Shown here: piece after piece, positions 1 to 64,000 of the stretch
Layout of the letters: each line of letters begins with the position of its first letter
How positions within the stretch are numbered: the first letter of the stretch is position 1
NCBI GenBank assembly: GCA_963824385.1
Contig: CAWGPD010000003.1
Span: forward strand, 128,001 to 192,000
Direction of reading: 5' to 3'
Length of the DNA stretch: 64,000 bases
Origin: an uncultured Nitrososphaerota archaeon
GTDB lineage: Archaea; Thermoproteota; Nitrososphaeria; Nitrososphaerales; Nitrosopumilaceae
The notes under the pieces: generated by a model
What the model was told of the DNA's origin: nothing
Database searches by the model: none
Seen by the model: the letters and a program-made list of their open reading frames with translations, nothing else
Program-made: the position numbers and the translations under genes

Positions 1-66
1 TTCTCCTATGAACTTGCCACACTTTGAACAATAAATGCACTTTGTATCGTATATGTTCATATCATA

Positions 67-447
67 TCACGCCTTTCTAGAGCCTTGTTTCATGGATTTT
101 GCATGTCTTATTGCATCCAAGATGTTTTTTACTCGTGATAAAAATTCTCCTTCATTATCCACTACAAAAATTAATGTGTTTGATTCTTGCGGAATGGTAA
201 TTATTCTATGATTCTCCCTCTCTGTTACTGAATATTTGACCTGTCCAAAATCCTCATCGTAATCTTGGTTCATCCTCTGTTGCAAAGAGCATGACATGAA
301 AAACATCTCCTTTTGTTCTTTGGATAAATTAAGGCTATTTTTGTTGCAGTCTACAAGACGGCCATTTTTAGTAATCAATCCGATAAAATCAATTCCCTCC
401 CCTAACATGTGTTCATCAAGGTGTCTGGCCTCGATAGTTTGAGACAT
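67..447 (-). CDS. Roadblock/profilin-like small signalling protein (thaumarchaeal DUF6659-like)
   Basis: GLITKNGRL...EMFFMSCSLQQRMNQDYDEDFGQVKY motif shared with ORFs at 4585, 8721 and, more distantly, 37354. Confidence 0.7.
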   Translation of the reverse strand: MSQTIEARHLDEHMLGEGIDFIGLITKNGRLVDCNKNSLNLSKEQKEMFFMSCSLQQRMNQDYDEDFGQVKYSVTERENHRIITIPQESNTLIFVVDNEGEFLSRVKNILDAIRHAKSMKQGSRKA

Positions 448-543
448 GCTATTTCACTAGGGTAGAATACGTGTCATTTCCTAATAAACCTGATCATAAT
501 CTTCCTATGATGTAATATTTTATTGCACAAAAAGTGGAAGAAC

Positions 544-684
544 CTATGTTGCAGGCATAGATTCTGATTCAAGTTCATACAATCTCTTTTGCAACATCTT
601 TTTGTAGTCTTGTGCAGTTGGTTTCTTTTTAGAATTGTCACCATCAGTTGATAGCACAAAATCTTCTTTTGTATCACTGAACAT
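544..684 (-). CDS. small hypothetical protein (46 aa), not in ORF track
   Basis: ATG..TAG, MFSDTKEDFVLSTDGDNSKKKPTAQDYKKMLQKRLYELESESMPAT; natural composition, co-oriented with 67..447. Confidence 0.5.
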   Translation of the reverse strand: MFSDTKEDFVLSTDGDNSKKKPTAQDYKKMLQKRLYELESESMPAT

Positions 685-794
685 CTTGCGTTGAGATCTT
701 GTTATCATGTAATGTAATACACTTTGAAATATTTTAACTTGATCAGAATTTTTTCTTGAATAATATTTTTATCTTTGGAACACGTAATAGTACC

Positions 795-926
795 ATGACA
801 AAAGAATTTTGCCATTTCTGCAAAGAAGGTGGCAAACAATGTGTGCAGGTTGACACAAAACAGCAAGTGTACATGGAGATGTATCATATTGTCTGCTCTA
901 AATGTGGAAGACTGTTAGTAGCGTAG
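795..926 (+). CDS. zinc-ribbon microprotein (43 aa), not in ORF track
   Basis: MTKEFCHFCKEGG...HIVCSKCGRLLVA; two CxxC motifs; T-tract after stop. Confidence 0.65.
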   Translation: MTKEFCHFCKEGGKQCVQVDTKQQVYMEMYHIVCSKCGRLLVA

Positions 927-1034
927 ATTATTTTTTTTATTTTAGAACAACATTATTCTAGAACATTTTTGTAAAATGATTTGAAATTGCATAGTTTTAC
1001 CTGACATACATACGTACAGTTTTTGAGAGTTATT

Positions 1035-1262
1035 CTAGACTGCTCTGAAGACTAGAGCGATGTATCCTATTAGGACACCGGCAAAGATCAGCCCTGCACC
1101 CTCAAAGAATGCAAGCTGATTTGTGCCTCCTCCATATCCTCCACTTTCGGGATTGATAACAAATATCGTCACCAAGCAGGTAGCAAGCATTATTGCCACT
1201 GCAATTGGAAGATATTCGCTATGTTGTTTTCGTGTTTCATACGAGTCGCGGTATGAAGACAT
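1035..1262 (-). CDS. small two-TM membrane protein
   Basis: two hydrophobic segments. Confidence 0.6.
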   Translation of the reverse strand: MSSYRDSYETRKQHSEYLPIAVAIMLATCLVTIFVINPESGGYGGGTNQLAFFEGAGLIFAGVLIGYIALVFRAV

Positions 1263-1357
1263 GGGTAATAATACGTGATTCTAAGATATACGGGTATCTG
1301 TTATAGTGGAACATTTATCAAACACAGATACATGACGGTAAAAGTCAGAGACTGTCC

Positions 1358-1627
1358 ATGTGGGAACAAACAAAAAAAAGACCTCAGGTTAAGATGCTGA
1401 TTCTAATCGTCCTAGTGGTATCATTTATCCCGTTTTCGTACCTGTGGTATGAACAACTGACTAGTCTCAAATGCTCTGCTTCTACTGGAATAATTTACCA
1501 GGCAAGCCCCGGTAATCATAGCTGTACACAGCAAACAGGTATGCATTGGGCAATATTTTATGGGATTAATAGTATGATATACGGAATCCCACTGCTTACA
1601 TTTGTTCTAAAATCAAAAACAAAGTAG
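1358..1627 (+). CDS. small two-TM membrane protein
   Basis: two hydrophobic segments with a Cys pair in the loop. Confidence 0.55.
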   Translation: MWEQTKKRPQVKMLILIVLVVSFIPFSYLWYEQLTSLKCSASTGIIYQASPGNHSCTQQTGMHWAIFYGINSMIYGIPLLTFVLKSKTK

Positions 1628-1629
1628 GC

Positions 1630-1751
1630 TTGGCAGTTTACGAGTGTCCATTGTGTAGAGCCAAGATGATATTGACTATGAACATTCTCCAAGATATTTT
1701 TGGTGTGACGATTGTAGGATTAAAGTTTGGAGATACTGGAAACTGCTTTGA
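1630..1751 (+). pseudogene. frameshifted zinc-ribbon microprotein
   Basis: TTG-AVYECPLCRAKM in one frame, DYEHSPRYFWCDDCRIKVWRYWKLL* in another; homologous to 11215..11370. Confidence 0.5.
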
Positions 1752-1791
1752 TATTTTGATTTGAATGCATATTATTCCTAGTTGGAAATGA

Positions 1792-2127
1792 TTGAAAATG
1801 AATAATACTAAAAAACAGCTATATGTATTATACATGATATTCTTAGCAGGAACAAATAGGACTGTAGTAGTGACATGTATTGAAGTGGCATTGATGAAGA
1901 GAGGGAATGCCAATTATAATTTAGTCATAGCAAAACTTCGGTCATTTTACAATTGTGATATTGAAGATTGTATTAACAATCTAGAATATTTGCGAACAGT
2001 ATTAAAAGAAGTGTATGAGCAAGACTATACTTCTGTTTTAGAGGATATTACTTGGGAATTGGAGACATTGGATGTATTTGAGATAAACGATTTCAAATCT
2101 GAGTTTTGTAAAATCATGGCAAGTTAA
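1792..2127 (+). CDS. thaumarchaeal 'DCYEHPEYL' family protein (NitrOD5-like output domain), paralog 1; start probably ATG 1834
   Basis: CIEVALMKRGNANYNLV..L...Y.C...DC...EYL..VLKEVY shared with 11572 and 36308. Confidence 0.7.
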   Translation: MKMNNTKKQLYVLYMIFLAGTNRTVVVTCIEVALMKRGNANYNLVIAKLRSFYNCDIEDCINNLEYLRTVLKEVYEQDYTSVLEDITWELETLDVFEINDFKSEFCKIMAS

Positions 2128-2211
2128 TTGTGCCTGGATAAAAAGAATTTTTGATTCTTAAACTAAAAAAATAAAAGCAAGTTCTACGTAATTATATATC
2201 CATGCGTACAC

Positions 2212-2655
2212 TTGATTCAAAAACTAGAGTCAAACAAATTGGAAGATATGATTGATTTTAGTGACTCTCTAGTAATTCTTTCAGTAGTTGTTCTAATGAT
2301 ATCTGTAAGTATTGGTGGAATGTACTATCTTGACAAGACTAGACTAGATAAAAAACAGCGAACTCCTACTTTTAGTAAATTACAAAGAACCAGATATAAA
2401 GATGGATCGTGGTCAATACTACTTTATTCACCTAGTAGATCAATAGCAAAATGTAATGCTACATTTAGAGATGTCCCGCTTTTTGAAATTGGGTCTAATT
2501 ATTACGAGAAAAGTCTAGCATTGGAGGAAGGAATGGCATTTCTTGTACCTTACGCTTCTGAAGATGATGATGATGGATTGATAAAAATCCGGGATGGAAA
2601 AATAGTTATAATTAAAGAAAAATTCAACAAAATTCCAATACGTAAATGGAGTTGA
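2212..2655 (+). CDS. membrane-anchored hypothetical protein
   Basis: N-terminal TM helix followed by soluble domain. Confidence 0.6.
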   Translation: MIQKLESNKLEDMIDFSDSLVILSVVVLMISVSIGGMYYLDKTRLDKKQRTPTFSKLQRTRYKDGSWSILLYSPSRSIAKCNATFRDVPLFEIGSNYYEKSLALEEGMAFLVPYASEDDDDGLIKIRDGKIVIIKEKFNKIPIRKWS

Positions 2656-2733
2656 TCTCAATCTCAAAAACAGGTTTACCATGCCCATCCTGAATAGAAT
2701 AGCCTTACAGAACCAAAAATTTACCAGTAATAT

Positions 2734-2982
2734 CTAAAAAATGTATGAAAATGCAAGGTTTTGACCAATTATGACCATTACTATTGCCAACAACCACGTG
2801 TGATTTCCAGTCCTAGCCACTGTCCTCCCACAGACATTACATATCCAGCGTGATTGAATCATAGTCAATCTGTGCTCATGTCGTGCTTCTGACATGACCT
2901 TTCTTATAGATCGATTTGATATTTTTTTATGCGGCTGGGTAGGAGAATCGTATGGTACTACTTTTTTATTCCGCAGCCGCAT
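2734..2982 (-). CDS. HxH...CxxC metal-binding protein with C-terminal TM
   Basis: HEH...RWICNVCG; paralog of 6823..7267 locus. Confidence 0.55.
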   Translation of the reverse strand: MRLRNKKVVPYDSPTQPHKKISNRSIRKVMSEARHEHRLTMIQSRWICNVCGRTVARTGNHTWLLAIVMVIIGQNLAFSYIF

Positions 2983-3014
2983 GAATTACTAAAAAACATT
3001 CTTTGTATATTATA

Positions 3015-3034
3015 TTTGAGGATCACTTCTCAAA
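3015..3034 (-). promoter_or_regulatory. TTTGAG-N8-CTCAAA operator abutting TATA (copy A)
   Basis: minus strand TTTTTCATTTTGAGAAGTGATCCTCAAA-TATAATATAC, ATG ~32 nt after TATA start. Confidence 0.7.
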
Positions 3035-3050
3035 ATGAAAAATAAAATAT

Positions 3051-3266
3051 TCATGCGATAGATCTAGAGTCGTGACATATCATGGATGTAAGAAAGTCAT
3101 GAGTTTGGGGAATTGATTCTATACTATCAAAACAATCCGAGTGTAACTGCTCTATAGTTTTTAATCCACATTTAACACAAATTTGTTGCGTTACTTTTCT
3201 ACATTCTGCACACAGTGAACATTTTTTTAATATTCCTCCACATGTTCTACATGATTCGTCTGGCAT
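3051..3266 (-). CDS. double zinc-ribbon small protein
   Basis: CRTC, CAEC, CVKC and HxxC motifs. Confidence 0.7.
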   Translation of the reverse strand: MPDESCRTCGGILKKCSLCAECRKVTQQICVKCGLKTIEQLHSDCFDSIESIPQTHDFLTSMICHDSRSIA

Positions 3267-3304
3267 GTCTACTTTTAAAATAATATTCGTGTTGATATAT
3301 TATA

Positions 3305-3324
3305 TTTGAGGAACACTTGTCGAA
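3305..3324 (-). promoter_or_regulatory. same operator/TATA element (copy B, degenerate arm)
   Basis: minus strand TTTCATTTCGACAAGTGTTCCTCAAA-TATAATATAT. Confidence 0.65.
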
Positions 3325-3354
3325 ATGAAAGATAAAAAATGATCTAGTGAAACT

Positions 3355-3654
3355 TTATTTTTTGAGTATTGCCAAAAAGAACATGCCCATGATAGCCATT
3401 GTCATTATTGCAAATGATAGATATCTAATATCATCTGGCATGAAATGGACCACTGCCTGATCTACATAATTTAGAGTATGTTGTGCTGCAAACAAGACAA
3501 ATGCAATAGCAACATAGATCAATTTTTGCAGGCGTGTATTTCTATAGGCTTTGATAGTTATTGCCAGTAAGAAAAGTGCACATATTGTGATTATAATTTG
3601 AGCAATAAGAAATGCTTCACTTGTGGGACTAAAGCCTGATTCAGGTAGTGCCAT
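3355..3654 (-). CDS. three-TM membrane protein coupled to wHTH regulator
   Basis: three hydrophobic helices; start overlaps stop of upstream wHTH gene. Confidence 0.75.
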   Translation of the reverse strand: MALPESGFSPTSEAFLIAQIIITICALFLLAITIKAYRNTRLQKLIYVAIAFVLFAAQHTLNYVDQAVVHFMPDDIRYLSFAIMTMAIMGMFFLAILKK

Positions 3655-4220
3655 TATTTTTCATTCTCCGATGGTGAAGAAGATAGGAATAACTCTGCCA
3701 ATCTGTTACTCCACTTGTCCCATATTGAAGAATGATAGTTTTTCAAAAGATTCACTATATTTTCATGGGTTCCATTTAGTAGGTATTTTTTGAACTTTCC
3801 CTCTTTTTCTTCATATATTATACCAAGACTAACTAGTCTCTTAAGGTGCCAATTGGCTGTGGCATGTGATATTTTGATGTTATTTGCAATATCAGTCTGA
3901 GTGGGGTTTTTTCTTTCAATTATCAATAGGATTATCTCTCTTACTGTATCCTGGTTTAAAATTTTAAGTAAATTTCGCTCAAAAGTTTTAAAAAATCCTA
4001 CAGGAAAATAGAATCTTTTTAGATTTTCTTTCTCCGAGACGATTCGCCCTGCTTGTTCTAAGATATTCAAGTGATATCGTACACTACCCATTGACATGTT
4101 CAAATCCTTTTTGATCCATCGCATATGACATCCGGGATTTTCTTGTATAAACTGTAAAACTTTCTCTGTATTCTCATTGAGTATGTCCCCCACTGTTATC
4201 ACTTCAATATGCCTAGTCAA
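3654..4220 (-). CDS. double winged-helix (ArsR/MarR-like) transcription regulator; start probably GTG 4202
   Basis: IQENPGCHMRWIKKDLNMSMGSVRYHL and TQTDIANNIKISHATANWHLKRL HTH motifs. Confidence 0.85.
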   Translation of the reverse strand: MTRHIEVITVGDILNENTEKVLQFIQENPGCHMRWIKKDLNMSMGSVRYHLNILEQAGRIVSEKENLKRFYFPVGFFKTFERNLLKILNQDTVREIILLIIERKNPTQTDIANNIKISHATANWHLKRLVSLGIIYEEKEGKFKKYLLNGTHENIVNLLKNYHSSIWDKWSNRLAELFLSSSPSENEK

Positions 4221-4237
4221 GAATAAAACAATTCTAT

Positions 4238-4259
4238 AACTTTGTTAGTGAATAATGTT
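4238..4259 (-). promoter_or_regulatory. 22-bp palindromic operator (AACWWTGTT-N4-AAYAATGTK) 9 bp upstream of TATA
   Basis: minus strand AACATTATT-CACT-AACAAAGTT-ATAGAATTG-TTTTAT; same layout at 46298, 47040, 61339. Confidence 0.6.
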
Positions 4260-4584
4260 CTAAATGGCATGACAATTCTTTTGGTTCTTTGTCTATGCTA
4301 GTCTTTAAACTAAATTGATGATACAAGTTCAACATTTTGGAATTTTGTAAGTCGATATGTAAAAAATTTATAGATATGCAAGACTTTATCTTCATTTTTT
4401 ATCATCAGATGCATACTGCTAATCAAAGTATATGTCTAATCTAGTGATTTAATATTTGTAGCACAAACATCAAAACGTCATTTTGATTTTATGCATATAC
4501 GTTATATCCATAGGGTGTTTTTTGATGCTTGTTTTTGATTATTGTGTCACATTTCTTATTAATTTGATTACGATTATTGCCACT

Positions 4585-5013
4585 GTGCTAAAACCATATT
4601 CATCTAAAAAGTTGGTCTCTCAAAATATTGGGAAGAGTAAGGTTTTGATTCAAACTGATTCGTTATTGGAAAAGGGAGTTGAATATTTGGCAATCATTAA
4701 CAAGAAAGGTAGAATTGAAGATGCCATATACAAAAACGACATAAATCTAAATGATGAGAGAAAACAGGTCTTTTTCCTGAGTATTTTACTACACAATTCA
4801 ATGCAGCGTGATTTTGACGAGGAATTTGGGGAAGTTAATTATACCATGGCAGATAGGGGAAATTCAAAATTTGTGGCAGTACCCACACGTGACGGGATTT
4901 TATTTGCAAAATTAGACAAATCACTAGACCCAACTGTATTTATTAAAAAAATTCTTGGAATTCTCAAATTTTCCAACGGAGCATTTTCTATACGAGATGA
5001 GATTTACCAATAA
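4585..5013 (+). CDS. Roadblock-like (DUF6659-like) protein
   Basis: AIINKKGRI...FFLSILLHNSMQRDFDEEFGEVNY; GTG start 29 nt after TATA, matching paralog at 8721. Confidence 0.75.
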   Translation: MLKPYSSKKLVSQNIGKSKVLIQTDSLLEKGVEYLAIINKKGRIEDAIYKNDINLNDERKQVFFLSILLHNSMQRDFDEEFGEVNYTMADRGNSKFVAVPTRDGILFAKLDKSLDPTVFIKKILGILKFSNGAFSIRDEIYQ

Positions 5014-5200
5014 ATTTTATGCGTTCTTAAAATTTATTCAAATGAGATTGTCTAAAAAAAATTGATTAACAATAAAATTATTTAAAATATATAGTACAAT
5101 TATCTAAATATTTTTTTATAACAAAAATTAATTTTTTCAATTAGAGAAATGAGCCACAATTGTTTATAATCTCTAATTGAAATTACTTGCAAGAACCAAC

Positions 5201-6170
5201 ATGAACGTCCAGCAACAAAACAAAATCAAATCTGACCTGACAAAAAAGGTTACTGCAATTGCATTAGCATCTGTATTGGTTGTATCCTTTTTTGGAGGTA
5301 ATTTGATGACTTTGCAGGCAATGGCAGTTACTGATAATCAGGCTGCAAAACAGACATTACGTCAAACGCTGCAACAAGATCAAACAACATACAAGCAAGC
5401 AGTTCAAGCAGCAGACCTTGCGTACAAGCAAGCAGTACAAACAGCAGATCTTGCTCACTCACAAGCAGTCCAAGATGCAAATGACGCATACAATCAAGCT
5501 GCACAAGATGCAAAATCTGCATACAATACTGTAGTTAGCAGTGCACATGGAAATGCAGCGATAATTGGTTCTGCTATGTCAACAAGAGACCAAGCAATTG
5601 CAACGGCTCAGACTACAAAAATTAATGCAATTGTAACTGCCGATACTACACATGACAAGGCAGTAAATGATGCATGGGTTGCACATGAGACTACAGTCTA
5701 TACATCTCTTGCAACACGTGATGGCAACGACGGAACTGCACAGAGTACATTCTATACCACTATAGGAAATGCTACACTTGCAACTAGAGCCCAGACAATA
5801 GGTCAGGCACATGTTACAGAAGACAATTCCATTTTGCAAGCTCAGAGAAACAAGAATTGCCGCAGTAGAAATTGCCGATGCTACAAAGATTCAGGCAGTA
5901 GGGGCTGCACAGATTGCATATGTTAGTGCAGAGAGCAGTGCTCATGTGACACTTGATAATGCTTACACTACTGATGCCAAGACTTGGAATGCAGAGCAGC
6001 AATCATACTGGAATACAGTAGCTCTACTTGTACAAACAGAAGATAGTGCCATTGCTACAGCCAATGCAAACCAAGTAACTGCAATAGGAAATGCTGATGC
6101 CACAAGAGATCAGGCAATTGATCAGGCTCATGCCACAATGTATGGAGCCATTTCAGCAGCATACCAATAA
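5201..6170 (+). CDS. secreted Ala/Gln-rich 11-residue-repeat helical protein (frameshift at ~5843)
   Basis: signal peptide; YKQAVQAADLA-type repeats continue across ORFs 5177..5926 and 5811..6170. Confidence 0.75.
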
Positions 6171-6197
6171 GCCGACAAAATCGGCTCTCTTTTTTTA
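6170..6197 (+). terminator. hairpin plus T-tract terminator
   Basis: AGCCGA-caaaa-TCGGCT followed by CTCTTTTTTT. Confidence 0.55.
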
Positions 6198-6230
6198 TTG
6201 TATTGTATAATATGATGTATGATTTTTCAT

Positions 6231-6250
6231 TTTGAGACTTGTGCCTCAAA
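6231..6250 (+). promoter_or_regulatory. TTTGAG-N8-CTCAAA operator abutting TATA (copy C)
   Basis: TTTTTCATTTTGAGACTTGTGCCTCAAA-TATAATATAT; ATG 6282. Confidence 0.7.
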
Positions 6251-6281
6251 TATAATATATAAAATTCGATATAATATAACC

Positions 6282-6680
6282 ATGAATTTCAGTATTGATT
6301 CAAAAACAAATAAGGGATTGTTCATGGGATTAGTAATCTGTACCTTGGGATCAATCATAGCAAATAGTTCCACATGGACTGTCTCTGCTGATAGTTGTTA
6401 TGCACGTGGACCAAACTTTGATCTGCATGGATGTAATTTTACAAGTGCAGATCTTAGTAATCTAAATCTCTTTGGTGTAAACCTTAGTGGAGCAAATCTC
6501 TTTGGTGCAAATCTCAGTGGTACGAATCTTAGTAATGCAAACCTTCTTGGTGCCAACCTTAGCTATACTGATCTTGCTAATACAGATTTTACTAATGCAA
6601 ACCTTGGTGGTATTAGCTACAATGGATGTATTGGAACACCAATTGGAACACCTGCGCAAGGAACACTGCCAACCTGTTAA
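6282..6680 (+). CDS. secreted pentapeptide-repeat protein
   Basis: signal peptide; A(N/D)LxX repeats. Confidence 0.85.
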   Translation: MNFSIDSKTNKGLFMGLVICTLGSIIANSSTWTVSADSCYARGPNFDLHGCNFTSADLSNLNLFGVNLSGANLFGANLSGTNLSNANLLGANLSYTDLANTDFTNANLGGISYNGCIGTPIGTPAQGTLPTC

Positions 6681-6769
6681 TTAAATTAAAAATCTATTTA
6701 TGAAAATAAATCCTATGGCACATCTCTAGTTCTGATTATGTTATCATGCAAGTATGATTAGTTTTTCAT

Positions 6770-6789
6770 TTAGAGACTTGTGCCTCAAA
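6770..6789 (+). promoter_or_regulatory. same operator/TATA element (copy D)
   Basis: TTTTTCATTTAGAGACTTGTGCCTCAAA-TATAATATAC. Confidence 0.7.
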
Positions 6790-6822
6790 TATAATATACA
6801 AAGAATCACTAGATGAAACATT

Positions 6823-7026
6823 ATGAGATGGCATGATGAAAAGATCTCTTTGCCAAATGTCCCTGCTAGAGTAGATCCGACTATTAAGTACTCATCTGCC
6901 ACTCATTCCCCCAAAAAAACAAAGTCATTGCAAAAAAAGACAGACCAAAAAACACATCACCAACACGAATGGAATATATATTCGAATCGATGGGTGTGTA
7001 ATGTATGCGGTATGAAATATGGCTAA
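6823..7026 (+). CDS. HxH...CxxC small metal-binding protein
   Basis: HQH...RWVCNVCG; paralog of N-part of 2734..2982. Confidence 0.55.
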   Translation: MRWHDEKISLPNVPARVDPTIKYSSATHSPKKTKSLQKKTDQKTHHQHEWNIYSNRWVCNVCGMKYG

Positions 7027-7267
7027 GATAGCAGACTATGACATTTGGTTATTGGTATTAGTGATATTTGTAATAGGACTAACTCCAATATTTTCAGGTG
7101 TTGCCTTTGCACAGATGTATAACGATGCTGATAATCCGGTCGGTTCTATGGCTATTTATGCATGGGGAACTGCAGCAGTTGTTGTTGGTATAACGACAGG
7201 AGTAGGTATCTTGACAATAGTTCGAAAAGTAAATTCCAAACACCATTTGTTAAGAAATGGGTTTTAA
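7019..7267 (+). CDS. small membrane protein
   Basis: signal-like helix ending VAFAQ plus second TM. Confidence 0.6.
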   Translation: MAKIADYDIWLLVLVIFVIGLTPIFSGVAFAQMYNDADNPVGSMAIYAWGTAAVVVGITTGVGILTIVRKVNSKHHLLRNGF

Positions 7268-7307
7268 CTTACAACTAAACACTTTCATGTTCTTGGGATG
7301 ATTCAAA

Positions 7308-7914
7308 ATGGTAAGTCAGGAATCTCATCAAGACGGTGTTACAAGAAGAGACTTTCTTAAACTGCTTACACTGGAAGTGTTGCTTTAACCTTTACACCAT
7401 TTGTTCCTTGGGGAAAATTTATGCCAAATCCTTCCAATGTTTCTTTGGAGAGAGCCCAGGTAATACTGCCAGATGGAACACAGGCAAATATCAAGACTTT
7501 TCCAAAAAATCACTCTGAGGTTATTACTTATCCAAAATCAGGAGATGCAGTTTTAGATCAAGAGGCATTTAAAAAATGGCAGTTTGTTAGATTGCCAGAA
7601 GAACTTGGTGGTGGCATTAGATGACACAAGTGCTTTTCGAGCATACAGCATGGTTTGTTTACATTTATGGTATTTATGGAAATACTGGCCACAAGAAGGA
7701 AGGAAGAGAGGAGAATGCCCATGTCATGGAAGTATGTATAGCATGTTAAACGGCAAGGCCTTTGCAGGACCAGCTTCTCTTCAGCTCTCCATCCAATGTA
7801 TTGCCTTATCTTTACCTTGAAACTGACAATGATGGGGATTTATGGATAAAACCTGCAGTATGGGACGTCAATGAGAATGGTATAGTTGGATACGGACGTT
7901 TTCTTAAAAAGTAG
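7308..7914 (+). pseudogene. Tat-exported Rieske 2Fe-2S protein (complex III PetA-like), three frame breaks
   Basis: VTRRDFLK Tat motif; CLHLWY and ECPCHGSMY boxes in successive frames. Confidence 0.8.
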
Positions 7915-7957
7915 AAAATACATTTTCGTAGATTTTGAAAATATTTCTATCAGAAGT

Positions 7958-8506
7958 CTAGTGTACCATTTTAATCAGCCAATGCATGAAATTGGTCCCC
8001 AAAAATACTATGACTGCAGCTTTTACTGTTTTACCAGTTGTCATTGCAATTGTGTACCTCTGAATATTGTATCGTTTGACTCCAGCTATTATTGATATGA
8101 CATCTCCAAATATGGGAATCCATGGGGAGAGAAAAATTATTGTAAACCACCCGTATTTTGTCATCAAGCCAACACTTTTTTTCTCATTTTCTTTTTCAGG
8201 AGTCTTTCTGAGTTTTTTTAACAGTCTTCCATTATAGCCAATGTAATATGCGATATATCCGCCAATTATGGAGCCAATAGTAGATACCAAAAACACGTCA
8301 AGTGGATTTATTCCTTGTAGTAATAATGCAGAAATGGTAAGTTCTGTTGGAATCGGAATGAAACTTGAGAACATTGCATTAAAAAATAATCCCAACAGTC
8401 CAAATTTTATAAATATTGAATCATGTAATGAAGAACTTGTGAATTTATGCAACATTGTAGAATTTTGAATAAAAAGTTCAGTCATCATCTGTATGAATAA
8501 CCACAA
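7958..8506 (-). CDS. DedA/VTT (YqaA-like) membrane protein
   Basis: FIPIPTE, GSIIGGYIAYYIG, SPWIPIFGD. Confidence 0.85.
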   Translation of the reverse strand: MWLFIQMMTELFIQNSTMLHKFTSSSLHDSIFIKFGLLGLFFNAMFSSFIPIPTELTISALLLQGINPLDVFLVSTIGSIIGGYIAYYIGYNGRLLKKLRKTPEKENEKKSVGLMTKYGWFTIIFLSPWIPIFGDVISIIAGVKRYNIQRYTIAMTTGKTVKAAVIVFLGTNFMHWLIKMVH

Positions 8507-8720
8507 GGATTATCTAATCTATCTCCTAATTATATATGCAAAATAATAGAATATTCATTTTATAGCTACGAAATTTCTCTACGATTTAACAATTCTAGCA
8601 CACTTGTCTAAATGAACTCATTCCTGTTTGCATCTTGAAAGTAATTTTTGTCATCAACTGATGTTTGTTTTAGTTGATTGCTTCACATTTCTTAATAATT
8701 AATTATTGGTAATGGTTAAC

Positions 8721-9152
8721 ATGTTAAAACTTTCTGCAACAAATTATTCAATGTTTGAACAAAATAATAGAAATGAATTTTTATCACAAATTACATCTCT
8801 TTTGGATGCAGGATCTGAATATATTGGAATTATTAGTAAAAATGGAAGATTAAAAGAAGTATTTCGCAAAGAAAGTGACTTGAATTTAACCGAAGATGAA
8901 AAGGAAATGTTCTTCATGTCACTACAACTACATATCACACTGCAGAGTGATTTTGATGGCAAACTTGGGTCGATAAACTATCTGCTAATCAAAAGGCAAA
9001 ACTCTAGATTTGTGTTAACTCCTACATCTGAAGGATTCATTCTGGTAAAACTGAATAAATTAGCAGATCCATTTTTAATTATAAATAAAATTCCGGGAAT
9101 CCTGGATTCTTACAAACAATTTCTTGAAACAAGTATGGGAGTTTGTCCCTGA
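8721..9152 (+). CDS. Roadblock-like (DUF6659-like) protein
   Basis: paralog of 4585..5013, including upstream promoter similarity. Confidence 0.75.
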   Translation: MLKLSATNYSMFEQNNRNEFLSQITSLLDAGSEYIGIISKNGRLKEVFRKESDLNLTEDEKEMFFMSLQLHITLQSDFDGKLGSINYLLIKRQNSRFVLTPTSEGFILVKLNKLADPFLIINKIPGILDSYKQFLETSMGVCP

Positions 9153-9355
9153 TGAATATTTATGATAAAAAGTCGGTTCGTTGTTCTCAGTGTGATAGAT
9201 TCATAGGTGAAATTGATGCTGATGCAGTTGTAGTTTTACCAAAATGCGGTAGATGCGCAAATCCAATGCCTGAAGGGGATGACAAGATACAATACATTGT
9301 AAGCAAGTTTAATCCAAATCCTAAAAGTCTAGTACCTATAGATTCTGTCACTTGA
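9152..9355 (+). CDS. zinc-ribbon protein
   Basis: VRCSQCDRFIGE...KCGRC; TGATG coupling to previous gene. Confidence 0.75.
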   Translation: MNIYDKKSVRCSQCDRFIGEIDADAVVVLPKCGRCANPMPEGDDKIQYIVSKFNPNPKSLVPIDSVT

Positions 9356-9454
9356 TTTTTGAGAAATGCAAAATAGATCTATTTTCTACAGTTATTATCT
9401 AGTCATTAAAATAATTGTAATTTTGTATCTAATTGATTTCATACCCTGTATGGT

Positions 9455-9754
9455 GTGATAAATGAATTGAAACTACAAAGACATGAACGCCGAAATAAAC
9501 TAGAACTCCATTATAGTATATTACATTCAATAATAAAGGAAAGTAAGAGTGTAGATTTTATAAGACCAACTAGAATTCAATTTCTAAGTAATTTGTCATA
9601 TGATACCATGTCAAACCATCTACAGGACCTAAAAGAAAAGAAGTTGATAAATCACTCCAAGGGAATTACCATTACAAAGAAAGGAGAACAATTTGTAAAA
9701 GATTATGAAATAATACAAAAATTAATCAAGCAAATAAGTATTGATTATCTTTAA
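9455..9754 (+). CDS. archaeal winged-helix regulator
   Basis: RRNKLE..SIL...PTRIQF..NLSY..L..L..K.LI...ITKKG.F; paralog of 50574. Confidence 0.8.
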   Translation: MINELKLQRHERRNKLELHYSILHSIIKESKSVDFIRPTRIQFLSNLSYDTMSNHLQDLKEKKLINHSKGITITKKGEQFVKDYEIIQKLIKQISIDYL

Positions 9755-9817
9755 ACTAACAGACATTCACAGTTTATCGCTAAAGTATCATGTTATTAAT
9801 GCTAATTTTGATAACAA

Positions 9818-10216
9818 TCAAGAAGAAACCAGAATTAGATATACAAGCACTATGACTCCAAAGATGACAAGACCGATACTTGCTATGTACATAATGGAAT
9901 GTCTTGGTATGTATCTGCCTACTTCAATATCCTTCTGAGCTTTGAGATAATTTATCAGTGCATAAATTATCAATAAAATTCCAAGACCAATCATACTCAT
10001 ACCCAGTATGGTTGATGATGACTGTGTTGGCAAGTTAGTTGGAATTGTTTGATTTTTTGTTATAATGCTAAATTCTCTAAGAAATAGACTAAATCTTGCA
10101 ACTACAAAACCCAATCCCATGAGGGCTATGCACGTGCGTAACCATGCAAGAAAGGTACGCTCATTTGCAAAGTGTTGCGTAGAATGGTCTGGTTTTTTAT
10201 CTTCAGATGACAACAT
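9818..10216 (-). CDS. YidH/DUF202 membrane protein
   Basis: HFANERTFLAWLRT signature. Confidence 0.9.
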   Translation of the reverse strand: MLSSEDKKPDHSTQHFANERTFLAWLRTCIALMGLGFVVARFSLFLREFSIITKNQTIPTNLPTQSSSTILGMSMIGLGILLIIYALINYLKAQKDIEVGRYIPRHSIMYIASIGLVIFGVIVLVYLILVSS

Positions 10217-10458
10217 ATGGAACTAATATTTTGAACCTATAAGGTTTAGTTTTCATTTTTAAACTTTTAATGAGTAGGTCAAATAGAATTTATTCTCCAA
10301 CAAATCATGTCATCATAATTCAAGTTATGGCAAAAAATTTACCCACTGGTGTGTAAATGAAACAGGAAAAGGAGTTTGTAAGTCTTACAGGATATAACAG
10401 CTTTATGAAAACTCTGAAAATAGAATAAAGTATAAATTTATTGAAACAAAATCAATGC

Positions 10459-11038
10459 ATGGTAAAACCAAAAATTCTTGCATTTGCAGGAAGTACCCGG
10501 GTTGATTCATTTAATAAAAAACTAGTCAAAATTGCAGCTGCTGGTGCAGTCAAAGGCGGTGCAGATGTTACTGTGATTGATCTTCGAGACTTTGCCATGC
10601 CACTTTATGATGGTGATTTGGAACAACAAGAAGGACTTCCTTCTAATGCACGCAAACTAAAGGACCTGATGTTGTCACACCAAGGATTCTTAATTTCATC
10701 ACCAGAGTATAACAGACTCAATATCTGGTGTTCTAAAAAATACAATTGATTGGACATCTAGGCAATCCCAAGGAGAGGAATCTTTGGCATGTTTCAAGGG
10801 CAAAGTCGCAGGAATAATGAGTGCCTCTCCTGGAGGGCTAGGAGGTCTTCGTGGATTGGTTCACGTACGTGCAATTCTTGAAAATATCAGTGTTCTTGTA
10901 ATTCCAGAACAGACTGCAATAAGTAAAGCACACGAAGTCTTCAATACTGACGGTACTCTAAAGGACAAAAAACAAGAGGACCAAGTAAAAAAGATTGGTG
11001 CTAATGTTGCCAAGTTATTGCTAAAATTAACTGCTTGA
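10459..11038 (+). CDS. NADPH-dependent FMN reductase (frameshift at ~10716)
   Basis: AGSTRVDSFN, SPEYN|SISGVLKNTIDW, SASPGGLGG. Confidence 0.9.
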
Positions 11039-11214
11039 GATATTTTAAATTAAAAGCAATTTAGATATAAAAATACAGGTAAGAAATAAAAATTTCCAAG
11101 GCGTTTTGTAGCAAGTCTTACAGGATTCAAATTTTATGATGGGGAAAAGTTCGGTATTGGCATTCAAGGCAATAACAAATGGCTAACCTTAATACAAAAT
11201 GCTAGTAGAGGATC

Positions 11215-11370
11215 GTAACGAAAAATCATATCTGTCCTCGTTGCAGGAAAGAATCTAAATGTCTTAATCCTGAATGTGATGATTATACGTTAAGGTATGA
11301 ATGGTGTCCTAATTGTAGGATCAAGCTTACTAGATACTTGACAGGATGGAATGTAATATCCATAATTTGA
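11215..11370 (+). pseudogene. zinc-ribbon microprotein lacking canonical start
   Basis: VTKNHICPRCRKE...RYEWCPNCRIKLTRY; homolog of 1630..1751. Confidence 0.5.
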
Positions 11371-11391
11371 AACTGACTAGATAAAAAAAAT

Positions 11392-11473
11392 TGCAGACTC
11401 GTTCAATTCGGCTCATGCTCTAAGGTTTTACCCTTAGAACACGAAACCGTTTCGTGTTAGTATAGAGTCTGCA
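11392..11473 (-). ncRNA. candidate novel structured small RNA, copy 1
   Basis: closing stem TGCAGACTC/GAGTCTGCA, internal hairpins, T8 tract at 3' end, homolog at 36113..36189. Confidence 0.6.
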
Positions 11474-11571
11474 TAATACATTACGTAATTTGGATTCAAA
11501 AGGTTCTGTTTGTTTAGTTTGAAATAATGTAAGTAGAGAAATATTATAAGAACGTAAGAAAATAGACTGTA

Positions 11572-11856
11572 ATGAGTACTAACTTAAATCAAAACGAGAT
11601 CGCTTTGATCTCATGTATTGAAGTAGTTTTAATGAGAAAAGGTAATGTCAATTATAATCTAGTACTAGCTAGACTAAATGCTCTTTATGGGTGCAAGATG
11701 ATGGATTGCTATGAACACCCCGAATATTTGAAAACTGTCCTAAAGGAGGTGTATGAAGAAAATTATAATTCAATTATAATTGAAATCAAAATGGAATTGG
11801 GTAATTTAGACGCGGAAGAAATAAGTGATTTTATCAATATCATGTTAAAACCATAA
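11572..11856 (+). CDS. 'DCYEHPEYL' family (NitrOD5-like) protein, paralog 2
   Basis: CIEVVLMRKGNVNYNLV...DCYEHPEYLKTVLKEVY. Confidence 0.8.
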   Translation: MSTNLNQNEIALISCIEVVLMRKGNVNYNLVLARLNALYGCKMMDCYEHPEYLKTVLKEVYEENYNSIIIEIKMELGNLDAEEISDFINIMLKP

Positions 11857-11967
11857 CATTATACAATAAAAAATTAAGGAAAGGAGTTGTAACGAGTCTT
11901 ATATGGATTATCTTCATAGTGACAAAGATTGATAATTACCTTGAAGATTAAATTGATATAAAATTAA

Positions 11968-12255
11968 GTGATAAACATGAACTCAAACCGCAAAAAAACG
12001 ATCAACATATTTGCAATTGGAATAATATTGTTGGTTGCAGTTCCTGAAGTTGTAGGACATTCTCTTTTTGACAAGCCCCATCCTGAAAACTCTTCAGTTG
12101 TTGCCGCAAAGGCCTTTGCAAGCAAGCTTGTAACTAGTCCAGATGCTAGTTCACTATGTCAGATTCAAATTGAGAACGATCCGCCTGGTGCCAAAATTGC
12201 ACGAGTAGCAGGTCTTTATGGACAGTATGGAAATTTTACCTGTAAAACCACATGA
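11968..12255 (+). CDS. small secreted protein
   Basis: N-terminal hydrophobic helix, Cys pair. Confidence 0.55.
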   Translation: MINMNSNRKKTINIFAIGIILLVAVPEVVGHSLFDKPHPENSSVVAAKAFASKLVTSPDASSLCQIQIENDPPGAKIARVAGLYGQYGNFTCKTT

Positions 12256-12317
12256 TTGTTAAAACAAGTTATCTATTTTTAAAATAAAAATATTTGAGGA
12301 AATTCTCTTTTTGAGAA

Positions 12318-13010
12318 TTAGCCTGTTCCAGTACTTGATTTGCATGCAGCCAAAGCGTCGTAGTAAGTAACCTCTTCTCCGTTAATAGTACCATAGTAAG
12401 CTGCCCATGCCTGACCGATGCTTGTCCACATTGTCTCTCTAACTGCTTCGATATTTGCATCCCTTGTAGCAGCTGCACCCCAAATAGAGTGTGCTCTCTC
12501 AGTGGCTTCTTGGTATATCGTTACATAATAGTGAGAGTATGTTGCATCAACGGTATTTGCATGTTGTATTCTATCTGCAGCAATCTTGGCAGGATCTCCC
12601 TTGTCTGCTGCAACTGCAGTCTTCAAGGTCTGTGCGGCTGTTGTTAGATTACTTTTTGCCGATGTGAGATTTGCTTGCTGTTGAGTTTTGTACAAAGACT
12701 GTGCTGCTTGTGCAGCTTGTTGATAGTCTGTCCTGTATTGCTGCTCTGATGTTTGCTCTGTTTGTTTTATCTGCTGTATTGCAGAATCTCGAGCTTGCTT
12801 TGCACTTTGTACTGCTGAGTCGTAGGTCTGTTTTGCATCCGACATACAACTATTGGTAGCCGAATTTGGACTAGTACTGTTAGATGTCTGTGCGGCTGCA
12901 AAATCTAGATGGGCTGTAAAACCAAATAGCAATATGAAAATTATACTTCCAGCTATTGTAGTCTTGAACCCTATTCCTGACTTGCTTTGTTTATCCGATT
13001 TAGAATTCAT
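12318..13010 (-). CDS. secreted Ala/Gln-rich 11-residue-repeat helical protein
   Basis: signal peptide; YDSAVQSAKQA/RDSAIQQIKQT repeats like 5201..6170. Confidence 0.75.
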   Translation of the reverse strand: MNSKSDKQSKSGIGFKTTIAGSIIFILLFGFTAHLDFAAAQTSNSTSPNSATNSCMSDAKQTYDSAVQSAKQARDSAIQQIKQTEQTSEQQYRTDYQQAAQAAQSLYKTQQQANLTSAKSNLTTAAQTLKTAVAADKGDPAKIAADRIQHANTVDATYSHYYVTIYQEATERAHSIWGAAATRDANIEAVRETMWTSIGQAWAAYYGTINGEEVTYYDALAACKSSTGTG

Positions 13011-13111
13011 GTAATTTATTTTTAAAAAAATTATATATAAGGAATGCGCTGTATTGATACGAAATTACATTGTGAAACAAGTTTTAAATATTATATTTAC
13101 ACGGAATTTTT

Positions 13112-13507
13112 ATGCATTTAAGAACTGTATTATTTACAATGGCAATAATTACCTTTACTACTCTTGCTTTTACAAATATTTCTACATCTATACCGTTTGT
13201 TACCATTCCAGCATATGCGCAACAAACTCCTGGCACAAGTCTACCAAATCCTGCAGACTTGGGTCTTCCAGCTGACAACTCGTCAAGTTCTAGCGCATCA
13301 TCTGACAACTCGACAGACTTGAATGCTCTTTCACCAAGTACTGCAGACTTGGGTGCGGTAAGTACCAATTCAACAAATCCTGCATATACTCAAACAACTC
13401 AGAGTGCAACCGTGCCAGAATTTGGTCCAGTCTCATTGGCAGTACTTGTTGTTTCTGTAATGTCAATCATAATTGTCTCAGCAAGAACAAGATTGAGATT
13501 CTCCTAA
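13112..13507 (+). CDS. Ser/Thr-rich PEFG-CTERM surface protein
   Basis: signal peptide; VPEFGP + TM + basic tail. Confidence 0.85.
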   Translation: MHLRTVLFTMAIITFTTLAFTNISTSIPFVTIPAYAQQTPGTSLPNPADLGLPADNSSSSSASSDNSTDLNALSPSTADLGAVSTNSTNPAYTQTTQSATVPEFGPVSLAVLVVSVMSIIIVSARTRLRFS

Positions 13508-13621
13508 TTTTGGACTAGAGAATCTTGAAATAAGAAATTAAGGAAAAAAGTTTTGCAAAGTCTTTCAGGACATTTATGGGAATCTATTCAAAAAACTCAG
13601 TAAATATATGATGGATGATTC

Positions 13622-14059
13622 TTAGCTTTCATCATCAACAATCATTGCTTTTGCCATTGTGCGGAATTTGATAGCTGAAAACCCTTCAACTTCTGTAATT
13701 AATGCCTGTACCGTAAATGGCTTGTTCACTATTCGAGCATTCTCTGGGAGTTGACCGAGTTTTTTTAATACATCAAGACCATTGCCTGTTATGAATACCA
13801 TTTTTTGTTTTGGATTTATTTTTTGAATCTCTTTTGCAGTCTCAATCCCATCCATTCCTAGCATATTTTGGTCGAGTATGACAAGATCAAAATGTTGTTT
13901 AATTTTTCCATCAAACTGTTTTGTGTATTGTTTGTATGCTCTGTAACACTCTATACCATTAGTTGTTATCATCACCTCATGACCCCTTCCCTCTAATACC
14001 ATGCGATACGCGTTGACAAGTTCATAGTTGTCTTCTGCAATCAGTATCTTTAGAGTCAT
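13622..14059 (-). CDS. stand-alone response regulator (REC)
   Basis: ILIAED, DLVILD, FITG, KPF. Confidence 0.9.
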   Translation of the reverse strand: MTLKILIAEDNYELVNAYRMVLEGRGHEVMITTNGIECYRAYKQYTKQFDGKIKQHFDLVILDQNMLGMDGIETAKEIQKINPKQKMVFITGNGLDVLKKLGQLPENARIVNKPFTVQALITEVEGFSAIKFRTMAKAMIVDDES

Positions 14060-14233
14060 TTTTATCTACTACAATAAAGAAAATGTCTGGCTGATTAATC
14101 ACCAGTGTGTTTATGTTAAACAATCTTACTTGTTTTAAAAATATGATGTCTCTGATACCTACATATCTTATAGATATTTGCAAAATGCTAGTTTGGGAGG
14201 ATTTGTTATATCTTAGTTAATGATTAAACTCTC

Positions 14234-14729
14234 ATGGGATATCTGAAGATAACTCCTGAATTGCGTAGTGCATTGGGAGAAACATATTGCAAGGAATATT
14301 GCATACAGAACGGTTGGGCATATGCATCCTTAGAACGAGATCTCAAAAAACCCAATTCATAAAAACAAGTTAGAATTCAGTTATGGTTCTAAGAGAATAC
14401 TTGTCAAGATTCCTTTAGAAATTCAAAAAGAGATTACAGCAATTGCAAAATCTCACAGCAAGAAAGAAGAAAATCCTTCATTTGCATACGACTTTTTGGC
14501 TTGCAAGAGATATGAAAGTAAAGATCCGCGAAACTTGGTAGACAGAAAACCTGAAGACTTTAGATGGATTGAAATTAAAACGGGATACGGAAAACTTGCT
14601 AGAAAGCAATTTGAGACTCCCAAGAAAAACAAGATTTCATTGTTTAGATGCCGTGTTGTAAATGTACATGCACTTCCAGAGGAAGTCAAAGTCTACTTGG
14701 ATGAAGTAAGTGAATCATGTTTGATATGA
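14234..14729 (+). CDS. PD-(D/E)xK nuclease-like protein (frameshift at ~14338)
   Basis: reconstructed MGYLKITPELRSALGETYCKEY...YDFLACK...WIEIKTG..L...Q. Confidence 0.65.
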
Positions 14730-14825
14730 CTTGAAGAAACAGTCTCCAGTACATCCTTTTTGAATTTATCACAGATCGCAATCTGACCCCATTCTTTATA
14801 GCACGGAAAAAAGAGGTTATTTTGA

Positions 14826-15008
14826 ATGCCTTTTGATATAGACCAGACAATGCTTGTCTACCTTGCAATGATTACAGCTGGCATATTCTTATTTCCTATA
14901 GAATCAAGTCCGCCCTATTATTTGGTCATAGGTATTGGATTGATTGTAGTAGGTGGAATATTGGTTGTTCGTAAATCACGAAAGAAGGAACTAGGAACGA
15001 AACTTTGA
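14826..15008 (+). CDS. small membrane protein
   Basis: two TM helices, basic tail. Confidence 0.55.
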   Translation: MPFDIDQTMLVYLAMITAGIFLFPIESSPPYYLVIGIGLIVVGGILVVRKSRKKELGTKL

Positions 15009-15353
15009 TTGTGTCTTTAGTTTTTCTGTCAAGCTAGTAAATATCTCATTGTGGGAGACATCTGAGAAATTAACAGTTCCACCCTCGCGGATTATCTGTT
15101 TGTCAAACTTTTCCTTGACTGCAAATGTTACTGATGAATAATGAATTCGTCCTTTTAGTTTCTCTTGAACCATGGCATCAGTATCAGGAAATGTTGCAAA
15201 ATGAAATGCTATTCCTCCTGCCCATAGTATGGTAGGTATACCACCACCGCCAGACCTTGCACCTGCTATAATCTGTGTAATCCAGTCTTCGAATTTTTGT
15301 TCCAATACTTCATGAATGACAAGCTGCTTCCATGGCTCGATAATAATTTCCAA
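14991..15353 (-). CDS. conserved archaeal hypothetical protein
   Basis: EPWKQLVIHEV...LWAGGIAF; clean ORF. Confidence 0.75.
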   Translation of the reverse strand: MEIIIEPWKQLVIHEVLEQKFEDWITQIIAGARSGGGGIPTILWAGGIAFHFATFPDTDAMVQEKLKGRIHYSSVTFAVKEKFDKQIIREGGTVNFSDVSHNEIFTSLTEKLKTQSKFRS

Positions 15354-15487
15354 ATGTAACTAAAAATCACGCCCAAGTTTTATTTAAGGAACCATGCATG
15401 TAATGACAGGCGATCTGGCAAAATCTAGCCGTCTTAAAGATGGATTTAAATACTATTCTGTTTTTTTGTTGATTAGGTAATTTAGAT

Positions 15488-15589
15488 ATGCAAGATTGGA
15501 GTCAAGCGGGCGTATACATACCATTGATGGTAGGATTGATACCTGGATTCATTTACTGGTGTGTAATTACCGCACGAAAACACAAGTAA
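15488..15589 (+). CDS. single-TM microprotein (33 aa), not in ORF track
   Basis: MQDWSQAGVYIPLMVGLIPGFIYWCVITARKHK; upstream TTTAAATA. Confidence 0.55.
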   Translation: MQDWSQAGVYIPLMVGLIPGFIYWCVITARKHK

Positions 15590-15724
15590 ATCAACAAAAT
15601 CTTTTATCTTCTTTTTATAATTATGAAGATCCTAACGCAAAGTTAGTAGAACCTTCTATACTAGGTTGTATAGATTATGAATGCAGTACATGATTAATGC
15701 CTTGACGGCATTAAAAAGGAAGGT

Positions 15725-16753
15725 ATGAAGGCTGTAATTTTATCTGGTTTACTAATTTCCATATTGTTTGCGCCAAACTTGGTCTTGGCACAAGAGAATC
15801 TTCCATCAAATACATCACTTGGAGTTGTAGTACTTGACGGAACCATATACTCTCACAAGGCAATTGATGGCACTACTATAGTATATGGTGAAGTTCAAAA
15901 CAATCTCAGCTCCCCAGTAAATGATGTAACCCTTGGTGTTACATTTATGGATGATAACTCTAATCAGGTTGAATATAAGACTGGTCCTACGCTTTTACAA
16001 GTAATCCAACCTGGTGGAATGGTTCCGTTTTCAATCTCTTCAACTAAAGCAGATCCTTCTATTTCACAAATCCAAGTAAAACTTGCAAGTTTTGAATCAT
16101 CATCTGACAGACCGACAGTACTTACAATCTCTCCTGGCACTCTACAAGTCTCTGATGCACTGATACTTACTGGCAGTGTAACAAACATGGGAGACCAAAA
16201 GTCTACCAATACCAAATTATATCTTATATCATATGACGCATTCCAGCGAGTAGTTGGCATTGGAACTTCAACTCCTGTAGATGTTGGAATCTCACAAAGT
16301 TCAGAGTTTAGTATAATATCCGATACAAATTCAAAGGCAAGAACATACATGATTGTTGCCGAGTCTGATAATTACCAATCAAAACTAACTCCTGTAACTG
16401 CTGTCAATATTTCATTGCCAGTTGTTGTAGGAAAGACTGTAGTTACTGATACTAATGGTACAGAATATGCTACAGTTCCAGTGAATGCTACTGCAAACAT
16501 AACTAGCAATCTACATTATCTTCTAAATTCTACGCAGCCATTTGTCTACTATGTCCAGGTCAAACACTTTGGTGGCCAGGCTTCATTTATTGGAAAATAT
16601 CAGGGAATACTTGTTGACTCTGAATCAACAGCCACTGTTACCTGGACTCCTCAAGTGACAGGTTCATATTTTATTGAGACATATGTATGGGATTACAATA
16701 ACAAGCCGCTTTCTTCAGCAGTACCGACAGTTAACATAGTACTTGTTAGATGA
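15725..16753 (+). CDS. secreted FxLYD-like Ig-fold protein
   Basis: signal peptide; IVYGEVQN...VTFMD...PGGMVPF repeated. Confidence 0.75.
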   Translation: MKAVILSGLLISILFAPNLVLAQENLPSNTSLGVVVLDGTIYSHKAIDGTTIVYGEVQNNLSSPVNDVTLGVTFMDDNSNQVEYKTGPTLLQVIQPGGMVPFSISSTKADPSISQIQVKLASFESSSDRPTVLTISPGTLQVSDALILTGSVTNMGDQKSTNTKLYLISYDAFQRVVGIGTSTPVDVGISQSSEFSIISDTNSKARTYMIVAESDNYQSKLTPVTAVNISLPVVVGKTVVTDTNGTEYATVPVNATANITSNLHYLLNSTQPFVYYVQVKHFGGQASFIGKYQGILVDSESTATVTWTPQVTGSYFIETYVWDYNNKPLSSAVPTVNIVLVR

Positions 16754-16772
16754 TTACATCCAATACATTCTC

Positions 16773-17240
16773 ATGACTAGATTCAAGCTTGTTGCAATGG
16801 GAGGTACGTTTGATATTATACACAGGGGACACTTGGAACTTTTATGCGGTGCATTTTCTATATCAGACAAAGTGATTATAGGTCTTACAAGTGATGATCT
16901 TGCTAAAAAAAGAGGCAAGTATCCTGGAAATGATTACTCTACACGATACAAGACACTAGAGGATATAATACGCAAAAATTTTCCAAATTCTAAATACATA
17001 ATAGCAAAACTTGAAAATGATTTTGGACCTGCTGTGCTAGAAAAAGAGGTAGAGGCGTTAGTTGTAAGTGATGAGACATCATCAAAGGGTGTAGAGCTCA
17101 ATAAACTCCGAGCTGCCAAGGGTTCTCCCCCTGTAGAGGTTGTAGTAATTCCCTTGGTACTAGCTAAAGACGGCACAAGAATATCTACAACGAGAATTAA
17201 AAAGTCAGAGATTGACTCTGATGGCAACATACTAAATTGA
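16773..17240 (+). CDS. coaD: phosphopantetheine adenylyltransferase
   Basis: GGTFDIIHRGH, GLTSD, LVVSDET, RISTTRI. Confidence 0.9.
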   Translation: MTRFKLVAMGGTFDIIHRGHLELLCGAFSISDKVIIGLTSDDLAKKRGKYPGNDYSTRYKTLEDIIRKNFPNSKYIIAKLENDFGPAVLEKEVEALVVSDETSSKGVELNKLRAAKGSPPVEVVVIPLVLAKDGTRISTTRIKKSEIDSDGNILN

Positions 17241-17284
17241 CAAATAACTTTGAGTCGTTTCTATAAAACTCTAAAAATTGTGTT

Positions 17285-17623
17285 ATGTCATTGAAAGAAC
17301 TCTCCGAGCGAATGCTTGGCAAAATGTCCTCAGATATCACAGGTCTCAAAGACGGGCTAGATCCTGAAAATATAGCATTTTGGTACAAAAAAGTAATAGC
17401 AGAGGCAAAAGAGATGGCACCACCGTGGCTTGTTGATAAAATCAGTGTCAAGCAGGATCCTATTTTATATCTGAAATTTAATCTTGATATTTCTAAGCGA
17501 GCTGTAAGATACCTGATGATTGCAATAGAAGACAACATGGATGCCATGCCATATACTACAAGACTGTATTTTCTCAAGGTACAGGAACTAGTTACTCAGG
17601 AAATGGATAAAGCATTAGTATAA
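17285..17623 (+). CDS. conserved thaumarchaeal hypothetical protein
   Basis: clean ORF downstream of coaD. Confidence 0.75.
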   Translation: MSLKELSERMLGKMSSDITGLKDGLDPENIAFWYKKVIAEAKEMAPPWLVDKISVKQDPILYLKFNLDISKRAVRYLMIAIEDNMDAMPYTTRLYFLKVQELVTQEMDKALV

Positions 17624-17718
17624 AAATTATAGCCGCCTTTTAGCTGACTCGTAATTGTTTCTATATTGACTCACAAAGGGGCTTTGTATTTTTACTGTTA
17701 ATTTCGGTTGGTAGAAAT

Positions 17719-17853
17719 TTATGAACGGCGAGATTTTTTCTTCTTTCTGTTTTTATTAGATTGGTAGGCAAAGAAGCCAAGTATTATGCCAATAATCATA
17801 GTAGCTGCCACTATGCCCATTAAAACTGATGGAGTGACATGAGAAGTATCCAT
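17719..17853 (-). CDS. single-TM microprotein (44 aa), not in ORF track
   Basis: MDTSHVTPSVLMGIVAATMIIGIILGFFAYQSNKNRKKKKSRRS. Confidence 0.55.
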   Translation of the reverse strand: MDTSHVTPSVLMGIVAATMIIGIILGFFAYQSNKNRKKKKSRRS

Positions 17854-18040
17854 AGAAATCAGGTATTGAAACTAAGTTAATTAAGATTCCAATCTGATTT
17901 AATTATCAGAAATACTTTTGACTTGAATTTTGGATAAGCATTTGAGTTGAATGAGGATTTTGATAGTGATTGTGACATACTATAATTTAATGAAAGACAA
18001 GCACCAAAAGAGTTTATTACAATAGTTTAGATCTTCCTTT

Positions 18041-19118
18041 TTGGAATTGGGATCAATAGGACTTATAATGCCACTGAGTGTTATTTTGGTAATTTTTATG
18101 TCTTCATTAATGACAACTGCCTATGCAGATTACTATGAATCAGGATTTAGACTAATTCACAATCCTACCATTTATGCAATGACACCCCCGCCAGATCCAA
18201 CTATTCCAAATCTGGACTTGCAATTATTCGTGCAAACCCAATCTGCCGTACTGGATTGGGAAACGCATTTGAATCAAGGAGAAGGAGCACATCCGTTATG
18301 GAATATGAATCTAGTACAAATTCCATATTCACAGGCAAATTATAATTCATCCGCATCATCACCAGCTGACATACAGATTTTTTATTTACCCTCTCCAACA
18401 TCCACACCATCTGCTACAGAGCCAGTTGGAATTACAACATATGATTTTGTCAATCATAGGGCACAGATCATAATTTATTATGATAAAATAACAACTAGGA
18501 TAATAACAACAGAAACTGGCTATTCCAGTTATGTTTTATTTCAGTATACTCCTGTTTCATCCTACTCTGACCAATTCAGCTTCTGATGCACAACTAGGTA
18601 TGGCTATAGAACATGAGTTAGGTCACGCTTTAGGCATGGGTCACTATAAAATCTCTCAAGATGAGGAAAATAATATTATTTCAGGTAAACAGACAGATAT
18701 CCCATCGATAATGATACCAGTAGTTATTCCAGTTGGAGTTAGCGGTCTTGGCATAACCCAGAGTGACGTAATTCAATTAAAATCATTATATGGTAATAAT
18801 GGATTTGACAATCCAATTCGACCTATGCAAAATCAAGAAACGTCAATGAACAATCCTAAATATGACGATGTTAAAAATTTACTACTCACAGATATTCAAT
18901 ATGGTTCTATTACTGACTTACATTTTGAATCATCATTTTTTGCACTAGCACAGGATGGACTTATCCACATAAATTGGCAAGAAAAATCCATTGGGCATTT
19001 GATAAAACCACGTTGGTCAAATTCAATCATAACATTTTGGGCTCAAGATAAAATTTCAGATGAGGACTATGCTTCATGTTTGCAATATTTGTATGATTCC
19101 AAATTATTACAAACATGA
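18041..19118 (+). CDS. secreted matrixin-like (metzincin) metalloprotease (frameshift at ~18577)
   Basis: HELGHALGMGH, SIM Met-turn, thaumarchaeal W..W....ISD.....LQYL C-terminal domain. Confidence 0.8.
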
Positions 19119-19376
19119 CACAAATCACACTTGCATCGTAATTCTAGTTATGGATAAAATTATCATTTATAGAATTTCTAGCAAATCATAATGTATTCTA
19201 TACAGTGAATCGCTAACTACTCAGGCGTCAATTTGGGGGATTCTATTTTTACTTACTGTCAATAAACTTGTTTGGAGTTATTTTCTTTTAATTCTAAATT
19301 TCATATGTGATTTGTGAAAATCACAATTGATAAAATTATCACGAGTTAATATATTGTAAAATATATTTAATGTCTA

Positions 19377-20363
19377 ATGACAAGTACCATTTGTTATAGT
19401 ATAATTTTATTACTTGTTATAATTGGAGTTTTGATTATATCCTCTCCAGCATCTGCCCAATTGCCAATACTCCACAATCCACAACTACAAATAATTTTAC
19501 TCAAATTAATTATCCAGGGGCTAACAGTACAATTAGTGCTGGGATTAATGATGATGGAAAGATAGTTGGAATGTATCTTGATAATGCATTAAATCAACAT
19601 GGCTTTGTACTAGATTCTGGCAATTATACCTCATTTGATTATCCCGGTGCCAACAGTACAACTGGTGCGGGAATTAACAATGCAGGAGAGATAATTGGAT
19701 ACTATACTGATAGTTCCAAAATATATCATGGATTTTTATTATCATCTGGTAACTATACCAAAATTGATTATCCGGGTTCAAGTGACACACTAACTTTTGG
19801 AATCAACAATGCAGGAAAGATAGTAGGATACTATACTGATAGTTCCAAAGTACAACACGGATTTTTATTATCTTCTAACACCTACACCAGAATTGATTAT
19901 CCAAGTTCAAGTGACACACTAGCTTTTGGAATCAACAATGCAGGGCAGATAGTTGGAACGTATATTGACAGTTCAAAGATCCCTCATCAGCTTTCTACTC
20001 TCATCTGGTATCTATACCTCAGTTGATTATCCTAATGCCACAGTTACAACTAGTGCGGGAATTAATGATGCAGGAAAAATAGTTGGAATGTATGTTGATA
20101 ATTCAAGAAACCAACATGGTTTTCTACTCTCATCTGGTACGTATTCTATAACAGATTATCCAGGTGCCAATAGTACAACTAATACAGCAATTAACAATGC
20201 AGGACAGATAGTTGGAATGTATATTGATAGTTCACTAAACCAACATGGCTTTTTGTTAAACACTATAACCGTACAGACGCCTCCTGAATTTAGTCTGGCA
20301 CTTGGAGGAATAATTGCAATGTCTGCAGTTGGTGGTATAGTTTTATACAAAAGATTTGTCTAG
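19377..20363 (+). CDS. HAF-like beta-propeller repeat surface protein with PEF-type C-terminal anchor (two frameshifts)
   Basis: six GINNAG.IVG.Y.D....HGFL repeats; PPEF + TM. Confidence 0.8.
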
Positions 20364-20645
20364 CTATTCTTTAGTGATCTCTACTACATCCTCAAAGACC
20401 ACAGTCATTGTAATCTTGTTTAAACCATCTATTACTGACTGGATAAAGTCTGCAAATGCATCAGCTTGTATCTTGTCTTGAAACAAAACACTATGTGCAG
20501 ATTTGTCCTTTAATGCTATGACTATCTCATTTTCTATGATCTCTAAAATTCCGGAAATAAAAATTTCATTATCATCTTTTATGTATATTAGACTAGCAAG
20601 CTTCTGTGCCTCGTAACTGTCTGCGCATGTTATGTTTTTCTTCAT
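20364..20645 (-). CDS. conserved hypothetical protein
   Basis: co-transcribed downstream of trpS. Confidence 0.7.
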   Translation of the reverse strand: MKKNITCADSYEAQKLASLIYIKDDNEIFISGILEIIENEIVIALKDKSAHSVLFQDKIQADAFADFIQSVIDGLNKITMTVVFEDVVEITKE

Positions 20646-20647
20646 CT

Positions 20648-21764
20648 TTATTCAAACATGAATTTGTCTACCTGATCTTTGGCTTGCTCTCTTCTTTTTT
20701 GAAACTCTGCCAAGAAGGGTTTAGTTGCATCTTTTAGGTTGCCCTTGCATTCTCCGCAGAGCAATCCCCCGCTCTTGCATTTTCTTGCCCTCTCGTCTGA
20801 CTCTTTTTCTGTATCAAAAAAGTATCTTAGATACCAAAACACTGGACAGATGGCAAAGTTTGCGCCAAGACTTTTCTGAAGCTCAACAGTTGGCTGACCG
20901 CCAGTAAACGTACTGTTGATTTTTTTGTCTACTGTTTTTTCATCATCTGTTGTAAATATTGCAGTTTCTGGAATTGACGAAGACATCTTTCCCTGCATTC
21001 CTAATCCTGGTAGAAACTTGGAATGAATCTGTGCAGGTTTTGGATATCCCATCTTTTCAGCTATGTCTCTTGTAACTCTCCAGTATGGGTCCTGGTCTAT
21101 TGCTGCAGGAATCAGTACAGGTGTAGGTTTTCCTTCTATTATCGAAGGCAGAAAACATGGTGCAGCCTGAATTGGTGGAAACCCAATCATGCCAATGTTT
21201 GTAGAATTTTCAAATCCAAATACTGCCTTTAACTGTAGAATATGTAATGCGCTTTGCAATTTCAAGTGCTATGGGATAAATTCTCTTGATGTCTCTAGTA
21301 TCAACTAGAATCTTTGTCTTTTTTGGATCAAATCCTATTGCTATAATATCCAGAATATTTTCCTCTGTGAATTTTTTTACATCCTCCATTGTTTTTTGGT
21401 CGCTGTAGAGAAACTTTTCATCGTCAGTTAGCTGAAATATTAATTTGACATCAAACTTTTCTTGGAGATATTTAGTAAATATCCATGGTAATAAATGTCC
21501 CATATGTATCTTTCCAGATGGTCCCCTTCCTGTGTATAGGTAAAACTTGTTTCCCTTTTCATATTCTGTGATGATTTTATCCAAATCCCTGTGGCTAAAG
21601 AAATAGCCTAGTTTGAGCATAGGGTGAACTTCTCCAGTAATTTTTTCAATTCGTGCCTCAAGTTGTGGTGAAATTTTTTCTGTGCCAAACTTTACCATGA
21701 GTTTATCATAGTCAATCTCTCCTTCTACGCTCCAAGGAGTGACTGTAAACTCTTCAGATGACAT
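20648..21764 (-). CDS. trpS: tryptophanyl-tRNA synthetase (frameshift at ~21228)
   Basis: VTPW, YTGRGPS..HMGH, IDQDPYWR, KMSSS. Confidence 0.95.
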
Positions 21765-21816
21765 TCAGGGTTCAACTGGCTTAAGGTTTAAAAAGTCTTT
21801 TTGGCTTTTCCTGATA

Positions 21817-23280
21817 ATGTCTCAAGTTTTGCATCCAATTGAGCAAAAACTTCTCAAGACATTACTTGCAAAACAAAACTTGTCCCCTGAAGAACTACAT
21901 GAAATTTCAAAATTATCTATTGATCAGGTACGACGTGGAATTGAATGGTTAAAGTTCAAAAATCTAGTAAACGTTGTGGATACTGAGAAAAATTTTGTAA
22001 CGTTAGGCAAAAGAGGAATTGAAGCTCATGAGAAAGGATTTCCAGAAAGACAATTAATTAATCATCTTAGAGTATTGCAAGGATTTTCTTGTGAGATGAA
22101 TGATGTTAAAAATTTACTACAAAATGAGTTTGGTCCAGCAATAGCAAATGCCAAGAAAAATGCATGGGTTGAGATCCATGAAAACAGAATCATGCTCAAG
22201 GGGTATCATGATGTAACTTCAGAAGAAAAAATAATCAAGACTGTATCAAAAAACCCATCTGGTGTATCTGTAGATGACCTAGACAAGGACGCAGTCGAGT
22301 CGCTTAAAAAAAGACCCGAGTTTATTGTTGTTAGTTCGATAAAGTCTGCTACAGTTAGTTTAACTGAACAAGGAACTGAGACTGCAAAATCAGTTCCAGG
22401 AAATATTATGTTTGAAACTATAACCGAGACGTCTCATGTCGAACCTGATACCAAAACTGTTCGCGCAATAGATGTTGAAGCAACAGCTCCCATGGTATTT
22501 GCAGCAAAGAGCCATCCTCTACGAGATGTAATAGATGAGGTAAGAGAGATCTTTGTTAGTTTGGGATTTTCTGAAATTATTGGAAATAATGTACAGAGTA
22601 GCTTTTGGAACTTTGATGCCTTGTTTACACCACAAGACCATCCTGCAAGAGAGATGCAAGATACGTTTTATCTCAAGGATGTAAAGGCAAAAAATATTGC
22701 AGTACCTTCACAGATAAAAAAAGTATCTGATGCACACAAAAAGGGCTGGAATTATTTATGGCAAAGCGAAGAGGCAAAAAGACTAGTTCTTCGAACGCAT
22801 ACTACATGTGTAACTATACGGGAATTAGCTGACAAAAAACATGATGAAGCTAGATTATTTTCTATAGGTCGTGTATTTAGAAATGAGAAACTATCCTACA
22901 AGCACCTGGCAGAGTTTCATCAGGTAGAAGGAGTTGTAGTTGGCAAAAATGTCACACTACGAGATTTAATGGGACTACAGACTGAATTTTATCACAAGAT
23001 GGGAATTAAGAAAATAAAATTCTGGCCAACATTTTTCCCGTATACAGAACCGTCATTGCAGTCGATGATTTATAATGAAAAACTTGGAAAATGGGTGGAA
23101 CTTTTCGGAATGGGAATTTTCAGACCAGAGGTGACACAACCTTTGGGAATTAAAAATCCGGTACTAGCATGGGGTGGAGGAATTGAACGAATTGCAATGC
23201 TGCGTTATGGTCTAACAGATGTAAGAGAATTGTATGAGAACAAGTTTGGCTGGTTGAGAGGAGTACCAAAATGCCAGTAG
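21817..23280 (+). CDS. pheS: phenylalanyl-tRNA synthetase alpha subunit
   Basis: NFDALFTPQDHPAREMQDTF, FRNE, FPYTEPS. Confidence 0.97.
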   Translation: MSQVLHPIEQKLLKTLLAKQNLSPEELHEISKLSIDQVRRGIEWLKFKNLVNVVDTEKNFVTLGKRGIEAHEKGFPERQLINHLRVLQGFSCEMNDVKNLLQNEFGPAIANAKKNAWVEIHENRIMLKGYHDVTSEEKIIKTVSKNPSGVSVDDLDKDAVESLKKRPEFIVVSSIKSATVSLTEQGTETAKSVPGNIMFETITETSHVEPDTKTVRAIDVEATAPMVFAAKSHPLRDVIDEVREIFVSLGFSEIIGNNVQSSFWNFDALFTPQDHPAREMQDTFYLKDVKAKNIAVPSQIKKVSDAHKKGWNYLWQSEEAKRLVLRTHTTCVTIRELADKKHDEARLFSIGRVFRNEKLSYKHLAEFHQVEGVVVGKNVTLRDLMGLQTEFYHKMGIKKIKFWPTFFPYTEPSLQSMIYNEKLGKWVELFGMGIFRPEVTQPLGIKNPVLAWGGGIERIAMLRYGLTDVRELYENKFGWLRGVPKCQ

Positions 23281-24908
23281 TCACGCTTTATTATAATCGA
23301 GTAAAAAAAATTCTTGGAAAGAGCATTACTAAGGGGAAATTAATTGAGACATTGCCGTTTATTGGATTGGATATAGAAGATGAGACGGCTGATCACATCA
23401 ACGTGGAATACAGTCCAAACAGACCTGATTATTCTACAGATTATGGTATCATAACAGGTCTTCAAGGATTGCTTGGAATTAAAACAGGAATGTCTGTGTT
23501 GAAAATTAAAACTGGAAAATATTCTATTAAAGCTGATCCGTCTGTATCCAAAGTACGACCATATGTTACTGCAATAGAAGCAAGAAATGGAAAACTTGAC
23601 GATGAAACTATACGACAGATAATAACAATGCAGGAAGATCTTCACAATGGACTAGGTAGAAGAAGAAAGAAGGCATCTATTGGGATTCATGATCTTACAA
23701 AAATAAAATTTCCTTTGATATACAATACTGTATCTCGTGAGCATCAGCTTTGTTCCTTTAGAGTCGGATGTATCCATGACTGTAAAAGATATTTTAGAAA
23801 AAACAGAGACTGGAAAAAAATACAAACACATCTTGGACGGTCATGCCAAAGTTCCAATCATAATAGATTCAGCCGGACAGACAATATCACTTCCGCCTAT
23901 AGCAAACGCAAAACTAACAGAGATGAATACAAAGACTAGTAACTTGCTAGTAGAAGTTACTGCAACTGATAAAATTGCAGCTGAAGGTGTGCTTGCTGTT
24001 ATTGCAAATACTTTACAGATTGCAGGATTTGAGTTGTATTCTATTAAAGTGACAGGATCTGGAAACTCTACTCCTGTACTGAAATCTAGAGAACTTGTTC
24101 TAGAACCTGAGCTTGTAAACAAGACTTTGGGAATTGATGTATCAAACTCTGTTATTGTAAAATCTTTGAAGAAAAGTAGACTGGATGCTAAATTGAGAGG
24201 AAAAAAAATTGTATGTACCATACCACGATACAGGACTGATATCTTTGGAGTGATGGATTTAGTAGAGGAAGTTGCTTTGGGTTATGGAATCCAAAATCTT
24301 GTACCCTACAATGCCTGGTTCGGTATCTGCTGGTGAGCAGAAATGAAATTACAAAAACATTGGAGGCTTTGCGCCAAACAATGATTGGCCTTGGATATTT
24401 GGAAGTGATGAACTTTGAATTAACAGGAAAAGAGATTCTATATGACAAGACTGATAGGGAATCATCCAAAATAATTTCTGTTGCAGATTCAAAGAGTCAG
24501 GAGCATATCATCTTGCGTGATATACTTCTTCCTGGAATGCTTGAAGTGTTGTCAAGAAATATCCATGAATCCTATCCTCAAAAGATATTTGAAATAGGAA
24601 CTGTATTTGAAAAAGATTCACCTATTATAGAAAGTATTCATCTTGCTTGTCTTTGTGCACACAAAGATGTCAACTATACCGAAGTAAAATCTGTCTTGCA
24701 ATCATTGCTTAAGACTGGACTAGATCTTACATGTAACACTGTACCACAAAAGGAAAAGATGTACGTTGATGGAAGAAGTGCAGGAATGATGATTTATGCC
24801 AAAAAGTTTGGTTCTTTAGGAGAGATTGATGGTAAAGTCTTGGAGAATTTCAAGCTTCGAACTCCAGTATCTGGTTTTGAGATCAAGCTTTTCTGGATTA
24901 GCGTTTGA
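23271..24908 (+). CDS. pheT: phenylalanyl-tRNA synthetase beta subunit (frameshifts ~23745, ~24306, ~24890)
   Basis: PNRPD, QEDLH..GRRRKKASIGIHD, PRYRTDI..DLVEEVA. Confidence 0.95.
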
Positions 24909-24978
24909 TTAAAAAATTGTTGCAAAATTGTAACTATTAATTTAATAAATATCATACGTACCACAACTTTGATTATTT

Positions 24979-25190
24979 CTAAAACTGTCTGAATTTTGGA
25001 ATAAAAACAATAGAAAGTGTTGCAACTATCAACACAATGGCAGCAAATGGAAATTCAGGAACCGTTGAAGCCATTATCTTTGACATGTTCATTATAGTAA
25101 TACTGTGAATTGAAAAGTGTGGTACTAGAACTAACCCCTGTACTCCACTTTGAGTAACTACTATGGCAAAACTTGGATATGTGTTGATTA
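24979..25190 (-). pseudogene. C-terminal remnant of PEF-CTERM surface protein
   Basis: PSFAIVVTQSGVQGLVLVPHFSIHSITIMNMS...VPEFPFAAIVLIV*; no N-terminus. Confidence 0.65.
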
Positions 25191-25839
25191 ATTCATCAAT
25201 TAATGTGACAGGACAATCATTTGGAAATCCTTATGCTCAAAGATTGTACGAGTTGCACAAGAAAAATTTTATGGACATGTTAAATCTGATCTATACTGAC
25301 AGATTAGCAATGAAAAGTAAAATTTCATAAAATCATTACCAATTTTGTCATTTTTTTGCCTATTATTGAAAATAGAACTGCCAAAAATGTACCAATCAAA
25401 AAAGATCTTCTCTTTACATGAATCTCTAGTCAATAAATCTTCAATCATATAATTACAATAAAAATTGGGTACACCAATATGTCATGCCGAACTTGAAAGA
25501 AAGTAATATTGCATTTGACTCTAATGATGGATTGAATTCATCTCATTCACGATCACAAAAAGGCAATGATCGATAAATTTTAAAAATAAATGGTATTGTG
25601 CTTTATCCACAAGTGTAATACAGAATCAAGATACATCCTAGTAGAATATTTCTGTGAAGATATGAAATATAAAAGTAGCGAAAATCGGCGTGTAGTGAAG
25701 ACAAGGAATACTAATACAAATGTAATTTCAAACTAAGGGCGTTAAAGGTAAGATCCGGTATTAAAAGAAATTGTAACGGAAACTATAAACCACCCAAAAC
25801 ACTTCTAGATGTTCTCAATGAGGAACTGATTTCTTACAA

Positions 25840-26710
25840 GTTCCATACTTGCCCAAGACAGTGCACAATATGAAATGCAAGGCGGTCAAGGATACCGCGG
25901 TGGTCAAGGATACCCTGGATATCAAGGACAAGGTCACGCATACCAAACACCAGGCCAAGCCGCACAAGGTCAACATCACTTCCTATTGCACCCTAGTGGA
26001 CAGTTCACAAGACCAGGAAATTAAAGGAATATATAATAACAATGGATTTGGTAACAGGACCATGTTTGAGAATCACTTCAACAGAACCATGTTTGAAAAC
26101 CAGAACCAAACTCTGTACCAACACGAATTCAACAAGAAGTGTAACAATCCGAAGATGATCGACATGGACCACGTGGCTTTAATTTTACCGCAACCCAGCA
26201 TGACCTTGAAAGCATCACTAAAGCAGTATAAAACCAGACAAATGAGCAGAAGTTAACATTCGTAACAATCCATTAGATCAAATAACAAAACTGTCTCTGT
26301 CCAGACTACAAAAGTACTGCTGATCGATGAAAATAAACGTCAGTGCACCTAGCCAGAAAGGTCCAAAGGTAATAGTATTTAATCTCAATTCTAGAACAAT
26401 TAATCTGGCAAATTAAATAATTTAGTTAATATTGTATGACGGAAAATTAATCCATCCCGCAGCAAACGTTGATGCTGTATTACATGGAAAATCAACAGAC
26501 ACTCCAACATTTGCCGTTGTTATTACACAAAGCGGAGTACAGGTACTAGTTCTTGTACCGCACTTTTCAACTCATACGATAACTATAATGAACATGTCAC
26601 AATACACTCTCAGCACCTACAGTTCCAGAGTTTCCAACTGCTGGAATAATTCTGGTTATAGCAACAGTCTCTCTAGTTGTTGTATCAAGAATAAAACAGG
26701 TTGAAAAAAT
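25840..26710 (+). pseudogene. decayed exported Gly/Gln-rich PEF-CTERM protein
   Basis: AQYEMQGGQGY fragment resembling 28494; TFAVVITQSGVQVLVLVPHFSTHTIT; VPEFP in shifted frame; multiple stops. Confidence 0.6.
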
Positions 26711-26770
26711 ATATCCATGTTTTAGACAATCTTGATCAAGCTTAATTAGTTAAATCGTATAGTACCACCT

Positions 26771-26989
26771 ATGGGTAGAACTTTTGAACAATGGTGGAGT
26801 ACAATCCCAAAAGACCTCCGAGACAAAACTCGAAGAGGCGATGAGGGAAACAAGCCATTATTGAATCAAATAAACTGGATTTGGGTTCATAACATGATGA
26901 ATAAGAACGGAGATCTAAATCCATCTTCAGCAGAATTGCTTAGCTGGGTAACATCAGGCCAGATCGAAGCAATGCGACAACTAAAGTGA
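26771..26989 (+). CDS. conserved hypothetical protein
   Basis: clean ORF followed by T-tract. Confidence 0.75.
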   Translation: MGRTFEQWWSTIPKDLRDKTRRGDEGNKPLLNQINWIWVHNMMNKNGDLNPSSAELLSWVTSGQIEAMRQLK

Positions 26990-27163
26990 AAATATAACTT
27001 ACTCTTTTTTATTTTTATTATACACATGAAACTGTTCTAGCAAGGCTTGTTTTACTCATAAATGATAAATAGAATGAAACCCAATTATTTTAATGGCAAA
27101 ATACATCTTCTTTAGTAACTCATCTGTTTATTGGAATAACAATCAAAAATGTAGCGGGTCCTT

Positions 27164-27376
27164 ATGACAGACCTTGAAAAATCTATGAGAAAGCAATTCC
27201 AGTATATGCGCCTTGGGCAAAATGTTATAGAAAATCAAAAAGAGTTGGCACAATTACAAGACTGGGCAGAAAAATGGATCATAAAAAGGAAAGGCAAGCT
27301 GACAATAACAGATGAGAATGATATCAAGTATGTCCTGGATAAATTGCGTTCATTAGATGTATCAAACCAGAGTTGA
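27164..27376 (+). CDS. hypothetical protein
   Basis: clean ORF. Confidence 0.55.
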   Translation: MTDLEKSMRKQFQYMRLGQNVIENQKELAQLQDWAEKWIIKRKGKLTITDENDIKYVLDKLRSLDVSNQS

Positions 27377-27402
27377 TATCATATTACAATTTTTAAAATA
27401 AC

Positions 27403-28065
27403 CTAGTGAATCTTGTGACCAGTCAGCCTGTTGTGAGCCTTTGCCTGCTTGCCATTTGGCAGGACTGCCTCGCACTCTTTGCATATTATCTCGCCTGTTC
27501 GAAAATACTTGGGATTTCCAAGGTCAAATGGAAAGTACTCGTATGCAGTATCTTTCTCTGAGAAGAGTTCATCTCTTAATTCTTGCATAACGTCCAAAAA
27601 TTTCTCCCATCGTTTTGCATTTACCGAATCGTTTTTCTTTGATATGATTATCTTACCTTCAAATATATCAAAACTAGAGATGCTCTTCTCAATCCAGAGA
27701 GGAGTCGTATAGTATACTATATCGTTTAGTCCAGGATTGAAGCTAGTACAGCCAACAATAAAGATCTGACAAGAAGGCTTTTCTATAGTTCCACTTGGAA
27801 ATACATTTTCTATCAAAGATAACAACTCGTACTCCCAGTATGGAAGCCAGAATGTCTCCTTTTCATCAAATCTTTTAAGAAGATAAATGTAGACGCCATG
27901 TTTTCCACAACCCCCGCCGCGCTCTTTCTCTGATGGTTTTACTATGCCGTGCAGCCTCTGAGTGTTATCAATTGTGTTTAGCAGTTCCTTGTAATAAGAG
28001 ACAACGTCTTGCTCTTTTCTCAAGGATGTATGTACGATATCATGATTGATAAAGTTCAGGATCAT
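27403..28065 (-). CDS. hypothetical protein with C-terminal C2H2 zinc finger
   Basis: CKEC...HNRLTGH. Confidence 0.65.
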   Translation of the reverse strand: MILNFINHDIVHTSLRKEQDVVSYYKELLNTIDNTQRLHGIVKPSEKERGGGCGKHGVYIYLLKRFDEKETFWLPYWEYELLSLIENVFPSGTIEKPSCQIFIVGCTSFNPGLNDIVYYTTPLWIEKSISSFDIFEGKIIISKKNDSVNAKRWEKFLDVMQELRDELFSEKDTAYEYFPFDLGNPKYFRTGEIICKECEAVLPNGKQAKAHNRLTGHKIH

Positions 28066-28131
28066 TCTATCACAAGTGTTGATTTTCTATAGATATGATT
28101 TAATTTTAGATATGATATCTCTGATATTATT

Positions 28132-28338
28132 CTAAATTGAACTAGTAATTTTTGTAAATACTTGAGCAATGTTACCAAATAACTGACAAACCAAGTCTGA
28201 ATTTTGATCCCATTGTGGATTGTAAGTGCCTTTATCAGCTATACATAATGTATTCATAGCCATCGTTCCACCATAAAAGACAAGTGCAATTACAAAAAAT
28301 ATGCCAATAGCAAATAGAATATTTTTAGCGTTCATCAA
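28132..28338 (-). CDS. small membrane/secreted protein
   Basis: N-terminal TM, Cys pair. Confidence 0.5.
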   Translation of the reverse strand: MMNAKNILFAIGIFFVIALVFYGGTMAMNTLCIADKGTYNPQWDQNSDLVCQLFGNIAQVFTKITSSI

Positions 28339-28493
28339 AAACGAGTCTCTGGCACCAGATTATAAAGCAATATACAACAAATCAATATCTCAGTTAACTT
28401 GGAATTTCTTGTCAATCAAGGGATGATAAAATTATCTTAAAACCATATGAAAGATGAGATCTGTTTATTAGAAGGAAATCAAGAACAAAGCCT

Positions 28494-29375
28494 ATGAATC
28501 ATTCTAAAATATTTCTAGTTACTATATTATCAATAACAACTGTTCTTCTTCTTACAAGTTCTTCATTTGCACCTCTAGCTAGTGCGCAATACCAAGGACA
28601 AGGCGGTCAAGGGTATCAAGGACAAGGCGGTCAAGGGTATCAAGGACAAGGGTACCCAGGTCAAGGATTTCGAGGACCAGGTCAGGGATTTCATGGTGTA
28701 CGTACTGCTGTAAATGGAACTTATGCCAACTCTAACTTTGGTATACAGATTACACTTCCAGATGGATGGAGCGGTTTTGAGGTAAAGCAATCATCGGGAA
28801 ATGCGCGAGTAATGATTGCGCCAGGCGGAATTCAGACAACTCAGGGAGCATCACGTCCGCCAGTTACAATTGGAATATCAATGATGCCGTCTACTTCAAC
28901 AATGCCTACTTCATTTATGCCAAGAAATATGCAGGGATTCACATGTACCAATGCAACATCAACAAATTCTGTAAACAGTTTGAGTCTTAATGTTGTAACA
29001 ATAGACTGTACTGGAACTGATTCTGATGGTAATCCTGTTGAGATGAAATCAAAGATAGAGACTGCCCAGACAAACTCTACAAATATTATTCTAAGTATTA
29101 GAGCAAATCCTTCTTCAGGATATGACTCTCAGGTTTCAACTTTTGATAATATGGTAAGCACACTACAGGTCTCAACTCCATCACTGCCTCTTCCAACACC
29201 ACAAGATCAACAACAGCCTCAACCCCCAAGTCAATCAATGCCGCAAATAACTGGCAAGATTCCAAACTGGGTCAAGGGTGTATTTGGAATGTATGCACAA
29301 GGAAAATTATCTGATGCTGATCTAATCCAGGCACTACAGTTTCTAATAAAACAAGGAATCCTCAACGTTAGCTAA
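28494..29375 (+). CDS. secreted protein: QGQGGQGY repeats, PsbP-like domain, IPNWVK anchor
   Basis: signal peptide; YANSNFGIQITLPDGW; KIPNWVKGVF...QFLIKQGIL. Confidence 0.8.
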   Translation: MNHSKIFLVTILSITTVLLLTSSSFAPLASAQYQGQGGQGYQGQGGQGYQGQGYPGQGFRGPGQGFHGVRTAVNGTYANSNFGIQITLPDGWSGFEVKQSSGNARVMIAPGGIQTTQGASRPPVTIGISMMPSTSTMPTSFMPRNMQGFTCTNATSTNSVNSLSLNVVTIDCTGTDSDGNPVEMKSKIETAQTNSTNIILSIRANPSSGYDSQVSTFDNMVSTLQVSTPSLPLPTPQDQQQPQPPSQSMPQITGKIPNWVKGVFGMYAQGKLSDADLIQALQFLIKQGILNVS

Positions 29376-29412
29376 GACTTTACTAAAAGATACACACAAT
29401 CACAAATTACAA

Positions 29413-30051
29413 TTGTCTAAAGACAGCAGGTTTCCAGACTGGGATGCTCTCTACAAACAAGATGTATCTACCATGCCATGGTACAACAAAAAACTAGACT
29501 CTGATCTGGAACAAGAAATAAAAAAACGAAATCTAACCAAGGGAAGGTTTCTTGATTTGGGAACTGGTCCTGGAACGCAAGCCATACAGCTTGCAAAGAT
29601 TGGATTTACAGTAACTGGCACAGATTTATCATCAAACGCAATACAAAAGGCGCAAAGACTGGACGCAACAATAAATTTTCTAGTAGACGACATCCTGGAT
29701 TCAAAACTAGGAAAAGACAGTTTTGACTATATCCTAGATAGGGGCTGCTTTCATGTACTGTCTAATGACAAATGGACCAAGTATGTCAAAACTATACACA
29801 ATATACTTGACAAGAACGGATTGTTCTTTTTGAAATGTTTTAGCATGAAAGAAGAAAAGCTAACCTATGGTCCTTTTAGATTCTCAAAGCAGGATATGCA
29901 AAATATCTTTGGCCAAGACTTTGTTATAGATACAATAACTGATACTGTATACCAGGGAACACTGGATCCATATCCCAAAGCCTTGTTTGCAGTAATGAGA
30001 AAAAGCTCAATTAATACAAATATATCATTTGAGATGTGGCAAGAAATCTAA
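29413..30051 (+). CDS. class I SAM-dependent methyltransferase
   Basis: FLDLGTGPG, DRGCFH. Confidence 0.9.
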   Translation: MSKDSRFPDWDALYKQDVSTMPWYNKKLDSDLEQEIKKRNLTKGRFLDLGTGPGTQAIQLAKIGFTVTGTDLSSNAIQKAQRLDATINFLVDDILDSKLGKDSFDYILDRGCFHVLSNDKWTKYVKTIHNILDKNGLFFLKCFSMKEEKLTYGPFRFSKQDMQNIFGQDFVIDTITDTVYQGTLDPYPKALFAVMRKSSINTNISFEMWQEI

Positions 30052-30953
30052 AATTAGAAAATAAGACTGTAATTATTGGATATGTTTCCGCAATACTTGC
30101 ATCTACACTCTTTGGTGCAGTCCCAACTATGGCAAAACCACTGGTATCAAATGTCAACATACTATTGCTTGCTACTATATCATATCTGATAGCATCTGCT
30201 ACATTTACTCCGATAGCACAAAAAAGCAAGATATTATTTTCAAAAAAAGACTATGGAATCTTAATTATTGTATCTGTCTGTGGTGCCACTGTTGCACCGT
30301 TACTTTATTTTCTTGGCTTGAACCAAAGTACTGCATCAGATACATCATTATTATCAAATGCTGAAATTGTATTCACAGTACTGCTTGCATTAATTTTCTT
30401 CAAGGAGAGATTAAAACCAGTTGGTTTTGTTGCAGTAGGACTGGTTTTATTTGGAGTTACAATAATTACAACAAACCTTCAAGTGTCAAGTTCATTATTT
30501 CATATCAACTCAGGACACTTGTTAATTCTTGGTGCAACTGCACTATGGGCTTTGGATAATAACCTGAGCAGAATTATATCCACTAGAATCAACTCTGCAA
30601 GGTTAGTCCAGATAAAATATGCTATAGGGGGTATGATCATGCTTGGAATCATATTCTCCATGAGAGAACCATTTCAAATTAGCCCTTCACAGATACCGTA
30701 TGTAATTCTGTTAGGTATGTTGGGCATTGGAGGTTCACTGTACTTTTTCTTACAGAGCCTAAAGAGGATAGGTACTATACGTACAATTGTCATATTTTCT
30801 ATGTCATCTGTCTTTGGTTTGGGGTTTGCAGGATTATTTTTACACGAGCAGATTAGCGAATTTCAGATAATTGCAATTATCATAATGCTCACTGGGATTT
30901 ACTTGATAAACAGAAAGGAGAGCCTTAAGGAAAAACAAGAAAATAATATATAA
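30036..30953 (+). CDS. EamA/DMT transporter
   Basis: ~10 TM helices, duplicated EamA halves. Confidence 0.9.
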   Translation: MARNLKLENKTVIIGYVSAILASTLFGAVPTMAKPLVSNVNILLLATISYLIASATFTPIAQKSKILFSKKDYGILIIVSVCGATVAPLLYFLGLNQSTASDTSLLSNAEIVFTVLLALIFFKERLKPVGFVAVGLVLFGVTIITTNLQVSSSLFHINSGHLLILGATALWALDNNLSRIISTRINSARLVQIKYAIGGMIMLGIIFSMREPFQISPSQIPYVILLGMLGIGGSLYFFLQSLKRIGTIRTIVIFSMSSVFGLGFAGLFLHEQISEFQIIAIIIMLTGIYLINRKESLKEKQENNI

Positions 30954-31000
30954 CTTGGATATTATATCCTCAAGATTTATTAGATTTAACTTGATAAAAA

Positions 31001-31312
31001 ATGTTGATGCTTTTTGGAGTTTTGGCAGTGCATTCCCCGGAACTGTGCCCCCTGAACAACAAGAACAGCAAGAAAATTTTCCTAGAGATTCAAAAAAAGA
31101 TTAAAGCAAACCAAAAAAAATTAAACATACTAAAAATAGTAGGCTTTTACGTCTCAGTCCTTGAGCATCAATGGGTAGTAATCTTGGATGCAAAGAATGC
31201 CCATGATATTGAACAGTTGTGCATAACAGTTGGAATATCTGCAATAAGTACAGTCAAGATTGTTCCAATTAATGACTTCAATAAAGTAGTAGCTAAAATG
31301 CAATCAGTTTAA
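31001..31312 (+). CDS. small ferredoxin-fold (GYD/DUF3303-like) protein
   Basis: HSPELCP...EHQWVVILDA. Confidence 0.6.
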   Translation: MLMLFGVLAVHSPELCPLNNKNSKKIFLEIQKKIKANQKKLNILKIVGFYVSVLEHQWVVILDAKNAHDIEQLCITVGISAISTVKIVPINDFNKVVAKMQSV

Positions 31313-31321
31313 TTCAAAACA

Positions 31322-31720
31322 TTAATCCAACAATTTGCCTGTTATGGCATCAACAAAATTAATCTGAGTACCGTTTTCTTTACTTGTTGAAAAACTGCAT
31401 TCCCAGGTGACTTCCCAGATGTATTCATTGTTCTGGTAATTCTTAAAGGGATAGCCAATGGCCAAAGACATGTCCTGCATAGTTTTCTCATCTACAGAAA
31501 ATATAGTATTATTTTTTACATGAAGCAAGTGTATGCCTACATTGTACAATTCACTAGTACTGTTGTCTTTACAAAGAGAATTCTGCATGGAAAAATCCAA
31601 CGCTTTTTGCTTGGATAAAAGATGCGGGCTTTGAATATAATCCACAACAATATACAGCCCGCCGATTATGGCTATGGAAAAAATACTGGTTGTTATAACA
31701 GTAATTGGTTTTATTCTCAC
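31322..31720 (-). CDS. membrane-anchored PepSY-like protein
   Basis: TM; YIWEV...FVDAITG. Confidence 0.6.
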   Translation of the reverse strand: MRIKPITVITTSIFSIAIIGGLYIVVDYIQSPHLLSKQKALDFSMQNSLCKDNSTSELYNVGIHLLHVKNNTIFSVDEKTMQDMSLAIGYPFKNYQNNEYIWEVTWECSFSTSKENGTQINFVDAITGKLLD

Positions 31721-31809
31721 TATACAGCATTGCTTTCTTATGATTTAACAACTTTCTAAAGCATCCGAGTTGAATAAAATCTTGCAAAAATTAGGATAAT
31801 TTTTTTAAA

Positions 31810-33537
31810 ATGAAAAAACAAAAGTCTTTAACAGTAAAAAAGACCTTTATATCATATTGGCTAGTACAAAGCTCTAAAACACTTCATACTCATTTTACAG
31901 AGATAGTTCTCGTTGTAATTATTATAGCTGCATTTCTTGTTGTATTTGCCATACTAGAGTTGAATCAATCAAGTATTACCGATTCTTTATTAAAAAAACA
32001 AGCAAACCAGCAATTAACAGTTAATCATGTAATTGCATTGGCAATTAGTTCCCAGTTGGAAGATGTTGAGACACAAATCGGAGACAGCGCAGTAGACTTG
32101 TCTGGTGTCAAGAATCTCTCACCAGACCAAACACATGGTATAATGGAAAACACATTTCAAAACATCCAACACGATTTTCCCGATGAAATTCTTTATCTTT
32201 TAGATAAAAACGATATCATAATTGATGGAGTAAATTACGATAACCTGACCTTTAATGATAAAAGTTTAGCATATAGAGCAGATATCAAAGCAATTCATTC
32301 CACTTTGAAAGAACAGGTCTCTGATGGTTTTTATGGCGTTGATGGAAAATTCAGAATTGCTGTATCGTATCCTGTTTTTGATACAAACAAGAATCTGATT
32401 GGAATTATAGGTGCAAGTACGCCATCTGAACTCTATTTTAGTACACTTGCAAATTCGTCAAACATACAATCACAATTTTTCAATATCTTAGACAAGAACC
32501 AGACATATCTTTCAACTCCTAGAAACTTTCTAATTGGCAGTAATTACTTTGGTGATAAAGTTCAATCATATTTTGGAAGAGACAATATACAGAACAAACA
32601 GTACAGCACAGTCTTTTCAGGTACTCCATCATCAGCCATCTATAATTTTGGTGGTGAGCGAATCAACACGGGATACCCAGTATATGTAAATGGTGAAAAT
32701 CAATATTTTGTCTTTGTTATCACTCCTACAGATTCAATCTACGCACAATCCAATTCTATCTTTTTTTCACAAATTATTGAATTGGGAATAGTTTTTGCAA
32801 TAACTTTACTCATCATATTATTTTCCATCAGAAAGAGTATTAATCTAATGAAAAAATTAGAGGAAACAAATGAACACCTACAAAAGGAAAAAGAACAGTC
32901 ATCCAAGCTTGCATCAATTGGGGAGAAAATGTCCCAAATGAGCCATAACATGAGAAATCCTCTTCATGTCATAATGATGAATGCAGAACTTGCCAATATG
33001 GCATCAAAAAATGACGGCAATGAAAAGATGATTGAAAAAAGTGAAGCCATCAAAAAGGCAGCAGATTCTATGCTTGCCCAGATAGAAGATCTCATGAATT
33101 TCATAAGAGATGAGACACTAAAATTACAAAAGAAATCACTAAATGAAATTTTAAACGATGCAGCAAGCCTTGTCAAAAAGCCAGATACTATAGAGATACA
33201 ACTTCCAGAAAAAGATATTATTTGTAAATGCGATCCTCACAAGATTCAAGTTGTATTCATGAATCTTTTTACCAATGCCATTGAAGCAATGGAAAACGTT
33301 GGAAAAATAACAGTAAGAACCAAGGAGACGGGCAAAAATGTAATCATAGAAGTAGAGAATTCAGGTGAGAGTATCTCCTCTGATGTAATGCCTAGAATTT
33401 TTGACCCGTTATTTACCACTAAAAAAAGAGGTACAGGCTTGGGACTGCCATATTGTAAAAATGTTATAGAACAGCATGGTGGAACAATATCTGTAAATCC
33501 CAATCCAACTGTCTTTACAATAACGCTGCCAAAATAA
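31810..33537 (+). CDS. membrane sensor histidine kinase with Cache-like domain
   Basis: 2 TM; SHNMRNPL H-box, NLFTNAIEA, FTTK.GTGLGL. Confidence 0.92.
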   Translation: MKKQKSLTVKKTFISYWLVQSSKTLHTHFTEIVLVVIIIAAFLVVFAILELNQSSITDSLLKKQANQQLTVNHVIALAISSQLEDVETQIGDSAVDLSGVKNLSPDQTHGIMENTFQNIQHDFPDEILYLLDKNDIIIDGVNYDNLTFNDKSLAYRADIKAIHSTLKEQVSDGFYGVDGKFRIAVSYPVFDTNKNLIGIIGASTPSELYFSTLANSSNIQSQFFNILDKNQTYLSTPRNFLIGSNYFGDKVQSYFGRDNIQNKQYSTVFSGTPSSAIYNFGGERINTGYPVYVNGENQYFVFVITPTDSIYAQSNSIFFSQIIELGIVFAITLLIILFSIRKSINLMKKLEETNEHLQKEKEQSSKLASIGEKMSQMSHNMRNPLHVIMMNAELANMASKNDGNEKMIEKSEAIKKAADSMLAQIEDLMNFIRDETLKLQKKSLNEILNDAASLVKKPDTIEIQLPEKDIICKCDPHKIQVVFMNLFTNAIEAMENVGKITVRTKETGKNVIIEVENSGESISSDVMPRIFDPLFTTKKRGTGLGLPYCKNVIEQHGGTISVNPNPTVFTITLPK

Positions 33538-33605
33538 TCATTATGCTATAATTCAAAATACTAGTCTTGAACAACTTACCACAGCGTTTGAGTTAAATCC
33601 AGATT

Positions 33606-34565
33606 TTATTTTTTAACGTAAAGTGCATTCTGATCTTTATCATATCCAAGATCTGCCATGGTGATAACCCTAAATCCATTGTCATGGAGATAATTCATCT
33701 CCTGGGCAAACAAGCTAACATCAGTGTTATAGTCTGATGACTTGAAATCAACATTATGGTATGCAATGACTGGAAATGCTACCATCGTTCCATGCTTGTT
33801 TAGTATTGTTGCTTGATTTACTTCCCCAACAAATGTATTGAATATGCTCTTGTCGTCATGAGCGTATAGTATGTCATAATAATTATGATCCCACATTCTT
33901 ATAGAATACCTGTTGGCAAAAGTCAACTTGCCGTCATCAGAATATGTCCTACAATCTGTCTGATTTGAAAATGTCTGCCACCCATCACAATGCAGATACA
34001 TCTCAGGGGCATATCCATCTCTTGCAAAAGAATAGTATTTTGATACTATATTCACTATTGTCTTATTGTTCCAGATATTTCCATAAGGTGAGGCAAAGAT
34101 TGTCGTATTGATGTTATGTTGAGCAAAGCCTTTCTGAGAACCTCCTATTTCATAATCAAGCTCTGACACGGACATCTTTGTCAAGTCCTGATGGTCCATG
34201 GTATGTGATTCTATATCATAGCCGTTCTTTTGCAATGTTGCAATGTCATCCCATGTCATCCTGGTATTGTCTTGACCCAAAAAGTCATAGACTGAAAAAA
34301 ATGTCGCTTTAAAACCGCATTGGTCCATTATTGGTACCGCATAAGAGAACTGGCTCTTTCTGCTGTCATCAAATGTTAAAATTATAACTTTGGAATAATC
34401 AGTTGAAGCATTGCTGTTCTTACATGTGTGGGATAGTATGTTGGCAAGATTTTTTCCAGAATTATAATTATCAATAATCTGCAAGGGATTTATTAGAACC
34501 ACAATTATTCCAGCTGCAATTATAATTACAATCAAGATCTTGTTGGCAATTTCATAATTTAACAC
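33606..34565 (-). CDS. polysaccharide deacetylase (CE4/NodB)
   Basis: LTFDD, KATFF, ESHTMDH, PYG. Confidence 0.9.
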   Translation of the reverse strand: MLNYEIANKILIVIIIAAGIIVVLINPLQIIDNYNSGKNLANILSHTCKNSNASTDYSKVIILTFDDSRKSQFSYAVPIMDQCGFKATFFSVYDFLGQDNTRMTWDDIATLQKNGYDIESHTMDHQDLTKMSVSELDYEIGGSQKGFAQHNINTTIFASPYGNIWNNKTIVNIVSKYYSFARDGYAPEMYLHCDGWQTFSNQTDCRTYSDDGKLTFANRYSIRMWDHNYYDILYAHDDKSIFNTFVGEVNQATILNKHGTMVAFPVIAYHNVDFKSSDYNTDVSLFAQEMNYLHDNGFRVITMADLGYDKDQNALYVKK

Positions 34566-34653
34566 AAATACGCAATTTGTTTTGGCATTAAAATTTCTTT
34601 ATGCCCAAGATTTGGTAATCTCCTAAAATGTTTTTTTAACTTGCAGACGTATG

Positions 34654-34878
34654 TTAGTGATATGTCCAAATGTTGCCTGCGTGAATACTTGATACTGTAT
34701 ACTTTGTATTATGTAATGAACCTTTTTGAACCGAGAGATATTTTGTTTTCATAGTGCCATCAGAGTTTAACCAATTATGTGGCATTCCTTTTGCCTCTGC
34801 AGAATGTATCAAGAAATGACTCCCAGTACCTACTACTGGGACAAGTATGGCAAGACTTGTAATTATTGTCTTATTCAT
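34654..34878 (-). CDS. small secreted protein
   Basis: signal peptide ending SAEA. Confidence 0.55.
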   Translation of the reverse strand: MNKTIITSLAILVPVVGTGSHFLIHSAEAKGMPHNWLNSDGTMKTKYLSVQKGSLHNTKYTVSSIHAGNIWTYH

Positions 34879-35428
34879 GGTTATTGTACATTATAATTAC
34901 AGATATTTCCATGCGTGTACGACATGAACATGTAAGATTCAATTTTTACTTGGTATTGAAAATCTTTAAGATCAATTATATCTATATCATAATGTGGATG
35001 ACAATGAAAAAGAATTCAAGTGTAAGGAATGCGGTACGATATTTAATGACCGGGAGCATTTTGAGAGGCATAAACAAGTACACAAGACAAAACATAGTGG
35101 ATTTGTGCAAAAATGGTATTGGGACAACTGATTATACTTGAAATATCTTAAGGAAATTTTTCTCATACATAATAGCAGTTTTTAATAATTAACAAAAGCT
35201 TGTTTGGAAAATACAAACCATTATGCAAATACAAGTTATCTGTTGTATATGACGAACATCGTAATATGTGCCATCACGGGGTACAAGTTAATCAGTCTCT
35301 AGAGTCTGTGCAAGAGATTGCTTAACTATACCTAATTTTTTCAATTATGCATAAAGAAATTTCCTAACACCTTTGAGTTAGATGTGTGATTGGAAAATCT
35401 TTAAGATTGTAATCCCAGAAATGAGACT

Positions 35429-36025
35429 ATGGATGAAAAACTAGTCAGCATTATAGCAGTAATTGCCATAGTGGGAATTGCAAGTATATTGATAATACCT
35501 CAAGTACCTCACTCCTCACATGTGACTAGCGTGCCTGTTCCAAAGGCAGTACCTGCGTCTATTCCAGCACAAACACCTCCCAAAGTAACACAGCCAACTA
35601 TGCCCACATTAACATCTCAAGAGTTTGAAGACAGGCTTACACAGATTCAAGCCGGACTTGCAAACGGAACTCAGAATTTGGACATGTATTTGACACAATA
35701 CAAAGAGGGAAAAATCTCAAAAGAGCAGATGCTCAATATGACTGATAGGCACATATCGATAATGCAAAACATTCTTCCACAATATGACAGGCTAAACCCG
35801 CCAGAACTTTTCAAACAGTCATTACAGTTGTTCCGACTTTCTACACAGATGGAGATTGCAAGTGACAAGGCACTAAGAGAATGGGTTGTAACAGGAGATA
35901 ATGCAACATATGCCAAGTCAGACCAGTTGTTGCAACAGTCATTCCAGTACGAGACAAATGCACTCCAGTCTTATAATGATGCACTCAATGGAAATGATAT
36001 AATGGATTCCTTGCCAGTTGTATGA
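35429..36025 (+). CDS. membrane-anchored helical protein
   Basis: TM, Pro-rich linker, helical bundle. Confidence 0.75.
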   Translation: MDEKLVSIIAVIAIVGIASILIIPQVPHSSHVTSVPVPKAVPASIPAQTPPKVTQPTMPTLTSQEFEDRLTQIQAGLANGTQNLDMYLTQYKEGKISKEQMLNMTDRHISIMQNILPQYDRLNPPELFKQSLQLFRLSTQMEIASDKALREWVVTGDNATYAKSDQLLQQSFQYETNALQSYNDALNGNDIMDSLPVV

Positions 36026-36112
36026 GATAAAATCAAGTTTTACAAATCTGATATCTTGCAATACTCATCATACTTCCTTTTGAGTTAGATCAAATTTGGA
36101 TTCAAAAGACTA

Positions 36113-36189
36113 GCATACTCGATCGGTTATGTCCTAAGGAGTTTTTCCTTAGAACACGAACCGTTTTCGTGTGCAGTATTAGAGTCTGC
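36113..36189 (-). ncRNA. candidate novel structured small RNA, copy 2
   Basis: homologous to 11392..11473 with structure-preserving changes. Confidence 0.6.
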
Positions 36190-36307
36190 ACAAGTAATTG
36201 TACTACACAAATACAAAAGACCATGTCTGTTTATAATAAAATCAATGGAATTTATTCAGAATTTCATTATAGCAAGTCTTATGAGCTAATACGTCAATGG
36301 GCTTTGG

Positions 36308-36595
36308 ATGGTCTCTATTGATGAAGATAACAAGACTGCGTTTATAGTTTGTATCGAGGTGGTCTTGATGAAAAGAGGAGATGCCCACTATAATCTGGTA
36401 CTAGCTAAACTCAGGGCTCGCTATGACTGTGGGATTCACGAATGTGTAGATCGTCCCGAATACTTGAAGGCTGTAATGAAAGATGTATACAAAGACAAGT
36501 ACAATGATGTTTTAGATGCATTAAGTCTTGAAAGTGAAAAGCTGGAAGATATAGATGAATTCAAGGATGAATTTTTCAAATTTATGAAGAACTAA
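36308..36595 (+). CDS. 'DCYEHPEYL' family (NitrOD5-like) protein, paralog 3
   Basis: CIEVVLMKRGDAHYNLV...ECVDRPEYLK. Confidence 0.8.
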   Translation: MVSIDEDNKTAFIVCIEVVLMKRGDAHYNLVLAKLRARYDCGIHECVDRPEYLKAVMKDVYKDKYNDVLDALSLESEKLEDIDEFKDEFFKFMKN

Positions 36596-36610
36596 TTATT
36601 GTGATTATAG

Positions 36611-36889
36611 TCACTTCATACTGCTGACAAGCATTATGAGCAGTGCACTAGCCACTATTGCAGCTGACCACGGTACAGGACCATAGTATTTTTTCCCAAG
36701 TTTTCCTTTTTTGGTGTTAAAGACCATCCATATCAAAAATGGAACAATCCAAAATATGGATGAAGAATGAGCAGTCTTCAATATCTCATAATTTACAAAA
36801 AATATACAAGCAACAGATGCAACTGCAACAAGTGTAACTATACCAAAATGCTTCTTGTTCCAAGGCACTAGATTGCTATCTGACTTCAT
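36611..36889 (-). CDS. small three-TM protein
   Basis: hydrophobic segments. Confidence 0.6.
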   Translation of the reverse strand: MKSDSNLVPWNKKHFGIVTLVAVASVACIFFVNYEILKTAHSSSIFWIVPFLIWMVFNTKKGKLGKKYYGPVPWSAAIVASALLIMLVSSMK

Positions 36890-37226
36890 ACTCTAGTAAA
36901 ATTATTCCATACTATAACACATTCGGTTAGCCTATCTTTTTTTACTAGACATCTTAAGTCCTAATTATAACAATTTAGTCCATGAGCAAAACATCAAACA
37001 AAGCAAAGAAAAGAAAAAAAGAGCAAGATAAAGCCAAATCGAAATAATTCTCTTACCAATGCAGCGATCTGCAAAGGTTTGCTACTGTACACTTTGATCT
37101 AGTAATTTGCTTGAAAAGCATGTTTTTTCAGACTATATCATTAGATTTATCATTAAAAAATTCTAGCAAAAAGGCAACAATTAGCGACTAACTTAGTATA
37201 ATGACTTGAGATGTGCCTAAACCAGT

Positions 37227-37352
37227 ATGGCAAAAAGATCACACGCATCTTATGTAGCAGCAGGAAAGAAGTCTGCAAAGAAAAGAACTCATGCATCTTA
37301 TGTAGCAGCAGGAAAGAAAGGTGCAAAGACTAGAAAAAGAAACGGTAACTAG
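37227..37352 (+). CDS. basic tandem-repeat microprotein (41 aa, KGG-motif-like), not in ORF track
   Basis: MAKRSHASYVAAGKKSAKKRTHASYVAAGKKGAKTRKRNGN; TATA-like TATAAT ~30 nt upstream. Confidence 0.75.
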   Translation: MAKRSHASYVAAGKKSAKKRTHASYVAAGKKGAKTRKRNGN

Positions 37353-37353
37353 A

Positions 37354-37701
37354 TTATTTTAATGCGTTTCTAATATTTTTTATTATATCTAACGAAGCCT
37401 CAGGCGACCATGTTAGTAATAACATGTACCTGTCCCCAATAGGCATTGTTAGTCTACAGAGATTGTCATATACTGCAAGCACATAATGATTTTTCCCAAG
37501 CTTGGCACTTAGCTTCTCCCGAACCTTCATTGCATTGATTGCATAAATTACTGCTTCCCTATGTTCGTCTTCGTTGAGTAAAGGTTTGACACCTTCTCGG
37601 ATTTGTGTTGCAAGCACTTGCCCCTCCATGTCGCAGACTGTAGCATAACGTATGCGCTCATCTGACTTCATGACTAAACCTAGCATCTCTTGTGCACTCA
37701 T
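37354..37701 (-). CDS. Roadblock-like (DUF6659-like) protein
   Basis: IRYATVCDMEG...REGVKPLL...LGKNHY. Confidence 0.75.
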   Translation of the reverse strand: MSAQEMLGLVMKSDERIRYATVCDMEGQVLATQIREGVKPLLNEDEHREAVIYAINAMKVREKLSAKLGKNHYVLAVYDNLCRLTMPIGDRYMLLLTWSPEASLDIIKNIRNALK

Positions 37702-37799
37702 TGGTATAGATATGATACAGTGGAATAAAAACAACATGCCACTTCTAATCCAAAAAGACAATACGAAATTTTAATAATTTTGGCATAGCATGAAACTCA

Positions 37800-38877
37800 T
37801 TGCCTGTTGACATTCCAAGAACGATCAACCGAGTAGGAAAATGGTCCTTAAACAGGCTAGTGGGAAAAAGAAGGCCAATTATTGGTGTCTTTAGCCTGAC
37901 TCACTATTGCAATTATTTCTGTCCCATGTGTCCGTTTGGGGATTCTGACAAACAAGGACAATTAAAGACTGCAGCCAAAAATGACCTGACAACAGACCAG
38001 TGGAAAAATATATTTGATAAAGTATCAGAGTACTGCATCTGGTGTATTGTAGAAGGCGGAGAGCCAACTAGCCGCCCTGACTTTATGCAATTAATCCGTC
38101 ATCTGTATTCATTAAAGATGCCAGTGACTCTGATCACAAACTGTTCATTATTACATACTATAGATATTGATGAACTAAAAAAATACATCCAGTTTATTAC
38201 ATGCAGTATTGATTCTGTTTTTGAAGAACCATACTGCAAGGTCAGAGGTGTTACGCCTCAGACATATCGTAAAGTAATGGATAATCTAAAAATGCTAACA
38301 GCGCATGATGTACCCCATTACTTTAATTCTGTTATAACGAAATACAACACTCAAGAATTTCTTGACGGAACATATTTTGCAAAGACAAAAGAACTTGGAG
38401 TAAGTGCAGTGTCTCTAACATTTGTTGAAGACCGCTCTGATGTTAATTACTCATTACTTCCAGACCGAGACACGATAAACAAAATCTGTATATCTGTAAT
38501 AGAGCACATCAAATCAAGACAAGACCCTCAGATCATGCTTCCAGTACAATACTTTGAACAGATTCTAGAACATGGAAGGGGCGTCTTTGATGAGTGCGGA
38601 GTATGGAAGAGCATATTTGTAAATGGTAACGGCACTGTAATGGTTCCCTGCTGGAAGTATAACGATCCAAAAAATACTTACAGACTTGCTTGAAAAAAGT
38701 GTTGCAGAGATCTGGGATGCTCCCCAGTGGGATATTGCAAAGACATGTCATGACTGTCAGGTACTTGGCTGCATATGGTATTCATCCCAGCCAACTACTA
38801 CATTTGCCCAGAACTACATGCGGGGGCTATCCAAGATGATAAGCAGACATGCCCCTGAAATTTCTAAAGATATCTAG
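37800..38877 (+). CDS. radical SAM protein with SPASM/twitch domain (frameshift at ~38684)
   Basis: CNYFCPMC, GGEP, CGVW..VNGNG.V.PC, CHDC..C. Confidence 0.9.
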
Positions 38878-39018
38878 GAATTATATCTTCAAGTAAAAAT
38901 TGACGGATGGCAATTTGTTCAGTGTTTGATTGTACAGGACAAGCAGGCACATATTGGTATTTTTGATCAATTCCAGCTTGAACAAAAATTGGAATTTGAC
39001 TCGTGGAGAGGCTCCTAA

Positions 39019-41034
39019 TTGGCTACAACGCCCGGCATGGACAAAAAACGTATCCTTGATGATAAACCAACGACTGGTGAAAATTTATCCCAAATCCAAT
39101 CTGAGCAGATTGAAAAAAAATATCATGATCTGTATGAAAATATACCATGTCTGTTGCGCTCTGTAACACTAGATGGAATTATCTTTTCATGCAACGAATT
39201 ATACCTACAAACTCTAGGATACAAAAGAGACGAAGTTATTGGAAGATCAGTCTTTGAGCATACTGCAAAACAGAGCATAATTGCATTGCAAGAAGAGATT
39301 GTAAATTGGAAAAAGACTGAAAAAATTTCTAATAGGGAGATCTGGATGCAGAAAAAAGATGGCACTATATTTCCAGTTGTACTAAACGGAACAAATCTTT
39401 ATGACAAGGCTAGTAAACTAATTGGAAGAACCGGTGCCTTAGTTGATCTCTCTGAAATTTATAATGCAAGACAAGTAATAGAACAAGAACAAGATGTTAT
39501 ACAAAAACAATTTGAGCAGCTAAGAAAAGCGCACAAGAGTTTAAAAGAGACAGAGCACAAGTACAGAAATTTATATGAAAACTCACCAGATCTTTTGCGA
39601 ACAATAGATGCTGATGGAATAATTCTTGACTGTAACAACTCTTATTGTAAAAAACTAGGATATGAAAAAAATGAAGTTATAGGAAAATCTGTCTATGATT
39701 TTGTATCTCCTTCAAGTTATGACGCATTTAGAGATTCATTTGAGACCTGGAAGACAACTGGCAAGGTATCAAACAAGATTGCCTGGTTTAAAAGAAAAGA
39801 CGGCACAATATTTCCAGGCCTGATTAGTGCCAAGAATTTGTATGATGAGAATAAAAAACTCGTTGGAAGCAACACCAACATCAGAGATGCAACAGAGATT
39901 TACAATATTAGAAAGAACTTGGAGGAAAATGAAAAGAAACTTCAATTACAAAATGATAAACTCACAATTGCATATGATCACCTCTCAGAAATAGAGCAAA
40001 GGTATAGGACTCTATACGAGCAATCCCCTGATCTTGTAAGAACAATTGACATGAACGAGGTCATAACTGATTGTAATGAAAAATATGCTACTGCAACAGG
40101 TTACCCAAGAGACGAGATTGTAGGAAAATCACTATTTGAGCATCTTGCAAGGAGAAGCTACGAAGATATGAGACAAGCCTTGGAGGAGTTTCACCGTACT
40201 GGACATATCAACAATAGAGAGATATGGATACAAAGAAAAGATGGCTCTGAATTTCCAACACTACTTTTATCAACTAATCTTTATGACAAGGATGGTAAAC
40301 TGTGCGGGCGTATTGGAAATCTAAGAGATATGTCTGAAATATATTTTACGAAAAAAGAGCTTGAAGAACAAAAGATCAAGCGACTAACTGCAATAGGTGA
40401 ACTTTCTGCAAGAGTTGCCCACGATCTTAGAAATCCGCTTTCAATTTTATTAAATACAATTGCAATAATGAAACTAAAAAATCCAGAATTTGAGAAAAAT
40501 AATAAAGAAAAATTTGAGAGAATTGACCGCTCGATAAAAAGAATGTCACATCAATTAGAAGAAGTTATGGACTATGTTACACCAAAACCTCTGGACCTTA
40601 AAAATTCATCATTGGTTGAAATTATAAAATCTGCGCTTTCTAATGTCTCAACTACCGAAGTCCAAGTGGAAATGCCTGAAAATGATATGTCCATGTTATG
40701 TGACTCTGAAAAATTAGAAATAGTTCTGACTAATCTTATACTAAACGCAGTTCAGGCCATGAAAAACTCGGGAAAAATTTTCATTAGAATAAACAAAGAG
40801 CAAATAGATCAAAATAGTTTTGCTGTTATTGAAGTAGAAGATACAGGTCCTGGAATACCTGATGAAGTTTTACCCAAGGTGTTTGATCCGTTATTTACTA
40901 CAAGACAAGTAGGTACTGGCTTGGGACTGGTAAGTTGTAAAAGCATAATGGAAAAGCATGGTGGAACAATCTCAATCAAGACCAAAGTTGGAGAGGGTAC
41001 GACCTTTATCATAAAAATACCTATTCCCAAATAG
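39019..41034 (+). CDS. cytoplasmic histidine kinase with three PAS domains
   Basis: three LYE..PDL.RT..PAS/PAC repeats; AHDLRNPL; GTGLGL. Confidence 0.95.
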   Translation: MATTPGMDKKRILDDKPTTGENLSQIQSEQIEKKYHDLYENIPCLLRSVTLDGIIFSCNELYLQTLGYKRDEVIGRSVFEHTAKQSIIALQEEIVNWKKTEKISNREIWMQKKDGTIFPVVLNGTNLYDKASKLIGRTGALVDLSEIYNARQVIEQEQDVIQKQFEQLRKAHKSLKETEHKYRNLYENSPDLLRTIDADGIILDCNNSYCKKLGYEKNEVIGKSVYDFVSPSSYDAFRDSFETWKTTGKVSNKIAWFKRKDGTIFPGLISAKNLYDENKKLVGSNTNIRDATEIYNIRKNLEENEKKLQLQNDKLTIAYDHLSEIEQRYRTLYEQSPDLVRTIDMNEVITDCNEKYATATGYPRDEIVGKSLFEHLARRSYEDMRQALEEFHRTGHINNREIWIQRKDGSEFPTLLLSTNLYDKDGKLCGRIGNLRDMSEIYFTKKELEEQKIKRLTAIGELSARVAHDLRNPLSILLNTIAIMKLKNPEFEKNNKEKFERIDRSIKRMSHQLEEVMDYVTPKPLDLKNSSLVEIIKSALSNVSTTEVQVEMPENDMSMLCDSEKLEIVLTNLILNAVQAMKNSGKIFIRINKEQIDQNSFAVIEVEDTGPGIPDEVLPKVFDPLFTTRQVGTGLGLVSCKSIMEKHGGTISIKTKVGEGTTFIIKIPIPK

Positions 41035-41087
41035 GTAGAAACAAAATTATTTTCCAGTCTTTCAAATTCAAAAGATCTGGAAGAGAT

Positions 41088-42434
41088 TTGGAACAAGTCT
41101 TAACTATAAAATTCAAGTCTATGAGTATAATGACATACAAAACTCGTAGCTTGGCAGTTCTTTTGATTCTGCCGTTGCTTTCCATGTCTGCAATAACTGG
41201 CTTTATTCCGTCTGTAAATGCACTAACTCAGAGAGACTTGAGCATACTGAACGACCAACCTCTTACTGCAACATTTGGAAACACTCCGGTATGTGGAGAT
41301 CACATATGCAACCAAGGTGAATCTGCCATGATGAAACTTGAACTCAGCCAAGCACAGAAAGGAAAAACATCTACTACAATGCCTGAACAAATGATGAGCC
41401 AAAATTCATCCATGTCAAATGAAATGTCAAACTCTATGACAATGCAGTCAGACCAGGGCATGACTTTAAAGTTATCAAACGCAAATCTCCCAATTGTTAT
41501 TCCATTGGTCAAGGGATTGTTTGAAGGACAAGATGTATTCTATATAACAACTGAGGCGTCTGATTCGACAATAGCAAGTGCACTATCTAACTTCACAAAC
41601 TTTCCTGTAACATTTGCACCTGCATTAGGAAAGGCACCAACTACCTCACTTGCAAATATCTATGCATTCAAAAATGGAATCAATGGAGGAGGCGTGCTAG
41701 GATTTCAGCCAAATGTTGTTGATTCAATTCCAGGACAGGCAAATTATAGTCCACTATGGAAGATAAATCTTGTACAATGGAATGATCCAACAAACGCAAC
41801 AGTTCTTGGCTCTGAAAGTGATATCATGAATGCATTTAATGCAGGAAAGCTAACAATCATGCCAACAACAATAGTTGTCAATTGTCCAATTGTACAGTGG
41901 GGTGGAAGCATGGATGGAACTATTCCAGCAGGTCACATGAAATTACGCGACAGTATAAGCGAGTCTGGCTCTTACGGAAGTGCCCAAGTGTTAAACATAG
42001 ACATTGACAAGATGCAGGTAACTTTTGTAGCTCATAGGGGATTTGCACCCGACGGTTCTACAATTTACTATGTTGCAACTGATGCATCACAAGAGGGTCC
42101 AGCAGATGCACTTGGAATTGTATTTGCAAACAAGACTCAAAATACGATTGCAACAAGTTCAGCAGCTGATCTATATCAATTTTCTAACGGTATAGTTGGT
42201 AGCGGACCTCTTGGATTTCAATCAGGAGTAGCAAGTGCAAAAGAGGGAGACCAGTACTATTCCCCGATGTGGAGAATACAGGTGGTTACATGGAAAGACC
42301 CAACGATGGCAACCGTGCTTGAAAACACTCACGACTTGACAAGCAAAAGTGATCTAACGGATACAATGGCGGCAGGCTTTGTTGTCAACTGTCCATTCTT
42401 TAGCGTAGATACTGTGTATGCTCACATGAAGTGA
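41088..42434 (+). CDS. secreted protein with two YSP(L/M)W/VNCP repeat domains
   Basis: signal peptide, CGDHIC motif, Met-rich linker, duplicated YYI.T.AS...YSPLW...VNCP. Confidence 0.75.
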   Translation: MEQVLTIKFKSMSIMTYKTRSLAVLLILPLLSMSAITGFIPSVNALTQRDLSILNDQPLTATFGNTPVCGDHICNQGESAMMKLELSQAQKGKTSTTMPEQMMSQNSSMSNEMSNSMTMQSDQGMTLKLSNANLPIVIPLVKGLFEGQDVFYITTEASDSTIASALSNFTNFPVTFAPALGKAPTTSLANIYAFKNGINGGGVLGFQPNVVDSIPGQANYSPLWKINLVQWNDPTNATVLGSESDIMNAFNAGKLTIMPTTIVVNCPIVQWGGSMDGTIPAGHMKLRDSISESGSYGSAQVLNIDIDKMQVTFVAHRGFAPDGSTIYYVATDASQEGPADALGIVFANKTQNTIATSSAADLYQFSNGIVGSGPLGFQSGVASAKEGDQYYSPMWRIQVVTWKDPTMATVLENTHDLTSKSDLTDTMAAGFVVNCPFFSVDTVYAHMK

Positions 42435-42576
42435 GGTACACTTTCTCTTTTTTATTTTAGAACGTCTAGAAATAATTTATCTATTTTTTACTTTGACATG
42501 TATATACTCTATACCTGAGAATCAGACTAGAATATCTACTTGATAATTTATAACTTGAAATCACCATTATTTCCCC

Positions 42577-42804
42577 ATGGCCAACTATAACTTATCCATC
42601 ATTGCAATTGTAATCGCAGTAGTGGCAGTGATAGGCTGGATCAGTATATCTAGCTACACACAAGAAGCAGCTGCTACCAATATCACTAGTTCTAGTGAAG
42701 CAAAGGTTAGTCTCACAGGCCTGCACTGTACTGCAAGCATGCCATGTCATCTAATTTGTGGCAATCATATGTGTGCTCCAGGCGAGGTACCCAAGCCTCC
42801 ATAA
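42577..42804 (+). CDS. small secreted Cys/His protein
   Basis: HCTASMPCHLICGNHMCAPGE. Confidence 0.7.
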   Translation: MANYNLSIIAIVIAVVAVIGWISISSYTQEAAATNITSSSEAKVSLTGLHCTASMPCHLICGNHMCAPGEVPKPP

Positions 42805-42906
42805 AAATCCAAATTTTTTCTTAAAACCGTCTGAACCAAATGATTCTTTCACCTAATCTTTTTTTACAAGACCTGTTAACTTGATTGAACTGCATTAAAT
42901 GGTATA

Positions 42907-43044
42907 TTGGTCAAGATTGCAAGCAAAATTGAAAAGTTTGAGACTGATATGAAAAAACATCAAAATAGATTAGATGCAATGAAAAACCACATTGACAGTA
43001 TGGATACGGAATTAAAAAAACTAAAACCCAAACCTAAAAACTAA
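42907..43044 (+). CDS. coiled-coil microprotein (45 aa), not in ORF track
   Basis: MVKIASKIEKFETDMKKHQNRLDAMKNHIDSMDTELKKLKPKPKN. Confidence 0.5.
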   Translation: MVKIASKIEKFETDMKKHQNRLDAMKNHIDSMDTELKKLKPKPKN

Positions 43045-43073
43045 GTTTTCTAAAATTATTTTAAATTATAATT

Positions 43074-43502
43074 TTATCTCCAGTGTTTTGTATTGTCTAA
43101 AAATATCTGACCATACTGATTTGCTATCTCTAATTCTGTCTTCCATGAAACTTCACCTTTGGCAAGTAATTGGCTTACTTGGAAAAAATAATGCTCAAGG
43201 TCCGGAGGACTAATTATAAGAACTCGTCCACCATTGTCCCCTGTGACAAATCTATGAGGAACTCCTTTAGGAATAGAAATTACGTCTCCAGTCTTTATCA
43301 TTGTGGGTTTATCATCTAGGATGAACTCATAGTCACCATCCATTATAAAAAAAATCTCGGGACCTCTTGGATGCATGTGTAACGCAGGTCCAACCTTTGG
43401 AGGATGCATTGCATCAAGAACTGTATATTTGCCATTAGATTCCGAAGTGAGAACTTTGATACTCATTTTTACTCCATGAAAATCAAACGGTATGTTCTTC
43501 AT
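43074..43502 (-). CDS. cupin domain protein
   Basis: GPALHMH..EIF; GD.I.IPKGVPH. Confidence 0.9.
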   Translation of the reverse strand: MKNIPFDFHGVKMSIKVLTSESNGKYTVLDAMHPPKVGPALHMHPRGPEIFFIMDGDYEFILDDKPTMIKTGDVISIPKGVPHRFVTGDNGGRVLIISPPDLEHYFFQVSQLLAKGEVSWKTELEIANQYGQIFLDNTKHWR

Positions 43503-43610
43503 GGAATATTTTTCATCACCATATATTTACTTGGATAGTTTTTAGATATTTTCCAACAAATAACCAATTTTATCATAAAGGATATTTACTATATGTCATA
43601 TTATGATATC

Positions 43611-43787
43611 ATGGCAAAAAAATTTGCTTGCTCTGATGTAGTAAGTGGTTGCAGCTGGTCAACTATAGCAAAGGACGAAGCAGATCTGTTTCATAAAATA
43701 TATGAGCATGCAAAACACGTCCATAAGATGGATACCATCCCAGATGAAATAATGACCAAAGTCAAGTCAAAAATTCAAGAAGTTTAA
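43611..43787 (+). CDS. DUF1059 small metal-binding protein
   Basis: FACSD...GC.W.....E.L.....HAK..H. Confidence 0.85.
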   Translation: MAKKFACSDVVSGCSWSTIAKDEADLFHKIYEHAKHVHKMDTIPDEIMTKVKSKIQEV

Positions 43788-43851
43788 CAAATCATACTTG
43801 CATTATAGCTAGACTTGTGACGTTCCGTATTTGTTGGATTTGGAATATACT

Positions 43852-46260
43852 TTACTCAATGCTTACACTTGACGAAGTCTCTGCAGTAAGAGGCACTCCA
43901 CCATTACTTGGCCAGTCAGAGTATGTATCTACATAGATGTTACCAGTTCCAACACTTGCATTGTTTGGAATGTAAAATGATACTTCCATTTCACTACTTC
44001 CAGCTCCAAGTGTTGTCTTGACAGAGCCCACACCAAGACTAGTTCCATCAGAACCTACAAGGTTTACAGTGACTAGGACAGTTTGAGTTGAATTGGATGA
44101 CAAGACAACTTTGGAATAGCTAGTAGTTCCTCTGACAAATGAGGTTACAGTCTTGTCTCCCATCTGATCTGTTGGCTGGGCTGAGACTATAGACAAGCCA
44201 GAAGACTGGGAGATCTGGGATGATACTGTAAACTCTGTACGATAGCTCAATGAATTACCGTTGACAAGTGCAGTTGCAGTAACTTGGTAAGTACCTGCTT
44301 GTGCATTTGGTAAGAGACCTACCTGAAGTTCAGAGTTGCCCTGAGCATCAGTCTGAACTGTTCTTGACGCAACTATGTTTGATGAAGGATCAGTTACAAG
44401 TATTGCAACATTTTGTCCAGCTTGTGCACCAGTTGGACTTACTGTAATAGTTACAGTATTTCCTGGAGCGTATGATGTCTTGTCAGTCTGGATGTTTGAT
44501 GAACTAGTAGTGTATGATGCTTGTGTAACTGAAGATACAGCTGTTAGTGTTGAAGTACCAGAGCTTGCAGCGTGGAGATTATCTCCTCCATAGTTTGCAG
44601 TTACTGTTATTGTACCTGAATAACTTACATTTGGAGTGTATGTTGTTGTACAGTGATCTGATGGGATGTAACAATAAATTTGACTAAACGTTCCACCTGC
44701 ACCATTGTCACTCCATGATACAGTTCCAGTTATGGAACTTGATGATCCCAATGGATCAGTAACAGTTGCAGCAAGTGTAACTGGCTGGTTAGAGTATACT
44801 GGTGCTGGATTTGGCGTAACAGTTGTAATGGTACTGTGAACTGCATTTACTGTAAGATATGTAGAGCTGAGAGCTAGATCTGTGAGTGGAATCTCCGCTA
44901 TAGGTTGCAGTGATTGTTACTGAACTTGGAGCATTTACTGATGGTGTGTATGTTACTGAACAGCTGGCAGAATAAATCGTACAAGAACTAAACGTTCCAC
45001 CTGCACCATTGTCACTCCATGATACAGTTCCAGTTATGGAACTTGATGATCCCAATGGATCAGTAACAGTTGCAGTGTATGTTACTGCCTGGTTAGAGTA
45101 TGTGGATGCAGAATTTGCTGCTATAGTTGTGGTGGTATTGTGAAGTAGATTTACTGTAAGATATGTAGAGCCAGAGCTGAGACTGGTAAGAGGAATCTCC
45201 GCCATAGTTTGCAGTAATTATTACTGAACTTGGAGAGTTTACAGATGGTGTGTACGATACTGAACAGCTGGCTGAATAGACAGTACAATAAGTCGAAGTA
45301 AACGTTCCACCTGCACCATTGTCACTCCATGATACAGTCCCAGTAATGACATTTGCTGATGCCGAAGACTCGGTAATAGATGCAGTAAATGTTACTGGAT
45401 CGCCATAGTATGATGTTGCAGAATTTGGTGAAACTATTGTATTTGTAGACTGGGGTATTGGTGATGAGACATATTGTTGGTATTGTGGCATGTAATTTGG
45501 TACTCTACTCTGATATGTAGCAGCGTGATAAGTCGAGAGCCAGTCCTGGATTCCATGTGAAGATATTATTTTTTGATCTGAAGGGTTTGCACTTGGAACG
45601 TAACCATTTGTATGTGATTGATATGACGTAATTGAATTAAACGTCTTACCACTTGGGATTTGCGATGAATGTGAAAGCGTTGTTCCTCTAAGTCCTGGAG
45701 TATTTACTGGTTGAGCAGAAACTGATTGATTAACAGACTGGCTGAACAGTAGATGGTTGTGTAGAAATTGATTGAACTGGAACTGATTGAACTGGAACTG
45801 ATTGAACTGGAACTGATTGAACTGGAACTGATTGATTAGTAACTGGCTGAACAGTATCTGGTTGAGCAGGAACTGATTGAGTAGAGACTGTTTGAACTGT
45901 AACTGATGGGGTGGCAACTGATTGAGTGGCAACTGTTTGAACAGAATCTGAACGAGTATAAGATGAATGAGTATCAACTGATTGAGTATAGGCTGATTGA
46001 ACTGGAATTGGTTGTGTAGTAACTGCCTGAACAGGAACTGATTGAGTAGAGACTGCTTGAACAGTAGAAGAACCAGGTGATGTATCTGAAGATGACTGAA
46101 CTATAACAGGTGGAATAAATGAAGCAGAAGATGTTGCATTTAGATCTGACACGCTATATGTGGTAGCATTATTACTATCTGCAAAAGAATTCGGTAAAGC
46201 ATACTGTGAAAACATCAAGAGTGCTGTAAGTGAAAAAATAATCATTGCTTTGTTTTTCAT
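43852..46260 (-). CDS. large surface protein: QSVPV pentapeptide stalk plus Ig-like repeats (frameshifts ~45743, 45179, 44869)
   Basis: signal peptide; three GTVSWSDNGAGGTF Ig-like repeats; TDKTSY.PG domain. Confidence 0.8.
45769..45835. repeat. 15-bp tandem repeat (~4.4 copies) encoding QSVPV
   Basis: (TGATTGAACTGGAAC)n. Confidence 0.9.
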
Positions 46261-46297
46261 GCACATAATACGTCATTGAGTTAATAATGAATTGCGC

Positions 46298-46319
46298 CAC
46301 ATTGTTCTGTAACATTGTT
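46298..46319 (-). promoter_or_regulatory. 22-bp palindromic operator upstream of TATA
   Basis: minus strand AACAATGTT-ACAG-AACAATGTG-GCGCAATTC-ATTATT, ATG 28 nt later. Confidence 0.65.
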
Positions 46320-46472
46320 AGTGATGATTTGGATACAAATGATTTGTACACAAACTATAAATCCTATGACCAAAACAAGTATGCCAAGAAACCCTGAAAA
46401 TGCCTCATAATTTGTTTGAGAAATACACACAACTGGTTATTCCTATAGTTTTTCTAGTCATACTATAGTAAA

Positions 46473-46901
46473 ATGCCTCTCAATATCCTGGTTGCAGAAG
46501 ACAATAAAGAACTTGCAGACTCGTATCGTACGATATTGGAAGCAAGGGGTCATACTGTAACAATAACCAGTAATGGAATAGAGTGCACAAATATCTACAG
46601 ACAATACCTAGAGAGACAAGTGGATGGAACAATCAAGCGATATTTTGATCTTGTCATACTAGACCAAAAGATGCTATACAAGGATGGAATCCAGACTGCA
46701 AAAGAGATACAGCAAGCAAACCCTGCACAAAAAATAATCTTCGTTACAGGTTATGGGGAAAGTGTACTGCAAAAACTCCCACAACTCTTGGGAAAAGTAG
46801 TAGTGATGAACAAGCCATTTACAGCAGAGGCATTTGTAACACAGGTGGAAACACTTGGAGCTGGCAAATTACATGAAATGCCAAAAACTATTAGAAATTA
46901 A
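46473..46901 (+). CDS. stand-alone response regulator, paralog of 13622
   Basis: ILVAED, DLVILD, FVTG, KPF. Confidence 0.9.
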   Translation: MPLNILVAEDNKELADSYRTILEARGHTVTITSNGIECTNIYRQYLERQVDGTIKRYFDLVILDQKMLYKDGIQTAKEIQQANPAQKIIFVTGYGESVLQKLPQLLGKVVVMNKPFTAEAFVTQVETLGAGKLHEMPKTIRN

Positions 46902-47039
46902 TCTACTAGTTATAGTTTAGAAAATAACTTTGATTATATTATTTCAGTTCTGCGTCTAGTACTTGCAAGATCTAGTGCATCTTATAACATCACAAGGCAT
47001 TTTTTAAAAAAATTATGTGTGATATTTTAACTGTTCAAG

Positions 47040-47061
47040 AACTTTGTTAGTGTATAATGTG
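47040..47061 (+). promoter_or_regulatory. 22-bp operator upstream of TATA
   Basis: AACTTTGTT-AGTG-TATAATGTG-TAGTAATTC-TTTATT. Confidence 0.6.
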
Positions 47062-47090
47062 TAGTAATTCTTTATTAATTTCTTGTTGTA

Positions 47091-47870
47091 ATGATGATGA
47101 AAATGAATCCACACCAAAACAAACTTCAACTTTTGTCACTAGCTGCAATTCTTGGAGTTGTAATTACTGCATCTCTCGCAACATCAAGTGCATTTGCTGA
47201 TACTGGTCAAACACATGACCAAAGATTTGCAAACATGACATCTTACGCACCAGAACAGTCTGCAGGCATAACGTATCATGCAAATCAACAGTCTCCAAGT
47301 ATCGTATCACATGTAGACCAAAGGTATGTAGATAACACATTGCGTGTAGACCACAAAATTATCGACACAACGTCTCACCAAGACCAAAAATTTGTAGATG
47401 CCACATCTCGTGCAGACCATAAATTTACAAACATTGCGTCTCTTGTTGACCAAAAGTTTACAGACATGTTACATATGGGTCATGCAATCACAGACACAAC
47501 ATCTCACCAAGACCAAAAGTTTGTAGACATGAAATTGCTTGTAGATCATAGAATTGCAGACGTTACAGCTCACATAGACCAAAAGTTTATAGACAAAACA
47601 TCGTACATGAACCAAAAGATTGTAGACAGAACATTGCCAACACCAACAGCAGCATCAACATCAACACCAACACCAACAACATATGTTGATTATGCATCTA
47701 CTCAGACACCAACTACACCAACAGCACAAGCACCAATTCAAATTGACCATCAAAAAATTCCAAATTGGGTAAAAGGCGTTTTTGTCCTTTATGTGCAAGG
47801 AAAGTTGTCTGATGGAGAACTAATCCATACAATACAATATCTGGCAAACCAAGGAATAATCACAGTCTAG
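47091..47870 (+). CDS. secreted His/Asp-rich 11-residue-repeat protein with IPNWVK anchor
   Basis: ~10 HxDQKFVDxTS repeats; KIPNWVKGVF...QYLANQGII. Confidence 0.8.
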   Translation: MMMKMNPHQNKLQLLSLAAILGVVITASLATSSAFADTGQTHDQRFANMTSYAPEQSAGITYHANQQSPSIVSHVDQRYVDNTLRVDHKIIDTTSHQDQKFVDATSRADHKFTNIASLVDQKFTDMLHMGHAITDTTSHQDQKFVDMKLLVDHRIADVTAHIDQKFIDKTSYMNQKIVDRTLPTPTAASTSTPTPTTYVDYASTQTPTTPTAQAPIQIDHQKIPNWVKGVFVLYVQGKLSDGELIHTIQYLANQGIITV

Positions 47871-48316
47871 ATTATTCCTATCCTGTATTATTTTTATTTT
47901 GAAAGCAACTACAGCGTTTAGATAGATGCTTGTTGCAGCCAATTAGTCTATGATCTTTACATCCACACAGGACACACTTTTTTTCCATGTTATAATATTA
48001 CTCTAGACTCTTCATAAAATCTTGCATTCTCTGCATTCTTTTGAAATTTAACGATAACTCATTAAGATAATTTTCTTCTTTGACACATACTATTTTTTTT
48101 ACCATCTGGGATTTGTTATCTTTTTCAATTAAATCACTTTTGGATTTTGTTTCATTCATATTTTTTACAGCGAACTTGACTGTATTATCTACGTGTTTTT
48201 TATTTTGAAAATACTGCCTTTTATGCCTAAAAAATGCAAGATTTGTTGTTTCTATGCCATTTAGAGTGCCTATTTCCATATGTACAGTTAATACCCAGAG
48301 AATAACACCAAAATCC

Positions 48317-48457
48317 ATGTCGTCAATAGATAGAGAAATGTTTCCTACTACATGTGCAGACTGTAAAAAAGAAACACAGGTTCCTTTCAAACCAACAGAA
48401 GGCAGACCAGTATATTGCAAAGAATGTTTACCAAAACATCGCCCAGCACGCTTTTAG
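48317..48457 (+). CDS. CxxC-x17-CxxC domain protein
   Basis: CADC...VPFKPTEGRPVYCKEC. Confidence 0.9.
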   Translation: MSSIDREMFPTTCADCKKETQVPFKPTEGRPVYCKECLPKHRPARF

Positions 48458-48523
48458 GCTGAAAGACGCTTAAACAATTTTTTTTATTTTCATGCTTATT
48501 ATAATATTTTAAAATAAATTCTC

Positions 48524-48820
48524 TCAAGGATTGATGCGCACAAGTGTTGTAGTCGAATGAATCTTGTCTATCTTTCTTATCTTCCATGCAATGATATCTC
48601 TGATGTGGTCTACTGTTGAAGATTCTATTTTTGCTAAAATGTCATAGCTTCCAAACGTTTGAACTACCTCTACTGCCTCCTTGATATTTCCTAGTTGCGC
48701 TAATACTTCAGACTCGTGACCATGTTTGCAGTTGATCATCACATATGTAGTAGACTTGTCATCTGTCTGTAATTCTGACTGTGCGCTTTTCATAAATTTA
48801 TTATTCATGTAATATATCAA
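48524..48820 (-). CDS. Lrp/AsnC ligand-binding-domain protein
   Basis: YVMINC..G.E...FGSYDILAKIE...IRKI..I.ST.TL. Confidence 0.85.
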   Translation of the reverse strand: MIYYMNNKFMKSAQSELQTDDKSTTYVMINCKHGHESEVLAQLGNIKEAVEVVQTFGSYDILAKIESSTVDHIRDIIAWKIRKIDKIHSTTTLVRINP

Positions 48821-48969
48821 AAGGCTTTTCCATGTGAATTACGGTTTTATTGTATCAGTTTTTTATTATTCATATGTCTATGAAGTAATTTCATTGAAAA
48901 TTATTTTAATATGTAATAAAAAAATGAATTATTTTCTTGCATGTTTTTATTTTGAAAATAAAATTTACG

Positions 48970-49281
48970 CTAACGAGTTGTCAATTCAGTAGGCTTGATC
49001 TTGTTTTTCATATAAGGAATTAGTTTTCCTAGATCTTCCATAGCATCTTCGATATTTTTTTTCTGCTGTATAGCAAGTTTTGGGCCAATTCTTTGCTCGT
49101 ATTCAGAAATTTCTACATAAAGTTTCTGCCCCTTGTCCATAAGCTCATGTGCTTTTCTGATAGGGTCAGTATGATTGTTCCAACCCCAGTTAAGCTTTGA
49201 AATCTCACCAGATAACTCGAAAATTTTAATTACTTTAAGGAGACCTTCTTCATCGAAATATTCTGACATATAAACAAGCAC
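48970..49281 (-). CDS. conserved hypothetical protein
   Basis: clean ORF. Confidence 0.7.
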   Translation of the reverse strand: MLVYMSEYFDEEGLLKVIKIFELSGEISKLNWGWNNHTDPIRKAHELMDKGQKLYVEISEYEQRIGPKLAIQQKKNIEDAMEDLGKLIPYMKNKIKPTELTTR

Positions 49282-49369
49282 TTGGAAACTGTTTTTAAAG
49301 ATTGGTCTGTATCATATGCTCCAAACACCCTGTGGCTTTATTACATGAGAGAGATTTTTGTGCGTAATT

Positions 49370-49729
49370 CTAATGTATGCATACCCTGCTTACTAGATCC
49401 TTGATCTCTTTCATGTTGAAGGGCTTGGGAAGAACTGCTGTTGCCCCATACTCTTCTAATTTTGATTCAACATTGACAGAGCCTGAGACTAGAACTACCG
49501 TAGCATTTGGATCATACTCTTTAATTTTTTGCAGTCCATAGAATCCATCATATTGTGGCATCTCAATATCCATGAAAAGGATATCAGGTCTGTGTTTTTG
49601 ATACAACTCTGCAGCTTCTTTGCCATTTCTTCCTGTACCTATGACATTTATGTTGCTAAATTGTAGCAATTCAACAAAACATGTGAGAAGTTCTTTATTG
49701 TCATCAACAACTATTGCATTAATTCCCAT
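49370..49729 (-). CDS. response regulator (REC)
   Basis: IVVDD, DILFMDIEMP, VSG, KPF. Confidence 0.92.
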   Translation of the reverse strand: MGINAIVVDDNKELLTCFVELLQFSNINVIGTGRNGKEAAELYQKHRPDILFMDIEMPQYDGFYGLQKIKEYDPNATVVLVSGSVNVESKLEEYGATAVLPKPFNMKEIKDLVSRVCIH

Positions 49730-49934
49730 AAGACTATAGAGATTATGATTCTTCTATTAGGATAGAGTTTGTTCTTTGCAAACAAGCTTTAAAAAATTAC
49801 AATTTTGACATGCAGTGTCGTGCAAAATACAAGATCTAATTATTTTTTTAAAAAATTTGCAAAGTATTATTCCAAGACATGCGTTGATTTAAATACTCAT
49901 TATAATTCTGTTTTTTATAATAGGTAGATCATAA

Positions 49935-50501
49935 ATGCCCTTTTCATTTCTTGATAGTATTGATTCGAAAAGGCACCTGATGCTTGTATATGATGATATT
50001 AAAAAAGCCAGAGAAGTAGAATTTCATTTTATAAGACGTGGTCTTGAGAAAGGTGAAAGAGGCATTTATCTTACACATGATGATCCAAAATTAATAGAGC
50101 ATGAAATGGAAATATATGGGATCAATCTCAGGCATTACAAAAAAAGTGGCATGTTGCGAGTATGCCAATTGCCAAATCCTATGGAGCATTCTGAAGGTAT
50201 TCTAAAAGGTATAGAGGGCATACTACATCAAATCACTATGGACTCAAAAACTCCATTTAGGATTGTAGGAAGAGTGATTCCTGATGTAGGATTTGAAGAA
50301 GGAATGTCCGTTGAACATTACCTTGAAAAGACATTTCATGCAATATTTGATGATTTTAACGGTTCTCTCATGTGTACGTATGATTTTTCCCAGATCCAGT
50401 CAAATAATGAATGGAGAACATGGCTTGCTAAACTGGAAATGTGTCATCATGCATCAATATTGAACATATATGAAAAGTCTCAAATCAAGATAACTGCATG
50501 A
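49935..50501 (+). CDS. MEDS domain protein
   Basis: HLMLVYD..FI..GLEKGE..IY; E..E; CTYD; HH. Confidence 0.8.
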   Translation: MPFSFLDSIDSKRHLMLVYDDIKKAREVEFHFIRRGLEKGERGIYLTHDDPKLIEHEMEIYGINLRHYKKSGMLRVCQLPNPMEHSEGILKGIEGILHQITMDSKTPFRIVGRVIPDVGFEEGMSVEHYLEKTFHAIFDDFNGSLMCTYDFSQIQSNNEWRTWLAKLEMCHHASILNIYEKSQIKITA

Positions 50502-50573
50502 TAGAGTTTTTAGTTCTCAAAACTCCTTCAATTAAACAATAGATCTAGTCTGTAATTTTTCAAAATTATTCTA

Positions 50574-50882
50574 TTACAAATAATCTAGACCCATCTTTTC
50601 AGTAAACTTGCGTATTTTTTCACAATCTTTTAAAAATTGTACTCCTTTTTTTGTAAGTCTTATCTCATCATGGTCTAGTAACATCTTTTTTTCTTTTAGT
50701 TCATTTAGAAATTTTGTCAGGGAATCATAAGACAAACCACTACTAAACTGAATTCTAGTAGGTCTGACAATGCCCGAATTCTTACTTTCTTGTATTATTG
50801 AATTTAATATAGCGCAGTAAATCTCTAGTTTATTTCGTCGCTCACGTCTTTCTAATATTTTCATCTCATGCCTCACTGTCAT
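50574..50882 (-). CDS. winged-helix regulator, paralog of 9455
   Basis: RRNKLEI..IL...PTRIQFSSGLSY. Confidence 0.8.
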   Translation of the reverse strand: MTVRHEMKILERRERRNKLEIYCAILNSIIQESKNSGIVRPTRIQFSSGLSYDSLTKFLNELKEKKMLLDHDEIRLTKKGVQFLKDCEKIRKFTEKMGLDYL

Positions 50883-51630
50883 ATGGTAGTTTTAAACCTT
50901 TAAGGTTATGTTTTCTGTTACTATTAGAATCATAAATAATTTTTGCAAAAATTCCAAGTCCAATGTCTTTTACAAGAAATGCGGTGATTACAGAACTTAG
51001 GCTACCTTGTAGACTAAAAAGTAATAATGAAACTTGACCTACAAGAAAAATACCATATACAAAGGGGATATAAGATAATCCCTTTCTTGGATTAAAAATT
51101 ATACTCTTGTATGAAATGATGATAACATATGCCAATGCAGCGATGTTGAATATTCTAAAATATTCAGAATAATCTGTAACTGGAGGAAGGCTAGAGTTGT
51201 TGAAAAACCATGTTGCCAGAATTATGGAAGAAATTGGTATTGTAGATAACATGCCCATTTTTAACGGAATAGATTTTATTCCTACACGTGTAGAAGTAAA
51301 ATACGCCAATGCTAAAAATCCAAAAGCAAAAGACATTGTAACAAGTCTTAACCAGAAATATAAATTAAATAAGTTCAGATTATTTATCGTAGGTAAAATC
51401 AAAACCATAAAAACATCTGTAAAAGACATAAATCCAAAGCTTAGAGTGATTCCAAGCAAGACGTTGCTTTGAACTGTTTTATACATTCGGTAGGCATAGA
51501 CTGAGATAACTGCTCCAAAAATGATAGATGCTATCTTACTTGCCAGGTAAATTGGGTGAAATGAAACATTCTGAAAAGCATCATAGATTCCACTGTGTAC
51601 TAGATTTTCTAACAAGAATGAATCATGCAA
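50866..51630 (-). CDS. seven-TM membrane protein (sensor-like) coupled to wHTH gene
   Basis: ~7 hydrophobic helices; overlaps wHTH start. Confidence 0.7.
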   Translation of the reverse strand: MHDSFLLENLVHSGIYDAFQNVSFHPIYLASKIASIIFGAVISVYAYRMYKTVQSNVLLGITLSFGFMSFTDVFMVLILPTINNLNLFNLYFWLRLVTMSFAFGFLALAYFTSTRVGIKSIPLKMGMLSTIPISSIILATWFFNNSSLPPVTDYSEYFRIFNIAALAYVIIISYKSIIFNPRKGLSYIPFVYGIFLVGQVSLLLFSLQGSLSSVITAFLVKDIGLGIFAKIIYDSNSNRKHNLKGLKLPYDSEA

Positions 51631-51804
51631 ATATTTCCACTATGATATTTATCGCTTTTTAGCATTATTTATTGAAATTATGATTATCATAATTGATAAT
51701 TATGATCTTGTTTTATTATAATTCCATAATCCACGCCTAAAATCTGCCATATGCTATCAATCACAATAAATTACTGATTAGAAAATAATTATTCGCCCCA
51801 ATAT

Positions 51805-51945
51805 GCACGCAGACGGACTGGGATGATGAAAGATGATTTTTGGTCCACCCAGCCGTGCTACAGGGCACCCCGGTAATAGAACAAGATGAGGATTAAGGCT
51901 AAACGTACCAATGACTCTATGTGGGTCAGAACCGGGGGACATTCT
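51805..51945 (+). ncRNA. candidate two-hairpin H/ACA-like guide RNA
   Basis: GC-rich island; GCACG/CGTGC-T-ACA and CCCCGGT/ACCGGGG-G-ACA; T-tract after. Confidence 0.55.
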
Positions 51946-52095
51946 TTTTACCTATATTTTTTAAAAATATCTGCAATCAAAAGAATTTTTGAGATTTTAT
52001 ACAATAAATCAGAACTTAATTCAACTAAGGTACTATGATGATCTTGGTACGAAAACGACAGATCCATTGATATATTTGCATTGTATAGGTATTAC

Positions 52096-52335
52096 ATGGC
52101 AACAGCATACGTGCTAATAAATTGTGAACTTGGCTCAGAAGAATCTATAATTTCGCAACTCAAAGCAATTAACGGAGTCAAGGAAGTTCACGGTACCTTC
52201 GGGGCCTACGATATTCTAGCAAAGATAGAATCTCCAACAGTGGAAGCACTAAGAGAGATCATCACATGGAAGATTCGTAAAATAGAGAAGATTCGTTCAA
52301 CTCTAACCTTGATGGGCATAGAAGGTCAAAGCTGA
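52096..52335 (+). CDS. Lrp/AsnC ligand-binding-domain protein
   Basis: AYVLINCELG...FGAYDILAKIE. Confidence 0.9.
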   Translation: MATAYVLINCELGSEESIISQLKAINGVKEVHGTFGAYDILAKIESPTVEALREIITWKIRKIEKIRSTLTLMGIEGQS

Positions 52336-52426
52336 AACACTAGAAAAATTTCCGCTCATATTTTTAAAACCATCCTAGAGAATTCTCTAATTTTTATGCA
52401 AAGACCTTTTAATTGTGTTGTAATCT

Positions 52427-53002
52427 TTGCACCATGTGCTTCTTCACTTTATTTTTATTGTAAAAGAGGAAGAACTAGAGCAAAGAAGATGGGAGTTTGA
52501 GTATGTGCAAAAAATGGCCCAGTTCTATAAAATCTGGATAGAAAAGACGTTTTCTAGAATAGTTGAAGTCCAAGCAGATGAGATGATTGTAAAACCAAAA
52601 GGACGATTTGGAATTATTGATACGCCTACATTGCTGCTAGACCATGAGAGCAGGGGAGCTGATATTTTTCATTTTTATCTTACTTATTTTAGGCCAATCT
52701 GGACTGATTGTACATGTGAGGGATACTTTGCAGATAATTTCGGAATGGTCCAGTGGACCAAGAGCCCGCAACGAGATGACATACATCATATGATGGAGAC
52801 AAACTGTCCCAAAGTATCACATGAGATTACTCATGAATTTCTAAGACAGGCAGGATACAAAAATTACAAAGAGCTAGTTCATGAAATATGGGACAAGCAT
52901 CTTTTTGCATCTTTACCGTATGAGCATTATGATTCAAATTATTTGCAAACAGAAAATAATGCACTCTTTGCAACTCTAGATACTTCGAGTCTGCATTCCT
53001 AG
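52427..53002 (+). CDS. conserved thaumarchaeal protein with HExxH motif
   Basis: WTDCTCEGY; SHEITHE. Confidence 0.75.
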   Translation: MHHVLLHFIFIVKEEELEQRRWEFEYVQKMAQFYKIWIEKTFSRIVEVQADEMIVKPKGRFGIIDTPTLLLDHESRGADIFHFYLTYFRPIWTDCTCEGYFADNFGMVQWTKSPQRDDIHHMMETNCPKVSHEITHEFLRQAGYKNYKELVHEIWDKHLFASLPYEHYDSNYLQTENNALFATLDTSSLHS

Positions 53003-53064
53003 AAATTGACAATTTTTTTGTAATGTCCATAAAAGACTATAAGTAAGTAATTTAGAGTTTTTTT

Positions 53065-53181
53065 ATGCCAGAATTTACTTGTCCAGATTGTGGTAAGAAA
53101 CTATATCACGAAAATGATACCACACTAACTGTAGAAACTCAAGTACACGGAAAATTTTGTCCTGCTAAGAAAAAGCACTAG
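53065..53181 (+). CDS. C2HC zinc-finger microprotein (38 aa), not in ORF track
   Basis: MPEFTCPDCGKK...VHGKFCPAKKKH; TATAAG 27 nt upstream. Confidence 0.7.
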   Translation: MPEFTCPDCGKKLYHENDTTLTVETQVHGKFCPAKKKH

Positions 53182-53810
53182 CACTTGGTAACAGAATAAA
53201 TTCTGTCTTGGAAACTTGCAGTCTTAAAATCAATCTTGTTTTGTGGATCTTTCTTGCGAGCTGTACTTAGTTTTTCCAAAGTAACTAGTGCCTCTCCGTC
53301 AAATCCCACTGAAGAACCAAAAACTCCCTCGGCAAGCTGATTTCCAAGCTCACCTTTTTTAATATCATCAACCATTTCATAAAACTTGATTGCTTCTCTT
53401 TTTGTTGCTGCACCGCCAGATGACTTGTTCAGGCCAACTGCGATATACATTCCATTATTTTTAACTGCGATAGGAACCTTGTAGACTTTGCCAGAACTAC
53501 CAAGGATTTTTTCATTCAATAAAATTTCACATTTATGGAACATGCTTGATATGTATGCAAAAAATCGATAGTCTGCATATGAACCAGAAGCATTTTCATG
53601 ACAATCAACAAAAACCTTGTGCAAAAGTTCAAGAGCAGAATCATTCATGCTCTGCAAACGTTCTTCAATTCTTCCTTTTCTAACCAGATCAGATTTACAA
53701 TCAGCGGCAATTTTTTCTAAAATGAAAGGAGGCAGATTGTAATTTTTTAAAGTGGAGACAAAAGTTCCAGTCTTAGAAGCTCCAAATGTCGGAAAGTTTC
53801 CTCTACTCAA
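53178..53810 (-). CDS. conserved hypothetical protein
   Basis: long clean ORF; degenerate restriction-endonuclease-like ILGSSGKVYKV segment. Confidence 0.7.
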   Translation of the reverse strand: MSRGNFPTFGASKTGTFVSTLKNYNLPPFILEKIAADCKSDLVRKGRIEERLQSMNDSALELLHKVFVDCHENASGSYADYRFFAYISSMFHKCEILLNEKILGSSGKVYKVPIAVKNNGMYIAVGLNKSSGGAATKREAIKFYEMVDDIKKGELGNQLAEGVFGSSVGFDGEALVTLEKLSTARKKDPQNKIDFKTASFQDRIYSVTKC

Positions 53811-53917
53811 AACAGCACAACCCCTACATTTGATATTTTAAAATTCATTCCCAACTTCCCCAGCGATAATAGTAGGAGGCTTTTTCCTTATAACTGTTAG
53901 GTAGAGGAGAGATCAGA

Positions 53918-54075
53918 TGGTGGGGCCGACCGGAATTGAACCGGCGACACACGGGTCACTACAGCTCCAAACTGTACATCATCCTAACGTCAGTGAAGCT
54001 TGTGAAACCACTGGAGCCCTTAGCGGTGATCAATGTGATCTAAACTGTCGCCATACCAGGCTAGGCTACGACCCC
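53918..54075 (-). tRNA. trnW: tRNA-Trp(CCA) with introns at 28/29 (54020..54046) and 37/38 (53957..54010); CCA encoded
   Basis: acceptor GGGGTCG/CGGCCCC, T-arm GCCGG-TTCAATT-CCGGT, spliced anticodon arm ACGGG-CTCCAGA-CCCGT, BHB motifs. Confidence 0.92.
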
Positions 54076-54214
54076 ACATAATGAACATAAATGCACTTGA
54101 ATTTTAATTTACGCAAGTTTTCTGAAGATTTATTGATGGTATTGTGTTACTTTAAGCGTTGAAGTACACAAAACCAAGGAGCGGAAAAATTTAGTCCGTC
54201 CAATTATCATAATA

Positions 54215-54724
54215 TTGGGAGCAATTCCAGTCTTGGCAGCACTTTTCATTGTAGTTCCAACACTTCTCAGACCTGAAATTACAAATGTTGCAGTAAATGC
54301 AGATGATGTTATCTCTATACAATACACCAAGGAGCATCTCAAAAAAATTTCATTTGGTCTTACACAGAGCATTGGAGCTGAAACGGCCGAAGTTCTGACA
54401 ATATCTAATGATGGTCAGACAATTTACAGTTTAACAAAAAATGGCTATTCTGCGCCTGATGTAAAATATCAATTGCAAAAAGAAGAGGTTACACGTCTGA
54501 CTGCGCTTGTAAAAGAGACAGGATTTATGGAAATTCCACAAACACCAATTCCAGTAAAAAGTAATCTGGATGAATATGACAAGTATGGACTAGAAGTGAC
54601 ACTTGACGGTAAAACAGTCAATATATCATGGCCTGACCAAAATGCCACTGATCAATTCATTCCTCCACTAATTAGCCAAGTTCAAGACAGCCTAGATGGC
54701 GTAATTACAGAAATAACAAAATAA
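54215..54724 (+). CDS. membrane-anchored hypothetical protein (true start likely upstream)
   Basis: N-terminal TM then soluble domain. Confidence 0.7.
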   Translation: MGAIPVLAALFIVVPTLLRPEITNVAVNADDVISIQYTKEHLKKISFGLTQSIGAETAEVLTISNDGQTIYSLTKNGYSAPDVKYQLQKEEVTRLTALVKETGFMEIPQTPIPVKSNLDEYDKYGLEVTLDGKTVNISWPDQNATDQFIPPLISQVQDSLDGVITEITK

Positions 54725-54749
54725 ATAGCCTAATGGCGATCAAAAATTT

Positions 54750-55718
54750 ATGATTCCTCTTTCTGGCGATCTGGGTAATGCTAAAGGTGTAGTTAGAGAA
54801 AATGTTGGCTCGTTTGGAACTATGCGAGGAACTTCAACTCTAAAACGCGGTTTTGCTCACATGCTAAAAAATGGAGTTGTGATGGATGTTACAACTGTAG
54901 AACAAGCTCAGATTGCAGAAGAAGCAGGTGCAGTTGCAGTAATGGTTTTAGATAAACTTCCATCAGATGTTAGAAAAGCTGGGGGTGTTGCAAGGACTGC
55001 AAGCATTAGAATTATTCAAGAAATTATGGACTCGGTAACAATTCCTGTCATGGCAAAATGCAGAATAGGTCATGTGTATGAGGCAATGGTTTTGCAAGAA
55101 ACAAATGTTGACATGATTGATGAATCTGAAGTTCTAACGCCCGCTGATGAGAATCATCACATATGGAAATGGGATTTTACTACTCCGTTTGTAAATGGTG
55201 CAAGAAATCTTGGTGAGGCATTAAGAAGAATTGAAGAAGGTGCAGCAATGATTAGAACAAAAGGAGAGCCTGGTACTGGTAATGTTGCAGAAGCTGTAAT
55301 TCATATTAAAAATGTCAACACAGAACTTCGAAGAATAAAATCAATTTATGATGCAGGAGATGAGCAAGACTTGATAAGTGTTGCAAGAGAACTCAAAGTT
55401 TCTTATTCCCTTGTAGAAGAGACTGCAAGTTTGGGCAGATTGCCTGTTGTAAATTTCGCAGCTGGTGGAATTTCAACACCAGCAGATGCAGCATATTTGA
55501 TGACACTTGGATGTGATGGAGTCTTTGTCGGTTCTGGTATATTCAAGGCAGATGATGCAAAGGAGAGAGCTCAAGCTATTGTACTTGCAACAACGTTCTG
55601 GGAAGATCCAGACAAAGTAAAAGAAGCACAAAAAATGATTGATGAAAGACAATCAATGTTGGGACTTGATACAAAGAATCTTGATCTTAGAATGCAAGAA
55701 CGTGGTAGTACAGCATGA
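54750..55718 (+). CDS. pdxS: PLP synthase subunit PdxS
   Basis: [36 protein letters not shown]. Confidence 0.97.
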
Positions 55719-56332
55719 GCGGCATTAGCATAGGTGTATTAGCAGTTCAAGGAGATGTCGCAGAAAATATCATGGCAGCAAAGATGGCACTAGAAGAACT
55801 TGGCCTTGAGGGAATAGTAAGCGAGGTCAAGACTCCAGAGCAGATCTCAGATCTTGATGGATTGATTATTCCAGGCGGAGAAAGCACAGTAATTGGCACT
55901 TTATCAATGGTAAATGGTTCACTAAAAAAAATTAAGGAAAAAATTGCAGGCGGAATGCCTGTCTTTGGAATATGTGCAGGGATGATCATGCTATCAAAAA
56001 AGGCAAAGGACAGAGTACTTGGAGAGATGGACCAGCCACTGTTGGACTTTCTTGATGTAAAAATAGAGAGAAATGCATTTGGAAGACAAAAGGACTCGTT
56101 TGAATCTGTTATATCACTTGACAAAATTGGCATCTCAAAATTTCCAGGAGTATTCATCAGAGCACCATACATTATAGAAACAGGAAAAGATGTCGAAGTC
56201 TTGTCAAAGTTTAATGAAAAGATAACTGCTGTAAAGCAGGGAAATATAATGGGTACTTCATTTCATCCTGAATTGACAGGAGACCTATCACTGCACAAAT
56301 ACTTTGTAAACCTCATCAAGGCAAAGCATTAG
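55715..56332 (+). CDS. pdxT: PLP synthase glutaminase PdxT
   Basis: GVLAVQG, PGGEST, GICAG, FHPE. Confidence 0.97.
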
Positions 56333-56400
56333 AACCTATAGATTCAATTACAGGAAATACCTTTTATATCAAATTCAGTTCATGTTATATTGTAACATTA

Positions 56401-58683
56401 ATGCAAATAGAAACAACTCCTGATCTAGTTTCAAAGGTTTACACCAAGATTGAAGAAAACATTATAAAATATAGAAAACTTGTCAACAGACCGCTTACTC
56501 TAACTGAAAAAATCCTTGTTGGTCATCTTGATAATATACAAACCGCAAAAGACCTAGAGCCTGGTAAGAGCTATTCATTTTTCAGACCTGACAGAGTTGC
56601 ATTACAAGATGTAACAGGACAGATGGTTATCTTACAATTCATGCAGTCTGGTCTCAAACGTAGTTCACTCCCAACAACTGTACACTGTGATCATCTCATA
56701 CGAGCAAAAGTTAGCGGTGATGTAGATATCAAAGTTGCACTAGATGAGAACAGCGAAGTCTACAAGTTTCTTGAATCATCTTGTAGAAAATATGGAATCG
56801 GATTTTGGAAGCCAGGTGCAGGAATTATTCATCAGGTTGTATTAGAAAATTATGCTTTTCCAGGTGGATTGATGATTGGAACTGACTCTCATACGCCAAA
56901 CGCAGGGGGCCTTGGCATGCTTGCTGTTGGTGTAGGTGGACTAGATGCAACCGAAGTCATGGCAGGATTTCCATGGGAGCTTCTATATCCAAAAAGAATT
57001 GGCATTCATCTAAAAGGAGAACTAAATGGATGGGTTGCACCAAAAGATGTTATACTGTATGTAGCAATGAAGCTTACAGTATCTGGCGGAACAAATGCCA
57101 TAGTAGAATATTTTGGATCTGGAACAAAATCAATTAGCTGTACTGGAAAAGCAACAATAACCAATATGGGTGCAGAGATTGGCGCAACATGTTCTGTATT
57201 TCCATATGATGATAAGATGGAAGTTTATCTAAAATCAACTAATCGAGGAGAGATTGCAGAACTTGCAAACAAGCATAGAGAAATTCTTGTTGCAGATCCT
57301 GAAATTGAACAAAATCCAGAAAAATATTTTGATAAAGTAATAGAAATTGATCTATCTACATTAGAGCCATACATTGCAGGTCCTCATACTCCAGACCTTG
57401 CAAGACCAATATCACAACTTGCTAATGATGTCAAGAAAAATAATTATCTTGATACAGTATCTGTGGCACTAATTGGAAGCTGCACCAACTCTTCTTATGA
57501 AGACATGACAAGAGCTGCATCTGTTGCAGAGCAAGCAAAATCTCATGGAATACATATCAAAATTCCGCTTCTAGTGACTCCAGGTTCAGAACAGATCCGT
57601 GCAACAATTGAACGTGATGGACAGATGAAAACTTTACATGATATTGGAGCAACTGTCCTTGCAAACGCATGCGGCCCATGCATAGGACAATGGAATAGAC
57701 CTGAAATGAAACCAGGCGAGCCAAATACTATAATCACTTCATTTAATCGAAATTTCCCTGGGCGAAATGACGGCAGAAGAGAGACAATGGCCTTTATGGG
57801 CAGTCCTGAACTAATTGTCGCACTAGCACTTGGCGGCAGGTTGTCATTTAATCCGCTTAAAGACACTCTCAAGGGACCTGATGGAAAAGAGTTCAAGCTA
57901 GAGGCTCCAAAAAAGGCACCCGAAGTTCCATCCAAGGGATTTTCAAATATGGGAGACATTTACGTTCCACCTGCTGCAAATCCAGACGAGATTACAGTTG
58001 TGATAAATCCGTCAAGTGGAAGATTACAAAAACTAGAACCATTTTTGAAGTGGGACGGCAAAGATTTTGTTGAATTACCGTTATTACTAAAAGCTAAAGG
58101 CAAGTGTACAACAGATCACATATCTCCAGCAGGTGCATGGCTGTCATTGCGTGGTCATATTGATAAAATAAGTGACAATGTATTTCTTGGTGCCATTAAT
58201 GCATTTACAGGAGATGTTGGTAAAGGAAAGAATGAACTAAATGGAAATACAGAATCCTTTCCAGTTGTAGCAAGACAGTACAAAGACAAGGGACTCAAAT
58301 GGATTGTTGTAGGTGACAACAATTATGGTGAAGGCAGCAGCAGGGAACATGCTGCCATGTCTCCGAGATATCTTGGATGCGGTGCAGTAGTTGTAAGAAG
58401 TTTTGCACGTATTCATGAAACTAATCTAAAAAAACAAGGAGTGCTTGCACTTACTTTCGTAAATCCTGCAGATTATGACAAAGTTCAGGAGACTGATAAA
58501 ATTAGCATCTTGGATCTATCCCATATGCAGCCTGGAAAAAATGTTAAATGTATTTTGTGTCACAAGGATGGAACAAAGGACGAGATTACATTAAAGCACT
58601 CGTACAATGATTTCCAGATAAAATGGTTCAAGGCAGGTTCTGCTCTGAATATTTTACGTGAAAGAGAAGCTCAAGCCCAGTAA
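56401..58683 (+). CDS. acnA: aconitate hydratase (mitochondrial-type AcnA)
   Basis: HCDH, GTDSHT, GSCTN, ACGPCIG, GEGSSREH. Confidence 0.95.
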   Translation: MQIETTPDLVSKVYTKIEENIIKYRKLVNRPLTLTEKILVGHLDNIQTAKDLEPGKSYSFFRPDRVALQDVTGQMVILQFMQSGLKRSSLPTTVHCDHLIRAKVSGDVDIKVALDENSEVYKFLESSCRKYGIGFWKPGAGIIHQVVLENYAFPGGLMIGTDSHTPNAGGLGMLAVGVGGLDATEVMAGFPWELLYPKRIGIHLKGELNGWVAPKDVILYVAMKLTVSGGTNAIVEYFGSGTKSISCTGKATITNMGAEIGATCSVFPYDDKMEVYLKSTNRGEIAELANKHREILVADPEIEQNPEKYFDKVIEIDLSTLEPYIAGPHTPDLARPISQLANDVKKNNYLDTVSVALIGSCTNSSYEDMTRAASVAEQAKSHGIHIKIPLLVTPGSEQIRATIERDGQMKTLHDIGATVLANACGPCIGQWNRPEMKPGEPNTIITSFNRNFPGRNDGRRETMAFMGSPELIVALALGGRLSFNPLKDTLKGPDGKEFKLEAPKKAPEVPSKGFSNMGDIYVPPAANPDEITVVINPSSGRLQKLEPFLKWDGKDFVELPLLLKAKGKCTTDHISPAGAWLSLRGHIDKISDNVFLGAINAFTGDVGKGKNELNGNTESFPVVARQYKDKGLKWIVVGDNNYGEGSSREHAAMSPRYLGCGAVVVRSFARIHETNLKKQGVLALTFVNPADYDKVQETDKISILDLSHMQPGKNVKCILCHKDGTKDEITLKHSYNDFQIKWFKAGSALNILREREAQAQ

Positions 58684-58728
58684 AAAAGCAAGAACTAATA
58701 GTTTAGGAACCATAATTTTCTATCAGTC

Positions 58729-58962
58729 TTGAGCCATACATTTGATCCAAACGAACTCTACAACAGGGTAGTTCATTATTACATTGACAAAAAAGGATAC
58801 TCAAAAGAGCAGGCAAATGAGATTGCCCGCAAGGTAGTTGAGAGGGAAAAAAGCAGGTATACGTGTAAGAATGTTAGTTGCGGCCATGGCATGTATGACC
58901 ATATACGACACAGCGAGACTTGTCTTGTACTAGACTGTGACTGTAGACAATTTGTCAGCTAA
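58729..58962 (+). CDS. small Cys/His metal-binding protein
   Basis: C...CGH...H....C...C.C..F. Confidence 0.7.
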   Translation: MSHTFDPNELYNRVVHYYIDKKGYSKEQANEIARKVVEREKSRYTCKNVSCGHGMYDHIRHSETCLVLDCDCRQFVS

Positions 58963-59954
58963 GATACTTGCAACAAAATCTTTCCAAACTGGTTATTCTT
59001 TTCCATTTTCTGGTGGGCAACTTTTGCATCTTTTAGTTTGAAAATCTCATCAATTGCAGGTTTTATCTTTTTTAATTTCATAAATTTGTGTAGTGATATC
59101 AATTGTGACTTTGATCCAAGATATATCCCAATTATTTGAGCCTCTTTGCTGTAAAATGCCCTGATATTTACTGTAGCTTCTCCACCTGTCGTAGTACCAC
59201 ATGCAATCATTCTACCTTTTACTTTGAGAACTTCAAGGCTTATTGGCCAAGTCTTTGTACCAACATGATCAATTACTGCATCCACTCCAACTTGGTTTGT
59301 AATCTTTAGAACTTGTAATGTTACATCTTGAGTATTTCTATCAATGACAAAGTCTGCACCAAGTTTTTTTGCAAATTTTATTTTGTTTTTATCTGATGCA
59401 ACTGTTATGACCTTCAATCCTTTGGCTTTAGCAAGTAATACTGCTGCAGAGCCCACTCCGCTGTTTGCCCCCCAGATTAGAATAGTGTCTCTTTTTTTAC
59501 ATCTTGACTTTTCCAACATGTTCCAAGCTGTAAGATAAGAGACATTGATTGCAGCAGCTTCCTTATCAGAGAACCAATCTGGTTTTTTTATTATATTGTT
59601 TTTTGGAACTGAAATTAGTTCAGCATAGCCTCCTCTGTATTTTCCAAACCCGCCTATGATTCCGAAAGATACTCGAGGTATATGGCTGTCAAAAGCGGGA
59701 TAGATAATTACCTTATCACCTTTCTTAAAACCTGAAAATCCTTCAAGCAATGTTCCGCTGATATCACAGCCTAAAATGTGTGGAAATGATACTTTTTTAC
59801 CTATAATCCCGTTTCTTACCCAGATATCCAAGTGGTTTACTGCGCAATAATTTACCTTGACTAGAACATTTTCTCTCTCAGGTACAGGATCTGGGATTTC
59901 TTCATATGACAAGACCTCAGGTCCACCATGTTTTCTAATTATTATTGCCTTCAA
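58959..59954 (-). CDS. MDR-family (quinone oxidoreductase-like) dehydrogenase
   Basis: GGPEVL, VNHLD, ILGCD, GANSGVG, FGKI. Confidence 0.9.
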   Translation of the reverse strand: MKAIIIRKHGGPEVLSYEEIPDPVPERENVLVKVNYCAVNHLDIWVRNGIIGKKVSFPHILGCDISGTLLEGFSGFKKGDKVIIYPAFDSHIPRVSFGIIGGFGKYRGGYAELISVPKNNIIKKPDWFSDKEAAAINVSYLTAWNMLEKSRCKKRDTILIWGANSGVGSAAVLLAKAKGLKVITVASDKNKIKFAKKLGADFVIDRNTQDVTLQVLKITNQVGVDAVIDHVGTKTWPISLEVLKVKGRMIACGTTTGGEATVNIRAFYSKEAQIIGIYLGSKSQLISLHKFMKLKKIKPAIDEIFKLKDAKVAHQKMEKNNQFGKILLQVS

Positions 59955-60104
59955 CTGATATTTTCAAGATGGAATTATTATTTAAAGAAAAAAATTTACC
60001 TGCAAACTATAGTGGAGTTGGGAATTGTACAAAAAATTCAAAACTCTATTTGCATAGAATCAAAATTAGTTATTTTATAAGACGATAGTTGTGTATTGCA
60101 TCTA

Positions 60105-60212
60105 GTGCTGAAAAAACAATATCGTATAGCTATATTTGGCGGATTTATACTAGTTGGCGCGATTCTCATTATTGCATCATATCTGTCTAGAGTACATTTG
60201 ATAAAAATCTAA
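60105..60212 (+). CDS. single-TM microprotein (35 aa), not in ORF track
   Basis: MLKKQYRIAIFGGFILVGAILIIASYLSRVHLIKI; TTTTATAA 32 nt upstream. Confidence 0.5.
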   Translation: MLKKQYRIAIFGGFILVGAILIIASYLSRVHLIKI

Positions 60213-60352
60213 ACTCATCATACAAAGAAAACAAGTGTCTAAAATCGGCAAAACAACAAAGTAATAGAATCAAAAAATTGGCTGTTTTTTTAACGTAGTA
60301 TCATACAGCAGATGTAACGTTCTTATCCTTGTATTTATTATCTGAAACGAAC

Positions 60353-60646
60353 ATGAATTTTTTCTCAAAGAAATTCAAATGCGATAAATGCGAATCAAAG
60401 TTTTCAAAATATGAAGATCTGATAAGTCATGCTAGACATGAACACCATCATGAAATCATAAAGTGTATGGAATGTGGAAAGGAGTTTATCTACGAAGCAG
60501 ATAGGTTACACCACTCAAGAAAGGAACACGAGAAGAAAATGTTTGGCCGTATTCATAAATATGGAGATAAGCATGAAAAAAGTTCACCGTCCACTCCTCA
60601 AGACAATGTGGATAAACACACTGGACACTTTAGCGACAAACTTTGA
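60353..60646 (+). CDS. tandem C2H2 zinc-finger protein
   Basis: CDKC..F....L..H...H; CMEC..F......H...H. Confidence 0.85.
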   Translation: MNFFSKKFKCDKCESKFSKYEDLISHARHEHHHEIIKCMECGKEFIYEADRLHHSRKEHEKKMFGRIHKYGDKHEKSSPSTPQDNVDKHTGHFSDKL

Positions 60647-60800
60647 ACAGATATTAGGTTAAAAATCTAATTTTTTATCTATATTCTTACTAGAAAAAAC
60701 ATCCTAACATGGTATAATTTGATTTGTTGTAGACTATAATCTAAATATCTTGACAGATGTGAATTAAAAAAATAAAAAAAGAGAGTTTCTTTCGAAACTA

Positions 60801-61301
60801 CTAGGATGTTGCTGGTGGTGCGGTGCTTGTAGATGGTGCTTGTTTATTCCATCCCTGTCCACCATGTTTGAAACCACCCTTCATTCCTCCTTGGTGACCA
60901 CCCATTCCAAATCCATGGAATGTGTGTCCTGGAGAGACATAGAGCACTGCTCCACTTGAAGGATCGACAATTACAGAGTATACCTTGCTATTACCGTCGA
61001 TTACTTTGAAGGCATATACAAGAGAACCTTGCATTGGTTTCAAGTTTCCACTAATCACTTGTCCACCTGTAATTGGTGATGCAGTTGAACCTGCTGCTGC
61101 AGTATTTGCGGCAACAGAGAAACTAACTGTCACTTTTGACATGAGTGTCTGTTCAATATTGATTGAACCAGTGATTGTTGGTTTTGTGTTTGTTGTAGAC
61201 ACTTGTGCAGAAGCTGCGCCCATTCCTGCTGTGGCAAATATTGCCACACCAATTATGATAGCAAGCAACTTTTTGTGCGCTACTAGACTTTGTGTATTCA
61301 T
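60801..61301 (-). CDS. secreted PepSY-domain protein
   Basis: signal peptide; LVYAF...VIVDPSSGAVL. Confidence 0.8.
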   Translation of the reverse strand: MNTQSLVAHKKLLAIIIGVAIFATAGMGAASAQVSTTNTKPTITGSINIEQTLMSKVTVSFSVAANTAAAGSTASPITGGQVISGNLKPMQGSLVYAFKVIDGNSKVYSVIVDPSSGAVLYVSPGHTFHGFGMGGHQGGMKGGFKHGGQGWNKQAPSTSTAPPATS

Positions 61302-61338
61302 GCCGTAGTTACTGGAAAGTCGATATAAAGAATTGTGA

Positions 61339-61360
61339 CACATTGTTCAGTAACAATGTT
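61339..61360 (-). promoter_or_regulatory. 22-bp palindromic operator upstream of TATA
   Basis: minus strand AACATTGTT-ACTG-AACAATGTG-TCACAATTC-TTTATA, ATG 28 nt later. Confidence 0.7.
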
Positions 61361-61583
61361 AGTGTGGTCATGAATTCATGAGAGGTGAATGAGACGTGAA
61401 TACACATAAAATAATTTGTTGAGATGTACGGTACAATACCTGTTAAAAATAAAAAACGTATGTATCTAGTTTAAAAAACAAAGGAGTTTGCAAATGTTTT
61501 AAGATTAATTTATGATGACACTCTTATTTCTCCTATTGCTTATCAAACCTTACAGAATCTAAATTAAAAAGAAAAGGAAAGAT

Positions 61584-62030
61584 CTATGGATTTCGTGTAG
61601 GTTTCCAAGATGAAAACCATGACTGGACCATACCCGTATCCATAGTTGTAAATGCCTTCAAGTTGTCATGAAATGTCTTCATGTTCTGCCTTGTTGCATC
61701 TATTGCAGTTATTAGTGCCTTGTTCTGCAGAGAATTGGTTTTTACAAACTCATCTGTTGCATCGTTGATTGATTTTAGATAAGACTGAGGAAGATTTGAT
61801 CCTAGTCCGCTCTTTGCTACCATCTCTTGCTGGAATGCCACTGTGTTATCTATGGTATTCTTGCATCCCAAGATGAACTCCTGCTGGAGTTGAGAAATTG
61901 CGTCCATGCATTGCGTTACATTTTTCTCGACTTCTTCAAAGTAACGATTAAGATTTTGTCTGTATGCTGCATAGACATCTCGTGTATCAGGCTTGCCTGT
62001 CTTCTCACTTAACATCTCTGTTTTACTCAT
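61584..62030 (-). CDS. amphipathic all-helical protein (phasin-like?)
   Basis: helical heptad-like pattern, no catalytic motifs. Confidence 0.65.
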   Translation of the reverse strand: MSKTEMLSEKTGKPDTRDVYAAYRQNLNRYFEEVEKNVTQCMDAISQLQQEFILGCKNTIDNTVAFQQEMVAKSGLGSNLPQSYLKSINDATDEFVKTNSLQNKALITAIDATRQNMKTFHDNLKAFTTMDTGMVQSWFSSWKPTRNP

Positions 62031-62300
62031 GGCATTATTGTACATCGTAATCTCATAAACGTCTTGACAATAGAATCATTAGAACTACATAAGATATGTA
62101 ATGACTAATTTACTATGCATATTTTAGAAAAAAATTCTGGCTTTCTTCTAGTTAAAAAAGGAGTTTGCAAATGTTTGCAAATGATACATATTATTTTAAT
62201 AATTGATTTGGTAATGATTAGTAGTTCTGTAGAAAAATATCTCCTACCAGAAATATTTTCTACAGTTCTAATTTATAATAATTTTTAGAAAATAAAATTT

Positions 62301-62669
62301 CTACTTGGCACTCTTGTCCATCTGGATCATCCCAAAGATGTTTCCTTCCGTATCCATACATGTTGCAAAATATCCCACTCCTAGAATTGGCATCTTTGGC
62401 AAGAGTACCTGACCGCCTTTTGACGCAATTTTGCTTGTATATTCATCAAGAGATGGTACCTCTATGGTATTTGTTATGCTAATCTGTCCTGGCAATCTTC
62501 TTGCAAGGCCACCGTTAATTCCAGGCTCGTTATTCTCTCCAGTCTTTACCATCCAGTATTCCATAGGGCCATCCCACTTGTCAAACTTCCATCCAAATAC
62601 TTCAGAATAGAACTTTTGTGCCCGTTCTGGGTCGTCTGAGGGAATATCAAAATGTGTAATTCGCGGCAT
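62301..62669 (-). CDS. VOC/glyoxalase family protein
   Basis: HFDI..DD.ERA.FY..VFGW...DTEGN. Confidence 0.92.
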   Translation of the reverse strand: MPRITHFDIPSDDPERAQKFYSEVFGWKFDKWDGPMEYWMVKTGENNEPGINGGLARRLPGQISITNTIEVPSLDEYTSKIASKGGQVLLPKMPILGVGYFATCMDTEGNIFGMIQMDKSAK

Positions 62670-62718
62670 TGTACAGTAATAATTTTAATGTTATATAAAT
62701 CTCAAAAGTTAAACTAGA

Positions 62719-64000
62719 TTATTTTATGTTGTGCATAGCCTTGAGATCTTTTGCAAATTGTTCCAATCCTTGAGGGATTGCAATCTCTATGGTATCCTTT
62801 AATGACAAATTCATGCTCTTTTTCTTGTTCCATACTTCGGAATTAAATTCCGTAATCTCTTTTGTATATTTTGTCCAGTCCTCATGTCCTTCATGTTCTA
62901 CAAATTTTTCATGGTGGATTGTTTTTTGCGAATAGAGATTTTGCCATAGATGATCTGTAATAAACGGAGTAATTGGTGCAAGCAATATCAAAACAGAAGA
63001 CAACACCTTGTGCAGTGTAAAGATTGCACCGTCTCGCTCTTCTTCTGTAAAGTCAGAGCTGTATGCTCTTCCCTTGACCATTTCAATATAGTGTGCCGCA
63101 AACAAATTCCATGTAAATTCTCTTAATGCTGTAGCTGGAATAAAGAAATTATATTCGCTATAACCCTTTTTGCATTCTAAAATTACTTTGTCAAGTTCTG
63201 AGAGTATCCACTTGTCAGAGGCACTAGGTTTTCCAGACTTTACTATGTTAAATCCAGAAAGAAATCTTGAAACATTCCAAAGTTTGCTTAGGAATTTTTT
63301 TGTAGTCTCTATCTTTTGCTCAGAGCATCTAAAGTCATATCCTACATTTATCTCACTTGCACTCCAGAATCGAAATGTATCTGCACCAAATTTTTGTATG
63401 ACAGGCAAAGGATCAATTACATTTCCTTTACTTTTGCTCATCTTTGCACCATGCTCGTCTACCCCATAGCCCATAATCCATGCATCACTCCATGGGGTCT
63501 TGCCAGTGAGTTTCTCACATCGTAGTATGGTATAGTATAGCCACGTACGCACGATATCCTTTGACTGGGGTCGTATGGTAGTAGGATATGTCTTGTTAAA
63601 AAATGCCTCATCTTGCTTGTATTTTGTTATATACAAAGGAGATACGGACGAGTCCATCCAGGTGTCAAATGTACGCTGCTCTCCTACAAATTCTGTAGAA
63701 TCACACTTTGTACATTTTGGAATAGGACAGAAATCCTTCCAAGGCCTGTAATATTTCCCAGGTTCGGGAACATGCGGCTCGTTGCATTTTTTGCAATACC
63801 ATATTGGGATCTCAGTTCCATAAAATCTTCTTCTAGATATTGGCCAGTCAATTGAGATTGATTCTAACCAGTTCATCAATATTTGCTTGTGCATTGGTGG
63901 ATGGAAATTAATTTTCATTCCAAGATCTTTAATTTTATCAACTGAATCTTTTTGTTTTAGATAATATTCCTCCATGGATATTATCTCAATTGCAGTCTTG
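62719..64000 (-). CDS. valS: valyl-tRNA synthetase, 3' part (5' end outside window)
   Basis: DWPISRRR.YG, FDTWMDSS, KMSKSKGN, anticodon-binding helices. Confidence 0.93.
   Translation of the reverse strand, partial: KTAIEIISMEEYYLKQKDSVDKIKDLGMKINFHPPMHKQILMNWLESISIDWPISRRRFYGTEIPIWYCKKCNEPHVPEPGKYYRPWKDFCPIPKCTKCDSTEFVGEQRTFDTWMDSSVSPLYITKYKQDEAFFNKTYPTTIRPQSKDIVRTWLYYTILRCEKLTGKTPWSDAWIMGYGVDEHGAKMSKSKGNVIDPLPVIQKFGADTFRFWSASEINVGYDFRCSEQKIETTKKFLSKLWNVSRFLSGFNIVKSGKPSASDKWILSELDKVILECKKGYSEYNFFIPATALREFTWNLFAAHYIEMVKGRAYSSDFTEEERDGAIFTLHKVLSSVLILLAPITPFITDHLWQNLYSQKTIHHEKFVEHEGHEDWTKYTKEITEFNSEVWNKKKSMNLSLKDTIEIAIPQGLEQFAKDLKAMHNIK

Follow-up and report, generated by a model that had tools for sequence, protein, structure and literature searches.

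A predicted family of small structured RNA genes in the ammonia-oxidising archaeal genus Nitrosotalea

Known small RNAs and the elements in the window

Archaeal single-hairpin H/ACA sRNAs are about 65–80 nt long and consist of a lower stem that pairs the ends, an internal open region and a long upper stem, and they form transcription units of their own. C/D box sRNAs carry a C box (RUGAUGA) and a D box (CUGA) near their ends. The Y and vault RNAs combine paired ends with an internal loop, a 3' U-tract and promoters that lie only upstream, and they occur as several paralogs. Trans-encoded archaeal sRNAs such as sRNA162 are independent small intergenic genes with a U-tract terminator. To our knowledge, almost nothing has been described about regulatory RNAs of ammonia-oxidising archaea. 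The literature that we searched held no description of Nitrosotalea sRNAs or of the sRNA family presented here, and the Nitrosotalea genome paper mentions just seven small RNA genes, which came from automatic annotation (PMC4836417).

The window analysed here is a stretch of 64,000 nucleotides from a Nitrosotalea genome of 1.68 Mb (the source genome), in which a first-pass annotation had pointed out a structured element occurring twice, each time head-to-head with a gene of one protein family. We recovered both elements on the minus strand, where they had been placed and with the letters quoted for them (Table 1). They are genes of a small structured RNA family with members of 64–81 nt. The ends of the RNA pair over 8 bp to form a terminal stem (P1), inside which lie a short single-stranded joiner and a long hairpin (P2). 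The view of the element as a pair did not survive, because BLAST and a covariance model revealed four copies in the source genome, two in the window and two elsewhere, at C3:240326-240401, adjoining radA, and at C5:9608-9688. The covariance-model E-values of the four copies, 1e-14 to 4e-19, exclude chance.

Table 1. Positions of the RNA copies, their parts, their predicted signals and the neighbouring protein genes in the window
Feature	Position	Strand	Remarks
sRNA copy 1, 80 nt	11393..11472	-	81 bits with model R1, E 1.1e-15
P1 of copy 1, 8 bp	within 11393..11472	-	GCAGACUC/GAGUCUGC
Joiner J1/2 of copy 1	within 11393..11472	-	UAUACUAACACGAAA
P2 of copy 1, 17-bp hairpin	within 11393..11472	-	GUAAAA loop
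Oligo-T (T8), predicted archaeal terminator of copy 1	11383..11390	-	2 nt past P1
Predicted promoter of copy 1	11494..11525	-	promoter role putative
TATA-like box of copy 1	11494-11503	-	CCTTTTGAAT, -31 to -22
Conserved upstream block of copy 1	11507-11525	-	ATTTCAAACTAAACAAACA
sRNA copy 2, 77 nt	36113..36189	-	76.6 bits with R1; P2 intact, P1 mismatched, no T5+ terminator
Predicted promoter of copy 2	36211..36239	-	TCTTTTGTAT + TTATTATAAACAGACA; weaker fit to family consensus
15-nt stretch directly 3' of copy 2	36094..36108	.	ATTTGGATTCAAAAG; identical to 11488-11502
DCYEHPEYL-family protein, 94 aa, divergent from copy 1	11572..11856	+	99 nt from RNA 5' end
Paralog, 95 aa, divergent from copy 2	36308..36595	+	118 nt from RNA 5' end
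Third paralog, contrast case	1852..2121	+	no sRNA upstream

Neither Rfam 15 nor ARAGORN returned a credible match, so that the element matches no known RNA family; the first-pass annotation had not recognised it as a tRNA, a C/D or H/ACA RNA or a known ribozyme. At the gathering threshold, Rfam reported only a tRNA (53921-54075) in the whole window, and ARAGORN reported no tRNA or tmRNA gene there. When both copies and two short forms of the RNA were scanned permissively against Rfam, nothing credible emerged, the best being snR82 with 23 bits against a required 60, on the plus strand.

The single-hairpin H/ACA sRNAs resemble the present RNA in size, in the end-paired lower stem, the internal open region and the long upper stem, and in having a transcription unit of their own. 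However, the ACA (ANA) box is absent 3' of the lower stem, where the flank reads UA or AA and is followed by T5+ in most members, and the 3' side of the open region has only 1–8 nt. The interruptions of the upper stem vary between a 3-nt bulge, a 2x2 A/A loop and none, and there are no conserved G.A pairs. Reading the alignments by eye, we saw no conserved K-turn or K-loop: the upper stem of the copy-3 group is continuous, and otherwise a bulge or an A/A loop lies between Watson–Crick pairs. With no ACA box and no conserved K-turn, the RNA is not an H/ACA sRNA. Nor is it a C/D sRNA, since no C box was found on reading the 39 family members described below; CUGA occurs only inside the 3' strand of P1 in some short forms.

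The likeness to Y and vault RNAs, which extends to the paired ends, the 3' U-tract, the conserved promoter-like block lying wholly upstream and the paralogous family, is architectural only; no Rfam match was obtained for them, and Archaea have a single RNA polymerase. A search for Ro/TROVE proteins (PF05731) found nothing in the source genome, which is 86% complete, at E up to 1, and the controls matched in two genomes. The trans-encoded archaeal sRNAs are alike as independent intergenic small genes with a U-tract terminator. Yet the Rfam model of sRNA162 scored 12.7 bits against a gathering score of 78, which is chance level and no match in sequence or structure, and the present RNA is nearly all helical, with little open seed.

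Distribution, fold and strand

We built covariance model R1 from the copies in the source genome and model R2 from 22 sequences. R1 matched 14 of 36 other genomes of the genus Nitrosotalea; the 24 genomes that represented 19 further families of the order gave no match. With R2, 19 of 40 Nitrosotalea genomes were matched, the source genome included, at 1–5 copies per genome; under stricter filters, R2 matched three of nine Nitrosotalea genomes and had no match in any of the 141 genomes that covered 26 further genera of the family. The covariance-model search across relatives, which the first-pass annotation had suggested, thereby led to 39 loci, all within Nitrosotalea, and this R2 set underlies the structure, flank and neighbour counts given below. 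Two of the 39 loci (L036 and L045, rows in alignments A4 and A6) come from an unpublished genome, G012, which also enters the 40-genome counts of RNA and protein; the protein count further includes G011, G019, G028 and G034.

A pattern scan of 185,579 species genomes yielded 108 loci, 57 of them confirmed by R2. Among the 80 loci with titles, 42 were confirmed, all from Nitrosotalea or from unclassified Nitrosopumilaceae, Thaumarchaeota or Nitrososphaerota MAGs. Ca. N. bavarica contributes one of the confirmed loci and the chromosome of Ca. Nitrosotalea devanaterra four. The 34 chance matches with bacterial titles all failed confirmation by R2, and none of the ten matches in viral contigs was confirmed by the model. 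More distant relatives may have been missed because the model is narrow. The RNA is absent from about half of the genus and is therefore dispensable. The 39 members comprise 13 long and 26 short forms, and it is chiefly the joiner and the P2 tip that set paralogs apart.

The minus strand of copy 1 folds with -37.7 kcal/mol (z = -8.0) and that of copy 2 with -28.8 kcal/mol (z = -6.8), and in neither case did any of 200 shuffles fold as well. The plus strands fold less well, with -31.6 and -26.4 kcal/mol for copies 1 and 2, respectively. The differences between the two long hairpins had been read as changes to G-U pairs that form only on the minus strand, and this proved real in both copies. A terminal stem, which had also been ascribed to both, is present in copy 1, whereas in copy 2 a G.A mismatch (GCAGACUC vs GAGUAUGC) disrupts it and the stem is absent from the minimum-energy fold. 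Copy 2 is one of five members among the 39 with a weakened or re-paired P1, and these five members may be decaying.

Covariation across the family supports the pairing. In the model-fitted alignment of the 39 sequences, 91.2% of the paired cells can pair, compared with 25–44% when the partner strand is slid. Both sides change in 12 of the 25 pairs, and the covariation score was reached by none of 500 shuffles. At one pair of P1, 21 sequences have U-A, 15 have C-G and three have U-G; at one pair of P2, 14 have C-G and 12 have G-C. Because this alignment leans towards the model, the analysis was repeated with plain MAFFT and RNAalifold on 18 diverse members, which returned the same P1 and P2 with six of 20 pairs compensatory. 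Single-sequence folds contained P1 and P2 in 34 of 39 cases. The reverse strands scored 22–36 bits with the model against 40–96 bits for the forward reading, and these far lower scores, together with the many G-U pairs, indicate that the minus strand is the functional one.

Conservation is concentrated in the 5'-terminal GCAGAYUCUMUAC and the GARUCUGY that pairs with it, and in CGG/CCG at the base of P2, the core of which is an invariant UGUUCU/AGAACA. The P2 tip, the joiner and the 3' linker are variable, and the short forms have only 5–7 open nucleotides.

Transcription signals and chromosomal places

The element had been proposed to be transcribed independently, with CTTTTG(A/T)AT at 21 nt upstream and a T-tract just downstream. 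The upstream motif is present at both copies in the window; the T-tract is found at copy 1, and copy 2 has only CTTTTG in its place. Across the family, 38 of 39 loci have a CTTTT[GC] that starts 29–31 nt ahead of the first G in GCAGA. A T5+ run begins 0–7 nt past P1 in equally many, with copy 2 as the exception, and the run starts exactly 2 nt past P1 in 30 of the 39. The TATA-like box has the consensus YCTTTT[GC]WAT at -31 to -22. It is preceded by an upstream block, at -57 to -36, with the consensus ATTTCAAAAT[AG]AAC[AG]AACA; in the 39 loci, AAT[AG]AAC[AG]AACA precedes CTTTT[GC], and an ATAAT-like stretch near -10 and then a T before the G follow.

TATA-like hexamers upstream of 872 long ORFs of the source genome peak at -30 to -26, so that the box sits where an archaeal TATA element would be expected for a start at GCAGA. 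The predicted box has G or C in its middle, and were the AAAATAAAC block the TATA box, the true start could be some 20 nt upstream of the predicted one. The four RNA copies are the only places in the source genome that carry the upstream block. The count of this block equals that of the RNA in three further genomes (G070, G014 and G004), and the block is absent from three Nitrosotalea genomes without the RNA. When the promoter pattern was searched in 111 genomes with one mismatch allowed, it occurred within the genus only at RNA loci, and elsewhere at two one-mismatch sites in other genera, which look coding and have no RNA-like fold. A hairpin TTCAAAA/TTTTGAA inside the upstream block was also considered and dropped, as it is lost, on reading, in the CTTTTC forms.

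From the usual features of archaeal transcription, we infer that the upstream block is a promoter and the oligo-T a terminator. The regularity of both signals and the covariation bear out the earlier proposal of an independently transcribed minus-strand sRNA gene, as a prediction, and we consider it probable that the loci represent a real family of independent sRNA genes. The expression, ends and strand of the sRNA are predictions from sequence signals. Two soil metatranscriptome contig sets, sharing 6% of the words of the region, cover 11220-11354 and 11816-11900, outside the RNA. Directly 3' of copy 2, the place held by the oligo-T in other members is occupied by ATTTGGATTCAAAAG, which is the core of the copy 1 promoter and may be the remnant of a tandem copy.

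The chromosomal places of the RNA are shared between genomes. The same RNA lies in a radA/radical-SAM context in five genomes and in a PAS kinase/Zn-ribbon/DnaJ-TPR context in ten; further contexts are one group in which two of the neighbouring proteins look secreted, and roughly a dozen singletons. The preservation of the same places across species points to vertical inheritance. In four genomes without the RNA (locus L197 of G011 among them), other neighbours lie upstream of radA and there is no RNA-like element. The next downstream ORF of at least 60 aa, assigned mechanically, is on the same strand in 15 of the 39 loci, convergent in 21 and absent in three. A riboswitch or leader was rejected on this ground, since a cis-regulatory leader would call for a consistent same-strand downstream gene.

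Possible functions and the neighbouring protein family

A gene of this kind would yield a free-standing transcript of 65–90 nt, starting at the G of GCAGA and ending in the U-tract, and the sRNA would act in trans. The upstream block would place all copies under one dedicated regulator or initiation-factor variant. Given a real gene, we tentatively favour a protein-binding RNA, serving as a scaffold, a decoy or part of an RNP, without regarding this as the probable answer. The preference arises because both helices are selected and because the best-conserved letters lie in the helices or at the corner of P1 and the joiner, not in a long open seed. No protein partner was found: the search for a Ro/TROVE protein in the source genome gave nothing, and we saw no conserved K-turn.

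A base-pairing sRNA seems to us a rather unlikely reading. Like the sRNAs of bacteria and methanogens, it would act on mRNAs in trans, by pairing through GCAGAYUCUMUAC and the variable joiner or loop. Variation is indeed concentrated in the joiner and the tip of P2, as in guide-like families, and the joiner of copy 3 forms a duplex of -15.6 kcal/mol with codons of the 36308 mRNA, ranking second of 2076 gene starts. However, this strong duplex is isolated among eight tests, and its partner is not the neighbour of that RNA. The conserved 5' segment is locked in P1, which itself covaries between C-G (15) and U-A (21) at the pair described above, and the few open nucleotides of the short forms also speak against such pairing.

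The first-pass annotation had suggested an RNA–protein module, in which the DCYEHPEYL protein encoded head-to-head with the RNA would bind it or be its specific regulatory target, and both would duplicate as one functional unit. Divergent paralogs do lie upstream of both copies in the window, as described (Table 1). A DCYEHPEYL gene is the divergent upstream neighbour at seven of the 39 loci (L023, L043, L024, L036, L033, L054 and L055), or at six of 37 without G012, the source of L036. The gaps between RNA and gene measure 97–118 nt in five of the seven, and the outer flanks differ in all seven. From 1–11 gene copies per genome of about 1.6 Mb, we roughly estimate that any one locus would lie beside the gene by chance with a probability well below 1%. 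Seven adjacencies are far above this, so the pair tends to travel together.

Beyond this adjacency, support for the module is weak. Most copies of the protein gene occur without the RNA. The remaining 32 loci have other neighbours, three of the five paralogs in the source genome have no upstream RNA, and the protein is present in all 40 Nitrosotalea genomes against 19 for the RNA. The types of RNA and protein are also mixed, as at L043, where a copy-1-like RNA stands beside a copy-2-like protein. Between joiner and neighbouring mRNA start, there was no consistent complementarity, the rank fractions running from 0.05 to 0.7 in seven pairs. The DCYEHPEYL proteins are acidic (median pI 4.8, median net charge -6), which also weighs against the module. 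We regard the module as unlikely; joint duplication or common control from upstream is the likeliest cause of the head-to-head placement, rather than an obligatory complex.

The proteins encoded at 11572 and 36308 are 48% identical, and the predicted structure of the DCYEHPEYL protein has six helices (pLDDT 88). The best likeness to a solved fold was a weak match to PH0832 (2p9x; TM 0.60, E 0.12), and neither a Pfam family nor a sequence relative in the PDB was found. The earlier label NitrOD5-like is unconfirmed. The NitrOD5 model (PF11537) gave no match to the window proteins at E up to 10 and none above the cut-off in the genome frames, but the same model was also silent in all 55 genomes of the family and all 14 control genomes, so that its silence here carries little weight. 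A weak lead comes from an Atlas neighbour cluster scoring 0.86, in which 12% of the members carry PF11537. NitrOD5 and other archaeal "Death-domain-like" output domains (PMC5847659) resemble the DCYEHPEYL protein in being stand-alone at about 95 aa, all-helical and multi-copy in thaumarchaea. The paper in which NitrOD5 was named reports seven stand-alone copies in Ca. Nitrosotalea devanaterra, a number that fits the copy number of the DCYEHPEYL protein (PMC5847659).

The competing ACACGAA/TTCGTGT hairpin, pointed out earlier as a second state of the RNA, can form in the 13 long forms. There, the 5' arm of P2 would have two rival partners, its own 3' arm and the joiner AACACGAAA, which might make the RNA a sensor or a co-transcriptional folding switch. 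This alternative hairpin has 9 bp in copy 1, and in the long forms it pairs in 92.5% of the cells, compared with 30–59% when slid. On the other hand, it shows no compensatory change, its segment is missing from 26 of the 39 members, and P2 is far more stable than the alternative in every fold. At the one informative site, a G-to-A change in the copy-3 group keeps P2 (G-U to A-U) and breaks the alternative pair (C.A). A switch is thus improbable, and it is possibly limited to the long forms, not a property of the whole family.

Least of all do we credit that the element is not an RNA gene, but a MITE-like mobile repeat or a DNA-level palindrome serving as a factor binding site. Several copies per genome in differing contexts, ends that are inverted repeats (P1), a mosaic of flanks at locus L043, two tandem copies 231 nt apart on one contig (L094) and the invariant TGTTCT...AGAACA, itself a DNA palindrome, would suit it, but only one strand accommodates the G-U pairs and the asymmetry of the scores, the promoter and terminator signals lie on that same strand, the copy number is low, the places are conserved across species, and the ten pattern matches in viral contigs do not carry the RNA. 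No target-site duplication, which the first-pass annotation had named among the signs of a MITE, was seen: downstream TT[TC]CAA occurs in 15 of the 39 loci against a background of 14%, only within orthologous groups, and TTTCAAA was rejected as a target-site duplication since it is limited to shared orthologous flanks.

Taken together, we favour a protein-binding RNA over a base-pairing sRNA, the module with the DCYEHPEYL protein and the folding switch. More speculatively, and we would not expect it to hold in full, the family might represent an RNP or a signalling RNA confined to one lineage, that of the acidophilic ammonia oxidisers among the archaea. Its extended promoter would be read by a specialised TFB/TBP paralog or a regulator, which would make it an archaeal counterpart of the eukaryotic small RNAs with upstream promoters, and its paired ends and invariant helix core would dock a protein, possibly in the network of the stand-alone "output-domain" proteins that are so often its neighbours. 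For a specialised promoter, the RPC34-like factor in Thaumarchaeota offers a lead (PMC2770514).

In summary, we describe a previously undescribed sRNA family which, among the genomes examined so far, is found only in one acid-soil ammonia-oxidising genus. The family offers clear gene boundaries, a highly conserved, predicted dedicated promoter and good covariation, and with four loci in the cultured Ca. Nitrosotalea devanaterra it is directly testable. It could mark a sub-lineage of Nitrosotalea and serve as a clean example of a specialised archaeal promoter, and it could open the way to studying how soil nitrifiers use RNA in regulation.

Sequences around copies 1 and 2

The region bordering copy 1 of the structured RNA contains an open frame in which two CxxC pairs occur and an ATG, GTG or TTG start codon is absent. 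Similar sequences also flank the RNA at two further family loci (L046 and L033), and a resembling frame lies upstream of the third paralog of the DCYEHPEYL protein family. The N-terminus of the neighbouring pair of ORFs appeared flavin-reductase-like by eye.

The 15-nt stretch ATTTGGATTCAAAAG occurs identically at copies 1 and 2, in different positions relative to the RNA. At copy 2, it occupies the position of the oligo-T, the predicted terminator, in other members, and may be a remnant of a tandem copy. Separately, a tandem RNA pair with a spacing of 231 nt and equal scores was observed on a single thaumarchaeal MAG contig.

Elsewhere in the window, the Rfam tRNA model produced a match of 38.3 bits, whose span of 155 nt implies a long intron; ARAGORN, run over the entire window, reported zero tRNAs.

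Coordinates of the features described
Feature	Location	Strand	Remark
ORF pair	window 10441-10749 and 10784-11038	+	resemble halves of a single gene, by eye
CxxC frame (…CPRCRKESKCLNPECDDYTLRYEWCPNCRIKL…)	window 11212-11370	+	convergent with copy 1
15-nt stretch, copy 1	window 11488-11502		predicted promoter core
15-nt stretch, copy 2	window 36094-36108		immediately 3' of the RNA
Predicted pairing site of the copy 3 joiner	window 36308-36370	+	codons of the 36308 mRNA
tRNA model match	window 53921-54075	-	
Copy 3 RNA	G000 C3:240326-240401		
radA	G000 C3:240563-241605		locus L021
Tandem RNA pair	L094:1536-1619 and 1767-1850		
Palindrome	about 75-95 nt upstream of RNA start		L035, L037, L049, L051, L053, L060, L061, L062, L063

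The copy 3 locus

The radA gene adjoining copy 3 is apparently split, with several ORFs of 62 aa and 99-195 aa in its place. It seems likewise split at L029 and is intact, with 332 aa, at L030-L032. The apparent split at L021 and L029 could stem from an intein, from a frameshift or from an error in the assembly. The single-stranded joiner of copy 3 is predicted to pair with the 36308 mRNA at -15.6 kcal/mol, at a site encoding the conserved AFIVCIE region; this duplex ranks second among 2076 gene starts and stands alone among 8 tests.

A shared palindrome and a mosaic locus

In one short-form RNA subfamily, the palindrome GT[AG]TGTTTARTTCAAACATAC is conserved upstream of the promoter block, and the genomic contexts of the loci carrying it differ. 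The palindrome is a candidate regulator site that would move together with the RNA gene. The locus L043 (G003 contig C104) is a mosaic, where the RNA is copy-1-like and the downstream flank copy-4-like; among the paralogs, that of copy 2 comes nearest to the adjoining protein (61%). This mixture of RNA, protein and flank suggests that paralogous loci have exchanged parts.
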